Source of the DNA: Deltaproteobacteria bacterium
GTDB lineage: Bacteria > Myxococcota_A > UBA9160 > SMWR01
Assembly (NCBI GenBank): GCA_032128375.1
Contig: JAQBGU010000084.1
Span: 49,322-113,321, forward strand
DNA length: 64,000 nucleotides
Direction: 5' to 3'
Positions 1 through 64,000 of the stretch are shown one piece after another. The notes below the pieces were generated by a model that saw only the letters and a list, made by a program, of their open reading frames with translations, was not told the origin of the DNA and made no database searches. Numbering within the stretch: position 1 is the first letter of the stretch; each line of letters opens with the position of its first letter. The position numbers and the translations under genes are program-made.

Positions 1-1206
1 GGAGACGTGCTCACGATCGGTCGGTCGTTCGGCGTGCTGGCGATCGACGGGCTTTCCATCGATTTTTCGTTGCCTCGCAGAGACAACAAGGTTGCGCCAG
101 GCCACAAGGGTTTCGATATCGAGTGGGACCCGATGCTCTCGTTCGATCAGGCGGCGCGACGCCGCGACCTGACGATCAACAGCATGGGGATCGACCTCGC
201 GACGGGAGAGTTCTTGGATCCGCACGGTGGGCGCGACGATCTGCAGCGGCGCCGCTTGCAGGCAACAGATGCGGTGTTGTTCCCCGAGGATCCTCTGCGC
301 GGGCTGCGCGTTGCACAATTCGCCGCGCGCTTCTGCATGGAACCGACGGCCGAATTGATCGCGTTGTGTGCTCCGCTGGACCTTTCGGAGCTTCCGGCCG
401 AGAGGATCGGAGCGGAATTTCGAAAACTGCTTTGCAAGGGGCGCGAACCGTCGCGCGGCTTGTCGTTTCTGTTCGACTCGGGTCTGCTGCGCTTCTTTCC
501 TGAGCTCACCGCGCTGGTGGGAGTGCCGCAAGATGCACAGTGGCATCCCGAAGGTGATGTCTGGATCCACACGTTGATGGTGGCCGATCGCGCCGCAGAG
601 CTTCACACGGGAATCGCCGAGCAAGACGAACTGCTGATGTTCGGCGCGCTGTGTCATGATTTGGGAAAACCGGCGACCACCGAGATGATCGAGGGCCGGA
701 TCCGGTCGCGGAATCACGACAGGCAGGGCGTCGAACCGACGCGCGCATTACTCGCCAGGTTGGCCGTGGGCGGCGATTTGAAGAACCAGGTCGCGGCCCT
801 GGTCGAGTACCACCTGGCCCCCGCGTTGTTCACATCGGCGAAGAACCAGGCGGGCGCACGCGGCTACCGAAAGCTCGCACGACAGCTCGGCCAAGTGGGC
901 CTTTCGATGCGCGATCTCGAGCGGGTGGCGCGCGCTGACCATCTCGGTCGGACGACAGCCGAGGCGCTTCGCCGCGAGTTCCCGGCTGGAGACGCCTTCC
1001 TCGCGCGCGCCGAGCAATTGGCTGTAGCCGAACAGGCGCCAGCAGATGTGGTCTCGGGGCGCCACCTGATCGATGCGGGTCTCGAGCCTTCGCCGAGGTT
1101 TGGAGAAATTCTGCGCCGGTGTCGAGAGTTACAGGATGCCAGCGGATCGACCGACGCGAACGAAATCCTCAGGCGTGCCTTGGACGAGAACGCCGACGAG
1201 GTCTGA
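1..1206 (+). CDS. cca: CCA tRNA nucleotidyltransferase / poly(A) polymerase family with HD domain; 5' end cut by the window edge
   Basis: RRDLTINSM, EDPLRGLRVAQFAARF, ERIGAEFRK, HPEGDVWIHT and HDLGKP motifs. Confidence 0.88.
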   Translation, partial: GDVLTIGRSFGVLAIDGLSIDFSLPRRDNKVAPGHKGFDIEWDPMLSFDQAARRRDLTINSMGIDLATGEFLDPHGGRDDLQRRRLQATDAVLFPEDPLRGLRVAQFAARFCMEPTAELIALCAPLDLSELPAERIGAEFRKLLCKGREPSRGLSFLFDSGLLRFFPELTALVGVPQDAQWHPEGDVWIHTLMVADRAAELHTGIAEQDELLMFGALCHDLGKPATTEMIEGRIRSRNHDRQGVEPTRALLARLAVGGDLKNQVAALVEYHLAPALFTSAKNQAGARGYRKLARQLGQVGLSMRDLERVARADHLGRTTAEALRREFPAGDAFLARAEQLAVAEQAPADVVSGRHLIDAGLEPSPRFGEILRRCRELQDASGSTDANEILRRALDENADEV

Positions 1207-1323
1207 TTCGTATACCTACACACCGACCGAAGCTGGCATCCAAATTTTCGGTGGCATTGATACAGCCACGACGGCCGTCGAGATGGCACGTCGAAGTTCC
1301 GAATAGCGCTGAGGCCAACGCTC

Positions 1324-2277
1324 CTACATTGGCTTGATCAACAATCCGAAAGTTGTTAGTCCGTCTTCGGCCCATCGCGACTTGTAGTCCGAAAAGGAAC
1401 CCAGGTCGTAGGTGTCGGCCCCGACATCGCACAACCATTTCAGCATTTCGAACTGCAGCACGTTTCCAAGACCGAGCGCGCGCTCATCATCGTCGAAACC
1501 CATCTGCAGGCCGCGAAACCGTCCGTCGATCAGACCGCCGTGCAGGTAGCCGACGGCTTCGCCTTCGCGCTCGGCGAAGAGCAGCCGCAACTGGTCCCGG
1601 GCTTGGAGACGCGGCCACATCCCAGAGTAGAAGCTGCACATAGGGCCCGTGTTCGTTCCTGTGCCGAGGCGTCCCTTCCAGCTGCGCCTTTCCACCTCCA
1701 GCACGCGCTCGAAGCTGCACGTCAGTTCGGCGACTTCGACTCGCCGAAAGGCGATTTCCGCGCTCGACACCCGCCGGGCAGCCGCTCGCAAATTGCGCCG
1801 AAAACTCTGCGAGCGGCGTTCGAGCCACGCGGGCATTCCGCCGTGCAGCGACGCGGCTCGGCGCGTGGTGGGCTTGGTTTCGTAAATGGCGAATCGGCCT
1901 TCGAGCGAGCGCACCAGTGGGGCGATGCGTGCGCGATCGAGTGGCAGACCCAACAGCAAGGCAGCGCGGTGCGATTCCTTGAGCGCGGCACCCAAAAGCG
2001 CGCCCGCGCCCGCTCCAACAAGCGGGGAGCCAAATCCCCACATGTCCTCCAGCGGCGAAAAATAGCTTCCCAGCGCAGCGTTTTCATTTTCTGCAAGCAT
2101 GACGAAGCTTTCGGCGTCGCGCGCGAACCACACAGGCCGCTGCGGAGCGAACGCATCGTGATAGGAAAGCTGCCATGCGGTGCGGCTGCAGAAGGGATCG
2201 ATGGCCAGATCCTTTTCGATCAGCGTGTCACATGTCTCTGCGACGCTTTCGAGTTCGGTGCGGCTGACTTGAAACAT
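1324..2277 (-). CDS. GNAT-family acetyltransferase (CelD/BcsL-like)
   Basis: SQSFRRNLRAAARR, LGLGNVLQFEMLKW and YDLG..DYKSRW patterns; start placed at MFQVSR (2277). Confidence 0.7.
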   Translation of the reverse strand: MFQVSRTELESVAETCDTLIEKDLAIDPFCSRTAWQLSYHDAFAPQRPVWFARDAESFVMLAENENAALGSYFSPLEDMWGFGSPLVGAGAGALLGAALKESHRAALLLGLPLDRARIAPLVRSLEGRFAIYETKPTTRRAASLHGGMPAWLERRSQSFRRNLRAAARRVSSAEIAFRRVEVAELTCSFERVLEVERRSWKGRLGTGTNTGPMCSFYSGMWPRLQARDQLRLLFAEREGEAVGYLHGGLIDGRFRGLQMGFDDDERALGLGNVLQFEMLKWLCDVGADTYDLGSFSDYKSRWAEDGLTTFGLLIKPM

Positions 2278-2342
2278 GGAAAGCCGAAAGTAGAGGAGGG
2301 TAGAGAGAAGTGCACAAGAATAGAGAAGGTAGAGTGCTCGCG

Positions 2343-2591
2343 ATGGTGAGATCTGCCTACTGGCCGCGCTTCTGCGAAGAAAATGTATGGCATCTAGTGG
2401 GAAACATCGCCAGCGACGTAGCAGAGGCATGGGTCGTGTTCATCTCGAACCGGGCCCGGCGGGTCGCGATCTGGTCCCAGGCCGCCGCGAACTCTTCGAC
2501 GGGACCCGTCGTCTGTGCCTACCACGTGATTCTGCTCCACTCAACCTACACCTACACTCGCGACACTTCCAAGCCGGCAAATGCGCGAACA
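2343..2591 (+). pseudogene. Truncated protein N-terminal glutamine amidohydrolase (NTAQ1/WDYHV1-like) remnant
   Basis: FCEENVWHL, VVFISN, VAIWSQ and CAYHVILL resemble the NTAQ1 N-terminal half; the frame then runs antisense into pepN. Confidence 0.7.
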
Positions 2592-5216
2592 CTACGCCAG
2601 TGCCTTGGTTGCGATTTCGAACACATCGCGCGAGACGTCAGGGCGATCGAGCAGGCGGCCGAGCTCGCGCTTCATCAGCTCCTGACGCGGTTCGTTGTGA
2701 CGACGCCAGTGGGCGAGCGAACTGGTCAGCCGGGCCGCGACCTGGGGATTGAACGCATCGATTTCGATGATGCGCTGTGCCTGAAAGCGGTAACCGCTGC
2801 CGTCGATCGCGTGGAAGTGCAGATGATTCGCGCCGAACGCGCCGATCAGCGCCCGAACCCGGTTGGGGTTCTCAATGTTGAATGTTTCGTGACTCAGTAG
2901 TGCTTTGACGTCATCGAGGCAGCTCGACCGCGTCGAGAGTGCCTGGATCGTGAACCACTTGTCGGTCACCAGCGCCTGGTCGTGCCACTGCTCGTAAAAC
3001 GACGATAAACAGCGATCGCGCAGCGCAGACTCGGCACTTCTATTTGCATCTGCATTGGCGAGTAGCGCCAGCGCCCGGATGGAATCGGTCATATTCGTTG
3101 CGGAATCGAACTGGGCTGCCGCAAGCGACAGGTCGTCGTTCCCCGCGCTCAAATAGCCCAGCAGCGTATTGCGAAGACTTCGGCGGCCGATCGCCGCGGG
3201 ATCTTTCGAATAGGGCCCCGCATCGGAGAGCGACTCGTAGCGGCGTAGCATCGCGTCGCGATGTGCTTCGCGCAGCGCCGCGCGCAGCGATTCCCGCTCG
3301 GCGTGCAGCCCTTCGACATCGATCGGGTCCATCTCAGCAGCCAGCAGCGCTTCGTCCGGCAGTGACAGCGCGTGCGCAAGCAATGCGGGGTCTGCTTCGT
3401 CTGCGCCAAGCGCTGTCCCGAATGCGTCGATGAACGGGCCGCGATCGGGCTGTTGCTCGCGTACCGCGGCGAGGAGTAGCGCCGTTGCGAGTTGTTGCGC
3501 GGCTTCCCAGCGGTTGAACGCATCGGAGTCGTGCGCCATCCGGAACAGCGCGTCGTCATCAGTTTCGTCCGCACGTAGCCTGATGGGAGCCGAGAATCCT
3601 CGGAACAATGACGCAACCGGTCGCTGCGCGACGCCCTCGAAGACGAAGGTCTGTTCGGCTTCGCGCAGTTCGAGCAGTGCCTCGGTGCCGACAGATGCGC
3701 CATCGATCGTCAGCGGGAGATCCCCGCCCGCGGCGTCAATCAACCCCACGCGTACCGGAAGGTGCAGTGGCTTCTTTTCCGCTTGACCCGGGGTGGGTTC
3801 CGTGTGCTGGCAAAGGGTGATCGAGAAAGTCTGGCGCTCGGCGTCGTGTTGGGTGCGAGCGGTTACGACCGGCGTTCCGGCCTGCGCGTACCACAGGCGG
3901 AAGTGCGAGAGATCGCGTTCGCTCGCGTCCTCGAGAGCGGTCACAAAATCGTCGCAGGTTACCGCCTGCCCGTCGTGACGTTCGAAATACAGGTCACACC
4001 CCCGGCGAAAGGCTGCTGCGCCGAGCAGCGCGTGCGCCATACGAACCACTTCGGCGCCTTTCTCGTAGACCGTCGGAGTGTAGAAGTTGGAGATCTCCTG
4101 GTAGCTGTCCGGCCGGATTGGGTGTGCGGTCGGACCGGCATCCTCACGGAACTGCGCGGCGCGGAGTCGTTGCACGTCTTCGATTCGCTTGATGGCTCGG
4201 GAACCGACGTCACTCGAAAACTCCTGGTCGCGGAAAACCGTGAAGCCTTCCTTCAAGCTCAACTGAAACCAATCGCGGCAAGTCACCCGGTTGCCGCTCC
4301 AGTTGTGGAAGTACTCGTGAGCGACCACGGCTTCGACGCCCTGGAAATCCACGTCCGTCGCGGTATCGGGACGCGCGAAGACATAGCGCGTATTGAAGAT
4401 ATTGAGCCCCTTGTTCTCCATCGCGCCCATGTTGAAGAAACTGACCGCGACGATCATGAAGATGTCGAGGTCGTACTCGCGTCCAAACGTCTCTTCATCC
4501 CACTTCATACTCTTGATGAGCGATTCCATGCAGTGGCCGGCCTGGTCGATGTTCCCGGGCTCGACGTACACGTGAAGTGCTACCTCGCGCCCGCCCATCG
4601 TGGTGAAACTGTCGTCGAGTCGCTCGAGTCGGCCGGCAACCAGCGCAAACAGGTAACAGGGTTTTTTGTGCGGGTCTTCCCAGGTTGCGAAGTGGCGATC
4701 TGCATCGACGTCTCCGGAGTCGACGAGGTTTCCGTTTGACAGAAGCACTGGCGCGTCGGACCTATTCGCGACGAGCGTGGTTCGGTAACTACTCATCACG
4801 TCCGGCCGGTCCGGGAAGTACGTCATACGACGGAAGCCCTGCGCTTCGCATTGAGTGCAGTAGCTGCCAGCAGACAAGTAGAGGCCTTCACCGCTTTTGT
4901 TATCTGTCGGGTTGATCTCGGTCTCGACCACCAGTTTGAAACGGTCGGGTACGGAGCCGATCGTGAGATCTTCGCCGTCGATGCGCGCATCGTCGCTCAA
5001 CTGGTCGTCTATCGAGATGGACAGCAGTCGCAACGCGACGCCGTTCAATACCAGCGGCGCGTTGGGCCGCGCCTGCGGCGATCGTCGCACACTACTGGTG
5101 GCGGTCACCCTGGTTCGAGTGGCGTGTAGTTCGAAGCGCAGGTCGATGTGATCGACGAAGAACGCCGGCGGGGAGTAGTCCGCACGGCGGACCGTAATGG
5201 GACTGGATTCTTTCAT
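2592..5216 (-). CDS. pepN: Aminopeptidase N (M1 family)
   Basis: GAMENKGLNIFN, HEYFHNWSGNRVTCRDWFQLSLKEG, YEKGAEV and NPQVAARL motifs; start at MKESSP. Confidence 0.96.
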   Translation of the reverse strand: MKESSPITVRRADYSPPAFFVDHIDLRFELHATRTRVTATSSVRRSPQARPNAPLVLNGVALRLLSISIDDQLSDDARIDGEDLTIGSVPDRFKLVVETEINPTDNKSGEGLYLSAGSYCTQCEAQGFRRMTYFPDRPDVMSSYRTTLVANRSDAPVLLSNGNLVDSGDVDADRHFATWEDPHKKPCYLFALVAGRLERLDDSFTTMGGREVALHVYVEPGNIDQAGHCMESLIKSMKWDEETFGREYDLDIFMIVAVSFFNMGAMENKGLNIFNTRYVFARPDTATDVDFQGVEAVVAHEYFHNWSGNRVTCRDWFQLSLKEGFTVFRDQEFSSDVGSRAIKRIEDVQRLRAAQFREDAGPTAHPIRPDSYQEISNFYTPTVYEKGAEVVRMAHALLGAAAFRRGCDLYFERHDGQAVTCDDFVTALEDASERDLSHFRLWYAQAGTPVVTARTQHDAERQTFSITLCQHTEPTPGQAEKKPLHLPVRVGLIDAAGGDLPLTIDGASVGTEALLELREAEQTFVFEGVAQRPVASLFRGFSAPIRLRADETDDDALFRMAHDSDAFNRWEAAQQLATALLLAAVREQQPDRGPFIDAFGTALGADEADPALLAHALSLPDEALLAAEMDPIDVEGLHAERESLRAALREAHRDAMLRRYESLSDAGPYSKDPAAIGRRSLRNTLLGYLSAGNDDLSLAAAQFDSATNMTDSIRALALLANADANRSAESALRDRCLSSFYEQWHDQALVTDKWFTIQALSTRSSCLDDVKALLSHETFNIENPNRVRALIGAFGANHLHFHAIDGSGYRFQAQRIIEIDAFNPQVAARLTSSLAHWRRHNEPRQELMKRELGRLLDRPDVSRDVFEIATKALA

Positions 5217-5400
5217 GATGCCCTCGATCGGCCCAGCCTTCTCGGAGCCGCAGCACTGCTGTGAGGAGCGTATCAGGGCAAATGCGGGTGCGCTTTGAAC
5301 GAAACGGCGTTCAATAAGTGGCCGCGATCGCGTACGATCCGATCGCGAGAGAACCCGTCTCGAGGAATCCCCATCTCCAGAAAACACCAGGAGTCGAACG

Positions 5401-5994
5401 ATGAGTGGACCCAAAGATGACCAGTACGCTGGCCAGCTCGACAAGCCCGGCATGGGAATCAAAGACGGTCTGCCGTTGAATGTTTCGAGCGGCGGAATCG
5501 ACGAATTGCGTGCCGATATCCAGCGATTGATGGATATCGAGGCGATCAAACAACTGAAGCACGCCTATTTTCGCTGTCTCGATACAGCCAACTTCAACGA
5601 GTTGGACGGGTTGTTCCACGACGATGTCAGCGTCGACTTCGTCGGTGGTAGCTACCAGTGGAAGCTCACCGGCAAACAGGAGTACCTCGCATCACTGCGT
5701 AAATCGTTCACGCGCGAGGCAGTGGGACACCACAACGGCCATCACCCGGAGATCCAAATCCTCAGCGAGAGCGAGGCCACCGGGATCTGGTACCTCGCCG
5801 ATGACATGTGGATCATGACACACAAGTTTCACACCAGGGGAACTGCGGTGTACTGGGATCGCTACCTAAAGGCCGATGGGCGCTGGAAGATCAGGGAAAC
5901 CCGCTACCGGCGTATCTACGAAATCAGTGGATTGATGGAAAAGAACCCCGAGTTCTCCAGCCACCACCTCGCGAGACACGGCACGAAGGTGTAG
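5401..5994 (+). CDS. SnoaL/NTF2-like protein (BaiE-type dehydratase-like)
   Basis: DIEAIKQLKHAYFRCLDT, HNGHHPEI, ATGIWYL and YWDRY patterns. Confidence 0.8.
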   Translation: MSGPKDDQYAGQLDKPGMGIKDGLPLNVSSGGIDELRADIQRLMDIEAIKQLKHAYFRCLDTANFNELDGLFHDDVSVDFVGGSYQWKLTGKQEYLASLRKSFTREAVGHHNGHHPEIQILSESEATGIWYLADDMWIMTHKFHTRGTAVYWDRYLKADGRWKIRETRYRRIYEISGLMEKNPEFSSHHLARHGTKV

Positions 5995-6074
5995 CGGGCT
6001 GCGAATTCAGGCAGGTGCTCCAGTCACCGGTGGGTCCCATTGGGCTGTACGAATGGTTGGACGGCGGTGTGTGA

Positions 6075-6350
6075 GCTGGCGACTCGTTCGCCGATGCGCA
6101 GTGTGAGAACGGCCAGTTGACGATCAGCGAAATGGGGCCGGCGCCGCGTGATTTCATCAGCCGGATCCTGGATTGGATGATGGGTTCCGAGAACTACCAC
6201 CCGATCGAATATCAGCTGTTCTATCTGAACTTGCGGAGCAACGCGCTCGATCGGGTGGCAGCCTATGTCAGTGCGCGGGCTTGCGAAGGCGCGACGCCGG
6301 CATTCGAGGGTGCGGCCGCGGGTGAAGACATTCGCATCGATTCTCCCTAG
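6075..6350 (+). pseudogene. C-terminal remnant of a DUF3089-like hydrolase
   Basis: AQCENGQL...NYHPIEYQLFYLNLRSNALDRVAAY resembles the DUF3089 C-terminus; no N-terminal part is present. Confidence 0.55.
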
Positions 6351-6455
6351 TATGAGCCTTCCGTTTTTCCAATCACTTCAACCACCACACCATCAACCCA
6401 TAACCATTCGACCTAGTTCACAAGTCAAAACAACGGGAACAACAGGAGAACCCCC

Positions 6456-6740
6456 ATGTCGCTACGTCTCACGGTTCACTTCAAGATCAAAGAGGGCAAG
6501 GGCGCCGAATTCGAAGCGGCGGTCGGCGAAGCGGCCACTCAAGTCAAGGCCGAGGACAAGGGCTGTGAGGCCTACGATCTGTTCAAGTGCGTGGACGACG
6601 ATACGCGCTATGCGCTGATCGAGTCGTGGGCGAGCCAAGAAGACATCGACGCTCACGGCAAGTCGCCCGGCATGGCCAAAATGATGAAAATCGGTCCATT
6701 GATGGACGGTGGCCCGAAGATGCACAGGTACTCCGATTAG
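6456..6740 (+). CDS. Antibiotic biosynthesis monooxygenase-family protein (putative quinol monooxygenase)
   Basis: 94 aa, GCEAYDL...[23 protein letters not shown] upstream. Confidence 0.85.
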
Positions 6741-6862
6741 CGGCGAATTTTTCACCGCGTGGTCTTCGCGATCGCGTCGCGTATAGCTCTAGCACGCAGA
6801 CGTCCAGGCCGGCGAGCGCTCGGCGCAGAACTCGATTACAGTCAGATACGCCTCCGCATGTA

Positions 6863-7281
6863 TCACCGAATAAACGTTGGATCGCTGCCATTCGCTCCTT
6901 GAAGTTGGCGTCGATTGTCGCGCTGTTCTCTACCATGTCGTAGCCGTGGATTGCGCCCTTCATTTCGCGGATGCCGACCGATACGCCCGCGGCCTGCAAT
7001 GCTTCGGCGTACAGCCGTCCTTCGTCGCGTAGCGGGTCGAACTCTGCGACCTCGACCCATGCGGGTGGCAACGGCAAAGCTCTCGCGGTGAAGCGGAGCT
7101 GCATACGGCGGGACGGGTGCGCGGCCGCCGCTTTGCTTGTGCTCGCTATCTCTCAGGTAGACGTTCCACATGGTCCGGTTGGAAGATGTCTTCCAAAATC
7201 ACCCAGCACTGCCACCCGCTGCGGATCGACCCCGAACTCTGCGGCATTTGCGTGTACCCATGACAGGGTCGCGTAGCAGTA
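6863..7281 (-). pseudogene. HSL-type alpha/beta hydrolase (esterase) remnant
   Basis: CYATLSWVHANAAEFGVDPQRVAVLGD breaks just before the GDSAGG serine; resumes at MWNVYL; frameshift near 7080 before [16 protein letters not shown]. Confidence 0.8.
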
Positions 7282-7642
7282 CGTGAGCCCCGTCATCACC
7301 ATGCGACGGACCGCCATATGCGATGCGCAGATCGCTGGGCGGCAGATCCGTGAGGGCGAGAAGGTTGTGATGTTCTATCCCTCAGCCAATCGCGACGCGG
7401 ACGTATTTCCCCATCCCCACGAGTTCGATGTGACTCGCGATCCCAATCCTCACTTGGCTTTCGGTTGGGGGCCGCATTTCTGTTTGGGGGCGAGCCTCGC
7501 TCGCGGCGGAATCCGGAGCATCTTTTCTGAGCTGCTCGCGCGTCTTTCCGATATCGAGGTCTGCGGACCCGTGCGGCGGCTGCGATCGTCTACGGTCAAT
7601 AGCGTCAAATCCATGCCGGTCCGCTTTACCCCGGAGCGATAG
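7277..7642 (+). pseudogene. Cytochrome P450 C-terminal fragment
   Basis: SPVITMRRT, SANRDADVF and heme-binding FGWGPHFCLG; most of the N-terminus is absent. Confidence 0.85.
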
Positions 7643-7741
7643 ACAGCCTGCGGGCGATGCGCTCGGCAACATCGGGAGTTCTCGAGCGCGGTCGGCGTGA
7701 TTCTCTGACTTTTGTTGTGGGCGTGCTGACACGCTCTCGGC

Positions 7742-8596
7742 TCAGGCGCGCAGCCGGAACAGGGAGCGCGCGGCTTCGGGCTTCGAGTCGCCGACCTCGT
7801 GCAATTGCGCGCTGGGGCGCGCTCGGAGATCTACGTCAAATACGATGTGCGGGCGGTAGGCGTCGAGCAAGTTGGCCTTCGCGGCCGAATCGGTGAAGAA
7901 GGCTCGGTCGAGTTCGATCTCCCACTCGCCCAGTGAGCGCAGGATGCGCTCGCGTGCTGACGACTCCTCGCAGCAGACCAGGGCAGTCAGGATCGGGCTC
8001 TCCGCCGAGCTGCCCAGGCGTTGAAGCGCTGACAGTGCCCGGATCCAGCGGGGAGCCGGAGGCTTTGTGACCTCCCCCGCGTCTGCTACCTCGGTTGCCA
8101 GTGCGACGGCGTCACCCCCGACCGCGATGCGGATCTCCGCTGGAATCCCTGTCTGCTTCGGATCCGAACGCACGAGCGCCGCTGCGGTTCCGGCCGTCAT
8201 CGCCTGTGCCGCCTCGTTTGGGTCGGCAGACAGGAAGAGGTCCACCCCGAACGCTTGCAGGTACGGAACCAGAGATTCGCCGCCGGTGAAGGCTGCTCGA
8301 TCCACCTCGAGCGATTCCTGCCGGGCCGAGGAGATCACCGCCAGGCTGAGATCCGCGGCGCAATCGGAGAGCACGACCAGGTCGATGCCGCGATTCGCCG
8401 GCCGAGCGCCGCGCAACAGCGCCTGGAGCACTGGCAGCCCGGGGCCGGCCGGGAGGGTCTGCTCCCCTTGCTCGAGATGGTATCGGCGATACGCCGCTTT
8501 GCCGTGCTCGCGCAGCACCTGCTCACCTTTGTCGAGTTCGAATAGCGATCGTGCGGAGATTCCGATAGCGAGGCGTTGTGACGGATTGGCGTTCAT
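7742..8596 (-). CDS. 5'-nucleotidase-family (cN-IA-like) protein with degenerate catalytic motifs
   Basis: LAIGISARSLF, RAAFTGG, YLQAFGVDLFLSA and RPHIVFD patterns. Confidence 0.75.
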   Translation of the reverse strand: MNANPSQRLAIGISARSLFELDKGEQVLREHGKAAYRRYHLEQGEQTLPAGPGLPVLQALLRGARPANRGIDLVVLSDCAADLSLAVISSARQESLEVDRAAFTGGESLVPYLQAFGVDLFLSADPNEAAQAMTAGTAAALVRSDPKQTGIPAEIRIAVGGDAVALATEVADAGEVTKPPAPRWIRALSALQRLGSSAESPILTALVCCEESSARERILRSLGEWEIELDRAFFTDSAAKANLLDAYRPHIVFDVDLRARPSAQLHEVGDSKPEAARSLFRLRA

Positions 8597-8861
8597 GGAC
8601 TTTCTCCCTTGTCTGAGGCATCGGCAGACCGCGCCGCCCCTCGCGTGACGTGCGACACGTTCTCGCGGGGGGGGCCGCGGCCGTACATCCATCGTCCTAG
8701 CGCGCCGCCTTGCGTTCGAAAAAGTGGCCTAGTTCGTCACGTTTTCGGGCCAAACGGCACTCACGAGTAGAGCAGCCTTGCGCTCGCACGGATGCGCAGA
8801 TGAGAGTCCGCTCGCAGTGTAAAACTCGCAGTATCTCGGTCTGATGAGACGCATGCAGAAG

Positions 8862-10391
8862 ATGATGGAAATTCCGGGTCATTCAACGAACCGTTCAACG
8901 AGCAGTCTGAAATCAGCGCCCGCACACGCGAGCGGTCCCTATGTCTGGGCGATTGCAGGCGGCAAGGGCGGCGTCGGCAAGTCCGTCATTTCCTCGAGCA
9001 TCGCGATCTCGATGGCCCGAAATGGCGACCGGACGGTGATAGTCGATGCGGACCTCGGCTGCGCGAACTTGCACACGATCCTCGGTGTCCCCCGTCCGGA
9101 GCGGACCCTCGCGCAATTTCTGAACAACGAGTACGCGGAACTGACCGAGGTGATGTGCCCCGGACCGGTCCCGAACCTGTACTTGATTGGCGGCGCGCAG
9201 GCGCCTTACGAAATGGCGAATCCCAAGCATTCGCGGATGCGCAAGCTGCTGCGCCACATCCGTCGGCTCCCCTTTGACCACGTGCTTCTCGACCTCGGTG
9301 CAGGCAGCGCGTTCAACGTTCTGGACTTCTTCCTTTCCGCCCACCGCGGAATCCTGGTGGTGGTCCCAGAGCCAACCTCCATCGAGAACGCTTACGATTT
9401 CATCAGGGCCGTGTTCTTCCGGGGGCTGCGCAAGGCCGCGAAGGACCCGCAGGTGCGCGCGGCTGTCGACCACGCGCAGAGTCAGCAGGTGGGTGACAGC
9501 ATGGATTCGCCCCGCCACCTCATGGACGCGATCCGGAAGATCGACGATTTCGCCGCGACGCGCATCCAGGAACAGGCCAAAGCGTTCTCCCCGATGATCG
9601 TCGTCAATCAGGCCGGCACGCTAGAGCACCGCCTGATGGGCCGCGACATCGTCACCGCCTGCCGCGAATACCTCGGCACCGAACTCGAGTTCGTGGGCGC
9701 GCTCGAGCGCGACGAGTGCGTGCGGGTAGCGGTGAGCAAGAGCAAGCCGGTGGTCGAACTCTTTCCGGGATGCGATTTCGCGCGCGATCTCCGCGTCGTG
9801 GTCGACCGCCTCAGCAAGGATCGGGTCATCGACTCGCGAAACCACGACGAGCGCGACACTTTGATCCACACAGGACACGTCACCCATGATCGGGAGCGGT
9901 TGGCCGTTCGCGGCCTGGCGCTAGACGAGGCGGGTTGTGAGGAGAAGATCGGCATACCCTACACCGCAACAGAGACGCAAGCCGAGTGCGCGGTGGAGGT
10001 GCTGCGGCGCATTCCAGAGCCCGAGGAATCTCAAATTCCCCTCCCGCCGATCGACCTCGACGCCCCCGGCGCGACGCTTCGGATCTGGCGGGAGCACCTG
10101 GGCTTGACGTTCGAGGAGCTCGTTCGCGATACGCGGATTCGGTGCCTCCAGAGCATCGAAAGCGAGTCCTTCGACAGTGTCCCTCCGGAGCCATACATCC
10201 GCGGCTTCGTAACGGACTACGCGCGTGTGCTGGGGCTGACGAATCCCGCCGCGATCGCCGCGGCCTTCGTGTGCCGTTACCGGTTGGCCGCGGCGGGAGC
10301 CCGGCCGCCCGAAGGCGCCCCGTCGCGCGGAACCAAGCCGCCGCTTCTCGGAGCTCGTGTCCATCGGCGAAGCTACGAGTCTGCGCGGTAG
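8862..10391 (+). CDS. FlhG/MinD-like P-loop ATPase with C-terminal RodZ-like HTH domain
   Basis: Deviant Walker A GGKGGVGKS, DADLGCANLH, DLGAG, PEPTSIENAY; C-terminal LRIWREHLGLT...YIRGFVTDYARVLGL; start uncertain (8844-8865). Confidence 0.82.
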   Translation: MMEIPGHSTNRSTSSLKSAPAHASGPYVWAIAGGKGGVGKSVISSSIAISMARNGDRTVIVDADLGCANLHTILGVPRPERTLAQFLNNEYAELTEVMCPGPVPNLYLIGGAQAPYEMANPKHSRMRKLLRHIRRLPFDHVLLDLGAGSAFNVLDFFLSAHRGILVVVPEPTSIENAYDFIRAVFFRGLRKAAKDPQVRAAVDHAQSQQVGDSMDSPRHLMDAIRKIDDFAATRIQEQAKAFSPMIVVNQAGTLEHRLMGRDIVTACREYLGTELEFVGALERDECVRVAVSKSKPVVELFPGCDFARDLRVVVDRLSKDRVIDSRNHDERDTLIHTGHVTHDRERLAVRGLALDEAGCEEKIGIPYTATETQAECAVEVLRRIPEPEESQIPLPPIDLDAPGATLRIWREHLGLTFEELVRDTRIRCLQSIESESFDSVPPEPYIRGFVTDYARVLGLTNPAAIAAAFVCRYRLAAAGARPPEGAPSRGTKPPLLGARVHRRSYESAR

Positions 10392-10553
10392 AGCGCCAGC
10401 TCTAGCGTACAAGCGACGACGGTGAAGAATTCTATGAATTCGCCCCAGGTCGGACCGGCAATCCAGGCGGCCCCGTCAGCCGACACAGGTCCCAGCTGGG
10501 GCGTTCGATGTGGCGCCGGCCGGCCTCAACTTCGATAACGCGTTCTTGGCGAG

Positions 10554-13500
10554 CTACTCGCGCATTTCGCGGACCAAGCGAAGGGCCAGAAAAGCCACGA
10601 TCGCGACCGAACCAAGCAACACGGCCCAGAGTATCAGGGTTCGGATGGGGTAACCCGATTCCGGCTCGAGCGCGGCGGCGCCCCTCAGCGCGACTCGCGG
10701 TCCGAGCACCGCAGTTGGGGAAATCGATTCTGCGCCCCCCGCAACGCGTCGGCTGATCGCCATCAGCTTTGGGGCTTCGAAGCGCGCGGCCGGTGCGCCC
10801 AGTTTTCCGTAGACCAACGTATGCGGGCCCCCGCCTTGATCGATGAAGTAGAGCTGCTCGGGAGGCCACGCGACCCGCAGCGTGGGCGCGTGCTTCCACG
10901 CGTCCCCGCCCTTCGAAGCGACGTCGATACGAATGAATCTCGCCGGGCCTGAGGTCAACTCGATGGGCTCGTTGTGGCTTTCCTGGTCGTCCGTCACGCC
11001 GAGGCGGTAGATGATCCCGCGGTGAATCTGCCGCCACGGCCCCTCCGCCTGGTCGGCCCGATAAACCTCGGCGGAGACGAGCGCGCGGCCACCAGCGAGA
11101 TCGACCTGGATCTGATCGATCGGCGGCCAACCGCCCAGATCGTACCGATACGAGCCTGAGTCGATCGAATCTCCCTCGATGGCCGCTTCCAGACGCTTCA
11201 CCGTCCGTTCGGGTGCACGTTGGACCGCCCTCACACCGAGGATCGTGGGCGCCTTCTCATTCGCCGGCCAGCTGATTCGCAGGTACTTCGCGCGACTTCG
11301 GCGAAATTCTACGCGGCGCCGTTCAATTTGATCCGTTGCGCCGGCCAACTGCGCAACGACGGCGGCGGCCGTTAGTTCCCTGTACGCCACAAAATCGCCG
11401 GTTGCCTCGACTCGCAGTGGGACCAGGAAGTCCTCGCTCTGGGGTGCAAGGTCGAGTTCGAGTCCGGCCACTTCTCCGTGCAGGCTCGAGGCATCGATGA
11501 TATAGGCCCGTGGGCTCACAGCGTCTGATGGATTCGACGCGTCAGGCTCCAGCGCAAGGGTGGCTCGCTCCCCATCGATGTCTACGTCGACGCGATACCT
11601 CCCGCCGCGCACAAGGATCTCACTCGGGGATTTGCCGTCCGGAAGTCGAAACAGAGGCAAAGAGGTCAACGTCGACACTGTGCTTTTCGGTACGACCTGT
11701 GCGGCGATGGCGTGAGGCACCGCCACTCCCGCGGCGTCGAAAACGCGGAGATCGGCGAGCCCCGGCTCCACGCTGTCGCGATAAATTTCGTATGGGAGTT
11801 CGACCCCTTGAATGACTCGGCGGCTCGTGGTTTCGATCGCACGACTCCACGCGAAATCATCTTTCGACAGGGGTGCCGCGCTTTGGGCAGACGCGGGGCG
11901 TGTACTGATTGTGGCGAAGCATACGATGATCCAGATCAACGATGTGCGGGTTGCCTGGCCAGGCGCCCCGGCCTCCGATGATCGCCCCCCGGCGTCGCCC
12001 GCTTCAGCAGCCTCTTCCGGTGGAACCGGCGACAGATATCCAACGATCAACAGCAACACGCCGACGACCAAGAAGGTGCCGATCTTTGCAGGAGTGGTGA
12101 GTTGGGAAAGATCGACCACGAAAAGCTTGATTACGGTGATTGCCAATAGCCCAGCGAACGCCATCCACGGCTTGCGAAGCCGCTGACGCGTCGAGAACCA
12201 CATCCCGGCGACCCCAACGAGCGTCCACGCGATCGACAAACATACTTGCAAGGAAATCGAGTCCCACAATGCATCCGGACGATGCGCGACCCCGGTCCAT
12301 TGGACGACGCTGCGAGTGAGTACCGCGTTCATCCAGCAGAAGGCCAAGACCACTGCGACCAGTCGCATGGCCGGTTTACTCGCCTCGAGTGCTTCCGCCG
12401 ATTCCATCGAAGCAAGCCGAAGCGCCCAGACGCCGGCTGATACCGCGATCAAGGTGATCGTGAGATCGATCGGATTGAGAAGTGGAAGATAGGCAAGCGG
12501 CGCGAAGGCGCCGTCGGCTGCGAAGTTCGTCCCGAACACCCACAACAAACCAACGATCAATATCGGTCCGACACCGAAAGTGAAATGGATCCGCGCGAAT
12601 CGACCGAATGCCCCGAGTTCCCGCCGAATCAGGTGTAGAGCCGCCGCGGAAACGCCGCCCAAGCCAATGCCGATGCCGGCGAGCCCCCAGTCGGGACCGA
12701 GTGCCAGAGATCGGTCGGCTAAACCGTACAAAGCGAACCCGACGAACAAGCTCGAGAGCCACAGCCATGGTGCGTACGCATACGAGGTCGATGCATACGC
12801 CGAATCTTCGAGCTGATGGATGACCCAGTAGATGGCAGCCAGACACAGCGGCCAAGCCACGAACCCGCCTGCGGCCAGCAAACTCGGTTGGCTCTCGAGT
12901 GCTTGTGCCAGCGCCCAGGCCGCCAATGGAATCGACAACAAGCCCATCGTCCGCCCTGACTCCCACGAGACCCGCTGGGCCCCCCAATGCAGGAGTGCCG
13001 TGCTCGCGCCGAGCAGCCCAATTTCGCAGGCCATCGTGAAACGGTCCGGAAGGAACTGTTCGAATTCGTGAACCGCCCCCCAGCCCCACCAGGCCAATCC
13101 CCAAACGCCAGCGGCCTGTGCGATCGCCCAGAACCAGATGCCCTGGTCGTCGCGTACGCGATCTGCTTCCCGCGCGATCGTGAGGCCGGCGAATGTGAGC
13201 GCCAGCGCCGACAGGAAGCGGCTGTTGGCGAGCCATTGGGTAGGTGCTTCGTAACTGCTGATCAGCCAAATGGCGAACGCGACCGCGGCCAGCGGCTGAA
13301 GGGCGAGACCCGTGACACGCGCGAGCCGACGAGATTGGCGTACGCCGATCCAATGCACGCCGGCGCCTTCGAGTGCCCAAACGATCGCGGTCGTCGGGGA
13401 GTCTTCGAAGGCGAACGGAACGGCCATCGTGGCGAGCCCGACGGCGAGCGCAATGAACGCTTCGGAGAGTTGGCGAAGCGTCTCGGGCGCAGTCCTCCAC

Positions 13501-14807
13501 AACCAGACTGCGATGCCGGCATATACAAGAGCCATCCCCGCGGTCGCGATCGCCAGCGCTAGTTCGACTGCTTTGAGCAGCGATGCCAACGCGAGTAGCG
13601 AAACCAGCGGGGTCCCGAAGACGAGCGTCGCGTCGACGATTCCCTTCAGGTTGGGCGGCTGGCGCCATGCGAAGAGCAACGCTTCGCCGGTAAAGAGAAA
13701 CAGAAAGGCAAAAACGAACGGCATGGTACTCGCCAGCTGCTCAGGCTGATAGGAAAGGACCCCCCAGGCGGTTGCGACCCCGTAGGTACACACGAATGCG
13801 AGCAAGTTGAGCACACGCCAGCTGCGCATGAACGCGATAGAGGCGATGGAGAGGTTGAGAACCAGGTAATAGCTGAACAGCGCGACATGGTTGCCCGAAC
13901 CTGTCGATGCCAGGACCGGGGCGAGAAAACCACCGAGGCTCGCGATCACGATCAATGGCAACGCACGCTGCAAGACCGCCAACATTCCAGCCGCAGCAGC
14001 GATCACCGCGAACAGCACGAACGCCAAGCCAACCGGCACCAAGTCAAAGATCCGAAACGCCATGAACGCAACCAGGTAAAGCGCTGCGAGACCGCCCCCT
14101 TGGAGCGTCGTCCCAAAGCTCGGTCGCGCCGTTCGAAGTCGAAACCCCACGCCGACGAGACCGACCCCAATCAACGCCGCGCTGGCAAGGCGCGCCTCGA
14201 TCGGAAACAGCGAATGTTCGGCCGCCCATCGCGCAAGCAATGTGATGCCCACCAACAACACGAGCACCCCGGCGCGCACAACGGTGTTGCCCCCGAAAAG
14301 CCAGGCGCGAACCGCGTTGATGCCGCGAGCGAATGCGTTGGGTGTTGGCGGGGAAGGCGGCCGGCGAGGAAATGGTGGCGCCATTGGAGGAAGGCTCGGC
14401 ACTTGTGCGCGCGGCGCGACCTCGGGAAAATCGGCTGGGGTGGCATCTGCGAAAGGAGAGGGTGCCACGGCCGGCGGCGACGTCGATGGAACGCCTCCGG
14501 TCGTCTGTTGCTCCCGCTGCGCAGGCGGCACTCGCGACGCGTCCTCGATCGTCCGCTCTAGCCTATCGACTCGGGTCAGCATTTCCGCGTGCGAACGGAA
14601 CAGCGAAGTGCTGCGCGCCCGTTCCCTACGTAGCAGCGCAAAGACGACACCGAGCCCCAGACCCAGCCCCGCGGCTGCCTCCACCCTTGAAAAAGCGCCC
14701 GCCACGAATCCGCCGAGTACGGCACCCGCCACGGCTAACCCAAGCATACCGGGGACGCCGACCTTCTCAGTTTTTTTCGATTGAGCCTGTGACACCGCTA
14801 CCCTCAC
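10554..14807 (-). CDS. DUF2339 polytopic membrane protein fused in frame to a DUF3999-like protein
   Basis: WLFGGNTVVRAGVLVL, GGFLAPVLASTGSGNH, KLFVVDL and GYLSPVPP, then DFAW, DLRVFDAAG and C-terminal LWAVLL TM helix; start may be 14747. Confidence 0.8.
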   Translation of the reverse strand: MRVAVSQAQSKKTEKVGVPGMLGLAVAGAVLGGFVAGAFSRVEAAAGLGLGLGVVFALLRRERARSTSLFRSHAEMLTRVDRLERTIEDASRVPPAQREQQTTGGVPSTSPPAVAPSPFADATPADFPEVAPRAQVPSLPPMAPPFPRRPPSPPTPNAFARGINAVRAWLFGGNTVVRAGVLVLLVGITLLARWAAEHSLFPIEARLASAALIGVGLVGVGFRLRTARPSFGTTLQGGGLAALYLVAFMAFRIFDLVPVGLAFVLFAVIAAAAGMLAVLQRALPLIVIASLGGFLAPVLASTGSGNHVALFSYYLVLNLSIASIAFMRSWRVLNLLAFVCTYGVATAWGVLSYQPEQLASTMPFVFAFLFLFTGEALLFAWRQPPNLKGIVDATLVFGTPLVSLLALASLLKAVELALAIATAGMALVYAGIAVWLWRTAPETLRQLSEAFIALAVGLATMAVPFAFEDSPTTAIVWALEGAGVHWIGVRQSRRLARVTGLALQPLAAVAFAIWLISSYEAPTQWLANSRFLSALALTFAGLTIAREADRVRDDQGIWFWAIAQAAGVWGLAWWGWGAVHEFEQFLPDRFTMACEIGLLGASTALLHWGAQRVSWESGRTMGLLSIPLAAWALAQALESQPSLLAAGGFVAWPLCLAAIYWVIHQLEDSAYASTSYAYAPWLWLSSLFVGFALYGLADRSLALGPDWGLAGIGIGLGGVSAAALHLIRRELGAFGRFARIHFTFGVGPILIVGLLWVFGTNFAADGAFAPLAYLPLLNPIDLTITLIAVSAGVWALRLASMESAEALEASKPAMRLVAVVLAFCWMNAVLTRSVVQWTGVAHRPDALWDSISLQVCLSIAWTLVGVAGMWFSTRQRLRKPWMAFAGLLAITVIKLFVVDLSQLTTPAKIGTFLVVGVLLLIVGYLSPVPPEEAAEAGDAGGRSSEAGAPGQATRTSLIWIIVCFATISTRPASAQSAAPLSKDDFAWSRAIETTSRRVIQGVELPYEIYRDSVEPGLADLRVFDAAGVAVPHAIAAQVVPKSTVSTLTSLPLFRLPDGKSPSEILVRGGRYRVDVDIDGERATLALEPDASNPSDAVSPRAYIIDASSLHGEVAGLELDLAPQSEDFLVPLRVEATGDFVAYRELTAAAVVAQLAGATDQIERRRVEFRRSRAKYLRISWPANEKAPTILGVRAVQRAPERTVKRLEAAIEGDSIDSGSYRYDLGGWPPIDQIQVDLAGGRALVSAEVYRADQAEGPWRQIHRGIIYRLGVTDDQESHNEPIELTSGPARFIRIDVASKGGDAWKHAPTLRVAWPPEQLYFIDQGGGPHTLVYGKLGAPAARFEAPKLMAISRRVAGGAESISPTAVLGPRVALRGAAALEPESGYPIRTLILWAVLLGSVAIVAFLALRLVREMRE

Positions 14808-15041
14808 TGTAAAGTCTGACGCTTCGCGGTGATGACAGCCATGCCCTGCGCAACTTCAGGGAACCGCGGGTTGGAAGTCGATCGGTCGTCGCGGGGGAAG
14901 ATCTTGAGCGCGACGTTCTTTCAGCGCCTTCGCCGGCTCATGAATCGCCGCCTGTGCTTGCGTGGCTCGTTGGCGAATGGGCGGAGATAGACATTTCCAT
15001 GACGTCGACAAACAACTAGCTTTCGATTCCAGGAGATCAAC

Positions 15042-16751
15042 ATGCCCCTACCCAAGAGCCTCAGCACATCCGAGCACACCGATCTCGATCTGAAACTCGT
15101 CGAGGGCCAATGGCCCGACGGACTCACTGGTGAGTATGTGGTTGTCGCCCCCGGCCCCAAGACCGACGATATCGGCTACCAGCTGTTCACCGAAGGTCAT
15201 ACGATTCGCCTTTCGTTGCGCCCCGGGACAGATGGTGCTGCGCCCGATCGCTTTGCGTGGCGAGCGCGCAAGATTCGCGGCCCTTCCGTGCGACTCTTTG
15301 AGCAATGTCGGGATGTGTGCGCTGGCGGTCCGGCCGGCTACACGTCGCCGTTTGGCCTGTTGAACATGGCGAATACCGCGGTGATGCCGTGGGGCGATCG
15401 ACTCTTCGCCACCTGGGATGTGGGGCGGCCCGTCGAACTCGATCCGGTGTCGCTCGAGTTTCTCGCAGAGGTGGGATCAAAACGTAGTTGGGGCCAGTCA
15501 ATTCCGATTCCCGGCGTACTTCCGTTCATCTTCTCGACCGCGCACCCCGTCATCGATCCCGATCGCGATTGCCTGTGGACCGTCAAGCTCAGTCCTTCGG
15601 TTGACCACCCAGGTCACGTAGGGACCACCGTGATCCGTTGGGATGGCGAAGGCAGCGAGGTCAGCACCTGGCCAGTGACCGGCGCCCACTTCATGGGGAC
15701 CATGCACACCATCACGCAGACGCGCAATTTTCTCATCCTCGCCGACTCGGGAAACTTCAAGCCCGACCCGGGCGAGATGGGTGGCGGCAAGCGCACGGTC
15801 CTGATCGACTACGAGTCGCCTGTGTTCGTGGTGCGCAAGGATGACCTCGAATCGACGCCGTCCGGCCAGCCGGTGCCGATGAAAAAATTCATGATCGCTC
15901 CACCGACCGCTCACCTGTATGCCGTTTACGACGACAGCGATGGGATCCGCGTAATCTTCGAAAACATGGATCTCGAAGACCTCGCGATCTACCACAGGCC
16001 CGGCGATGTGGACGTGTATGGCGAACCCATCGATCCGAGCCAGATCGGCTTGTACAACATGGCGATGTCGCCGTCCTCGTTCACCGAGGTGGAGTTCGAT
16101 GTGGAGACCGGCAAGCTCAACGGCCGCGCGAAGCTGCGGGAGGATTGGACGTGGAGTAAGCAGTTGTCGGCCATGGACTGGAGCCCTGCCGGTCTGAGCG
16201 CGCCGACAGTCCACCACCAGTTGGTCCACGGTTGGCGACCCCACAACGTGTCGCGCCGCGCCCTCGAGATCTACAAAGGACGCGTCGACCCCGACGAGTT
16301 TCCGAGCGAAGAGACCCCCGCCACCTTGGTGAGCCTGAACCGCGGCAGTCTCGACGTTCGCAGCCGCTACGACTATCCGACGACCGACGTACTGCCCACC
16401 TCGCCGGTTTTCGTGCCGCGCAATCCGGGGCGCGATCGTTTCGGATTGGAGGGGTCTGACCCCGGTGGCCACGACGGTTGGGTGGTAATGCCGGTACTGC
16501 GTGACGCAGGGCTCGTGATCGACGTCTTCGACGCAGACTCTGTTGGGAAAGGCGCGGTCGCTCGCTTGGCGGCCCCCGCTGGTGAGACGGTGCCGATGTT
16601 GTTGCACTCGTGCTGGATGCCGCGCGCGGCCCCCGCCCCGGCCGCGCAGCGGCTGCGGTTTGCCGACGATTTCGAAGACGGCGACCTCGCGTTGCTCGAC
16701 GATCGCTTGAAGGACGCCGTGCACTCCGTCGCCCGCGACCTCGCAGGGTGA
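15042..16751 (+). CDS. Carotenoid oxygenase (RPE65/CCD) family protein
   Basis: NMANTAV, WDVGRPVELDP; four candidate Fe-ligand His in STAHP, MHTI, AHLY and LHSCW; AGGAG RBS. Confidence 0.82.
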   Translation: MPLPKSLSTSEHTDLDLKLVEGQWPDGLTGEYVVVAPGPKTDDIGYQLFTEGHTIRLSLRPGTDGAAPDRFAWRARKIRGPSVRLFEQCRDVCAGGPAGYTSPFGLLNMANTAVMPWGDRLFATWDVGRPVELDPVSLEFLAEVGSKRSWGQSIPIPGVLPFIFSTAHPVIDPDRDCLWTVKLSPSVDHPGHVGTTVIRWDGEGSEVSTWPVTGAHFMGTMHTITQTRNFLILADSGNFKPDPGEMGGGKRTVLIDYESPVFVVRKDDLESTPSGQPVPMKKFMIAPPTAHLYAVYDDSDGIRVIFENMDLEDLAIYHRPGDVDVYGEPIDPSQIGLYNMAMSPSSFTEVEFDVETGKLNGRAKLREDWTWSKQLSAMDWSPAGLSAPTVHHQLVHGWRPHNVSRRALEIYKGRVDPDEFPSEETPATLVSLNRGSLDVRSRYDYPTTDVLPTSPVFVPRNPGRDRFGLEGSDPGGHDGWVVMPVLRDAGLVIDVFDADSVGKGAVARLAAPAGETVPMLLHSCWMPRAAPAPAAQRLRFADDFEDGDLALLDDRLKDAVHSVARDLAG

Positions 16752-16920
16752 GGCTGAGGTTTCCAACCCCACGATCAATTCGGTCGCTCAGCCGCTACGG
16801 TGCCGACAACCATGGCCGCGTCCCATCCACTTCCGGCCGCCCGCCAGGTACGCCGGGCGCCGGGTTGGCGGCGCGGTCGGCTGACGAAAGACAATCTCTT
16901 GTGGGAAACGGAATCTCATC

Positions 16921-17490
16921 ATGACGAAGCTGTTGGTTCTGAGCGGTAGTAGCCGAGCGGAATCCTTCAATCTGAAGCTGGCGACCCAACTCGCGTCGAT
17001 CGCCAAACAGGAAGGCGCAGAAGTTGCGCTCGTGAATCTCGAGGACTTTGAATTGCCGATATACAATGGTGATTTGGAAGGCACCGAAGGGTTGCCGGAC
17101 GCAGCCAGGCGACTCAAGAAGCTGCTACAAGACAACACCGGACTCATCGTCACATGTCCAGAATACAATGGCTTCATGACACCCTTACTGATCAACGCGA
17201 TCGACTGGTGCACACGTTCTGACGACGCATCTGTAGATCTGTCTGGCTTTGCTGACAAGACACTACTGGTTGCGAGCGCATCGCCTGGTCCCGGCGGTGG
17301 GGGTCGCGCGAGTACTCACCTGAAAACCATGCTATCTGCAATTGGTTCCGTGGTATTTCCCCAGTCACTGACCGTGTCTTCTGCATTCAATGCATTTGGC
17401 GATCAGGGAGAGTTTACAGACGCTTCGATGGCGAAGCGCGCTCAGCGGCTCGTCAGCAAGTTCATTCAATTCAGCCAGCGCTTCGAATGA
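16921..17490 (+). CDS. NADPH-dependent FMN reductase
   Basis: SGSSRAESFN, CPEYNG, NAIDW and SASPGPGGG motifs. Confidence 0.9.
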   Translation: MTKLLVLSGSSRAESFNLKLATQLASIAKQEGAEVALVNLEDFELPIYNGDLEGTEGLPDAARRLKKLLQDNTGLIVTCPEYNGFMTPLLINAIDWCTRSDDASVDLSGFADKTLLVASASPGPGGGGRASTHLKTMLSAIGSVVFPQSLTVSSAFNAFGDQGEFTDASMAKRAQRLVSKFIQFSQRFE

Positions 17491-17514
17491 CTCGCTCGGC
17501 TTCAGCTGAGCGGG
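17491..17514 (+). terminator. GC-rich hairpin after the FMN reductase stop (no U-tract)
   Basis: ctcgctcggc-ttca-gctgagcggg pairs with G-U wobbles. Confidence 0.35.
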
Positions 17515-17625
17515 GCAGCTCCGAGAAGGAACAGCGTTCGGATTCACCGAGCGCTGGTGTCGGCATCGGCGAAAAGTGGCTCATCAGGCGGGCTGAATTC
17601 GCGCGTCGATCGGAGGGCTGTGCAC

Positions 17626-18642
17626 ATGGATAGGCGAACCATCGGGCGCTGGAGCGCGCAGGAATTGCGCGACCGAAGAGCCAAGGGCGTTGAGATCGTG
17701 GTCGTCGATGTTCGCAACGGCTACGCCCGCGCTTTCGAACCGTGTGAGATCCCCGGCACCTTGTGGCTGCCGCTATCGGAAGTTTCTGAACAGTCGCACC
17801 GCTTGTCCCGGAGCGCCGAGATCGTCACCTATTGCACCTGACCAGAGGATATGAGCAGCGCCCGTGCGGCGCTGTGGCTGAACGAAGAGGGGTTCGCCGT
17901 CCACGTCTTGCAAGACGGCCTCGGAGCCTGGAAGGAAGCGGGCTACCCGACGGCTGCCGTCGATCTCGATGAGCTTCCGACGTTCGATCCTGAAGGCACC
18001 GGCGCCAAGACCCCCAACGAAACGGACAGAGCCGCGAGGCAGCACACCTCTGCGTTCCTCCCGGGGCTGGTCGAGAACTACGTCAACAAGCACGATTTGC
18101 CGATGCGACGCGATCTGACGGTACTGTTCGTCGACATCGCCGACTCCACCCGTACCATCGTCGAGCGAACACCTTCTGAGGCGCTTGCCTTCGTCCAGCG
18201 ATTCATGGGCATCGTGACGCAAGGCGCCCTCAACTACTGTGGGGACGTCAAGGATTATGAGGGCGACGGTGCGCTGCTGTACTTCGAAACCGTAACAGAG
18301 GCTACGCAAGCTGCGTTCTCGATTCGGCAAGCGCTTGCGAACGAGACGCCCGAAGTCGGCGATCGCCTTCGCGCTCGACTCAGCCTCGACACGGGCTCCA
18401 TTGTCATTGGGGTCATCGGCACACCGCTGCGGCGGTCCGTCGCCCTGATCGGCGAGAGCATCAACCTGGCGGCGCGGCTGTTAAAGGAAATCCCCCCCGG
18501 CGGCATCATCGCGACCGAGGCAGTAGTCCAACGACTCCGCGACGAGACACCCGCGCTGGCAGCGCAGTTCAGCGTGCTGAACGAGCCAATGACACTCAAG
18601 GGATTCGAAGAAAAGAAAGTCACCGCCTATCGGGCCTCGTGA
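17626..18642 (+). CDS. Putative selenoprotein: rhodanese domain (C-x-U) fused to a class III nucleotide cyclase, 338 aa, Sec at codon 72
   Basis: ORFs 17557-17841 and 17851-18642 are in the same frame, separated by TGA at 17839-17841 inside the rhodanese active-site loop; GGAGG RBS before ATG 17626; cyclase motifs FVDIADST, GDG and NLAARL. Confidence 0.8.
17856..17874 (+). promoter_or_regulatory. Candidate bacterial SECIS hairpin
   Basis: CAGCGCC-CGTGC-GGCGCTG, a perfect 7-bp stem; the loop follows a 21-nt spacer after the UGA and has G at position 2. Confidence 0.65.
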
Positions 18643-18713
18643 CGACAAATCGACCGCGATCTCCAACGAGTCCCGAAAATTTCGCATCGAACCCAGATCA
18701 ACGAGGCCCCCCA

Positions 18714-19352
18714 ATGAAGATCACCATCTTTGGCGCGACCGGCGACCTGGGCAACGAATGCCTCGAGCAAGCGCTGGAAGCGGGCCACGAAATCACGGTC
18801 TTGGCCCGCACCCCGTCGAAGCTACCGAGCGGCCTGGCGAGTCGGGTCGCGGTCATCGAAGGCGACGGTCTCAACGCCCAAGACGTCGAGCGGGCGCTCG
18901 GCAACGGTGCGGAGGCGATCCTGTTCGCGATTGGTATCGATAAACATTCGCCTGAGGATCTTTCGACCGACGCAACGCGACACATCCTGGCGGCGATGCG
19001 GCGGCTGGGCATTCGAAGGTTCGTGTGGTGCGGCGGAGGCAGCACTCTCGTCGACGAGGACGTGATTACCTTTGGAGCGAAGTTCGTGCATTTCTTTGCC
19101 AGTACTTTTATGGGGCTCCGACAGCGCGACAAAGTCCATCAACTCGAGCTACTCGAGCAGAATCTCGATTTGGATTGGATCGGCATTCGGCCGCTGCAAA
19201 TGGGCGCTGGTCCGAGGCGCCAGGAATATCGGCTGGGATTCGACGCATTCAGCGGATTTTCGAGAATCACCTTTGCGGACTGCGCGCATGCGATGATCCA
19301 GATGCTTACTGACGACACGTGGGTCCACAAAGCACCCATTATTCAGTATTGA
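18714..19352 (+). CDS. NAD(P)H-binding flavin/biliverdin IX-beta reductase-like protein
   Basis: MKITIFGATGDLG, LARTPSKL, LDWIGIRP and ITFADCA patterns. Confidence 0.85.
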   Translation: MKITIFGATGDLGNECLEQALEAGHEITVLARTPSKLPSGLASRVAVIEGDGLNAQDVERALGNGAEAILFAIGIDKHSPEDLSTDATRHILAAMRRLGIRRFVWCGGGSTLVDEDVITFGAKFVHFFASTFMGLRQRDKVHQLELLEQNLDLDWIGIRPLQMGAGPRRQEYRLGFDAFSGFSRITFADCAHAMIQMLTDDTWVHKAPIIQY

Positions 19353-19407
19353 GCATTCTCCGGCCTGCAGACAGGCGACGGTGCAGAAGCCGACCAGGTC
19401 GACAGTA

Positions 19408-19496
19408 GTGACGCCACCCCACACCAAACCATTGGGAAGGTGGAAGTTATTAATAACAACCGTGGGAAGGGTACAAGTCAACAAGGGTGGCGCCAC
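19408..19496. repeat. Symmetric intergenic element: outer 12-bp inverted repeat, central palindrome and inner direct repeats
   Basis: gtgacgccaccc/gggtggcgccac (11/12 match), GTTATTAATAAC at 19446-19457, and aacc(at/g)tgggaagg twice. Confidence 0.6.
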
Positions 19497-19604
19497 CGTT
19501 AACGACTATCGCAGCGAGTTGACCAACGGGCATGCCCCATAGTGGGTCATTCGGCTGGCCGTATCTGGATCGACTTTCGCTGAAAGTGCGGGCGGTCGCT
19601 GTTG

Positions 19605-20810
19605 CTAGTGGACCACACCACGCGAGCGAAGAGCCTCAATCGCCGCCGAGTCTCTCCCGAGTTCCGCCAGAACTTCATCGGTGTGTTGCCCTGCGTTGGG
19701 TGCCATCCAGCGTGGTTCGCACGGCTTCCCTCCGAAATCGGCTGGCGTGGCGGGGAGTAGCGTCGTCCCAACACCATCTGGAACTTCGACGAAGCCACCG
19801 GCCGCGTGTGTCTGGGGATCGGCGACGACCTCATCGAGGCTCTGCACGGGCGCCCACCACATATCTGGCTCGGTGTCGAAGATTCGTGTCCAGTCCGCGC
19901 GGTTCTTGGTTGCGAACACTTCGTCGAGTAGTGTGATCAGAGTCTTGGCGTTCTCTTGGCGCGCGTCGCGGGTTGCGAATCGCTCGTCGTCGATCCACTC
20001 CGGGTGGCCGGCGCAGCGCGCCAGCGGAGGCCAGTGCCGCTCGGCTTCGAGCCCGACGATCCAGAACCAGCGTCCATCGCTATCTTGGTAGGCGTTGATG
20101 GTGGGGTTGCCCATGGCCGTGCGCTCTGCTGGCTGCATGGGGACGCCGAATCGCAGCGTTAGCGCCATGTCGAAGCTCAACGTGTAGATCCCCTGGCGCA
20201 GCAGCGAGGTCGATACGAGCTGGCCCTTTCCGGTCTTCTCGCGCGCGAACAGCGCCGCCGACACGGCACCTGCGGCCACCATGCCTGCACCGTGGTCGCC
20301 CATCCCACCGCGTTGGAACGGGGGTTGACCGCCCGGTTGACTCAACATGTGCGCAATTCCCGATCGCGCCCAGAACGCAGAAATGTCGTAGGCGGCGCGG
20401 TCCTTGTCTGGACCATCGAATCCGTAACCAGTAATCGCGCAGTAGATGAGACGCGGGTTGCGCTTGACAAGCGAACTCGGATCGAAACCGAAGCGTTGCA
20501 ATGCGGCCTGACGGATGTTCGAGACGAATACGTCCGCCTGATCCACGAGCTCGAGCGCGAGTGCCTGCCCTTCGTCGGTCGTCCAATCGATCACGATGCT
20601 TCGCTTGCCGCGGTTGTCCATTTCGAACGGTGGATTGAACGGCAGGTCGCCGCCGATCATTCTGGCGAATGTGCGGGCTGGGTCGCCGATGCCCGGCGGT
20701 TCGATCTTGATGACGTCGGCACCCCAATCGGCGAGGATCAAGCTGGCCGCGGGGCCCGCGATCCAGACGCCCATCTCCACCACCCTGACGCCATCCATGG
20801 GCCCCGTCAT
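19605..20810 (-). CDS. CaiB/BaiF family III CoA-transferase
   Basis: GADVIKIEPP, NRGKRSI and NPRLIYCAITGYG motifs. Confidence 0.92.
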   Translation of the reverse strand: MTGPMDGVRVVEMGVWIAGPAASLILADWGADVIKIEPPGIGDPARTFARMIGGDLPFNPPFEMDNRGKRSIVIDWTTDEGQALALELVDQADVFVSNIRQAALQRFGFDPSSLVKRNPRLIYCAITGYGFDGPDKDRAAYDISAFWARSGIAHMLSQPGGQPPFQRGGMGDHGAGMVAAGAVSAALFAREKTGKGQLVSTSLLRQGIYTLSFDMALTLRFGVPMQPAERTAMGNPTINAYQDSDGRWFWIVGLEAERHWPPLARCAGHPEWIDDERFATRDARQENAKTLITLLDEVFATKNRADWTRIFDTEPDMWWAPVQSLDEVVADPQTHAAGGFVEVPDGVGTTLLPATPADFGGKPCEPRWMAPNAGQHTDEVLAELGRDSAAIEALRSRGVVH

Positions 20811-21913
20811 TTCGATCCTGCTGCTGGGGCCCAGGCGAGGTCATTGCCGCGCTTGATCAGTCGGTGCCGCGGCGCGAGCGCAAGGATCGGCTCCCAGCCG
20901 GTTCCGGAGATCACTGCGTCGACTCGCGCGCGCTCGGCGCTCGGCAGCGCCCGATACGCGTCGAGCGAGCGTTGCAGCATCCACAACGTGTAAGGCCGCG
21001 CACCGCATTGCAGCGCTGTCCCGCGATATTGCGACTCGGCGAGCCCGATGGCGCGCGGCGGCGTTCCGTCGGCCGCGTGTTCGTCCGCCCAGTCTTCGAT
21101 TGCGGCCACCGCGGCGACGAGCATCCCAACGCCATCGGCCATCACGCCTAACGCTTCGCGCATCGTGGGGGCGATTTCATCGTCGGCGAGCCAGTTCCTC
21201 TGGTCCATGGGCGGCCGATTCATTCTCTCGATCCAGCAGCAGACGCGAAATGCGCTTTCGTACAAGAGCTCTTGCGGCACAGCATCGCGAAACAGATGGC
21301 CGTAGAACGGCCCCAGCAGCGCACAATCGGCCAGCGACATCGCGTCGCCGAGCAGGAACCGGTGTTCGTCGAAGTGTCGGCACAACACTTCCATCAACTC
21401 GGCCAGATGGGCCTCGATCGCCGGACCGGACTCCTTCGTAACACCCAGAAACGGCAAGCTCCCCGACATCCGGTCGGCGAAACGCTGGCCGGCATCGGCT
21501 CGGCCGCTTGCAAACCCGAAATCGATCCTGGCCTTGTGGACGCTTTTCTCGAACGCCCAGCGGTAGTGCATGGCAGGGAGCAGCGCGACCTCGTCGCTGT
21601 AGAGTTCAATCAAGTACGCGATGATCCTCTGCACCGGCGTCTTCGGGTAGAGCGGAGGCTCGGGATGACGCTCTTCCAGACGATCCAGAATCGTGCTGGT
21701 GTCTTGCCAGCCCTCCCCCTCGGGCGTCATCAATACCGGAATGAAAGTCATCCCAGTCTGTTCGCGGATCAGTTTGTAGTCCGGGAGGACTTCGCGATAC
21801 CACAGTCCTTTGTGTGGCAGCGCGGGTCGTACCTTGCCCGAAAAGTACGACACATCTGCAGCATGGAGAATGTACGGACCCTCTTGATTCATGTTGTATC
21901 CCATGTGATCCAT
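20807..21913 (-). CDS. Glutathione S-transferase-like protein
   Basis: SYFSGKVR, IPVL, QDTSTI, MHYRW and FLLGDAMSLAD; 4-nt overlap with the CoA-transferase. Confidence 0.8.
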   Translation of the reverse strand: MDHMGYNMNQEGPYILHAADVSYFSGKVRPALPHKGLWYREVLPDYKLIREQTGMTFIPVLMTPEGEGWQDTSTILDRLEERHPEPPLYPKTPVQRIIAYLIELYSDEVALLPAMHYRWAFEKSVHKARIDFGFASGRADAGQRFADRMSGSLPFLGVTKESGPAIEAHLAELMEVLCRHFDEHRFLLGDAMSLADCALLGPFYGHLFRDAVPQELLYESAFRVCCWIERMNRPPMDQRNWLADDEIAPTMREALGVMADGVGMLVAAVAAIEDWADEHAADGTPPRAIGLAESQYRGTALQCGARPYTLWMLQRSLDAYRALPSAERARVDAVISGTGWEPILALAPRHRLIKRGNDLAWAPAAGSK

Positions 21914-21927
21914 CGCGGGGTCCGCCG

Positions 21928-22389
21928 CTATCGGTTCTCGGGGGGAATGTGAGCCAACTCGAGCTTCACTCCGTCCGGATCCGCATAGAAGGCCGCGTAG
22001 TAGCCTTGGGTGTATGCCGGTTGGTCGCTGTAGTCATGAGGAGGGTCGAGAATTTCTGCATTCACCGCCAGCATGGCTTCGTGTACCCGGCGCACTGTTT
22101 CGGGGCAGTCTGCGTGGAATGCGAGATGGTGTGGCCCAGGCTCATATCGATCATAGCGGCGATCGCGTCTGTCTTCTTTTGCCGGGCGCACCTCGATGGA
22201 AAAGTGGATCGTCTCTGCATACCGGAGGCTCCAGGTTGCTCGCTGGGGATTCGGACCGCTCCAATCCGGCGAATCGATCTTCCAGCGGCGGTAGCCGAGC
22301 GCCTCGAGGAAAGCGGCGTAGAAAGGAATTGATTTCTCGGGATAGCCGACAGAGATGTCGATATGCGCAAGAGGTCCCGTGATGGGCAT
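21928..22389 (-). CDS. VOC/glyoxalase family protein
   Basis: HIDISV, PGPHHLAF and YYAAFYADPDGVKLEL motifs. Confidence 0.88.
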   Translation of the reverse strand: MPITGPLAHIDISVGYPEKSIPFYAAFLEALGYRRWKIDSPDWSGPNPQRATWSLRYAETIHFSIEVRPAKEDRRDRRYDRYEPGPHHLAFHADCPETVRRVHEAMLAVNAEILDPPHDYSDQPAYTQGYYAAFYADPDGVKLELAHIPPENR

Positions 22390-22621
22390 TGGATGCCTCC
22401 CATGGGTTTGAGCCGAGCTGAGAGTGTGTGCCGTTACCCTTCCAGCAACCAGGGGCACGATCCGAATAATGACCTACCATCGCGATCGGGTGCCCCCCCT
22501 CCCTCGAATGCGAACGGCTGCGAATGCTGCGAGGATGAGTGGTAGCGAGATGCGGAAAACCTGGGGCCGGGGCGTGCCGGAAGTGCGGCGATTGCCGTTG
22601 ATCGGGTCATTGATCGGGTCA

Positions 22622-23491
22622 ATGAAGCGGATCGCCAGCTTGGTAAGCGCCGTATGGATGGCTGTCCTGTGGCTGGGTTGTGTGGGCCCGCCGCTGCGTA
22701 CGAATGTCGATCGCGTCAGTCGCACGGGCATCGAGTTCTTCACCTTCCTGCAGTCACGCGGCAGTTCCATCGCGGATATTCGCTCGTCTCTGCCAGACGC
22801 CAAGGTCGACACCGTCTTTCTGGTCGACCCGAACGTTTCGAATGGAGAACTCGCAGATTTCGTTCGGGTCGACGCGAGTGGGTACAGCTTCGAAATTTTT
22901 CTTCGGGTCATCGTGTCGCGGGTCAATCATCAGGTTTATCGCTACATCGTGCGCGGTGACTGGCGAGGAGTGAAGATGGGATATAGAGAGCTATCGCACG
23001 ATGATCTGTACGACGCGATCTATCTCCATACGCATCCCGACGAGAAACGAATCCTCCCGGTCTCGTTGAATGATTTCATCCATGCAAGTGTGTTTCCGAA
23101 CGTGATGACGTTGGTCGTCGGTGCTGGAATTGCGCTGGAGTTCGAAACCGCCGAATCGAGCCAGAGCGAAACCGTTCTCGACGCAGACGGCAGCCTAACC
23201 GCGCTGAAGCGGCCACGTCGGGAGCCGCTTCGAAACAAGCACCAGATGATGGGCAAGCGCCGGGATACCGAAGGGCCGACATTCGAGTTGGACCGCGTCT
23301 TCCGTGACAAAGTGTACAGTGGGCACAGGCGAGTCACGCTTCAAAACCCGGAAGGCTTGCGGGTGACATTCGATCGCGACCAGACGTTGACGCGGCGTCT
23401 CGATGCCGCGTACCTGGACGCCGATATCTCCCTACCGCGTGTGGGTTCACAATGGACGCGGCTCCCCGTCGACAGTCTCGCTCCCCAGTAG
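22622..23491 (+). CDS. Hypothetical lipoprotein with HTHP..S..D (JAB/MPN-like) motif
   Basis: MKR plus hydrophobic stretch plus WLGC lipobox; LHTHPDEKRILPVSLND. Confidence 0.5.
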   Translation: MKRIASLVSAVWMAVLWLGCVGPPLRTNVDRVSRTGIEFFTFLQSRGSSIADIRSSLPDAKVDTVFLVDPNVSNGELADFVRVDASGYSFEIFLRVIVSRVNHQVYRYIVRGDWRGVKMGYRELSHDDLYDAIYLHTHPDEKRILPVSLNDFIHASVFPNVMTLVVGAGIALEFETAESSQSETVLDADGSLTALKRPRREPLRNKHQMMGKRRDTEGPTFELDRVFRDKVYSGHRRVTLQNPEGLRVTFDRDQTLTRRLDAAYLDADISLPRVGSQWTRLPVDSLAPQ

Positions 23492-23544
23492 CGACGTCCT
23501 TTGCGCCGAGCCCGACCCGCATCATTTCCCCAATCCTCCTCACC

Positions 23545-23786
23545 AACAAGCCCGACAGACCATCGGCAAACTCCTGACCCTGTACGGGCAACTCCCCTCC
23601 TATCGCGCCATGTTCGATAACGAAAGTCTGGCGGGGCCCGCTGATCTGGCGATCGTTGGCGACGAGGAACGCCGAACTCGACCGCCTGCGCGACGCGGGG
23701 GTGACAGATTTCGACGCGGCGATCATGCCGATCGAAGAGGGCGCCGATGATCGCGCGATCGCATTTTCCTGCAGACCCGGCTGTAG
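23545..23786 (+). pseudogene. C-terminal remnant of an LLM-class F420-dependent oxidoreductase
   Basis: YGQLPSYRAMFDNESLAGPADLAIVGDEE, then a frameshift to RLRDAGVTDF. Confidence 0.75.
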
Positions 23787-23839
23787 GTCACAACGGGTGT
23801 GAACTGTTTCCAGCTGAGTTCGCAGGCTGTATCGGGCGG

Positions 23840-25153
23840 CTAGGGATCATCGTGCTGCGGCGCGCTGCGCGGCTCGGACTTGGGCTGCGACCGCGAGAAG
23901 CGTAGCTCGCGGAAGTCGAACCAGTCTGGCTGATCGGATTGAATCTGGCGCGCCTTTTCCGGAAGAAAGGGTTGGGTTCGGGCCTGTGCGGACAACGCGA
24001 CGGGAATTCGCTCCAACGAAAAAATCGAGCTGTAGATTCCCAACCCGGCGCACGCGATGACCGCTGCCGGTGGTCGCGCAAGCGCGGGGAAGGCGCACAG
24101 CAGCGAGAGCAATGCGAAGGGCCACGCGACGATGGTGAGCCGGCCGAACGCCCAGGTGCCGGTCATTCCTGCGAGCGACGCGTGAAACAGCACGATGATG
24201 GCAGCCGCCACCGGCAAGATCCAAAACCGCCGTTCGAGCCGGAACAGCCCGGCCACGATCGAAACCAAATACAAACCCAGCGTCGCATAAGTCGTCAGGT
24301 AGAGGGTCCAGCCTTTCCACAGGCCCGGACGAAACCCCGTCATCAGGCTCTGGAAAGGCCAGCTGAGATGGGTATCCCAAAATACCGAATGAGCGTCAGC
24401 GATACCCTCGAAGCCCGGTAGGCGCCAGTACAAATAGAGGTTGTACAGCGCGAAACTGGCGATCGGCAGTGCAAGGAGTAGTGAACTCCGCAGCGTCAAA
24501 GCTGACCGCAATCGATCGAGCGGGCTGCCCGGACTGTTCGACGACCACAAGACCCAATGCAGGGCCAGCGGGGCGCCAATCAGGAACATTGGGAACCGGG
24601 TCAGGCCGGCGGCCGCGAGCAACAGCATGGACGCGCCCAGACGGCAGCGCAGTATCGCAATGACACTTCCAAGTGCAAACAAGATGGCGAGCGACTCCGC
24701 GAACGCGGAAGAACCCACCATCGCCCAACGTGGATTGGCAAACACGAACAACAGCGAAGGCCACAGTGGTGGAATCCCAAGTTCCAAACACAACACGAAT
24801 ACCGCACTCGCGCACAGCGCCGCCGGCAGCGTGCTTGCGATCAACGCGGCCAATCCCCAGTCGACCAGCGCATCCGGAGTCAGCCACCGGACCAGCGCGA
24901 TCAGCGCGGGGTATCCGGGAGCTTGTCCCATGTAATCCCGAGCCCCGTCGCCAAACGGCAACGGAAACGACTTCGCGATCTCGATGTAGAGGTGTCCATC
25001 GAAGAAAAGCGCGAAATTCGAGTGCGTGACGTCGACCGAGCGAATCGCCAGCGAGCCGAGAATCGCGTGAAACGAAACCGCCAAAACGACCACCGACGCG
25101 AGCGGTACGCAGTCTTCCCTGCGGAAGAGCAATGTCGAGCGCGGGTCCGACAC
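23840..25153 (-). CDS. GT-C-fold membrane glycosyltransferase (PIG-V/mannosyltransferase-like)
   Basis: FDGHLYIEIA, PGYPALI, FAESL and LTR motifs with many TM helices. Confidence 0.65.
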   Translation of the reverse strand: MSDPRSTLLFRREDCVPLASVVVLAVSFHAILGSLAIRSVDVTHSNFALFFDGHLYIEIAKSFPLPFGDGARDYMGQAPGYPALIALVRWLTPDALVDWGLAALIASTLPAALCASAVFVLCLELGIPPLWPSLLFVFANPRWAMVGSSAFAESLAILFALGSVIAILRCRLGASMLLLAAAGLTRFPMFLIGAPLALHWVLWSSNSPGSPLDRLRSALTLRSSLLLALPIASFALYNLYLYWRLPGFEGIADAHSVFWDTHLSWPFQSLMTGFRPGLWKGWTLYLTTYATLGLYLVSIVAGLFRLERRFWILPVAAAIIVLFHASLAGMTGTWAFGRLTIVAWPFALLSLLCAFPALARPPAAVIACAGLGIYSSIFSLERIPVALSAQARTQPFLPEKARQIQSDQPDWFDFRELRFSRSQPKSEPRSAPQHDDP

Positions 25154-25405
25154 GGGGCGAGAGTACCATTGCGACCCGATCCGTGCTGGCGGGGCAGCTC
25201 ACCGCGCTTGCAACCCCTCGCACAGGTGTTGGCGCAGCTGCTGTGTTGGGGATGGGGGATGTAGCATTCACCCGGAGGGCCGCGCAGACTGGATATGGAG
25301 ACAGTGAATGGGCCTCGGAATGCGATGCAAACGGCCCGGAGGCGTGGCTTGCGAAAGCTCGTTGTGAAAAGCCGCATCGAGAACGAGCGCAGTCAGCAAG
25401 AGCCC

Positions 25406-26905
25406 ATGCGTTGGGGGCCTTCTGGCTGGACGGTACGCGTCGTGTGCGTTGCGGCGTTGTTGCTGTTTGCATCACTCGGTTGCCAATTCGAATCCTCCAC
25501 GCAGCGGCTGTCGCGTCCGAACATCCTATGGGTCGTCTGGGACACCGTGCGTGCCTCGAATATGAGCGTTTATGGCTACGACCGGGCTACCACCCCGCAC
25601 CTGCAGGAATGGGTCCGGCGCGCCCGGGTATACGACAATGTGTTGTCGGCCGCGAGCACGACGATCCCCTCGCATGCATCGATGTTCACGGGGATGCTCC
25701 CGGCACAACACGGGGTCGATGATGGCCACCCGAAGCTCGGCGAGCAGCACCAAACGATCGCCGAAATTCTGAGGGACGCCGGCTACCGCACGTACCTGTT
25801 TTCTGCGAACCCGTACGTTGGAGCGTCGACTTCCCTCTCGCAAGGGTTCGACGTAGTCGAACATCCATGGAGTCCCGCGTTCAAGGACGAGGCGAATCGC
25901 ATTCTCGCGGAAAAGACGGCCCCGTATTCGAACGATGCCAGCCAACCGCCCAGCTGGGCCCGGTACGTCAAGACAGCAGGCGTGTTGGCACAGCAGGGCT
26001 TGACCCACTGGCTCGAACTGCAGGGCGAGCGACCGTTCTTCGCGGTAGTCAACTACATGGAGGCTCACCTGCCGCTGGTGCCCGATCGCCAGCATCGCGA
26101 GCAGTTCATGACCGACACTGAGCTCGAGAGGTCATACGAATCGCCGGTGCTAGGCATGAACGTTTGGCGCTATACCACGGGCCTGATGGAGCTGGAAGAG
26201 TCGCAGCTCGGAGTGCTACGTCTTACATACGACGCCGCGATCTCCGAACTCGATCATTTGTTTTTCGAATTGCTGCGCTCACTCGACAGCAGCGGGAGGC
26301 TCGCTGACACCGTAGTTGTGTTGACAGCAGACCACGGTGAACTGCTCGGGGAGCACCACATGCTCAACCACCAGTATTCTGTCCACGAGTCGCTGCTGCG
26401 CGTGCCGCTGATCATCAGTCATCCCACGCTGATCGAACCCGGACGCGATTCGCGGCCGGTCATGAACGTCGACCTGTTTCCCACGCTGTTAGAGCTGGCC
26501 GGGGTTTCCGTCGAGACGAAGCACCGCTCGGAGGCAGTGAGTCTGTTTTCGCGCCAAACCGAGCGGGTGCGTCTTTCCGAATACCCGTTCGCTGACCGCA
26601 AACACATCCGCTACCTCGAATTGGACAACCCCGGCTTCGTACCCGATCCGTGGCTGCGCTCGTTGCGGGCATTTCGGTCGGGAACCCTGAAATACATCTG
26701 GGCATCCGACGGGCGCCACGCGTTGTACGACATGGCAGCCGACCCCGATGAGCAAACCAATCTGGTGCGAGAGCGCCCGAAGCTGGCCGAGCTCCTCGAT
26801 ACACAGCTGCATCGCTTCCTCGAGAACCTGGGCGATAGAGGTCGCGGCGGCACAGCAGAATTCAGTGACGAAACTCGCGCGATGTTGGAGTCTCTGGGTT
26901 ACTGA
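25406..26905 (+). CDS. Sulfatase-like alkaline phosphatase superfamily protein (Thr at the nucleophile position)
   Basis: PNILWVVWDTVRA, TTIPSHASMFTG, TADHGE, VPLII and C-terminal LESLGY; start may be 25295. Confidence 0.85.
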   Translation: MRWGPSGWTVRVVCVAALLLFASLGCQFESSTQRLSRPNILWVVWDTVRASNMSVYGYDRATTPHLQEWVRRARVYDNVLSAASTTIPSHASMFTGMLPAQHGVDDGHPKLGEQHQTIAEILRDAGYRTYLFSANPYVGASTSLSQGFDVVEHPWSPAFKDEANRILAEKTAPYSNDASQPPSWARYVKTAGVLAQQGLTHWLELQGERPFFAVVNYMEAHLPLVPDRQHREQFMTDTELERSYESPVLGMNVWRYTTGLMELEESQLGVLRLTYDAAISELDHLFFELLRSLDSSGRLADTVVVLTADHGELLGEHHMLNHQYSVHESLLRVPLIISHPTLIEPGRDSRPVMNVDLFPTLLELAGVSVETKHRSEAVSLFSRQTERVRLSEYPFADRKHIRYLELDNPGFVPDPWLRSLRAFRSGTLKYIWASDGRHALYDMAADPDEQTNLVRERPKLAELLDTQLHRFLENLGDRGRGGTAEFSDETRAMLESLGY

Positions 26906-27014
26906 CGCGCAGGTTGTCCCGGCTGGACGCGGGTCTGGCCAAGTCTTGAATCGCAGCGAGCGGCGAGGCTGGCCAGCAGCCCGCATCGCCTCGTTCGCGA
27001 TACTTCGATCGGGA

Positions 27015-27554
27015 TCAGGCGGCCGAGCCGCGTCTGCGGAGCCACGGTGAGACGGCGATGAAGCCGATGGCAAAGACGAGACCGGCGCTGGGCTCCGGCA
27101 CGCCGGTGGCTGCGCTCACGTTCGTGTCGACCGGTCGGAAACCCAGAACACCCGAGACGATGTGGCCTGTCGGGTTCCAATGCACGGAAAAGGCGAACGT
27201 TTCATCGATTGTCAGGTAGGCGCCGGCATCGTTGAACCCCGAAAAGGCGATGCCTACCAGGACGCCATCTTCGATCGTGGCCCAGGGAGCACCGGGGAAG
27301 TTGAGGTCGTCCTGCTCCGTGAAGACAGCCGACAGGATCTCGATGTCAAAATCAACGAGCAGCGCCAGGCCGTCGGGCGCGGGCGCCTCGAAGGTGGCGC
27401 TGCCGATCCCCTCTTGAAACTCATTGACGAAACCACCATCGAAGTCGATGCCGAACAGATACGCGTCGATTTCGAAAGTCATTGTGTTCGCGTGCGCGGG
27501 CGCAATCACGAAAAGCATGGACGCGATCAGAATGGTCAGCTTCAGCAGTCTCAT
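27015..27554 (-). CDS. PEP-CTERM exosortase-targeted surface protein
   Basis: Signal peptide ending AHA; C-terminal VPEPSAGLVFAIGFIAVSPWLRRR; AAGGAAG RBS. Confidence 0.85.
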   Translation of the reverse strand: MRLLKLTILIASMLFVIAPAHANTMTFEIDAYLFGIDFDGGFVNEFQEGIGSATFEAPAPDGLALLVDFDIEILSAVFTEQDDLNFPGAPWATIEDGVLVGIAFSGFNDAGAYLTIDETFAFSVHWNPTGHIVSGVLGFRPVDTNVSAATGVPEPSAGLVFAIGFIAVSPWLRRRGSAA

Positions 27555-27842
27555 TTTTCTCTTCCTTACCGTCGGGTCTGTCCGGCCATGCGAACTCGAG
27601 ATCCGCGCAGCGACAGCGATCAGTACGTGGTGATTTTACCACGATAAGCTGGATGTGCTGGAAAATTAAGAAGAAATTGATCTCGTTGCGAGATCTAAAA
27701 TCCAGGCGCCAGGTCTGATTCTCGCTCCAGTCGTGGGACTAGGGGCCGGATCTGCCGGTCGCTGTACCCTCGATTTGCCCCTCGGTTTGCCCAGCTCGGT
27801 TGGCCCAGAGTGGCGAACTGCCCAGCGCGTTCTCGTCGGCCC

Positions 27843-28281
27843 CTATGGGGTCCACAGCGGTTCCGGAATCTCGAAACCGAGCTCGCCTCCCCACTGGTTT
27901 CGGTACGCGACTTCGTGTACCGGTCGGCGCGGCGCGACCCCCCAACGCCGGTCGGGTAGCCCATGGTGACCAGGCAGGCGAAATTCCAACCTTGATCCGT
28001 GGGGACGTTCAGGATTTCGAAGAACTTGTCGCGTTTGAACAACAACACGCCGGTGATCGCGCTGCCCACGCCATCTGCGCGCGCAGAGAGCATCGCGTTC
28101 CAGACCGCCGGAAAGATCGACCCCCCGCTCGGGTCTCCCTGGTTGAACGCAACCAAGATTTGCCACCACTCGGCGCGCGAATCGCTGCATCCAGCAGTCG
28201 CTTCTGCACATCCTCGGAGATGGGGCCGGGCTTCACGCGGCGCATCGCTCGGGTGGTGTAGAGGGCTTCTCGGACGTCCAT
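27843..28281 (-). pseudogene. Nitroreductase-family pseudogene with frameshifts and an internal deletion
   Basis: Three frames: TTRAMRR..AAIRAPSGG / SIFPAVWNAMLSARADGVG..MGYP / RWGVAPRRPV. Confidence 0.8.
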
Positions 28282-28431
28282 CGGTTTCTTCCTTTCTGGG
28301 CGGGTGAATCTGAAACGGGTGCATTCAGGCTAGCTCCCCAGGTCGTCAGGATTGACGCCACCAATCCGGGTCCAACAAAATGAGCCCCGGCGCGCGGCGA
28401 ACTGGAGATGCGCCTGGTAGGTTGACGGCCT

Positions 28432-29244
28432 ATGGCGCTCACTAGCGACCCGACCCAGCGCGACATGCTCGAGGATTTTGATGCACGCGAGCTGAGCTTT
28501 GCCGGCAAGACCCGAACCGTCTTCGTGTCTGGCGATGGCCCGGCCGTGATCGTGATGGCCGAGATGCCCGGCATTCATCCCCAGGTTTGTGGTTTCGCGC
28601 GCCGTGTGCGGGACACCGGCTTCACCGTCTGGATGCCGCAGCTCTTCGGCGATCCGGGCGCGCCGGTTTCGGTCCTCCGCGCGGCAGGTGTCATGCTGCG
28701 CGGCTGCATCAGCCGCGAGTTCCGCGCTTTTGCCGCGGATCGCTCGAGTCCCGTGATCGACTGGTTGCGCGCACTCGCAGTTCACGCCCACCCCTTGTGC
28801 GGGGGGCTCGGGGTCGGCGCGATCGGGATGTGTTTTACGGGGAACTTCGCGCTCTCACTGATGCTCGAGCCGGTCGTGCGCGCGCCAGTGCTCTCACAAC
28901 CGTCGCTGCCTCTGTTGAAGCGAGATGGTCTTCACATCGCTCCGGCTGAGCTCGCGCAGATCAAAGAACGCATGCAGCGCGAGGACTTGACTGTGATGGC
29001 CTACCGGTTCGAAGGCGACCCTTTCTGTCGCGCGGAGCGCTTCGCGGCTTACGAGGAAGCGCTCGGGGATCGCTTCGTCGGCCGAGTGCTGCCCGACTCG
29101 TCCGCGAACCCGGAGGGCCTCGAGCGCATGCCTCCACACAGTGTTGTGACAGTGCACCTGATCGATCGCGAGGGGGAGCCCACTCGCGAGGCGCTCGACG
29201 AGATCCTCGGATTTTTTCGGACGCGGCTGATCGAGTCGGAATAG
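28432..29244 (+). CDS. Dienelactone hydrolase family protein
   Basis: EMPGIHP, GAIGMCFTGNFAL, SQPSLP and HSVVT motifs. Confidence 0.88.
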   Translation: MALTSDPTQRDMLEDFDARELSFAGKTRTVFVSGDGPAVIVMAEMPGIHPQVCGFARRVRDTGFTVWMPQLFGDPGAPVSVLRAAGVMLRGCISREFRAFAADRSSPVIDWLRALAVHAHPLCGGLGVGAIGMCFTGNFALSLMLEPVVRAPVLSQPSLPLLKRDGLHIAPAELAQIKERMQREDLTVMAYRFEGDPFCRAERFAAYEEALGDRFVGRVLPDSSANPEGLERMPPHSVVTVHLIDREGEPTREALDEILGFFRTRLIESE

Positions 29245-29434
29245 CCAGGCGTCGGCTCGGCACCACGGTGAACCTGGACCGCTCCTCCGCATCGGGCGAT
29301 CCGAGGCCTCGTGAAGAAATATCCGAATGCCGGCTTCTTCATGGCGCGCATCGAAATCTTTGGAGCGAAGGGTTTTGAGCGCGACCCGTCTCGCACCAGA
29401 ATCGGCTGTTTGTCCAGGCGCACGCTTTGCCGCG

Positions 29435-30280
29435 TCAATCTCCGACCCACGCGACCGCCGTCGCGATGTTGTCGCCGGAACGGTGGACGCGGTGCGCAGC
29501 GTTTGCTGCCTCTGCGATCGAGCGGGCCGCCTCGAGTGAGCGGTGCTCGGGTTCACTTTGCTGCGCGTTCGATACACATTCGAATACAGTAGTCTCCGGC
29601 ACGTCGACGCCGATTCCTCGTTCGGAAATCCCATCGGTGGCGAGCACGATCGCGCGCGTCGAGCCCAGCGGCTCGACGCCGATCAGACACATTTGGGACA
29701 GCGTCTCGCGAGTTTCGGAGGGGCGACCAAGGAAGCGGTTTCGGCTCGCGGTGTGGTAACCCAGATCGAACGACTCGAAGTCGTTGACGCGAAATATGTG
29801 GCTGTCGCCGACAGAAGCAAATGCGATGCAATCGTCTCCCGGCCGAACCACTGCGATGGCAAGGGTCGTACGCGCGGTGTCAAGTGCGCCTGCGGTCACG
29901 TCGGCCAGAATCGCGTTTTGAATCGCGAAGATCTCGTCGCATGCCCACGCTGCCCAGTTTTGCTGAAAGTTGGCAGCATCTTGGCCAGTCCAGCGCTCGG
30001 CGGGGCCGCCCATCAACCTATCGATCGCGAGTCGGGCGGCATCCCGGCCACTGTGGCCGTCTGCCACGGCAACGACTACACCGGCGGGCCCGATCGCAAA
30101 CGCCGCGGCGTCTTCATTCGGGTCGGTGTGTTCGTAGGTCTTGCGGGCGCCACCTTTCGACAGTGCGATTGCCGCGTTGCCCTGTGCGGTCGCCGATACG
30201 GCACCGATCGCATCGGACGCTTCCCCGTGTAGTTTCGCCTGGAAGATCTCGGCCGATCCAGCGTAGCCTTTTGCGGTCAC
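29435..30280 (-). CDS. PP2C-type (PPM) protein phosphatase
   Basis: NEDA, VADGHSG, SVGDS, LATDG and GDNI motifs; GTG start inferred. Confidence 0.8.
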   Translation of the reverse strand: MTAKGYAGSAEIFQAKLHGEASDAIGAVSATAQGNAAIALSKGGARKTYEHTDPNEDAAAFAIGPAGVVVAVADGHSGRDAARLAIDRLMGGPAERWTGQDAANFQQNWAAWACDEIFAIQNAILADVTAGALDTARTTLAIAVVRPGDDCIAFASVGDSHIFRVNDFESFDLGYHTASRNRFLGRPSETRETLSQMCLIGVEPLGSTRAIVLATDGISERGIGVDVPETTVFECVSNAQQSEPEHRSLEAARSIAEAANAAHRVHRSGDNIATAVAWVGD

Positions 30281-30436
30281 GAATCTCTCTCGAATGGGAT
30301 TCGCCGCAGTATAGGTCCCGGCGGCCCCACGGCTTGATCTCATCGAGTCTTCCCCCCGGGGTTGCGACATTCGCGCGCGAGCCGGACACTCGCTGACCTT
30401 TGCAATTCGGCACGAAGCCAGAAACATGAGGACGCG

Positions 30437-31225
30437 GTGAGCGGCCAATTTCGCCTGAACGACGATGAGAAGCGCGCCTATGCGGACGATGGATTCTTCA
30501 TCCGCGAACGACTCTTCGACACGGAAGAAATCGAAGATCTACGCGACGCGGTCGAGCAATGCGCGGCCAAGGCGACCGCCGCGGTGTGCCCGGGCGTCGA
30601 CGAATACGAAATCGACGGCAATCGCTATTGCGAAGCTTCGGGATCGACGATCCAGTTCGAGCACTCCTCGGGCTCCAACAGCGTTCGTGTCATCGAACCG
30701 TTCCATCATCTCGACGAGCGCATCGACCGAACAATCGACGATCCGCGCTTTGTCGACCCGGCGCGCGACCTGACGGGTGCCGAGCGAATTTCGCTGTTCA
30801 CAGCGAAGCTCAATCTAAAGCGGCCGCGCGAAGGGTCACGCTTTCGCTGGCACCAGGATTCCCCGTACTGGGCGCATGCCTTTGCGGAAGTGGAGCGTCT
30901 CCCCAACTTGATGCTGGCGCTCGACGATTCCAACGAAGCCAACGGCTGCCTGCGCATCATTCGCGGCAGCCATCGCCGCGGTATGTTGCCGGGCCTCGCA
31001 GGGCAGGGGACCCTTGGTCCTTTGTTCACCGACCCGAAGCATTTCGACGAGTCGCAGCAGGTACCGGCTGTGATGCCTGCAGGCAGCATGTTGTTCTTCC
31101 ACCCGTCGACGGTGCACGGCTCACTACCGAACCGCTCGGATCAACCCCGTCGAGCGTTCCTGTTCACCTATCAGCCGGGTGCGCGGCGGCTGTTCAAAGT
31201 GGACGTGAAGCGCGAAGCCGGCTGA
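30437..31225 (+). CDS. Phytanoyl-CoA dioxygenase (PhyH) family Fe(II)/2OG dioxygenase
   Basis: WHQD, NGCLRIIRGSH and HGSLPNRSDQPRR motifs. Confidence 0.88.
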   Translation: MSGQFRLNDDEKRAYADDGFFIRERLFDTEEIEDLRDAVEQCAAKATAAVCPGVDEYEIDGNRYCEASGSTIQFEHSSGSNSVRVIEPFHHLDERIDRTIDDPRFVDPARDLTGAERISLFTAKLNLKRPREGSRFRWHQDSPYWAHAFAEVERLPNLMLALDDSNEANGCLRIIRGSHRRGMLPGLAGQGTLGPLFTDPKHFDESQQVPAVMPAGSMLFFHPSTVHGSLPNRSDQPRRAFLFTYQPGARRLFKVDVKREAG

Positions 31226-31247
31226 CCGCAGCATCCTGCGTGGTCTG

Positions 31248-32387
31248 CTAGACCTCGAACCCGTACAACCGCGCGGCGTTGCCGCATAGGATCTTGCGTT
31301 GTGTCTCACCCGATATGCCTGTCAGCTGCGGGCCGAGCAACTCGAGCGAGTCTGGCCAAGTGCCGTCGGGATGCGGGAAATCGGACCCCCACATGACGGT
31401 GTCTTCGCCGATGCGATCGAGGTTCGCGAGACCGACCGCGTCGACCTGGAAGGTCGCAAACATCTGGCCGCGCCAGTACTCGCTCGGCGGCTTAGAGATC
31501 AGGTCCTTGAACTGGTCCTCCCATTCGAAATCGAGCCGTTCGAGCGCGTAGGGAAGCCAACCGATTCCCGACTCGCCGATCACGACCTTGAGTTCGTTGT
31601 GGCGCTCGAGAGCGCCGCCGAAGATCACCGCCGACAGCACGCTCATCATCGGGATTTGAAAGGAGCTGATGTGCGTGGCCAGCCACGGGCGGTAGTTCTT
31701 TGGCTCCGTGAGCCAGCGCCGGTCGACGGCGGGACCGACCGTATGGATGTGGACCGGAACACCGGTGTCCTGCGATGCCTGCCAGATGGGCTCCCACTCT
31801 TTGTGCCACAGCGGCGTCATGTCGTGGGTGAGACCGAGTTCGACGCCCTTCAGTCCCAGCTTCGCGCAGCGGCGAAACTCGTCCGCGGAGGCTTCGGGAT
31901 CGCCCGGTGCCAGACACCCGATACCGGCGAAGCGCCCCGGCACACTGCGGCAAAAATCGCTGAGCCAATCGTTGTAGATACGTATGACGACGGCCGCGAC
32001 TTCCGGGTCGTTCAAGCGTCCGGCGGCGCCGAGAATGCCGTAGACGACTTCACCTGCGACTCCGTCGAGGTCCTGATCGATCGCGCGCAGCGTGGGATCG
32101 GCCGGGCGCATGATGCCATTGGCCTGGTCGCGGTACAGGCCCTGCTCTGCCATTCGGTCGGAGCGGTGGATTTCTCCCGGAACATAGGGCCGCCCTGCGG
32201 AACCCATTCCTCCGTGGAGTCCAAGGGATTCCCCCTGGTGGGACCGCCAAACTCGGCTGCCGGAAGTTTCTACCACCACGCGTGGCATCCGGTTGCGCAA
32301 CGCCGCGGGTGCGTTGTCGATCCACAGTGCTTCGGGTAGTAACGGAAAGTCGATATGGCCATCGGCCGAAATCAACGGGTGATCCAT
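31248..32387 (-). CDS. Amidohydrolase 2 family protein
   Basis: ISADGH, PVHIH, ESGIGW and WGSDFPHPDGTWP motifs. Confidence 0.9.
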   Translation of the reverse strand: MDHPLISADGHIDFPLLPEALWIDNAPAALRNRMPRVVVETSGSRVWRSHQGESLGLHGGMGSAGRPYVPGEIHRSDRMAEQGLYRDQANGIMRPADPTLRAIDQDLDGVAGEVVYGILGAAGRLNDPEVAAVVIRIYNDWLSDFCRSVPGRFAGIGCLAPGDPEASADEFRRCAKLGLKGVELGLTHDMTPLWHKEWEPIWQASQDTGVPVHIHTVGPAVDRRWLTEPKNYRPWLATHISSFQIPMMSVLSAVIFGGALERHNELKVVIGESGIGWLPYALERLDFEWEDQFKDLISKPPSEYWRGQMFATFQVDAVGLANLDRIGEDTVMWGSDFPHPDGTWPDSLELLGPQLTGISGETQRKILCGNAARLYGFEV

Positions 32388-32405
32388 GGCAGTCTCCTCA
32401 ATCCA

Positions 32406-34058
32406 TCAGTGCGTCAGCCAGTCGAACTTCTGCGGCTTTCGCTGTGCGGATGGGTCGATCAGAATATTGACGATGTTCGGCATCGGATCGTTCAGGGCCT
32501 CTTTCAAAGTCGGTCCGAGTTCCTTGACGCTGGTGACCAGGTAGCCGCGGCCGCCGAATGCTTCGATCACCTTCTCGTAGCGGGCGTCGATGGTGTAGAC
32601 GAACGGCGGCGGGTTCGCGGGGTCATACTCGCTCAGGCCACCACCGATGCCGTTGTTGTTGATGATGATGAACGTGATCGGCAACCGGAAGCGGCATGCG
32701 GTTTCGACCTCCATGCCGCTGAAGCCAAACGCCGAGTCGCCTTCGACACAAACCACCTTTTCATGCGGGTGGGCGACGGCCGCAGCGATCGCGAAGCCCA
32801 GCCCAACGCCCATGGTCCCGTAGGTGCCGGCATCCAGTCGGTGCCGTGCTTCGAAGTTCGGAAGCACGGTTCGTCCGATATCCATCGTGTTGGCGCCTTC
32901 GCTGCAGATGATGGCGTCACGTGGCAGCAAATCACGGATTTCGCGCAGCACCCTGTAGTAGCCCATGGGCTCCGAGTCGTCGTTCAGCATCGCCTCGACT
33001 GCGGCCACGTTGTATGCCACCTGCTCGCCGAGCGCTGCGCGCCACGTCGTCTGCTTTGGATAGCTCCACGATTTCGCTTCGACTGCAGAGTTGAGTTGGC
33101 CCATAACAGCCTTCGCGTCGCCGACGAGCGGCACCGCAGTAGGTACGTTGGTCCCTATCTCTTCGGGGGAAATGTCGAGTTGGATGATCTTCACACCCTT
33201 GGCGAGGCGCGGCGGCAAGCCGAAATGCATGATCCAGTTCAATCGAGCGCCAATCAGGAACACGACGTCGGCATTCTGTAGCGCGTGCGAGCGCGCCGGT
33301 GCGACCGACAGCGGGTGATCGTCGGGAACGACTCCCTTTCCCATCGGTGATGCCAGGAACGGTAGTTGGGTCCTGTCGACAAAATCGCGGACTTCGTTCT
33401 CCGCTCGCGCGTAGGCGGCGCCCTTGCCGACGATGACCAGCGGTCGCTCGGCTGACTGCAGTGTTTCGAGCGCGCACGCAATGTACTGGGGGTCGACGAG
33501 CGAACGCGGCGGTTCGGGGCAGCGGGCCAGCCAGTCGACAGCGTCCTCGTCGAGCCGCGCGCCGATCAAGTCGTTCGGCAGGTCGAGATACACGGCGCCC
33601 GGTCGGCCGCTGATGCTGGTTCGAACGGCCTTCTCGACAAAAAACGGGATGCGTGTAGCGGATTCGGGGCGCGCGGCGTACTTGGAAAAGGGCCGGGCCG
33701 CTTCGACCTGCGGCGTCTCTTGAAACGCCCCACACCCGTCCTGGTAGCTGTCGTTCGCACCGCCGAGCAAAATCATCGGCCAGCAGTTCGACTGCGCGTT
33801 CGCCAACCCCGCGATGCCGTGGACCATGCCGGGGCCGGATACCGCAAGGCAAGCGCCGGGGCGGCCTGTCAGGTAGCCGATGGCTCCGGCCGCATAACTG
33901 GCGGCTTGTTCGTTGCGAAAGCCGAGGTAGCGAATGCCTTCCTGCTGGGCGGCTGACGCGATCGGAATCACGGGGAAACCGACAACTCCGAACATGTATT
34001 CGACACCTTGTTGCTTGAGGCTGCGTGCGATGATTCGGGCCCCGCCGATTTGGGACAT
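32406..34058 (-). CDS. ThDP-dependent 2-hydroxyacyl-CoA lyase / oxalyl-CoA decarboxylase family
   Basis: RNEQAASYAA, EGANTMDIGR, LDAGTYGTMGVG and GDSAFGFSGME...NNNG motifs. Confidence 0.9.
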   Translation of the reverse strand: MSQIGGARIIARSLKQQGVEYMFGVVGFPVIPIASAAQQEGIRYLGFRNEQAASYAAGAIGYLTGRPGACLAVSGPGMVHGIAGLANAQSNCWPMILLGGANDSYQDGCGAFQETPQVEAARPFSKYAARPESATRIPFFVEKAVRTSISGRPGAVYLDLPNDLIGARLDEDAVDWLARCPEPPRSLVDPQYIACALETLQSAERPLVIVGKGAAYARAENEVRDFVDRTQLPFLASPMGKGVVPDDHPLSVAPARSHALQNADVVFLIGARLNWIMHFGLPPRLAKGVKIIQLDISPEEIGTNVPTAVPLVGDAKAVMGQLNSAVEAKSWSYPKQTTWRAALGEQVAYNVAAVEAMLNDDSEPMGYYRVLREIRDLLPRDAIICSEGANTMDIGRTVLPNFEARHRLDAGTYGTMGVGLGFAIAAAVAHPHEKVVCVEGDSAFGFSGMEVETACRFRLPITFIIINNNGIGGGLSEYDPANPPPFVYTIDARYEKVIEAFGGRGYLVTSVKELGPTLKEALNDPMPNIVNILIDPSAQRKPQKFDWLTH

Positions 34059-34093
34059 GGGTTCCTCCGGTTTGGGTGTTCGTTTAGGTCCAA

Positions 34094-34129
34094 TTTGCTT
34101 CGGTCTTTGCTTCAGTTCTTGCTTCGGTC
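34094..34129. repeat. Three 12-bp tandem repeats upstream of the lyase
   Basis: tttgcttcggtc / tttgcttcagtt / cttgcttcggtc. Confidence 0.65.
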
Positions 34130-34426
34130 AATTTCGCTTCGTTGATCGATCGGACCCGGCTCGCGTAGTGCGGGCAGTTCGTAGCTGTCCATTCTCACAT
34201 TTTTCGGTTGTGAGTCGATTTCTGAGTCAACTCTCGATCAGGCCGCGCTCGGCATTTTCCGGTCGAACAGGGCGGATCGGCCAGGGCAGCGCTGTGATTC
34301 TACCGGAATGAACGCGAAGCGGGCAGCCGAACCGCGGGCTTCGCGCTGCGGTCTGGGCTATTCGGGGACATCCGCGTGGAGATTCGGCGGACACCGCTTT
34401 CGGTCCTGCAGCAGCAGGAGTGGCGC

Positions 34427-34709
34427 GTGTTGAAGCGATTGTGCGTATTTTGCGGATCGAATCGCGGTAGCCTACCCGAATACACTTCAGCAGTTCAGTC
34501 GCTGGGTCGCGAGCTTGCCGATCGGAAGATCGGACTGGTGTATGGCGGAGGAGGGCCAAGGCGCTGCCCAAGCGAAATTCATCCGACGGGATCATCGTCA
34601 AACTCTCCTGGTGTCGGATACCGCTTCAGACTTGATCACCCAGCTCGAGATCCATGAGCCACCTCGGGTCGGCAAATGCCTCGATTTCGAACCGCGCGAT
34701 TCGAGTTGA
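34427..34709 (+). pseudogene. LOG-family (TIGR00730-like) nucleotide phosphoribohydrolase remnant
   Basis: KRLCVFCGS..LVYGGG jumps to the C-terminal FIRRDHRQTLLVSD; the central PGGxGTxxE region is missing. Confidence 0.78.
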
Positions 34710-34711
34710 CT

Positions 34712-36295
34712 ATGGCAGACACGACGGCGAATATGACCAACACTCCGTTCCCCAACGCCAGTGCGGCCGCAGCGGTCGGGATGTCGATCGCGTTTACCGC
34801 GCGCAAGGCTCCGAACCGCCCGGCGATTCTGTCGGAGCGGGGCGACCGCAGCTTCGGCGAACTGAACGCGCACGCAAACATGCTGGTGCGCGAGTTGCGC
34901 GCGGCGGGGCTTCGTACAGGCGACGCGGTTGCGTTGATGTGCAGCAATCGACCGGAATTCGCCGAGGTGTTTGCCGCCTGTCTTCGCGGTGGCTTTCGGC
35001 TGACCTTGCTGAACTGGCACCTGACGGCGGACGAGGTTGGCTACATCGTCGACGATTGTGAAGCGCGCGCTTTCATCGTCGAGGCGCGCTGTGCCGCGGC
35101 AGCCCAGGGGGTTGCGGACAATGGCCGGCTCGTGTTGCGGCTCGTGGTTGGGGCGGCAGAGAATTTCGATCGGGACCCATTCGAAGACTACGCGCGCTCG
35201 CTCTTGCGGCATTCAGGAAGCGACCTCGACGATCCGGTTCGCGGCAGCACGATGCTGTATACGTCGGGGACGACCGGTAGGCCGAAAGGTGTTCGACGCA
35301 ATCCGATGGCGCGGCCCCCCCAGCAGAGTGCCACGGACATCGCTGGGACCTTCGAGCGCGGCGAATCGCTCGTGCTGTGTACCGGACCGCTGTACCACGC
35401 AGCACCGCTGCAGACGAACCTAACCCTGCCGCTACTGCGTGGCGTCGGCGTAGTGTTGATGGATCAATGGGATGCCGAACAGACCCTCGCGCTGATCGAG
35501 CGTCACAGGATCACCCACACGCACATGGTCGCGACGATGTTTCACCGCCTGCTTGCGCTGCCCGAAGAAGTCCGCAACCGCTACGACGTGTCGTCGCTGG
35601 TCTTTGTCATCCACGGTGCGGCCCCGACACCGGTCCATGTGAAGCGCGCGATGATCGATTGGTTTGGGCCGGTGATCTACGAATACTATGCGGCGACCGA
35701 GGGCGGCGGGACGTCGATTACGCCCGAACAGTGGTTACAAAAACCGGGTAGCGTCGGACCACCGAACCCGGGTCGTGCGGTGGTCGTCCTCGACGACGAA
35801 CACAAGCCCGTACGCACGGGGACAGCCGGTACCGTCTATTTCACGACGCCCGATGAAGGTGCGTTCGAGTACTTCAAAAGTCCGGAAAAGACCGCGGCGT
35901 CGTTTGCAGGGGACCTGTTTACGCTGGGCGACCACGGCTACCTCGACGAGGACGGCTACCTGTTCCTGACCGGCCGTACCTCCGAGCTGATCATTGCGGG
36001 AGGCGTGAACATCTACCCCGCTGAAATCGATGCAGCATTGCTGATGCACGCGGCCGTTGCGGATGTCGCATGCGTTGGGGTCCCCAACGAGGAACGCGGA
36101 GAGGAGGTGAAGGCCGTCGTGCAACTCGCCGACGGTTTTGTCGAATCAGCCCAACTGGCCGACGAATTGATCCAGTTCTGCCAAGCACACCTGGCAAAAT
36201 TCAAGTGCCCGCGAAGCGTGGATTTCGACCGCAGACTACCCCGCAGCGACGCCGGAAAGGTGCTGCGCAAGGTTGTCCGCGATCGCTATTGGTAA
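34712..36295 (+). CDS. Acyl-CoA synthetase (AMP-binding)
   Basis: YTSGTTGRPKG, YYAATEG, GGVNIYPAEI and LPRSDAGK motifs. Confidence 0.93.
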   Translation: MADTTANMTNTPFPNASAAAAVGMSIAFTARKAPNRPAILSERGDRSFGELNAHANMLVRELRAAGLRTGDAVALMCSNRPEFAEVFAACLRGGFRLTLLNWHLTADEVGYIVDDCEARAFIVEARCAAAAQGVADNGRLVLRLVVGAAENFDRDPFEDYARSLLRHSGSDLDDPVRGSTMLYTSGTTGRPKGVRRNPMARPPQQSATDIAGTFERGESLVLCTGPLYHAAPLQTNLTLPLLRGVGVVLMDQWDAEQTLALIERHRITHTHMVATMFHRLLALPEEVRNRYDVSSLVFVIHGAAPTPVHVKRAMIDWFGPVIYEYYAATEGGGTSITPEQWLQKPGSVGPPNPGRAVVVLDDEHKPVRTGTAGTVYFTTPDEGAFEYFKSPEKTAASFAGDLFTLGDHGYLDEDGYLFLTGRTSELIIAGGVNIYPAEIDAALLMHAAVADVACVGVPNEERGEEVKAVVQLADGFVESAQLADELIQFCQAHLAKFKCPRSVDFDRRLPRSDAGKVLRKVVRDRYW

Positions 36296-36355
36296 ACCGC
36301 CTCGCAAGAATGAAAATGGCATCATGGAAGGGCACAGCCAAAGAGGAGGCCTTCG

Positions 36356-37148
36356 ATGGGACAACTCGACGACAAAATCGCAATCGTGACTGGAGGTGGC
36401 CGGGGAATCGGCCGCGGCATCGTATTTGCTCTCGCCCAGGCCGGCGCGGACATTGTCATCGCAGACGTGGATCTGGTGAGTGCAGAGCAGACCGCGAAGG
36501 AGGTCGAGGCGCGGGGACGTCAGGTGTTGGTGGTACGGCTCGACGTCACGAATGAAAACTCGGTCCGCGAAGGCACGGCTTCGGCGCTGGAACGCTTCGG
36601 TCGGGTCGACATTCTGATCAACAACGCTGGGGTCGTGCAGGACCACGTTGGCGCCGCCGTCGACCAGGACGATTTCGATCGCTGCTTCCAGGTGAATCTG
36701 CGCGGCATCTGGACGATGACTTCGGCGCTCGCGCCGCATCTGCGTGAGCGGAAGTACGGCAAGATCGTGAATATTGCTTCGATTGCCGGCCGCAAGGGGG
36801 GCAGTGGCCTCGCGCCGTACTGCGCATCCAAGGCGGGAGCGATCAGCCTGACGCAAGTCGCTGGCGGCCGAGTTGGGACCGGATGGAATCAACGTCGATG
36901 CGATCTGCCCGGGCCTGCTGTGGACACCCATGTGGGAAAAACTCGAGGGCATGATTCGCAATACCGACGACGCCGAGGTTGTCGACCAGCGCGCGGCCTT
37001 CGATGCCTTCATCCAGAAGAACTGTCCCCTACGGCGCGAACAGACACCTGAGGACATCGGCCACGCCGTGGTCTTTCTGGTATCGGATGCGGCACGCAAC
37101 ATCACGGGCCAGTCGCTCAACGTCGACGGCGGCATCGAGATGAACTGA
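36356..37148 (+). pseudogene. SDR oxidoreductase with a single +1 frameshift near 36858 (pseudogene or sequencing error)
   Basis: TGGGRGIG, NNAG and YCASK in one frame; SLAAELGPDGINV..NITGQSLNVDGG in the next. Confidence 0.82.
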
Positions 37149-37198
37149 TTCGAGCACTGCTCCCGAGTGTGCCGTCTTCGTGGGGCGTGAGTCGCCGC

Positions 37199-37708
37199 TC
37201 ACGCGCCAACTGCGGACGAGAGCGCCTTCTCGAACAATCGAACCCAGTAGCCGTGCTCCTTTGCGCGGTCGAGTTCGCGGAAACCGAGATCTCGGTAGTA
37301 GGCGCGCAGTGCTTGGCTGCCGTCCCAGCAGTCCAGTCGCACGAGCGAGCGATCGGCGTCGAGCGCCCATTGCTGCGCGCGTTCAACGATTCTGTGACCG
37401 TGATTTCGACCGCCAATCGACCTGGCGACTGCGAGTTTTCGAAGGTAGACAGCCGGCTCCGGGTGGTCGTCCCACGCTGGGTAGGACGCGCGTCCGACAA
37501 TGCAGCCACCCAGCACCACGTGGCCACCGCGCAAAACGATCAGGTCGCCCTCATCGATCCAGACGCGAAAGTTCTCGATTTGGGCGCGGTTCGAGCCAGG
37601 CGGCCACTGCGCGATACCGCGCTCGAATAGCCACGTGCCGACCTCTTCGAGAACTTCGACGAAATTCGCCAGGTCCCCCGGCCCCGCGATCTCGAGCGTC
37701 AGTTCCAC
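37199..37708 (-). CDS. GNAT N-acetyltransferase
   Basis: RGIAQW, YLRKLAV, VRLDC and LRAYYRDLGF patterns; GTG start inferred. Confidence 0.8.
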   Translation of the reverse strand: MELTLEIAGPGDLANFVEVLEEVGTWLFERGIAQWPPGSNRAQIENFRVWIDEGDLIVLRGGHVVLGGCIVGRASYPAWDDHPEPAVYLRKLAVARSIGGRNHGHRIVERAQQWALDADRSLVRLDCWDGSQALRAYYRDLGFRELDRAKEHGYWVRLFEKALSSAVGA

Positions 37709-37931
37709 GCTGTGCCTCGATCCAGGCTCTCCCCAATCGCGTGCGCATGCATATAGACAGATATTTACAAAGACAGTTGGAAAAACATCAAGAAAGTCGC
37801 TCAGATACGCTCCCGTAAACCCGATAAGAACGGATTCTGGCAAGTTGATGTCGTGACAAGAACGCCAGGATCCGGAATTGAAGAAACGGCCGCGTCGAAC
37901 GTCCAATGTGCCGATGCCAAGGAGGTCCGAT

Positions 37932-39353
37932 ATGAGATGGAACAACGAGGGTACAATTGTCTTCGCAAGCGTCGTCGCTGCGGGTCTCTTGTCAGCGGCG
38001 TGTACAACGGCCCCCTATGAGCCGGACGTCTACGCCCCACCCGGAGGACCGGGCTACTACGACCCCGGCTATTCTGGCCCCGGCTATTCCGACCCCGGCT
38101 ATTCCGACCCCAACTACGCCGCCGCCGCCCAATACCAAGAGCCCACGTATTCCGTCGGCGTCTACACGGTCGTTCCACAGGTACCGCTGCACTCGCGCGC
38201 TACGTGGTACTTCGGCGTCCACCCCCATCCCGACAGTCATCACGAGGGGCGATTCTGTAGCCAGAGCGGCGCCCATAGCCACGGCTACGATCCGTACCGG
38301 AATCACCGTTATGAGTTCCACGATGGCTACTACTATTGGCTGGGCGATCCCGTGGCCTTCCATGTGCAGTCAGTTTCTTATGCGTACTTTGGTCACCATC
38401 CCCACCCGCACTACTTCGGCAGTTATTGCTACATGAATGGCCGACACCACCACACGTACTCGCCGCGCAGCAGAAACTCCTATAACTATGTCCGCGGGGT
38501 GTTCCACTTCAACGGTGTCTTCGGACGCGACTACCATGAGCATCGCAAGGAATACAACGAAAACGGATGGCGATACGCTCGTCGTGAGCGCGGCTACAAC
38601 GAGCACCACGATTGGAAGCAATACCGCGAGCATGGAACGCCCAATCACCAGGACCGTGATCGACGCGAAGATCGCAACCAGCGCGCCGACGAACTGGAGC
38701 GACGCCATGAGCAGCAGCAGATGGGTCGCCGCAATCGCGAAGAAGCCCATCGGCAAGCGATACAGGAGCGCGATCGCCAGCAGGCAGCTCAGCGCGAGGA
38801 CGACGAGCGCCGGAAGCAGGCAGCCCACCAGGCGAAAGAAGAACGGCGCCACCAGCAGATAGTCGAGCGCGAGACGGAGCTAAACCGCAAGCAGGAGGCT
38901 GCAACACGAGAGGTAGAGGAGCGACGGCGCCAAAAGGCGGAGCAACGAGACAGGGTCGAGGTCACTCGGCAGCAGGCAGAGCAGCGCGAGAGGGACGAGC
39001 GCACTCAGCGCCAGGCAGAACAACGCGAGAGAGTCGAGGTCACTCGGCAGCAGGCAGAGCAGCGCGAGACGGACAAACGTGCGCGCAATCAGGCCGCGCA
39101 ACGCGAGAGCAACGATCGTCGCCAGCAGGCAGAGCAGCACAAACGGGACGAGAGCCAACGGTTGGAGGTTGCGCAACGCAAGAAGGAAGAACTACGGAAC
39201 CAGCAGAGACAGGAACGCGCGAATGCGGTCCAGGAAGTGCGAGACAACCCCAAACCCGTCGATCGCCGCCAGAAGCAACGCAAGAAGAGAAAAGACGGCG
39301 AGGACGACGAGATTGGAGAGGGGACGCTCGAGGAGACGGGCAGGCAGCAATAG
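37932..39353 (+). CDS. Hypothetical lipoprotein with His/Tyr/Cys-rich repeats and a Q/E/R coiled-coil tail
   Basis: AAGGAGG RBS, LSAAC lipobox, DPGYS repeats, two YFGxHPHP..C...G.H.H.Y.P units and QQAEQRE repeats. Confidence 0.7.
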   Translation: MRWNNEGTIVFASVVAAGLLSAACTTAPYEPDVYAPPGGPGYYDPGYSGPGYSDPGYSDPNYAAAAQYQEPTYSVGVYTVVPQVPLHSRATWYFGVHPHPDSHHEGRFCSQSGAHSHGYDPYRNHRYEFHDGYYYWLGDPVAFHVQSVSYAYFGHHPHPHYFGSYCYMNGRHHHTYSPRSRNSYNYVRGVFHFNGVFGRDYHEHRKEYNENGWRYARRERGYNEHHDWKQYREHGTPNHQDRDRREDRNQRADELERRHEQQQMGRRNREEAHRQAIQERDRQQAAQREDDERRKQAAHQAKEERRHQQIVERETELNRKQEAATREVEERRRQKAEQRDRVEVTRQQAEQRERDERTQRQAEQRERVEVTRQQAEQRETDKRARNQAAQRESNDRRQQAEQHKRDESQRLEVAQRKKEELRNQQRQERANAVQEVRDNPKPVDRRQKQRKKRKDGEDDEIGEGTLEETGRQQ

Positions 39354-39454
39354 GCGCGCTGAGCCCTCAGATCGCCACTGGCCACGATCCATCGAATTCG
39401 CTTTCTGGTATCCTCTGCGGTCACGCTTGTGGCATCGCCGCGAAGGATGCAGCG

Positions 39455-39898
39455 TTGATCCGAGACATCGTACATCTCAATATCAATGTCACCGATATCG
39501 ACCGCTCGATCGCGTTCTACGAGCGGCTCGGTTTCCAGACCCTGCACGTGTTTGGGGAAAAGCCCACCGAAGACACGAGCGAGGGAATGGATTTCGGCGG
39601 CGGTCACATGCGCGGTGCCGTGATCACGCTGGGTGACCACCCACGCTGCTGGACAAAGATCGAGTTGATCCAGTGGGTCCGTCCCGCCACGGAGCCGCAA
39701 CCCGCGCGCACCACGATCCATGCCGGGGTCTCGCGGATTGCGCTGCGCTGCAAGAACCTGCTTTCGTTCTACGAGGAGCTCCGGGCGGATGGCATCGAGT
39801 TCGAATCAGAACCCCAGGAGATCGACCTCGTCGGCGCCAAGCGGTTCGTTCTGTTCCGCGATCCCGACGGCACGCTGCTCGAATTGATCGAGTTCTAG
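39455..39898 (+). CDS. VOC/glyoxalase family protein
   Basis: HLNINVTDIDRSIAFY...FRDPDGTLLELI. Confidence 0.88.
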   Translation: MIRDIVHLNINVTDIDRSIAFYERLGFQTLHVFGEKPTEDTSEGMDFGGGHMRGAVITLGDHPRCWTKIELIQWVRPATEPQPARTTIHAGVSRIALRCKNLLSFYEELRADGIEFESEPQEIDLVGAKRFVLFRDPDGTLLELIEF

Positions 39899-39910
39899 CT
39901 CGGAGGCGAA

Positions 39911-41110
39911 ATGTCCCAGTCCGCAGGTTTCGACTATCCGCTATTCGACGCGGACAATCACTACTACGAATCCACGGATTGCTTCACTCGCTACATCGAA
40001 CCTGGCTACCGCGACAAGGCCATCGCGCTGCGCGAGATTGAGCCGGGGCGCCGGCAACTGTTCATAGGCGACAAGCCGTTCACGTTTCTGGCCGGTGAGG
40101 GATTCGCTGGCCCCAAGGTCGCCAAGGCCGGTTCGCTGCGAGAGATGCTGCGCACCATGAAAACCGGCGTCACGGCCGATAGCGCGACCAGCGAGCCGAT
40201 GCAGCCCGCATATCAGAACCGCGACGCGCGCCTCGCGAAAATGGACGAACAGGGAATCGAGTCTGCGCTGCTGTTTCCGACGCTGGCGGTCTGCGTCGAG
40301 CACTTCATGAAAGACGACGTAGAGCAGATGTACGCCAATTTTCACGCGTTCAACCGCTGGCTCGACGACGCTTGGGGCTTCAACTACCGCGATCGGATCT
40401 TCGCCCCGCCGCTGTTGAGTCTGCTCGATCGCGATCGCGCGGTCGAAGAGCTCGAGTACGTGCTCGCGCGCGGGGCGCGAATCGTTGCGCTGCGTCCGGG
40501 CCCCGCGTTCGGCAGGTCCCCGGCCGATCCGTATTTCGATCGGTTCTGGTCGATATTGAACGAGGCCCGAGTTCCTGTCGCGTTCCACATCGCAGAGTCT
40601 GGATACAACGAGACGATGAGTGTGCACTGGGGAGAGGAAGAGAACCCGTCCTCACACCGCCAGTCGGCGTTCCAATGGAGCTGCTTCTACGGCGACCGGC
40701 CGATCATCGACACCGTCGCCGCAATGATCTTTCACAACTTGTTCGGTCGGTTTCCAAACGTCAATGTGTTGAGCGTCGAGAATGGCTCTCTGTGGGTCCC
40801 CTACGCGATGAGTGTAATGGACAAGATGAAGGGGATGGGTCGCAACGGTCCCTGGATCGGCGGCTACCTGAAGGGGCGACCGAGCGAAGTTCTGAAGCAG
40901 CGCGTCTTCGTTTCGCCCTACCACGAGGAGGACATCCCGGCACTGATCGATCGCTTGGGTGTATCACAGGTGTTGTTTGGTTCTGACTACCCCCACCCGG
41001 AAGGCCTTGCACAGCCGGCGGACTTTGCGGAGTCGATCCCCGATCTTTCCGCCAACGAGCTTCGAATGGTGATGCGGGAAAACACCTATCAGCTGATCCA
41101 TCCCAACTAG
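39911..41110 (+). CDS. Amidohydrolase 2 family protein
   Basis: DADNHYYE, VENGSLW and FGSDYPHPEG motifs. Confidence 0.9.
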   Translation: MSQSAGFDYPLFDADNHYYESTDCFTRYIEPGYRDKAIALREIEPGRRQLFIGDKPFTFLAGEGFAGPKVAKAGSLREMLRTMKTGVTADSATSEPMQPAYQNRDARLAKMDEQGIESALLFPTLAVCVEHFMKDDVEQMYANFHAFNRWLDDAWGFNYRDRIFAPPLLSLLDRDRAVEELEYVLARGARIVALRPGPAFGRSPADPYFDRFWSILNEARVPVAFHIAESGYNETMSVHWGEEENPSSHRQSAFQWSCFYGDRPIIDTVAAMIFHNLFGRFPNVNVLSVENGSLWVPYAMSVMDKMKGMGRNGPWIGGYLKGRPSEVLKQRVFVSPYHEEDIPALIDRLGVSQVLFGSDYPHPEGLAQPADFAESIPDLSANELRMVMRENTYQLIHPN

Positions 41111-41146
41111 CGCGTTTTTCGGCCCATCACTTCAAGAGGAATCGTC

Positions 41147-42502
41147 ATGAGCCAGGCATTCGATCCCGGGGTACCCAACGCGCGATATCCGTTTCCCGCG
41201 TACCCAAACGGCTGGGCGCGGATCGGCCTGACCGAGGAACTCGGAGTAGGCGACGTTTCACCGATCCGCTACTTCGGTCGGAATCTCGTGTTGTTCAGAA
41301 CAGAGTCAGGAGCGGCGCGCGTATTGGACGCGCACTGCCGGCATCTCGGCGCGCACCTCGGCATGGGAGGGACGGTCGCGGGCGAAAGTATCCGTTGCCC
41401 GTTTCATGCCTGGTGTTGGGACGGCGATGGAAACTGCACCGAAATCCCGTACGCGAAGCGAATACCGCCTGGCGCGAAGATGGGTGCCTGGCCGGTGTGT
41501 GAGCGCAACGGGTTCATCTTCATCCATTATCAACAGGATCAGCATCTGGGTAAGCAAGATGGGCAGCAAGACGCAAGGCCACCCCATGACGAGGTGCCCG
41601 AAATTCCCGAGTACTGCGATTCCGAATGGAGCCCGTTCTCGCGACTGCGCTGGAAGATCCGTGCGCGCAGCTACGACATGGGAGAGAACGCGGTCGACGA
41701 CGTGCACTTTCGCTATCTGCACGGCGCTGCGTCGATGCCTTCGACCGAGCGAGGCGATGTTCGCGGAAGCAGTTCGAACTTATCGAAGATGAAACTGGAT
41801 ACGCCGCAAGGCAAGGTCGACGGCTCGATCGAGAGCACGAACGTACCCGGCATGGGCCTCGTCTATGTGCGCGGCATCTGCGACACGTTGATCGTAATCA
41901 CCGGAACACCGATCGACGGCGACTACGTGGACCAGATGTTCAGCTATACACAGAAGGTCGGCGAGGACCCCATCAAGGCGAAGCTCGGCAAAGCGCTGCT
42001 GCGCGACCTCGAGAAGCAGATGAACGAAGACATCGTGATGTTCGAGCACAAGCGCTACTTCACGAACCCGCTGCTCGTGCCGGAAGACGGACCGATCGCG
42101 GACTACCGCCGCCGCGCACGAGCGCAGTACGACGGCGACTTCTCCGGGATGGACGGCGGCGATGGCGCGACCGAATCGAACCCAGCCAGTCCCATCGCGC
42201 GCGACGTGCGGACCCGGGTTTTCGCGGAGCGCGACTTCGACGAACTCGCCAGTTTCCTGCGCGCCACGTTCAAAGCACGTCAGGTCGAGCGAACAGAAGA
42301 TGTTGAAAGCGGCGAGGTCGAGCTTCGTCTGTTCGGCCGCGACGACGCGCTGAAGCACTCACTGATCTTCGAACGCGTTTGCCTCGACCGCAGTGAGCTC
42401 GTCGACCTCCGCGGCTATCTCGCCCGACCGCTCGTCAAGAAGGGCATCGCCGCTCATGGAAGCCAGCCGTTTCGAATCCCGAGCGACCAAGTAGGCCATT
42501 GA
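41147..42502 (+). CDS. Rieske oxygenase (KshA/Neverland-like) with a C-terminal extension
   Basis: CRH...CPFH Rieske motif; ENAVDDVHFRYLH mononuclear Fe site; DIVMFEHK. Confidence 0.85.
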   Translation: MSQAFDPGVPNARYPFPAYPNGWARIGLTEELGVGDVSPIRYFGRNLVLFRTESGAARVLDAHCRHLGAHLGMGGTVAGESIRCPFHAWCWDGDGNCTEIPYAKRIPPGAKMGAWPVCERNGFIFIHYQQDQHLGKQDGQQDARPPHDEVPEIPEYCDSEWSPFSRLRWKIRARSYDMGENAVDDVHFRYLHGAASMPSTERGDVRGSSSNLSKMKLDTPQGKVDGSIESTNVPGMGLVYVRGICDTLIVITGTPIDGDYVDQMFSYTQKVGEDPIKAKLGKALLRDLEKQMNEDIVMFEHKRYFTNPLLVPEDGPIADYRRRARAQYDGDFSGMDGGDGATESNPASPIARDVRTRVFAERDFDELASFLRATFKARQVERTEDVESGEVELRLFGRDDALKHSLIFERVCLDRSELVDLRGYLARPLVKKGIAAHGSQPFRIPSDQVGH

Positions 42503-43959
42503 TTCGCTTACCTCTGTCGGTACCCCCGTCGACACCCCTGCTGGGTGCGATCTCGAAGTGCAACGTGATTCTGTGCGGCGCGATTCTGAGCATCTGCGTC
42601 TGTGCGAACGCGGCCGAGCGGCCGAACATCGTGCTGATCACGGTCGACACCCTGCGAGCTGATCACTGCCCGGCGTACGGCCACGCGAATCAGACGGCGC
42701 CAGCTTTGCAGCGACTGGCTAGCGCGGGGGCTCTTTTCGAAATGGCCCACGCGCCGACTTCGGAAACCGCGCCCAGCCACGCTTCGATATTCACCGGGCT
42801 GTACCCCGTATCGCACGGACTTGTCAAGAACGGCTTGAGCCTTTCGCAGGAGCACGAAACACTCGCGGAGACGCTTCTGGCGAACGGATACCAGACGGCG
42901 GGATTCGTCAGTTCGTTCGTGTTGAACCGAAAATTCGGATGGAGCCAGGGTTTCTCGACCTACCGCGACGAATTTGATGCGTCGGCCGCAACGACGAAAT
43001 TAGAGTGCTGGGAAAGCCATCCAATCGATGAAGGGTTCGATCAACGCGGTGATGTGACCACCCGAGAGGTGACGCGCTGGTTGTGGGAGCGCGATCGCGG
43101 TCGACCGTTCTTCCTGTTCGTGCACTACTTCGACCCACACAGCCCCTACGAGCCGCCAACCGAGTTCGAACAGCGGTTCGAACTACCGGAGCCCGGCGAG
43201 CCCGGCAGCGTCCGCGCACGCACCGACTGGCGTCGGCTGGTTCGCGCATACGATGGAGAGATCGCGTTTGTCGACCGGGAGATCGGCCGCCTTCTCGATG
43301 TTCTCGATCGCGAAGGGTTGAGCGATGGGACGCTGGTGGTCGTGACGGCCGATCACGGCGAGGGGTTGATGGATCACCAGTTCATGCTGCACGGAATTGA
43401 CGTTTATCAGGAATCGGTTCGGGTTCCACTGGTGTTTCGCTGGCCGGACAAGATCACCGCCGGCCAGCTCCATTCGGCGCCGGTGGAACTCGTAGATCTG
43501 GCACCGACCCTCCTCGAGTTCGCGGGCGTCGAGGCGAAACCGGGTCCGGCTTCGCCCGCTGCGCTCGCCGCAGATTTGCGACCAAGCCCCCGGCATAGCC
43601 TCGCGGCGGCGATGCGTGACGGTGCGTCGCTCGATCCGCAACGTCCCGTATTCTTGTACAGGCGCCCATTTCCCGACACCCATGAGGATGGCGTCCACGT
43701 CAACGGCGAGCAGTATGGGATCCGCGTTGGCAAGTGGAAGCTCATCGTCGGCGAGAAGGAACACCGCCGGGAACTCTACGATCTCGAGCGCGATCGAGGC
43801 GAGTCGAACAATTTGGCCGTCGAGAATCCCGACAGGATCGCCGAGCTAGAGGGCCGACTCGATCATTTCAAACAGCAATACGGAACGCCTGGCCGCGTTC
43901 CGGGGGTTTCCGAGCAGGACCGCAAAGGGCTCGATGCGCTGGGTTACACAATTGAGTAA
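42499..43959 (+). CDS. Sulfatase-like protein (Thr at the nucleophile position)
   Basis: PNIVLITVDTLRAD, ETAPSHASIFTG, HYFDPHSPY, TADHGE and ALGY; start may be 42565. Confidence 0.87.
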   Translation: MIRLPLSVPPSTPLLGAISKCNVILCGAILSICVCANAAERPNIVLITVDTLRADHCPAYGHANQTAPALQRLASAGALFEMAHAPTSETAPSHASIFTGLYPVSHGLVKNGLSLSQEHETLAETLLANGYQTAGFVSSFVLNRKFGWSQGFSTYRDEFDASAATTKLECWESHPIDEGFDQRGDVTTREVTRWLWERDRGRPFFLFVHYFDPHSPYEPPTEFEQRFELPEPGEPGSVRARTDWRRLVRAYDGEIAFVDREIGRLLDVLDREGLSDGTLVVVTADHGEGLMDHQFMLHGIDVYQESVRVPLVFRWPDKITAGQLHSAPVELVDLAPTLLEFAGVEAKPGPASPAALAADLRPSPRHSLAAAMRDGASLDPQRPVFLYRRPFPDTHEDGVHVNGEQYGIRVGKWKLIVGEKEHRRELYDLERDRGESNNLAVENPDRIAELEGRLDHFKQQYGTPGRVPGVSEQDRKGLDALGYTIE

Positions 43960-43966
43960 GATCGGA

Positions 43967-44056
43967 CAATCGAGAGCGTTTCAATAGAGAGCGTTTCAAT
44001 AGAGAGCGCATGAATAGAGAGGGCTTCAATAGAGAGGGCTTCAATAGAGAGGGCAT
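43967..44056. repeat. Six 15-bp tandem repeats (VNTR) between convergent genes
   Basis: Consensus caatagagag(c/g)g(c/t)(t/a)t, six contiguous copies. Confidence 0.92.
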
Positions 44057-44070
44057 CCAACCCGGGCCAC

Positions 44071-45798
44071 TCACTGGTCCATTGCCCGCTTCGCTCGCGC
44101 CTCGCGCTGCTTGGCTCTGGCGCTTTCCATCTCTGCCAGGATGACGGCTTGCAGCGGGCCCCCAACGCGCGCGGATCGTTCGAAGAAATCAATGGCGTGC
44201 TCGTATTCACCGCGAACCAGGTACGCAGTGGCGACCGAACGGAGCCACGGCTGTGTCTGCAACTGATGGCTTTGCGCGTGCGCGATCCATTGCAGCGCGA
44301 CGTCATCGACCAGCCGACGGAAGCTCTCGTGACCCCGGACCCGAAGGAAGGCCGGATCGTTACTGAAATTGCGAACGAAGCCGAGCCCGCGATCCAACGC
44401 TTTCCGCAACTCGGAAACCGTGGTTTCTACATCCCCCTTGCTCGCGGCGACGACGGCCCGCCAGTACGAGGCCGTACCACCGTGCGGAAAGTGAGCTGCC
44501 GAATCGCGGACCAGTAGGATTTCCTGTTGCCACAGCGGTGCTCGCGCATGGCTGCGGAGCGAGAAGCCGAGAACCACGACGAGGCTAGCGGCGATGGCGA
44601 CGCGCGTGGCCCAGCTCGCGGCAGTCGCGCGACGCTTCGAGGGGGCGCCGTTCGATACCGCTAGCCAACGCGAACGAAACGTTTGCGCCAAAAGCAACGT
44701 GCCGCCGATCAGACCCGGAAGAATGAAATACAGGTAGCGGTCGGCCATCGGATGCAGGAAGGGCGAGAGCTGTGAGATGGGTAGATAGGACGCGCCGGCT
44801 GCGAGCCAGTAGGCGGCTTCCTCTCTGCGCGCCCGCAGCGCCGCGACAGTGCGCCACGCGAACAGCAATCCGGCGATCACGCCCGCGATCCACCAGGGGT
44901 CGGTCGCGGAAAGCACCGGGTTGGGCTCATGAAATGCAGAGATCCCGATCGAAGTAGCCGCCATCAACAAATAGCGTGCGCCGATTGCGCCGATCGTCTG
45001 CACATGGACCCGGACGTCCGAGAACGCGGCGACTTCGATCCCGCCTGAAGACCGATGCGCTGCGAGTTCTGGCACCGCGAATAGCGCGAGCAGCAACAGC
45101 CAGACTCCGAGCCACGCCCAATCACGTCGAGTCCCTCCGCGCGCCCAGCAAAGGCCAGCCGCCCACGGAAGCGCGGTCGCCGCGGAGGCTTTGCTCAGCA
45201 ATCCGAATACGAACAGAGACGCTGCGAGTTTCGGGAAACGTCGATGTGCGAGCACGGCACCCATACAAGCCGCGAGTGCCAGACTCGTCTTGAGCTGTGA
45301 CATCCAGGCGACGACTTCAACGTTGGTTGGGTGAACCGCAAAGATCGCGCCGCCCAGCACCGCACCCAGAAGTGGAAGTCGGGATCTGCGAAGCAATGCG
45401 ACCAACAGAACCGAGTTGAGCCCGTGGACCAGCACGTTGATGACGTGGTACCCGAATGTGTCGTTTCCAAACGCGTGGCGTTCCAGCGCGTGCGTGAGCA
45501 GCAGAACCGGCGCGTAGTTCACGCCGTGGAGCATCGCGGCACCGAATGGATCGAGGATCTCGATCAGGTTCTCGGCGTTCAGTGGATTGAGGTACGGATG
45601 GTTGATGATCAAGACGAAGTCGTCGTTGATGAAATCGCCGTGCAGTGCGGGCTGCAGCAGCGTGAAGCTGATCAAAGCGAAGATTCCGAACAGCGCGAGC
45701 GCCTGGCGGAGCGACAGCGCGACTTCCGGGTCTACGCCCCCCGCGGCAGCTTCCTCGAGCGGCTCGCGGTTACCCTTTTCGACTTCTCGTACGTCCAT
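44071..45798 (-). CDS. TMTC-like GT-C membrane glycosyltransferase with C-terminal TPR-like helices
   Basis: FINDD, YHVINVLVH, FAVHPTNVEVVAW, LLSK and MADRYLY motifs. Confidence 0.78.
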   Translation of the reverse strand: MDVREVEKGNREPLEEAAAGGVDPEVALSLRQALALFGIFALISFTLLQPALHGDFINDDFVLIINHPYLNPLNAENLIEILDPFGAAMLHGVNYAPVLLLTHALERHAFGNDTFGYHVINVLVHGLNSVLLVALLRRSRLPLLGAVLGGAIFAVHPTNVEVVAWMSQLKTSLALAACMGAVLAHRRFPKLAASLFVFGLLSKASAATALPWAAGLCWARGGTRRDWAWLGVWLLLLALFAVPELAAHRSSGGIEVAAFSDVRVHVQTIGAIGARYLLMAATSIGISAFHEPNPVLSATDPWWIAGVIAGLLFAWRTVAALRARREEAAYWLAAGASYLPISQLSPFLHPMADRYLYFILPGLIGGTLLLAQTFRSRWLAVSNGAPSKRRATAASWATRVAIAASLVVVLGFSLRSHARAPLWQQEILLVRDSAAHFPHGGTASYWRAVVAASKGDVETTVSELRKALDRGLGFVRNFSNDPAFLRVRGHESFRRLVDDVALQWIAHAQSHQLQTQPWLRSVATAYLVRGEYEHAIDFFERSARVGGPLQAVILAEMESARAKQREARAKRAMDQ

Positions 45799-45836
45799 CG
45801 CGCGGGAATCCTAACAGGTCGCGATTCGGCTTCAGC

Positions 45837-46175
45837 TCACTGTGTCCCGTAGCCGAGAGCTTCGATGCGTTTCATTTCGGCATCTGTGAGCTCGACTGGC
45901 GCAGCTTCGGCAACGGAACCAGAACCGACGGGTGTCGAGTTGTCCGGTCTCGCGTAAGCATGCGAACGGACGCACTAGAGTCCTTGTCGGTCTGCTGGAT
46001 TCCCGCATCGTAGAGGTCGATCAGGTGGTCGGCGTCCTCTGAGTTGATCTCGCCCCGGCCGCGTCTGAAATTCAGTAACTCTCGAAGACCTCGCGGTGTT
46101 CGGAGTGTGCCGCGTCGTCGCTATGAGCATCGTAGTAGTGCCTGAACAAGAACAACGGCCGCTCGCGGGGCCCTC
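45837..46175 (-). pseudogene. Sulfatase-like gene remnant with large deletions
   Basis: Minus-strand fragments RPLFLFRHYYDAHS, DHLIDLYDAGIQQTD and MKRIEALGY*. Confidence 0.72.
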
Positions 46176-46388
46176 GTGAGTCCGTACTTCATGGAGACCT
46201 CACATCGTGTGTTGGCAGAGTGTGTCGGGGAGAATCGGATGGGTGAGTGTCTGGGGGTCGTGAGAACTTCGCAGAAAAACTCCCAAGAAGCCCGAGCAGT
46301 CGAGCACCACAGACCCCCGGATAGCCAGCCCCTGGAGAAAACGTGGTATGTCTCTAACGGGACTCTCATCAGCGAAGGAACCCCCTCG

Positions 46389-47567
46389 ATGGAACCTGCC
46401 AAGCCGAGCTTCGATCCGAAAGCCGTCCTGGACGAGGCGCGACGCAGAACGGGCCTCCACGATTTCGGCGACGACGCGTTCCTGGAGCCGATGCGGCGAC
46501 TGCTCATCGCGCTCGAGGGCGAGGCGCGGCTGAACGAAATCGGCCGTGTCACCCAGTTCGAGCGCATCGTCGGCTTGCTGGTCAATCGACTGCGTACAGA
46601 AGAAGCTGTTCGGCGCGATCCAGAGATCCTCGGAGAGGTCATCGATCGGCCGTTTGCGATTGTCGGGCTCGGCCGCACTGGCACGACCATGCTGCATCGC
46701 ACGATCGCCAGCGATCCACGCATGTACTCGTTGGCCTGGTACGAGTCGCGAAACCCGGCGCCGTTTCCCGGCAGCGAGGCGTTGGAGACGGACCCGCGCA
46801 TCGCGGACGCGGAGGCCGAAGTCCAGATGATGATCGAAGCCTCGCCGGACCTGGTCGCTGCCCACCCGATGGACGCACACGCGCCCGATGAAGAGATCAT
46901 GCTACTGGAGCACGCATTCATCAGCGGGAACCCAGAGGCGTTCTGCAACGTTCCAGAGTTCGCGCGTTGGCTCGAAGACTTTGACGCGCGACCCGGCTAC
47001 GTGTATCTGAAGCGCCTGTTGCAATTTCTTCAGTGGCAGAAAAAGCGGCAGCGCAGAGCGGCGGAGCGATGGGTGCTGAAATCGCCTCACCATATCGGCT
47101 TTCTCGATGTCTTCTTCGACGTCTTCCCGGATGCCCAGGTGATATTGACCCATCGCGACCCGGTCCAGACGATCCCGTCGTTCACCAGTCTGATTCATGC
47201 GATCCGCGTGCTAAGCAGTGACGAAGTCGATCTCGTCGAAATCGGACAACAGTGGGGCGGGCGGCTACAGCGCATGATGGACCGCTGTATCACATTCCAT
47301 CGGCAGCATCCCGAGCGATTTCTCGATATCCGCTATGAGCAGCTGATTGCGGACCCGTTGGCGAAGACGCGAGAAATCTATCGCTTCATCGATGTCGAAT
47401 GGACAGCCGAAGCAGAAGCGAAAATGCGACAATGGGCGGTCGAAAACGCCCGGGACAAGCGGCCAGTCCATCGCTACACACTCGAGAAGTTCGGCTTCAC
47501 CGAAGCGAGATTGCGCGAGGATTTCGCGCACTACCGCCGGTTCGTCGAAGAGTTGCCGGAGAAATAG
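46389..47567 (+). CDS. Sulfotransferase family protein
   Basis: PAPS-binding GLGRTGTT, WVLKSPHH and THRDP motifs. Confidence 0.9.
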   Translation: MEPAKPSFDPKAVLDEARRRTGLHDFGDDAFLEPMRRLLIALEGEARLNEIGRVTQFERIVGLLVNRLRTEEAVRRDPEILGEVIDRPFAIVGLGRTGTTMLHRTIASDPRMYSLAWYESRNPAPFPGSEALETDPRIADAEAEVQMMIEASPDLVAAHPMDAHAPDEEIMLLEHAFISGNPEAFCNVPEFARWLEDFDARPGYVYLKRLLQFLQWQKKRQRRAAERWVLKSPHHIGFLDVFFDVFPDAQVILTHRDPVQTIPSFTSLIHAIRVLSSDEVDLVEIGQQWGGRLQRMMDRCITFHRQHPERFLDIRYEQLIADPLAKTREIYRFIDVEWTAEAEAKMRQWAVENARDKRPVHRYTLEKFGFTEARLREDFAHYRRFVEELPEK

Positions 47568-47569
47568 CG

Positions 47570-49090
47570 CTGGACCACTACATCCGCAGAATTCTCAACG
47601 CACACGTCTACGAAGTCGCCCGAGAGACCCCGCTGGAGATCGCAGCGAGGCTGTCGGCGCGGCTGGGCAATCGGGTCTTGCTGAAGCGGGAGGATCTCCA
47701 GCAGGTCCACAGCTTCAAATTGCGTGGCGCGTTCAACAAGATTTCACGACTCGCGCCCGAAGTCGCCCAACGTGGCGTGATCACCGCGTCGGCGGGAAAT
47801 CACGCACAGGGGGTCGCGCTGGCGGCACAGCGGCTCGGTATCGCAGCGCGGATCGTGATGCCAGTTACGACTCCGGTAATCAAGGTCGAGGCGGTTCGCG
47901 ATCTCGGCGGCGACGTCGTACTGCACGGAGACACCTACGACGACGCGCTCGAACTGGCGCTGAAGATGGCAGCGCAGGAGACACTCGAGTATGTCCACGC
48001 CTACGATGATCCCGATGTCATCGCCGGCCAGGGGACCATCGGGGTCGAGATCCTCCGGCAGTACACCGACCCCATCGATGTGATCTTCGTTCCCGTCGGG
48101 GGCGGAGGGTTGATCGCAGGCGTCGCGTCCTACGTGAAGTATCTGCGCCCAGAGACTGCTGTGATAGGGGTCGAACCCGTGGATGCGGCCTGTCTGTATG
48201 CAGCGCTGCGCGACGGGAAGCGCACGATCCTGGACCGCGTAGGGATCTTTGCCGATGGTGTCGCGGTGCGACAGGTCGGCGAGGAGCCATTTCGGATTGC
48301 GCGAGAGAAAGTCGATGAAGTCATCTGTGTGGATACCGATGAAATCTGCGCGGCGATTCTCGACCTCTTCGAAGACACACGCACGATCGCAGAGCCCGCC
48401 GGCGCACTGGCGGTAGCGGGCGCCAAGAAGTACGTGGAAACAAACAGCGCGCGCGACCAGACATTGGTATCGATCGTCAGCGGCGCAAACATCAGTTTTC
48501 ACCGGCTGCGACATATCTCGGAGCGAGCGGAGATCGGCGAGCGCCGCGAGGTGATCTTCGCTGCGACGATTCCAGAGCGCCACGGTGCATTCCGTGCGTT
48601 CTGCGACGCGATCGGCGACCACTCGGTCACCGAATTCAACTATCGCTACGCGCACCCCGGCGACGCGCACGTCTTCGTCGGGATCCAGGTGGTGCCCGGC
48701 GAGGCCCAAGGCGAGTTGCTTCTCGCACAACTCGAGGCGCGCGGCTACCGCTGTGTGGATATGAGCGACAACGAATTGGCCAAGGTACACGGGCGCCACC
48801 TGGTCGGCGGCAGGGTGCCGGGCCTCGAGAACGAACGCGTGATTCGCTTTGAATTCCCGGAGCGCCCGGGTGCGCTGCGGAAGTTCTTGGCCCAGCTTCG
48901 ACCCGATTGGAACATCTCGCTGTTCCACTACCGAAACCACGGGGCCGCGATCGGCCGGGTGCTTGTCGGGGTCCAGGTCCCCGACACCGATACCGACGCA
49001 TTCGACCAGTTCCTCGGGGATCTCGGCTACTCGCACGTCGACGAGACACAGAACTCCGCGTATCAGTTGTTCTTGAGTTCGCCCACCTAG
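47570..49090 (+). CDS. ilvA: Biosynthetic threonine ammonia-lyase
   Basis: KREDLQQVHSFKLRGA, SAGNHAQG, VGGGGL, FEFPERPGAL and WNISLFHYRNHG; probable CTG start. Confidence 0.95.
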   Translation: MDHYIRRILNAHVYEVARETPLEIAARLSARLGNRVLLKREDLQQVHSFKLRGAFNKISRLAPEVAQRGVITASAGNHAQGVALAAQRLGIAARIVMPVTTPVIKVEAVRDLGGDVVLHGDTYDDALELALKMAAQETLEYVHAYDDPDVIAGQGTIGVEILRQYTDPIDVIFVPVGGGGLIAGVASYVKYLRPETAVIGVEPVDAACLYAALRDGKRTILDRVGIFADGVAVRQVGEEPFRIAREKVDEVICVDTDEICAAILDLFEDTRTIAEPAGALAVAGAKKYVETNSARDQTLVSIVSGANISFHRLRHISERAEIGERREVIFAATIPERHGAFRAFCDAIGDHSVTEFNYRYAHPGDAHVFVGIQVVPGEAQGELLLAQLEARGYRCVDMSDNELAKVHGRHLVGGRVPGLENERVIRFEFPERPGALRKFLAQLRPDWNISLFHYRNHGAAIGRVLVGVQVPDTDTDAFDQFLGDLGYSHVDETQNSAYQLFLSSPT

Positions 49091-49113
49091 GCCCGACCCA
49101 AGAAGGGTCGGGC
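49091..49113 (+). terminator. Hairpin immediately after the ilvA stop
   Basis: gcccgaccc-aagaa-gggtcgggc, a perfect 9-bp stem with no U-tract. Confidence 0.55.
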
Positions 49114-49607
49114 GACTACGTGGAAGCTCTCGCCGCGTAGCGGCGAGCGCGCAACCTGGGGTCTATCGCGATGCATCGCACATCCCCTGTTGGCCGTCGC
49201 CTCGGGTGGCTACTTCCCAGGCCTTTGGACGTCACCCTTCATCGGTGTCGCGAGCGCCGCGCTCTGGCTTCGACTGCGCAGGGCAACGCATCGGGATGTC
49301 TCGAATTGATCCAAAAATGTGTTGGAATGACGAGCTTCGAAGATACTGCGATGAGCCGGAGAATCCGGATTCGGCGAGATGCACCAACAGGCTCGCGAGT
49401 CATCTCTACACCACGCGGGGGCCAAGCTGCCTGTCGCTCGTAGTAGTGGCTGCGTGGATGATGCTCATCCGGTCGGCTTCAGAGGTTTCCTGCGAGGTCG
49501 CGCTCTTGCGAAGCGAACCTGTCTTCCAGCATAGGTGTCGAATACCGCACGCTCTGTAACTGGCACCGAGTTCGCGGCTACGGTCGCCCGAGTGGTACTA
49601 TCTGGCT

Positions 49608-51428
49608 ATGGACTCACCGAAAGGGACTGAGGCGCCGGATGCCAGCGCTCCGAAACGGCGACGTCGTAGAAGGCGCGGCCCGCGGACCTCAGATGCCAAT
49701 ACCTCCGATGGAAAGACCCCGGATGGCAAGACATCGGACGCACCGGGCGATCGGAAACCCGAAAGTGCGCGCAAGCCGGACGGCGCGCGGCGCGGCGGGA
49801 ACCGTCGCGGACGCGACGGACGCAAGCCCTCGGACCGCGCCGCAAAGGTCTTGGCGAGGCAGACCGAAACCGTCGATCTCGATAAAAACGCTGAGCAGCC
49901 GCTCACCGAGCAGGAAATCGGTGTTCTTCGCGAGCACTTCCGTTTCCTGCTGCAATATCGCCACGACCTGCGCCTGAAAGTCAACGCCAACGAAGATCTG
50001 TTGTTGAACGGCGCGCGCGAGCCGGTCCATCGCGGCGTGTGTCACCACCTACTCGAGAAAGTGGAGCGGAAGAACGTTCTCGCGGCCGCGGAGCGATTCG
50101 AGCCGGCCGCCGCCGCCAAACTCCTCGCCGGGGTCATCCGCTTCTCGTCAGACATCGAGTACGTGCTTCTTTTTCTCGAAAAGATCAAGCAATCGTCTTC
50201 GCCCGCAGAGGCGACTGCAGCACTGTTCCAGGGGCTCCAGCGCATCGAGTTCGACAAAGTTTCGAGTGCGCAGATGCGGCGGGTCTTGCAGCTGATCACC
50301 GAACTCTTCGACGAGGGGAAACGGCCCACGCTGCTGCTCGGCCTGTTGGAGAGTGCGAGTTTTCGCGAGGCGTTCGACAAGTCGACTGCCGATCTGCCGG
50401 ATGGGCTTTCGCATCTCGTTGTTCCCCTTCGCGCCGCGCAGGCCGTCATCTTGCACGGCGAGCTCAATACCTTCGATTCAGATGCGCTCAGCCAGGGCGT
50501 GAACCTGCTTCTCGACTTCGATTCCAAGATCCTGCTGCGCCACTCCGTGCAGATGCGACAGCGCCTGTTCGACTTCGGTTTGCAAACGTGCGCTGCGCCC
50601 CATCACCGGCTGCACGATCGGCTGGGGATGTTGTTGCGGAACTTCCCCAAGACCGATCCAAGGCGCGCTGAGCGGGGGGTTGCGCTGGCCCGACACTTCA
50701 TCGCAGCGAATTCCGATGCAGCCGCCCGACAGATTCTTCAGACGCTCGCGAGCGAGTACCCGGATCAGGGCACCCCGGCGCAATGGATCGCGTATCTGGA
50801 TGCCGAGCGTTTCGATCGCATCGTGCTACTCGAGCAGCCCCCGGATCGAATGGATGCGCTCGGCCAACACGCTCGGCGTGCTGGAATCTGGCTCGAAACC
50901 ATGCGACCCGTCTGGGTCCAGATCGCGCATCCAGACGGGATCTCCAGTCACGAAGAAACACGGGGTCTCATGTGCGAACTTGCCGTTCCCGGGGTGGCGT
51001 GTGTGTTGGAATCCGGCGCGACGAACGACGGCGCAGCCTATTTTGTCGTCGCGAACTCCGGCGAAGACCTCGACTTTGCCCTCACGGAAAACGCGGGACT
51101 CGAACTCGGCTCGGTTCTGCGGGTCTGCCACGAGGCGGTGGGTCTATTGAACGCGCTAGCCGCTGTGGGTGTTCGGCTCCCCGATGCCGGCTTCGGTCGC
51201 TTCGCGCTCGAACATTCCGGTGCTCTTCTGCTGACGGATCTCGCCGGCGCCGCACGTGTCGATTCCGATGCACTCGGAGGCTTCCATTTCGACTTGGCCC
51301 GCTCGTTTTGCACGGCGGTGTTGGATCGGTCCCGCCGCCACATCGTGCCGGCTGAAGTGAAGTCGGTGGTGTCAGACTCGAAGAGTTGTGCCGAACTGGC
51401 CAGAGGGCTCGCTCGCTGCCGAGGCTGA
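49608..51428 (+). CDS. Hypothetical protein: basic disordered N-terminus, helical core and degenerate kinase-like C-terminus
   Basis: 606-aa ORF; C-terminal GVRLPD..FAL..LLLTDLAG echoes kinase subdomains VIb and VII. Confidence 0.6.
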   Translation: MDSPKGTEAPDASAPKRRRRRRRGPRTSDANTSDGKTPDGKTSDAPGDRKPESARKPDGARRGGNRRGRDGRKPSDRAAKVLARQTETVDLDKNAEQPLTEQEIGVLREHFRFLLQYRHDLRLKVNANEDLLLNGAREPVHRGVCHHLLEKVERKNVLAAAERFEPAAAAKLLAGVIRFSSDIEYVLLFLEKIKQSSSPAEATAALFQGLQRIEFDKVSSAQMRRVLQLITELFDEGKRPTLLLGLLESASFREAFDKSTADLPDGLSHLVVPLRAAQAVILHGELNTFDSDALSQGVNLLLDFDSKILLRHSVQMRQRLFDFGLQTCAAPHHRLHDRLGMLLRNFPKTDPRRAERGVALARHFIAANSDAAARQILQTLASEYPDQGTPAQWIAYLDAERFDRIVLLEQPPDRMDALGQHARRAGIWLETMRPVWVQIAHPDGISSHEETRGLMCELAVPGVACVLESGATNDGAAYFVVANSGEDLDFALTENAGLELGSVLRVCHEAVGLLNALAAVGVRLPDAGFGRFALEHSGALLLTDLAGAARVDSDALGGFHFDLARSFCTAVLDRSRRHIVPAEVKSVVSDSKSCAELARGLARCRG

Positions 51429-51466
51429 TGGGCTCAGCAGTATTTCGCGCTGAAACAGCCCCTATG

Positions 51467-52303
51467 TCAATCCGCAATCAACGACCTGTAGCGATCGAGG
51501 CGCTCGAGGATTCGGCCCTCGTCTTCGGTCGGAAGCGGCAGCAGGACCCGGTCGACGCCGATCTTTTCGAGCTGGTCAATTTCGGCCTGACCTGACGGCG
51601 ATCCGAATAGCGTGACGTTGATCTCGCTTCGATCGCGTCCTTGTTGTTCGCACACACGCGCGAGTAGACCCAGTCGGTCTTCGAGATTGCATGTGCCGGT
51701 GATCGGCATCCAGCCATCGGCGTAATCGACGACGCGCTCGATCGCCCACGTCGAGCTGGCTCCGATCATGATCGGCGGGTGGGGGCGCTGTGTGGGCTTC
51801 GGTTCCACCCACACCGGCTCGAAGTCGAAGTACTCGCCGTGGAACTCGGCATCCTTCTGCGTCCAACACGCCTTCATCGCCAGGATCGACTCGCGCAACA
51901 CTTTCCAGCGCTCTTTGAACGCTACCCCGTGGTTCTCGAGTTCCTCGGCGTTCCATCCCGCACCGATACCGAACAGAAACCGGCCGCCAGTCAGCGAGTC
52001 GAGCGACGCGACGCGCTTGGCGAGTGTGATCGGGTGATGTTCTGGGACCAGGCAAATACCGGTGCCGACCTTCAGTCGCTCGGTCACCGCGGCGGCCATC
52101 GCCAGCGCGGTGAAGGGCTCGAAGCTTTCCCAGTAGATACTCGGCAGGTCACCGCCTGCGGGGTAGGGGCTGCGCCGTGACGCCGGGATGTGGGTGTGTT
52201 CGGTGATGAATAGCGATTCGAAACCGCGCGCCTCGGCCTCGCGACCGAGTGTCGCCGGATGGATCGAGTATTCGGTCGGGAAGATCGAGAGTCCGATGTC
52301 CAT
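51467..52303 (-). CDS. LLM-class F420-dependent oxidoreductase
   Basis: EHTHIP, GRFLFGIGAGWNAEE and PKPTQRPHPPI motifs. Confidence 0.9.
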   Translation of the reverse strand: MDIGLSIFPTEYSIHPATLGREAEARGFESLFITEHTHIPASRRSPYPAGGDLPSIYWESFEPFTALAMAAAVTERLKVGTGICLVPEHHPITLAKRVASLDSLTGGRFLFGIGAGWNAEELENHGVAFKERWKVLRESILAMKACWTQKDAEFHGEYFDFEPVWVEPKPTQRPHPPIMIGASSTWAIERVVDYADGWMPITGTCNLEDRLGLLARVCEQQGRDRSEINVTLFGSPSGQAEIDQLEKIGVDRVLLPLPTEDEGRILERLDRYRSLIAD

Positions 52304-52530
52304 GGGAGGTTCCAGTTGGGGGGAGTGGAATCGAAACAGTGTACTGCGCGCCGCAGAGTGTCGGAAGTGAGACTGCGAGACATGCATTTCCACGAAAGAG
52401 ACATCCGCATTGTTCGCCTGGCCTTTTCCTCTCCTGATCTCCTGCAGCTCTCCTCGAGCTCTCTGCGAGTTCGGGTGACGAGGCGCGCGACGCCGAGGTA
52501 TGGTGTTCGCCCACGCAAGGAGAACCCCCC

Positions 52531-53508
52531 ATGTCAAACGCGCGAAAATTCCGATTCTCACTACAGAGCTTCAGCGCCGGTTCGGCGAAAGAGTGGGTGG
52601 ATCGCGCGAAGCGCGTAGAAGACCTCGGGTACTCGGCGCTGCACCTGGCCGACCACTTCCTCGGGCCAGGCGAGGCGATCGCGGGTACCAACCATCCCAT
52701 CCAAGAACTGGCAGCCGTTCCGGCCATCGCGGTGGCGGCCTCAGCGACCCAATCGCTGCGCGTCGGTTGTCGCGTGTTTTGCATGGATTATCGCCACCCC
52801 GTGGTGCTCGCCAAGGAAGCCGCGACACTCGACTTGCTATCCGAGGGGAGGCTGGAACTCGGCATCGGCGCGGGCTGGCTCCAGTCGGAATACCAGGCCG
52901 CAAACATTCCGTTCGATTCGCCCGGCGTTCGCATCGATCGCCTCGGCGAGACGCTCGAAGTGGTCAAAGGATTGATGGCCGACGGACAGTTCTCTTACGA
53001 GGGAAAATTTTTCAAGGTCGATGGTTTCGAGGGAGCGCCCAAGCCGGTGCAGCGTCCTCACCCGCCCATCATGATCGGCGGTGGAGGCAAGAAGGTGCTG
53101 TCTCTGGCAGGCCGCGAAGCCGACATCGTGAGTTTCAATTTCAATAACGCGTCTGGAATCCTGGGCCCGGATGGTTTCAAGAGCGGTTCGGCAGACGAGA
53201 CGGCAAAGAAGGTCGGCTGGGTGCGCGACGCAGCGGGCAGCCGTTTCGCCGACATCGAACTCGAGATCGGCGCCTACATGACGATGGTCACTGATGCGGG
53301 CGCCGCGACCGCGGAAGGGATGGGCAACGCGTTGGGCTTCACGACCAAGGAGATGCTCGCACATCCGCACGCGCTGATCGGAAGCGTCGATTCGATCTGT
53401 GAAGAACTCGAACGGCGCCGCGAACTCTACGGCATCAGTTATGTCAGCGTGCCGGATACGGCGCTCGAACCGTTTGCTGCGGTGGTTGCGAAACTGGCGG
53501 GTTGCTAG
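52531..53508 (+). CDS. LLM-class F420-dependent oxidoreductase (MSMEG_2516-like)
   Basis: LADH, DYRHPVVLAKEAATLD and RRELYGISY motifs. Confidence 0.9.
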   Translation: MSNARKFRFSLQSFSAGSAKEWVDRAKRVEDLGYSALHLADHFLGPGEAIAGTNHPIQELAAVPAIAVAASATQSLRVGCRVFCMDYRHPVVLAKEAATLDLLSEGRLELGIGAGWLQSEYQAANIPFDSPGVRIDRLGETLEVVKGLMADGQFSYEGKFFKVDGFEGAPKPVQRPHPPIMIGGGGKKVLSLAGREADIVSFNFNNASGILGPDGFKSGSADETAKKVGWVRDAAGSRFADIELEIGAYMTMVTDAGAATAEGMGNALGFTTKEMLAHPHALIGSVDSICEELERRRELYGISYVSVPDTALEPFAAVVAKLAGC

Positions 53509-54011
53509 CGGCCGATCAATAGGGATTCGGCGCGCGGCGCCTTGCGAGAGGTGGATGCCCGACGGCTGGGGGCGAGGGCGTGTCGTAGTCCGGCGGCCCA
53601 GTCCGTGCGCCACGCCCTCGCCCCCAGCCTCGACGATTGTTTGGGCGGATCGGGGGTTGGGCTCCCACTGCCCCGAGTTCTTTGATTGCCCGCACAGTTT
53701 GTGCCGGGATCGGGCTGCGATCTTGGCGCGAGAGCGGTAGCCAAAAGCGAGCGATATCGCAGGTTCTGTGTATTCGGGACTCGGTGCGTGGCATTGCGCG
53801 GGCTCGATTCCCTCGAACTCTCGAGCCCCGTGCTCGACGCTGGCTTGCGAGTGTTTCCTACTGCCGACGATTCCGGCAACACGAGCAAGCGCTCAGGTCT
53901 CGCGAGTACGCGATTTGCGTGCTGGCCACCGAGGGGGCAGCACGAGCAGGACGACATGGATCGGGTGACGACATGGAAGCTTTCGCCGCGCTGTGGCGAA
54001 CGCGCAACTAG

Positions 54012-55995
54012 TCCGAAGTTCTGAATTCGTCGGCACGTAACTTCGCGTTTCGATTTGCGAATCGAGTCATTGGTCTGCGCGGTTCTGACTACGTCTGGAT
54101 GGAGACTTCGAGCAGATCGAAAGCCTTACGCTGGAGATCGGTCGTCTGCGTCAGTTGGTCGAACGACGGTAGATCACTCTGGGGTTGGATCGTGTTCTTG
54201 GTGAGTGTGGCGAGGTGGCTGAGGAGTCCCCGGAAGCGATGGACGGTCTGGCCTTCGGGCGTCGTCTTCCGGCTGGCCTTGTCTTGCGCGCTGCCGGAAC
54301 GGGTGGCGGGCTTGACCGGGGAGCCGCGGCGTTGCGCTGCACCACTCGGATCGTCTTCGGCGAACAGGAGCGGCGCCCAAGCCTTTCGCATGTGCCATTC
54401 CACGTAGTAGGCGAGCATGCACAGGAACACGTGGGCCCGTACGCGCTCTTCGAGTCGGTGATAGATCGGTCGAATTTGGAGATCCACAGTCTTGAGACAT
54501 CGAAAGGCTCGCTCGACTTTGGCGAGATCCTTGTAGGCACGCACCGTGTCTTCAGGTCCGAGCACGGCTGCGGAGACCGAGGTGCGGAGCACATAGATGC
54601 CATCGAGCTTCGCCTCAGCGCCAATCGACTCTGCGTTGCGCGAATAAGTGAACGAGGTGTCCGTGATCGCAATCGCGAAGTGCTTCGCCATCTTGAATCG
54701 GCCCCAGACCTTGCCGACCCGCAGGCCGATCTTGTCCTGGCCCTGCAGTCCCCGCTTCTCGCGTCGGGTGGCGGCCGCCACCTTTTCGAGTTCACGCTCG
54801 GTGGCTTGCAGCAGATCTTCCCGCTTGCGGGTTCGCTCTGTAGCCAGGAAGGGATTGAAACAGGCAATCAAGCGCTCACCGGGAAAGTCGGGGTGCTCGA
54901 TCTCCGCCAGGTCGGTTTCGTCGAACAACGATGGCTGGAGGGGCCCCTCGTTCTCCACGAGCTTACGAATCTGCTCCGAGCGAAGTGCACTGACCCAGTC
55001 GAGCCCATCGACGGGAGCGAGTTCCTCGCGAATGCGAGCGCTCGTCAGCATTCCTCGATCGTCCACAAACACCACCCGTGACAGACCAAATCGAGTCCGA
55101 ACCTTTTCGACCTGATCTCGGAGGGTGAGAGGGTCGCCCGTGTTTCCCGCGTAGACCTCAATCGCTACCGGACAGCCCTCGGCGTTGCACAGCAAGCCGA
55201 AGACGATCTGAAGCGATCCCTTCTTGCCATCGCGCGAGTGTCCGATCCGAGCCAACGAACAGCTTCGTCCTTCGAGGTAACTGGAGCTGACGTCATAGAG
55301 CACCAGTGTGCCTTCGCACAGATGCCGTTTGGCGAGCGCCTTTTCGATCTTCGCCTGGCGACTGCCGAGCCAGTCCATGGCGGCGTAGAGTTCGTCGGTC
55401 TCCACGGTCTCGAGCCCCAGCATCTCGCCGAGGGTCGAGGTTGCACTGTCGGCCCGGAGGGTTCTTGTCGTTGCGAGCTTCGAGTCGGGTGCGAGTACGC
55501 GGGAAGCAATCAAGGCGACCGCGCGATCGCGCTCGGGACTGCGTCGCGAGGCCAGGAGCCGATCGAGGTCGAGCTTCTTGAGCGTGCCCAGGACGGCTGC
55601 CACGTGTCCGTGGGGCCGCGATCGGGCAATCTCGAACAGTTCGTCGGCGGCCACGAGGGCCTCTCCTCGCAAGGTGCGCCGGATGACCTCGATGGCGTGG
55701 TCGGGTAGATGCGAAAGGTTGCCAACGGTCTCGTTCTTGACCTTGCCGTCTTCGCGATAGGAACGCCTGAGCAGATGGGTGGTATAAACCCGTCCTTTGT
55801 ACTTGCGAGTCGTAGTGACGACATGAACTGGCCCAGCGCGCCTAGCCATGCCGGAATGATATCCATTTGTGCAGTCGTGTCAACTATTTAGTGACTACAA
55901 ATTTGCACCCGACCAGTGTCCCGAATGCCGGCAATCCCCTGGATATCCAACGACATAGTGACGACGAGGGGCCCTCAAGCCGTCAGAACTTCGGG
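54012..55995 (-). mobile_element. Complete IS1634-family insertion sequence flanked by CTAG
   Basis: Terminal inverted repeats tccgaagttctga / tcagaacttcggg; CTAG at 54008-54011 and 55996-55999. Confidence 0.85.
54089..55849 (-). CDS. IS1634-family DDE transposase
   Basis: LLRRSYREDGKVKNET, YDVSSSY, DRGM, VERAFR and RPIYHR...VRAHVFLCMLAY motifs. Confidence 0.9.
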   Translation of the reverse strand: MARRAGPVHVVTTTRKYKGRVYTTHLLRRSYREDGKVKNETVGNLSHLPDHAIEVIRRTLRGEALVAADELFEIARSRPHGHVAAVLGTLKKLDLDRLLASRRSPERDRAVALIASRVLAPDSKLATTRTLRADSATSTLGEMLGLETVETDELYAAMDWLGSRQAKIEKALAKRHLCEGTLVLYDVSSSYLEGRSCSLARIGHSRDGKKGSLQIVFGLLCNAEGCPVAIEVYAGNTGDPLTLRDQVEKVRTRFGLSRVVFVDDRGMLTSARIREELAPVDGLDWVSALRSEQIRKLVENEGPLQPSLFDETDLAEIEHPDFPGERLIACFNPFLATERTRKREDLLQATERELEKVAAATRREKRGLQGQDKIGLRVGKVWGRFKMAKHFAIAITDTSFTYSRNAESIGAEAKLDGIYVLRTSVSAAVLGPEDTVRAYKDLAKVERAFRCLKTVDLQIRPIYHRLEERVRAHVFLCMLAYYVEWHMRKAWAPLLFAEDDPSGAAQRRGSPVKPATRSGSAQDKASRKTTPEGQTVHRFRGLLSHLATLTKNTIQPQSDLPSFDQLTQTTDLQRKAFDLLEVSIQT

Positions 55996-57642
55996 CTAGT
56001 TCGCGGAATCGACACCCAAAGGCGTCAACACGAAGCCCTCGTAGCCGTTACTCGCGACCTCGCGGCAGCGTTCGGCGTAGGGGGGGACTCCCAGAAACGG
56101 CATGAAGACGCGCGGCTTGCCGGGCACGTTTGCGCCGAGGTACCACGAGTTGCAGTGCGGGTAGAGCGTGACTCCGGCGATCATGTTCACGACTGCGACC
56201 CATTGGTCTTCGGCTTCCAGCGTGGGTTCGATGTTCGCGATCTCGTGTTCGCGCAGGTATTCGATGCAGTCGGCGATCCAGTTCACGTGTTGCTCGATGG
56301 ACGGCAGCATGTTCGACAGCACGGATGGACTCCCCGGGCCTGTGATGGTGAACAAGTTCGGGAAGCCGACCGTTGCGAGGCCGAGATAGGTGCGCGGGCC
56401 CTCCGACCATTTCTGCCGCAAGGTCTGGCCGCCGCGACCCCGGATGTCGATCGCGAGTAGCGCACCGGTCATCGCGTCGAATCCCGTCGCGAGTACGATC
56501 GCGTCGAGTTCGTAGGAATCGCCGTTCGCGATCAGGCCGGAGGTCGTGATCTCATCGATCTGGCCTTCGCTGATGTCGATCAAAGTGACGTTCGGTCGAT
56601 TGAAGGTCTGGTAGTAACCGGTATCGACACACAGGCGCTTGCAACCCACGACTTGTGTTGGCGACAACGTTTGGGCTACCGCGGGATCGTCCACGGCCTC
56701 TTGAATCTTATTGCGCACGAAGGCGGCGGCTACGTCGTTGGCTTGCGGGTTGATCATCAGGTCGCCAAACGCGCCGAGGAACGGCAATCCGCCCCTTTGC
56801 CAGCGCGCTTCGAACGCAGCCTGCTGTTCCGCTTCGCTCGCCTCGAGCACGGACCCCTCGTTGGCTGGAAAGGCGGACCCGAAACCCGCTGGCGCTGCGG
56901 AGTTTCGTTTGCGGAAGCCCGCGTAGTCGTCCTTGGTCGCTCGGACGAAGTCCGGGTCGAGCAGACCGTTGTGGGCGGGAACCGAGTAGTTCGGCGTCCG
57001 CTGGAACACGTACAGGTGTTCGGCCTGTTCAGCAATCAACGGGATCGACTGGATTGCTGAAGATCCGGTGCCGATGATGCCGACTTTTTGGCCGCTGAAG
57101 TCGACGGGATCGTGGGGCCAGTCACCGGTGTGGTAGCACGGTCCTCGGAACGAATCGATGCCGTCGAAATCCGGTGTGTTGGTCGATGACAGACAACCCG
57201 TCGCCATCACGCAGTATTGCGCTGACACGCGCTCGCCGCGGCTCGTCGCCACCGTCCAGCGACCCGCTTGCTCGTCGAAGTTCATCGCGTCGACACGCGT
57301 GTCGAACTGGATGGCGCGTCGCAGGTCGAAACGATCGGCGACGTGATTGATGTATGCGAGAATCTCCGGCTGCGTCGCGTAGCGCTCTGTCCATTCCCAG
57401 TCTTGTTGGAGTTCTTCGGAGAACTGGTAGGAATACTCCATGCTTTCGATGTCACAGCGCGCACCCGGGTATCGGTTCCAGAACCAGGTCCCGCCCGGGC
57501 CGCTTCCGGCTTCGAAGACCCGAACCGAAAAACCGAGGCCGCGCAGACGATGAAGCATGTAGAGCCCGGCGAATCCGGCCCCAATGACGACAGCGTCGCA
57601 GGGTTCGGTGATTGCGATGTGGCTCGATACTGACTCCGACAA
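55996..57642 (-). CDS. Type I Baeyer-Villiger monooxygenase (CHMO/PAMO/steroid monooxygenase-like)
   Basis: GAGFAG, GGTWFWNRYPG, fingerprint FRGPCYHTGDWP and GTGSS. Confidence 0.95.
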   Translation of the reverse strand: MSESVSSHIAITEPCDAVVIGAGFAGLYMLHRLRGLGFSVRVFEAGSGPGGTWFWNRYPGARCDIESMEYSYQFSEELQQDWEWTERYATQPEILAYINHVADRFDLRRAIQFDTRVDAMNFDEQAGRWTVATSRGERVSAQYCVMATGCLSSTNTPDFDGIDSFRGPCYHTGDWPHDPVDFSGQKVGIIGTGSSAIQSIPLIAEQAEHLYVFQRTPNYSVPAHNGLLDPDFVRATKDDYAGFRKRNSAAPAGFGSAFPANEGSVLEASEAEQQAAFEARWQRGGLPFLGAFGDLMINPQANDVAAAFVRNKIQEAVDDPAVAQTLSPTQVVGCKRLCVDTGYYQTFNRPNVTLIDISEGQIDEITTSGLIANGDSYELDAIVLATGFDAMTGALLAIDIRGRGGQTLRQKWSEGPRTYLGLATVGFPNLFTITGPGSPSVLSNMLPSIEQHVNWIADCIEYLREHEIANIEPTLEAEDQWVAVVNMIAGVTLYPHCNSWYLGANVPGKPRVFMPFLGVPPYAERCREVASNGYEGFVLTPLGVDSAN

Positions 57643-57762
57643 TTTCCGATCTCCGCTACTCGCGCGTTCGCCGATTTGCGGCGAACGCTTCGACGTCGTC
57701 GCCTGACCAAGCCGGGTCAGCCAACACGTTCTTGGAGGGCTGATTGAATAGCAAAGGCGGCT

Positions 57763-58170
57763 TCATGCCTGCCTCGCGGCCTCGAGAACTTCGCGGAACT
57801 CGGTCGGCAGCGGGATCGAAGTTCCGTCGGGGCCGATAGCGACCGCGACGATCTTACCGCTCAGGCACAGCACGTCGTCGGCGCTACGGCGGGCCTCGAA
57901 GCCGTAGGTGACCGATGTGCGACCGACGGCCGCGACGCGCGCGCTGCATTGGAACTCGTCAGGGTAGCTGAGGGTGGCCGCGTAATCGGCTTCCACGTGT
58001 ACGCGCGGCAAACCGAAGCTCCGCGCCGCTGGGCTGGCGGCGCCGTGAAAGAGCGCGCGCATCAGCCCGTGCTCGGCAACCTCGAAGTATCGCAGTGCGG
58101 CCGTGTAGTGGATGCGGCCGCTCGCGTCGGTATCGATCCAGTTGACCCGCAGGCTTTCGGTGTGAATCAT
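57763..58170 (-). CDS. Acyl-CoA thioesterase (4HBT hotdog fold)
   Basis: DTDASGRIHY..YFE and VGRTSV; ATGA overlap with the upstream hydratase. Confidence 0.85.
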   Translation of the reverse strand: MIHTESLRVNWIDTDASGRIHYTAALRYFEVAEHGLMRALFHGAASPAARSFGLPRVHVEADYAATLSYPDEFQCSARVAAVGRTSVTYGFEARRSADDVLCLSGKIVAVAIGPDGTSIPLPTEFREVLEAARQA

Positions 58171-59051
58171 TTGTCGCGCTTCGCCTGGTTGCGGATGACT
58201 TCCATGCCAGATGGGTCGACCGGAATCTTGAAGATCTGTTGGTTGTGAGAGTGACCGAGCTGCTGCAACGTCATTGCAGCCTGCAGTGCGGGCCACAGGC
58301 CTTGTGCATCCTGCATCTGGTTGACCGATTGCTTTGCGAGCTTCAATCCCATGCTGGGGCGACTCGCGATGCGGACTGCGAGGTCCAGCGTGTAGGCTTC
58401 GAGTTCGTCGCGGGCGACGACGGTGTTCACCATCCCGAGCGCGCGGGCTTCCTCGGCCGACAGCACTTCGCCGGTAAACAGCATCTCTTTGGCCTTCCGG
58501 ACTCCCACCTCCCAGGGGTGTGCGAAGTACTCGACGCCGTTGACGCCGAACGCGACGACCGGGTCGGAAAATGTGGCGTCTTCGCTGGCGATGATCAGGT
58601 CGCACACCCACGCGAGCATCAAGCCGCCGGCAATGGTCTTGCCGTGCACCTGCGCGATGGTCGGCTTCGGCAGGTTGCGCCAGCGCCAGCAGAATCCCAG
58701 GTAGATCTCCTGCTCGACCGCCATGTGTCCTTCGGCGCCGGGAAGCGATGAGCCGCCCCAGGTTCCGACCGGCGAGAAGTCCGACATCGATGAGCTATCG
58801 CGCAGGTCGTGGCCCGACGAAAAATGTGGGCCATCCGCACTGAGAACGATCACCTTGATGCCATTGTCATGGGCGGCTCGGTCGAAAGCCGCGTTCAGCG
58901 CGTACAGCATCGGCTTGTCCTGTGCGTTGCGCGCTTCGGGTCGCGCCAACACGATTCGGGCCACGCCAGCGGCGGGTGTCTCGTAGCGGATGCCGTCGTG
59001 GCTCGCTCCGTCGGCGCCCTTCGAAGCATTTCCGTGGGTTGCTTCTGTCAT
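58167..59051 (-). CDS. Enoyl-CoA hydratase/crotonase
   Basis: FSSGHDL, KPTIAQVHG, IAGGLMLAWVCD and EYFAHPWE motifs. Confidence 0.92.
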   Translation of the reverse strand: MTEATHGNASKGADGASHDGIRYETPAAGVARIVLARPEARNAQDKPMLYALNAAFDRAAHDNGIKVIVLSADGPHFSSGHDLRDSSSMSDFSPVGTWGGSSLPGAEGHMAVEQEIYLGFCWRWRNLPKPTIAQVHGKTIAGGLMLAWVCDLIIASEDATFSDPVVAFGVNGVEYFAHPWEVGVRKAKEMLFTGEVLSAEEARALGMVNTVVARDELEAYTLDLAVRIASRPSMGLKLAKQSVNQMQDAQGLWPALQAAMTLQQLGHSHNQQIFKIPVDPSGMEVIRNQAKRDK

Positions 59052-59134
59052 GCTGAGTCCTCCCGAGCGTCGAGGAGGCTTCCCCGAGCTGAATCTCGTG
59101 TAAGATCGATTCCCCCAAATAGGAGGCGCGAACC

Positions 59135-59785
59135 GTGAAATTCTACAACTCTCTCGGACCCAATCCCCGATTGGTTCGAATGTTCATGCTCGAAAAAGGC
59201 ATAGATATTCCCGCAATCGAGATCGACATCATGGCCGGCGCAAACCGCCAATCGGCGTATACCGATGTCAACCCGGCGGGCCAGATGCCATCGCTGACGC
59301 TGGACGACGGTAAGAATATCGCCGAAACCATCGTCATTTGTGAGTGCCTCGAGGAGGCGCATCCGACGCCCGCGCTGATTGGATCGACGCTTTCCGAGCG
59401 GGCGCAGACTCGGATGTGGACGCGGCGCATCGAGTTCAAGATCAACAATCCGCTCACCGATGCGTTCCGCTACGCCGAAGGGCTGCCGATGTTCAAGGAT
59501 CGGATGCGCACGATTCCCGAGGCGGCCGACGGTTTGAAGGCGATGGCGCGCGAAGGCCTCGAATGGCTCGACGGTCAACTGGCTGGTCGCGCTTTCGTCT
59601 GCGGCGATCGTTTTTCGCTGGCCGACATCACACTCTATGCATTTCTGGATTTCGCTCCCGGTGTCGGACAACCCATCGATCCGGCACTGAAGAACGTCAG
59701 TGGCGTGCTCGAGCGCATCGCCAGTCGACCCAGCGCTGAAGCCAGCATTCATCCGGCAGCCAAAGCCGGCGGCATGCGCGCGTAG
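59135..59785 (+). CDS. Glutathione S-transferase
   Basis: GPNPRLVR, NPAGQMP and GDRFSLADI motifs; GGAGG RBS. Confidence 0.9.
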   Translation: MKFYNSLGPNPRLVRMFMLEKGIDIPAIEIDIMAGANRQSAYTDVNPAGQMPSLTLDDGKNIAETIVICECLEEAHPTPALIGSTLSERAQTRMWTRRIEFKINNPLTDAFRYAEGLPMFKDRMRTIPEAADGLKAMAREGLEWLDGQLAGRAFVCGDRFSLADITLYAFLDFAPGVGQPIDPALKNVSGVLERIASRPSAEASIHPAAKAGGMRA

Positions 59786-60076
59786 ATCGCTACACAGAGA
59801 TTGCTACCGAGAATCGATCGGTAACGTCGATCCGATCACCCATATCGGATGATCCATCGGTTGTTCAGTGCAGGGAAAGTGGGCCGCACATCGCTGTGAG
59901 CGGTGGCGGCCCACCCCGAATTCGGGATTGACAGGTCTGCTGGTCATCAACCCACACAGAGCCGGTCGATGCGGAGACGCCGGGGCTGTGTGCAAGCGTG
60001 AAGAGATGGGCTCCAAGGGGACCGCTGACGCCGATGCTTGCGTCGCGATGGATGCCTCGATGCGGCGAACGCGCAG

Positions 60077-60880
60077 TTACCCTCGAGCCTCTGCGGCCAC
60101 GTAGTGGATCGCGTTTGCGATGAGCCTGCGCAGGCCCGGGTTCTGGTAGGCATCGGGTCCGTCGCCGCAGGCGATGTAGACGATGGGGCTGTTGCGGTAG
60201 CGGTGAGTCCACGCGATGAGATTGGTACCCGGCGGGTGCGACCAACCTTCGCGCGAAAACATTTTGCCCCGCAGCGCGAGCTGCGCGGAATAGAATTCAG
60301 CATCGACGAATCGGTGATCGCTGCGCAGCAGGGGTGTCAGGAGCGCTTCGTTGATTGGACACAAATAGAGTTCGTCTTCGATCTCGAAGCCCTCGTCGAG
60401 GCCCTGGGTAACGGCGTGTCCGGCGGCAACCGAGCGAATCCGGTGCTTGACGGCATGCCGGTACCCGGAAGCCGGGTAGCTCTGGCCACGGACCTCGCCT
60501 GGTTGATACAGGAACCGGCCGCCGATGATGTCTGCATACTCGGGCCAACTCGGCCAGCCGGCGATCGCGTGGTGTAGAAACACGAATCCGTGTCCACTCC
60601 CGAGCAGCTCGAGGAAACCTCGCACATAGTCTGCCGGCGGGTCGTGAAACTTCGCGCCGCCCGCCGAAAATTCGATACCGGGCATGTCGTATAGTACGTA
60701 CGCGTCGTAGTGTGAAGCGCGCTCCGGCGTGAAGAACGCTTGCGCGGCCGGCTGCTCGACAGCCGACCAGCCGATGTCGGGAATTGCGTCGAAGATGGCG
60801 AAGAAAGGGTCCCGCTCGAAGGGGTGTCCCTTGGTGACGACCAGAATTTCGAGGTCCGATCCGTAACGGATGATCGACAT
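60077..60880 (-). CDS. ThuA-like (class I glutamine amidotransferase-fold) protein
   Basis: TKGHPF, YDMPG, LHHA, DELY and GD motifs. Confidence 0.75.
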   Translation of the reverse strand: MSIIRYGSDLEILVVTKGHPFERDPFFAIFDAIPDIGWSAVEQPAAQAFFTPERASHYDAYVLYDMPGIEFSAGGAKFHDPPADYVRGFLELLGSGHGFVFLHHAIAGWPSWPEYADIIGGRFLYQPGEVRGQSYPASGYRHAVKHRIRSVAAGHAVTQGLDEGFEIEDELYLCPINEALLTPLLRSDHRFVDAEFYSAQLALRGKMFSREGWSHPPGTNLIAWTHRYRNSPIVYIACGDGPDAYQNPGLRRLIANAIHYVAAEARG

Positions 60881-60883
60881 GGT

Positions 60884-61669
60884 TCAGCCCTGCCTTACTG
60901 GCGCAAGCTGAGGCGGGAGGAACTGGCCCGTCCCTGCAGTGACACCCCCGTCGACCGGGATGATCGCCCCGGTGACAAACGATGCGTCGGGTGACACCAG
61001 GAAGGCGATGACCGCTGCCACTTCGTCCGCTTCTCCCCAGCGCTGCAACGGGATGTGGCTCCGCAGTGCTTGATACACCGCGGGGACCGATGCTTCGATC
61101 ACAGCGGTCATTCCGGTGCGAATCGGTCCAGGGCAAACCGCATTGACGCGGATTGCATCGCGAGCCAGATCGATCGCCGCTGATCGGACGTAGTTGATGA
61201 CGGCCCCTTTGGCTGCGTTGTACGCCCACATGTTCGGGTCGCCACCCATACCCGATACCGACGCGGTTGCGACCACCGAACCTCCCCCCGCGGCGCGCAG
61301 TGCAGGAGTGGCAGCACGGGTTCCGAGCACGGTCCCGCGCAGGTTGACGGCGACGACGCGATCGAAGTCGGCCAAGGGTAACGACTCGACGCTACCGGCC
61401 GCGGGCAGGCCGGCGTTGAGCGCGACGGCATCGAGTCGCCCGAACTCCCGGACGGCGAGCTCCACCATAGCGGCGTTGGTCGCTTCGTCGGTGATATCGC
61501 CGGCGAGCGAAGCGATCCGATCGACGTCATCGGTCCATGCGAGTTTGTCCGCGTCCAGGTCGACCGCCACCACCGATGCGCCTCCGGCGACCAGTCGCTC
61601 GCATAGTGCGCGACCGATGCCGGACGCCGCTCCGGTGACCACTACGACCTGTCCCGCGTTCGCGCTCAT
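60884..61669 (-). CDS. SDR oxidoreductase
   Basis: [16 protein letters not shown] and VDGG motifs. Confidence 0.92.
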
Positions 61670-61745
61670 TGGTTGCTCCCTTCAGACGTTCGGTTGGCCA
61701 TCATGCATCGCAAAGCTCGCTACCCGCAACTACCTGTGCATCACT

Positions 61746-61784
61746 ATCCATGGCAGAATCCATGTCAGAATCTGTGTCAGAATC
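61746..61784. repeat. Three 12-bp tandem repeats in a divergent intergenic region
   Basis: atccatggcaga / atccatgtcaga / atctgtgtcaga / atc. Confidence 0.7.
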
Positions 61785-61808
61785 GACGGACTAAAAGGAG
61801 AAGCTCAC

Positions 61809-62111
61809 ATGCTCGTCGTCGCCGGGATCATCAGCATCGACCCCGCCAAGCTCGAGGAAGCCAAGCAGGCGGCGGCCATCATGATGGCCGAGACCCACAA
61901 GGAACCGGGTAACGGCGCATACGTATTCTCTGAGAGTTTCTCCGATGCTGGCGTCGTGCATATCTTCGAGGAGTGGGAGTCGCAGGAAGCGCTCGACTTT
62001 CATTTCAAGACCCCGCACATGGCAGAGTTTCAACAAAAGATGGGTTCGTTCGGTATCAAGGGCATGTCGGTACACAAGTACGAGGTGTCTTCGAAAGGCC
62101 CGCTGTCCTGA
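61809..62111 (+). CDS. Antibiotic biosynthesis monooxygenase-family protein
   Basis: EPGN..Y, FEEWESQEALDFHFKTPHM; AAGGAG RBS. Confidence 0.88.
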   Translation: MLVVAGIISIDPAKLEEAKQAAAIMMAETHKEPGNGAYVFSESFSDAGVVHIFEEWESQEALDFHFKTPHMAEFQQKMGSFGIKGMSVHKYEVSSKGPLS

Positions 62112-62172
62112 CCTGTTTTTTGCACTAGAGGGAATTTTTCACCGTCGTCGCCTGCACGCTAGAGCTGGCGCT

Positions 62173-62979
62173 CTACCGGCCGGTCGCTCTCGCGATGAAG
62201 CCCGTTGCGGCAGCGTTGAACTCCGCTGCGGCCTCGATGTTCACCGCGTGGCCGGCGGCGATGTCGATCGATTCCAGCATCGGCATGCTCCTCGACGCGA
62301 ACGCGGCGGGTTTGGCAAAACGCTTTTCACGTTCGCCGCGGACCAGCAGCGTGGGCACACGATTCGCTGTAATCCGGTTGCGAACCGATGAGGACAGCAC
62401 GGTGTGGAGCCCGGACTTCACGATTCCATCCGTTGAGTGCAAATCGCTATCCGCGATCAGTGCATCGCGAACTTCAGGTGGCAGGTTCAACGCCCGCTTC
62501 GGATGGACGGGCAGGCGATCGATGGCGCTGCGTCCCCGCTCGGCAACCGCCAGTGCCAGCGCTTCCATCGCCGGCCTCGTTGCGCGGCTCCAATCGGCGG
62601 GCGCCAGCGCGGAATTCGAGTTCGTAAAAATTTGGGCGATGGTCCGGCCTGGGTGGTCGAGCGCGTAGCGCAGCGTCAGCGCGGCTCCGAGTGATTGTCC
62701 GCATACGAGCCAACGCTCGGCTCCCAACGATTCTCGCAGTCGCTCGAACGCGGACACGTAATGGTCGGGAGAAAAGAACTCGCCGCGCTCTGGACTCGGC
62801 GATCGACCGTGACCGAAAAGCTCTACGACGACCGGTCGCGCGACTTCCGAGAGCGCGTGCAGGTTCAAGTCCCACTGTGCTCGGCTCGACAACAGGCCGT
62901 GTACGAGCAGCAGGTACGGCCCGTTGCCCGAATGAACTTCGCACGCCAGATCGGGCTGCTCAGAGTTTGGATCCGTCAT
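62173..62979 (-). CDS. Alpha/beta hydrolase
   Basis: LVHG, GHGRS, GQSLG nucleophile elbow and AGHAVNIE. Confidence 0.85.
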   Translation of the reverse strand: MTDPNSEQPDLACEVHSGNGPYLLLVHGLLSSRAQWDLNLHALSEVARPVVVELFGHGRSPSPERGEFFSPDHYVSAFERLRESLGAERWLVCGQSLGAALTLRYALDHPGRTIAQIFTNSNSALAPADWSRATRPAMEALALAVAERGRSAIDRLPVHPKRALNLPPEVRDALIADSDLHSTDGIVKSGLHTVLSSSVRNRITANRVPTLLVRGEREKRFAKPAAFASRSMPMLESIDIAAGHAVNIEAAAEFNAAATGFIARATGR

Positions 62980-63034
62980 TCGCCAGTCGAACGGGTAAAC
63001 CGAAATGCTGTGAGGGGTGAGCCGAACCTCCGCT

Positions 63035-63886
63035 TCAGACCTCGAAGCGATACGCGCCCCCATCGCGGACGATGCGGCCCCCGCTAGGGGTGTTGAAATG
63101 TGTCCCGAGAATCAGCACCGGTTGATCCGCGTTTCCATCGAGGAACTCGAGGCGCGTGCGGTGGGCGAGTTCGCGGTTGATGTCGGCGAGATCTTCCCAA
63201 TCGGGATGCGCCATCTGCAAGGGGTGGTGGAAGAGGTCCCCAGTGATGATGGCTCGCTCGCCGCGCGAGCTGATCTCGACGCTGACATGACCGGGTGTGT
63301 GGCCCGGTGTCGGAATCAGTCGGACCTCGTCGGTTACGACGTGGTTCGTTTCGACGAGGTCGACGAGCCCCGCGTCGAAGACCGGCAGGATCGAGTCGTG
63401 CTTCGCTTCGGGTGCGTACGGGTCGTCCTCATCTTTCCAGAAGCTCCATTCGGCTTCCCCGACGAGGTAGCGGGCGTTCTTGAATGTCGGCACCCACTTT
63501 CCGTCTTCGAGGACTGTGTTCCAACCCACGTGATCGAAGTGCAGGTGCGTACACAGTACGCGGTCCACCGAGTCTGGCGCGAACCCCGCGGATTCGAGGT
63601 CGGACAGAAAGGACGTCTGCAGGTTGCTCCAATCGGGCATCGGCCGGTTTTTTCCGGCACCCAGGCAGGTGTCGACCACGATGCGAGCATCGCCTGCGCG
63701 GATCGCGAAGGCGTGAATGCTCAGCAGGATGTTGCCGTCCTCATCGAGAAAGTGCGGACGTAACCAACTGTGGAGGTCGACCAGATTTTCCGGTGTGGCT
63801 TTGGGAATCAACATACTGCCGGGCACAGCGCTGACCACTTCAACGACGCGCGTGATCTCGACATCGCCGATCTTCCAGACTTCCAT
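63035..63886 (-). CDS. Metallo-beta-lactamase-fold hydrolase
   Basis: THLHFDHVGWN, TPGHTPGH, GDLFH and GTHF motifs. Confidence 0.9.
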   Translation of the reverse strand: MEVWKIGDVEITRVVEVVSAVPGSMLIPKATPENLVDLHSWLRPHFLDEDGNILLSIHAFAIRAGDARIVVDTCLGAGKNRPMPDWSNLQTSFLSDLESAGFAPDSVDRVLCTHLHFDHVGWNTVLEDGKWVPTFKNARYLVGEAEWSFWKDEDDPYAPEAKHDSILPVFDAGLVDLVETNHVVTDEVRLIPTPGHTPGHVSVEISSRGERAIITGDLFHHPLQMAHPDWEDLADINRELAHRTRLEFLDGNADQPVLILGTHFNTPSGGRIVRDGGAYRFEV

Positions 63887-63910
63887 GGCACTCCTCCGCT
63901 GACGCGAGAT

Positions 63911-64000
63911 CTAGTACCGCGTCAACCCCGGGCGATCGCCAAAACCGAGGTACGCGATCCGTCGGAAGCCGAGATCCATGTCGGCGGCCGATGTGCGAAT
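63911..64000 (-). CDS. 3' end of a CDS cut by the window edge; product unknown
   Basis: Open frame IRTSAADMDLGFRRIAYLGFGDRPGLTRY* ending just upstream of the MBL gene RBS. Confidence 0.4.
   Translation of the reverse strand: MRTSAADMDLGFRRIAYLGFGDRPGLTRY

Follow-up and report, generated by a model that had tools for sequence, protein, structure and literature searches.

Introduction

Known bacterial selenoproteins are mainly redox or metabolic enzymes, and the usual design of bacterial class III nucleotide cyclases is an N-terminal sensor followed by a C-terminal catalytic domain. In sensor-coupled cyclases the input is a BLUF, GAF, PAS or HAMP domain. Rhodanese selenoproteins are already known, as an initial sequence-only reading of the locus described here had stated. 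A C-x-U rhodanese-like selenoprotein, 'form 3', is tabulated with a citation of Zhang & Gladyshev 2005 in a 2026 review (PMC13188914), and it is catalogued as NF041203 (rhodanese_LYCAU), whose 126-position profile describes a free-standing protein with the motif LYCAU. Rhodanese-related sulfurtransferases of Olavius algarvensis symbionts carry a U-x-U motif (PMC1976440), a case in which the rhodanese active site gained another Sec two positions away from the original one. TsoB (rhodanese/DsbD fusion-like, 'form 5', NF045694) provides a precedent for a Sec rhodanese joined to another module.

Here we describe a gene in a 64,000-nt stretch of a deltaproteobacterial genome (the window). It is best explained, with a probability of about 0.85, as a single gene whose product is a cytosolic selenoprotein of 338 residues, in which a linker joins a Sec rhodanese to a class III cyclase.

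Results

A rhodanese-cyclase reading frame interrupted by one TGA

The proposed full CDS (17626..18642, forward strand, Sec codon and terminal TGA included), supported by full-length orthologue alignments, is a single reading frame that opens at ATG 17626, closes at TGA 18640-18642 and has a sole internal stop, the TGA at 17839-17841 (codon 72). The start MDRR is common to a same-genus orthologue, and a Shine-Dalgarno-like GGAGGG, read from the sequence, lies 8 nt 5' of the ATG (17612..17617, +). ORF calling breaks the gene into 17557..17841 and 17851..18642, two ORFs that indeed share one frame with a lone TGA between them, as the sequence-only reading had proposed. A promoter and terminator scan of 16800-19500 gave nothing exceeding shuffle expectation, and no RNA run was listed as containing the stretch.

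The read-through protein contains a rhodanese-like domain at residues 10-105 (17653..17940, +), as indicated by Pfam PF00581 (35.3 bits, cut-off 22.2), NF041203, the solved rhodanese BH2092 (PDB 3o3w, E 2e-9) and an AF2 model in which this region is confident. As the Pfam match spans residues 10-105, the TGA falls within the domain and neither half is a whole one, in agreement with the earlier claim that neither ORF by itself forms a rhodanese fold. The context around codon 72 reads IVTYC-T-TGA-PEDMSSARAA, giving the active-site turn Y-C70-T-U72-P. Cys70 (TGC, 17833..17835, +) occupies the canonical rhodanese active-site position, aligning with the cysteine of 'iiTYC' in 3o3w, and the TGA is therefore position +2 of the active-site loop, again where it had been placed from sequence.

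NF041203 is the best NCBIfam match both for the window protein (56.8 bits) and for four relatives tested (46.5-83.3 bits). None of them reached its cut-off of 115 bits, and at such scores the window protein is no member of the NF041203 equivalog. The two share a single rhodanese domain with the canonical Cys and Sec two residues on, the C-x-U motif being present as Y-C-T-U-P, but NF041203 stands alone, whereas the window protein carries YCTUP and continues through a linker into a class III cyclase. TsoB is more distant (17-18 bits where the cut-off is 805), with a UxxxxU motif and another partner domain. The expectation that related rhodaneses carry a YCxCP loop did not hold for the Cys forms found here, which read YCLC(S/H/N/A)G.

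Evidence for selenocysteine at codon 72

Across 79 related loci on genome contigs, which include the genome's relatives and whose kinship means that the counts overstate independence, codon 72 is TGA in 42, TGC in 19 and TGT in six, and the remaining 12 are without an aligned rhodanese domain. Cys (25 loci) is the sole alternative in the aligned loci, and Trp and Arg were never seen. Among ten full-length copies, comprising the genome's own and those of its relatives (38-74% identity among relatives), the identical alignment column holds TGA in eight and Cys in two. The only stops inside the aligned ORFs of the Sec forms are TGA codons, one or two in each. In 13 of the 42 TGA-72 loci, TGA occupies codon 70 as well, giving a U-x-U motif that by its description resembles that of the Olavius algarvensis proteins, which are of sulfurtransferase type and lack a cyclase. 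On the tree the label changes at least twice between C72 and U72 and at least three times between C70 and U70, and the chalcogen is used at both positions. Every one of the 66 aligned sequences has Cys or Sec in column 70. Invariant residues flank the UGA on both sides, D28, R30, Y69 and C70 on its 5' side and S78, R80, G89, G98, W102 and the cyclase core on its 3' side.

The genome encodes the machinery for Sec insertion, with selA (511 bits), selB (291 bits), selD (334 bits) and tRNA-Sec (68.7 bits) all scoring above curated cut-offs. The tRNA-Sec anticodon is tca (ARAGORN), and selD is itself Sec-containing, with its own TGA within AGGUARK. All nine relatives carrying the gene have selA, which was found in none of the five gammaproteobacterial isolates carrying the Cys form; Cys is retained in two relatives despite their having selA. 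The TGA is also kept in Logan contigs from four of four sequencing runs, one of which is a variant with 14 other differences per 501 bases. The three checks by which the sequence-only reading could have been refuted, on homologous residues, Sec machinery and sequence data, all left it standing.

With the same column TGA in eight of ten copies and Cys in the rest, and with the TGA present in independent contigs, its occurrence at codon 72 is not due to chance. Based on these comparisons, the TGA at 17839..17841 (+) is almost certainly read as selenocysteine (U72) rather than being sequence damage. Genome-wide reassignment of TGA was considered and rejected, because the gene itself ends at a TGA beyond which read-through yields nothing conserved, and because at codon 72 homologues show Cys and neither Trp nor Gly.

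A SECIS-like hairpin downstream of the TGA

A SECIS-like hairpin, recognised by folding, conservation and published constraints, lies at 17855..17875 (+), beginning 14 nt 3' of the TGA, with an 8-bp stem (GCAGCGCC/GGCGCUGU), the apical loop CGUGC and a UGA-to-loop spacing of 21 nt. Its folding energy is -14.6 kcal/mol (z -2.6). The bSECIS model, as given in PMC13188914, specifies a loop of 3-9 nt, a stem of 4-16 bp, a UGA-to-loop distance of 16-37 nt and, further, a G within the first two loop positions and an MFE of at most -7.5 kcal/mol. The hairpin at 17855-17875 satisfies all four constraints of that model as stated there. A compensatory C-G to U-A change was seen in the stem, produced by two synonymous third-position changes.

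The hairpin tracks the TGA forms and not the Cys forms. Of 41 Sec forms, 37 have a stem-loop at the same site, while the 25 Cys forms are without a consistent one. In 24 of these 41 Sec forms, and in one of the 25 Cys forms, the longest perfect stem measures 8 bp. The hairpin overlaps codons for the conserved SSARAALW, and synonymous shuffles retain much of it; the mean MFE z-score against such shuffles was -0.64 in the Sec forms, with P = 0.05 for the window's own stem. Whole-region MFE against synonymous shuffles was weakly discriminating, and more could be learned from counting stems by position. An Rfam scan of 17780-17960 (E <= 10) gave no SECIS family and only a lone chance match of 13.9 bits to a frameshift element.

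The linker and the cyclase domain

Residues 109-159 (17950..18102, +) form a variable linker, as judged from the AF2 model and a 10-sequence alignment, with pLDDT below 50 at residues 122-127 and 130-146 in a model of overall pLDDT 88. The linker closes, 5' of the cyclase, with a conserved F144-L145-P146-x-L148 segment (18055-18072, +), whose four named residues vary little or not at all across the 10 sequences and which aligns to the OaPAC helix preceding the cyclase.

The catalytic domain of a class III nucleotide cyclase follows at residues 163-335 (18112..18630, +), as identified by Pfam PF00211 Guanylate_cyc (31.1 bits, cut-off 21.9, residues 163-335), Foldseek and alignment to OaPAC. The best sequence and fold matches are the BLUF-cyclase OaPAC (PDB 5x4t/4yus) and CyaC of Spirulina platensis (1wc1), the latter matching the model in Foldseek with E 1e-14 and TM 0.78-0.81. 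Pfam and Foldseek therefore agree with the earlier assignment of a rhodanese plus a class III cyclase. Common to OaPAC, CyaC and the window protein are the cyclase fold, the metal Asp pair, the Asn/Arg residues, a helical element before the catalytic domain and the order of N-terminal input domain and C-terminal cyclase; the input domain here differs in being a selenocysteine rhodanese.

In the alignment to OaPAC, the metal-binding Asp residues are D170 (18133-18135, +) and D214 (18265-18267, +), and the transition-state residues are N280 (18463-18465, +) and R284 (18475-18477, +). All 66 aligned sequences keep D170, D210 and D214, and R284 is almost invariant; G213-D214-G215 and many core residues of the domain are likewise invariant or close to it. 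In some distant relatives P or H replaces the Asn corresponding to N280, which is kept in the window's clade.

Class III cyclases specify adenine by a Lys/Asp(Thr) pair and guanine by a Glu/Cys-type pair. Neither canonical pair is present here, since Asp210 (18253-18255, +), four residues before D214, occupies the Lys position of OaPAC, and Ala273 its Thr position, compared to Lys/Thr(Asp) in known cyclases. These residues at the base-specifying positions suggest that the product is perhaps other than cAMP, and the missing Lys/Asp pair could also mean low or unusual cyclase activity. PADLOC models of PycC, the Pycsar cyclase, match the domain (best E 4e-12); the match is attributed to general class III homology and is not taken as a sign of defence or of cCMP/cUMP synthesis.

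Distribution and gene neighbourhoods

The family spans several uncultured phyla, the records naming Binatia, Methylomirabilota/Rokubacteria, Myxococcota and Tectomicrobia; the taxon labels of many MAGs, among them 'uncultured Enterobacteriaceae', 'Spirochaetales' and 'Opitutales', look unreliable and were left out of use. Cultured Nevskiales without selA (Solimonas, Hydrocarboniphaga and Sinimarinibacterium) have natural Cys forms. The window gene is neighboured by genes for an FMN reductase, an NAD(P)H-binding protein, RPE65, a CoA-transferase and a GST. A tblastn comparison of six window neighbours with 88 orthologous loci found none shared, with one unrelated CoA-transferase match.

Discussion

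In the mechanism that fits these data by computation, UGA codon 72 would be recoded as Sec by the genome's SelA, SelB, SelD and tRNA-Sec, guided by the hairpin, to give a product with an N-terminal rhodanese, a flexible linker, the conserved FLPxL element and a class III cyclase. We give roughly even odds that the protein works as a one-component sensor, in which the C-x-U centre may govern second-messenger synthesis. The Cys70/Sec72 pair might shift its chemical state by forming a selenenylsulfide on oxidation, by persulfide or perselenide loading, or by coordinating a soft metal, for instance Cu(I), and this change could be relayed via the linker to the cyclase dimer to alter cyclic nucleotide synthesis. 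In its fullest version, which we hold tentatively and rate somewhat below an even chance, the protein would be the first selenoprotein second-messenger synthase, with a Cys/Sec or Sec/Sec pair sensing copper(I), persulfide or oxidant, a product that is perhaps not cAMP, and, in some relatives, a third Sec added in a fused peroxiredoxin-like domain.

It is very improbable that the TGA is a true stop leaving either a nonsense pseudogene or a split pair, a 71-residue fragment and a 263-residue cyclase from ATG 17851. Standard gene callers call exactly this, hundreds of truncated cyclases are present in public databases, and an ATG does lie 9 nt past the TGA. However, the TGA is kept in 42 loci of several phyla with protein-level conservation on both flanks, Cys is the only alternative, the break would fall mid-domain, and the gene has a hairpin and the genome the Sec machinery. 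The ATG that opens the downstream ORF encodes residue 76, and at least 90% of 66 sequences have Ala at that position, which speaks against a natural split. If the gene is accepted as a genuine selenoprotein, its rhodanese could instead be a working sulfur/selenium transferase, with the cyclase degenerate or reduced to a nucleotide-binding regulator. This appears improbable, though less so than a true stop. The absence of the purine-specifying Lys/Asp pair, replaced by D210 and A273, the loss of the transition-state Asn in part of the family, and the resemblance of the rhodanese domain to catalytic single-domain rhodaneses would all suit such a role. They are set against the near-complete conservation of the metal Asp pair, R284, the G213-D214-G215 turn and the core residues, the retention of N280 in the window's own clade, a fold that matches active cyclases (TM about 0.8), and a domain order that is the usual one for bacterial sensor cyclases.

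Within the sensor reading, a narrower proposal is that the signal is a soft metal (copper(I), possibly also silver or mercury) chelated by C-x-C, C-x-U or U-x-U so that the cyclic nucleotide tunes metal homeostasis. Selenolate is a strong binder of soft metals. Copper-resistance genes lie within 3 kb in 20 of 25 Cys-form loci, including those for P1B ATPases with HMBD/YHS domains, multicopper oxidase, DUF411 and MerR-family proteins. The end of the HMBD/YHS P1B ATPase gene abuts the start of the cyclase gene in L111 from Hydrocarboniphaga effusa AP103, L105 from Solimonas fluminis, L107, L109 and L083, and ATPase adjacency appears in three tree clades (Nevskiales; Myxococcota L083/L100; the Sec forms L043/L044). 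Nevertheless, a metal ATPase is nearby in only two of 42 Sec-form loci, no such context was found among nine window ORFs scanned, and most of the 20 copper loci come from one gammaproteobacterial order, so that they represent few independent events. Relatives fused to AhpC/TSA also suggest peroxide or thiol chemistry. Overall, we regard a metal signal as unlikely, at about one chance in four.

The family has largely been hidden by annotation. As anticipated, standard pipelines split the gene, and the best 120 database relatives are all the truncated cyclase half. The rhodanese-cyclase architecture is covered by no NCBIfam model. Owing to this mis-annotation and the lack of a model, censuses of selenoproteomes and of cyclase domains would miss the family. 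The literature searched yielded no relevant paper on a rhodanese-class III cyclase fusion and no Sec-containing nucleotide cyclase, consistent with the initial reading, which knew of none; Haft & Tolstoy 2025, outside that search, could list one. The word 'cyclase' has no occurrences in the 2026 review PMC13188914 or in the deep-Sep paper and its four supplements. As C-x-U rhodanese selenoproteins are already catalogued, solely the cyclase fusion looks undescribed. If the sensor reading is true, selenium chemistry would serve signal sensing too, through a cyclic-nucleotide synthase. The Cys forms of Nevskiales would make the input signal and the product testable without selenoprotein expression, and the repeated Cys/Sec exchange provides a natural series, C-x-C, C-x-U and U-x-U, that may show what selenium adds to a sensor.

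Some relatives are further extended. A C-terminal AhpC/TSA domain was absent from all loci at the DNA level (motif scan), from the order's 193 and the class's 225 genomes, and from nine loci of the metagenome scan. It is present in four metagenomic relatives (P0089, P0097, P0112 and P0114), in which a third Sec is suspected after the sequence FYRGEW.

Reading frame and domains of the rhodanese-cyclase gene

We consider the gene at 17626-18642 (+), with a probability of about 0.9, to be a genuine and conserved selenoprotein gene. Its ATG is preceded by GGAGGG, its frame closes with the TGA at 18640-18642, and, as the sequence-only reading had described, the only internal stop is the TGA at 17839-17841 (codon 72). 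The read-through protein carries the two domains predicted there, a rhodanese domain (residues 10-105; Pfam 35.3 bits, cut-off 22.2) followed by a class III cyclase domain (residues 163-335; 31.1 bits, cut-off 21.9), and the TGA lies in mid-rhodanese because that domain spans residues 10-105. The closest solved rhodanese is BH2092 (3o3w/3nhv; E 2e-9), of which the 'iiTYC' cysteine pairs with Cys70; the TGA is therefore placed at +2 of the active-site turn, two residues past the catalytic Cys as had been proposed.

Splitting of this gene by standard pipelines, also foreseen, was evident at two levels. ORF listing cuts it at the TGA into 17557..17841 and 17851..18642, and a protein search over 5.8 billion proteins (462 relatives at E <= 1e-20 among 8000 candidates scored) gave 120 listed relatives, all of which start after the TGA, with lengths of 200-355 residues and a query coverage of only 58-78%; the named ones among these 120 are a 'class 3 adenylate cyclase' or an 'adenylate/guanylate cyclase domain-containing protein'.

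To check for a sequencing error, we compared Logan contigs from four runs of one study, each of which spans 17600-18100 unbroken. Three are identical, and the assembly may have come from them; the fourth has 14 differences, among them a synonymous TAT>TAC at 17832. Positions 17839-17841 are unchanged in all four.

Codon 72 and the selenocysteine machinery

Used as a query against the window's genome and 60 relatives, the read-through protein identified ten full-length copies, one of which is the genome's own. Exactly one TGA is present in eight of them (the own copy and seven relatives at 38-74% identity), always in one alignment column, at which the other two copies (41-42% identity), free of TGA, have Cys (YCLCSGE and YCLCHGE). 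A wider scan of species-representative genomes brought the total to 79 loci, with TGA at codon 72 in 42 (Sec forms) and TGC or TGT in 19 and 6, respectively (Cys forms); the remaining 12 lack an aligned rhodanese domain, being cyclase-only paralogues, fragments or a frameshifted contig. Apart from one or two TGAs, each Sec form is free of stops inside the aligned ORF. The second TGA, found in 13 of the 42 (L046, L048, L049, L054, L056-L059, L061, L062 and L065-L067), is at codon 70 and gives Y-U-T-U-P, such that in these U-x-U orthologues selenocysteine replaces the canonical rhodanese cysteine itself.

The machinery for selenocysteine insertion, the lack of which would have spoken against the proposal, is encoded in the same genome (249 contigs, 6.2 Mb, 91% complete; the window is its contig C84). 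Genes for selA (511 bits), selB (291 bits), selD (334 bits) and tRNA-Sec (68.7 bits; called tRNA-SeC with anticodon tca by ARAGORN) all scored above curated cut-offs, and SelD is a selenoprotein itself, with an in-frame TGA translated as ...PAGGUARK (1486-2535 of locus L001, contig C140). selA was found in all nine relatives with the fusion gene, both Cys forms included, and was not found in any of five gammaproteobacterial isolates with the Cys form.

A SECIS-like hairpin

Downstream of the TGA, a hairpin at 17855-17875 (+) has an 8-bp stem (GCAGCGCC/GGCGCUGU) and a CGUGC loop, with -14.6 kcal/mol and a z of -2.6 against dinucleotide shuffles. According to PMC13188914 (legend of Fig. 2), the consensus bacterial SECIS has a stem of 4-16 bp and a loop of 3-9 nt with a G in its first two positions, the loop lying 16-37 nt from the UGA, and an MFE <= -7.5 kcal/mol; our hairpin agrees with all four of these legend values, its UGA-loop spacing being 21 nt. 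The stem is retained in nine Sec forms, and in two same-genus sequences a C-G pair is exchanged for U-A through two synonymous third-position changes. No Rfam family matched the hairpin region.

Because the hairpin overlaps the codons of the conserved SSARAALW, synonymous-codon resampling was used for controls. The whole-region MFE beat such shuffles only mildly, with a mean z of -0.64 in 41 Sec forms versus +0.09 in 25 Cys forms (Mann-Whitney p 0.004, for non-independent sequences), and a position-specific stem measure was clearer. Of the 41 Sec forms, 24 have a longest perfect stem of 8 bp, 7 one of 6 bp and 10 one of 5 bp; in 37 the 5' arm begins 14-17 nt past the codon, and the loop is CGKGC, CGKGU (K = G or U) or GGU. 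The 25 Cys forms have a mean stem of 4.6 bp, reach 8 bp in only one and place the stem inconsistently. The sole Cys form with an 8-bp hairpin where the SECIS would lie, 16 nt past its Cys codon, is L100, a Myxococcota locus, which may have exchanged Sec for Cys recently and kept the hairpin as a relic.

Predicted structure and function

AlphaFold2 modelling from a 66-sequence alignment (mean pLDDT 88, pTM 0.81) gave two confident domains joined by a poor linker (residues 122-127 and 130-146 below 50). Strand 65-69 runs directly into helix 73-87, and C70-T71-U72 thus forms a turn at the helix N-terminus. Foldseek matched the C-terminal half to class III cyclases (S. platensis CyaC, E 1e-14, TM 0.78-0.81), and also to the guanylate cyclase domains 6sir and 2w01.

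HMMER alignment to the BLUF-cyclase OaPAC, together with the family alignment, showed D170 and D214, which we take to be the two metal-binding aspartates, to be invariant and R284 nearly so; N280 is kept in the window's clade, and distant members have P or H instead. At the OaPAC Lys position, four residues ahead of D214, stands an invariant Asp210, and at its Thr position, seven ahead of N280, Ala273. Judged by these alignments and by the residue roles given in the cyclase literature, this domain probably has catalytic activity, with a nucleotide specificity that is not readable from sequence. Ahead of the catalytic domain, a conserved F144-L145-P146-x-L148 aligns to the OaPAC helix joining BLUF to cyclase. 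The architecture gives roughly even odds to a sensor cyclase with the Cys/Sec pair as its input, which would respond to redox state or persulfide, or instead to a soft metal.

Four of the 120 listed relatives (the metagenomic proteins P0089, P0097, P0112 and P0114; 54-60% identical) carry an AhpC/TSA (peroxiredoxin-like) domain past the cyclase and end abruptly at ...FYRGEW, the site of the W-C/U-P motif in peroxiredoxin-like proteins. This abrupt end suggests a further in-frame TGA and hence a three-domain protein with multiple Sec residues. DNA encoding the extension was not found in any of the loci, in the order's 193 and the class's 225 genomes or in a metagenome scan; at the corresponding point of locus L048, a stop precedes a similar 'QQLEE' stretch.

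Relation to known selenoproteins

The rhodanese C-x-U module is already known. PMC13188914 tabulates five rhodanese selenoprotein forms, including C-x-U as form 3 (NF041203) and the rhodanese/DsbD fusion TsoB, in line with the statement of the sequence-only reading that such bacterial selenoproteins exist, and a U-x-U rhodanese from Olavius symbionts is described in PMC1976440. NF041203 is the best NCBIfam match of the window protein, but at 56.8 bits it lies below the 115-bit cut-off, as do four relatives (46.5-83.3 bits). The word 'cyclase' is absent from PMC13188914, a 2026 review, and from the deep-Sep paper and four of its supplements, and full-text searches returned no relevant paper joining a selenoprotein or rhodanese to a cyclase, consistent with the earlier belief that no Sec-containing nucleotide cyclase had been described. 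Joined to a class III cyclase, the module appears to be undescribed, as do the U-x-U variants of this fusion and the Cys counterparts located in copper clusters.

Stand-alone rhodanese genes with an in-frame TGA are present in relatives, at L033:1510-1926 (-), G047:C1:146084-146425 and G037:C1:1792267-1792779. One of these reads YCTUPNEASSARVA and scores 71.6 bits with NF041203, again too low for membership. A TGA-bearing gene of this kind was probably the source of the fused domain.

Family tree and gene neighbourhood

A quick IQ-TREE of 66 sequences has two main clades, the first entirely Sec. One part of it holds nine C-x-U sequences, of which three have no taxon label and the others carry record titles with Methylomirabilota or Rokubacteria, and the other part holds 26 sequences mostly labelled Binatia (14 C-x-U and 12 U-x-U). 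The second clade comprises Tectomicrobia, Myxococcota (five C-x-C and five C-x-U) and 20 further C-x-C sequences, 19 from Nevskiales and related gammaproteobacteria and one labelled Binatota (L098). On this quick tree the C72/U72 label requires four changes, at least two forced by well-supported branches, and the U-x-U label five, at least three of them forced; the U-x-U state was thus gained or lost at least three times.

For 67 loci, the ORFs on either side were clustered and cluster representatives searched with Pfam. Copper-resistance genes, namely a P1B ATPase with HMBD and YHS domains, a multicopper oxidase, DUF411 or a MerR regulator, are within 3 kb of 20 of the 25 Cys forms, and the ATPase gene often ends where the cyclase gene begins. 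Such an ATPase is near only two of the 42 Sec forms (L043 and L044), so that copper offers a real lead in one part of the family, but one that is phylogenetically clustered and does not reach the window's own clade. The copper clusters also hold a cytochrome c-DUF4440 protein (gammaproteobacterial Cys forms L081-L115, and L083, L100, L043 and L044). Many loci from part of the Binatia-type clade, both C-x-U and U-x-U, adjoin a luciferase-like monooxygenase, an ABC-F ATPase and a hydroxyacid dehydrogenase.

The window gene itself is flanked by genes for an FMN reductase (16921-17490) and, on the other side, an NAD(P)H-binding protein (about 18715-19352), with RPE65, CoA-transferase and GST genes farther away; none of these neighbours recur beside orthologues. 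The window also contains, at 10554-14807 (-), a 1417-residue ORF with DUF2339 (predicted membrane protein) and DUF3999.
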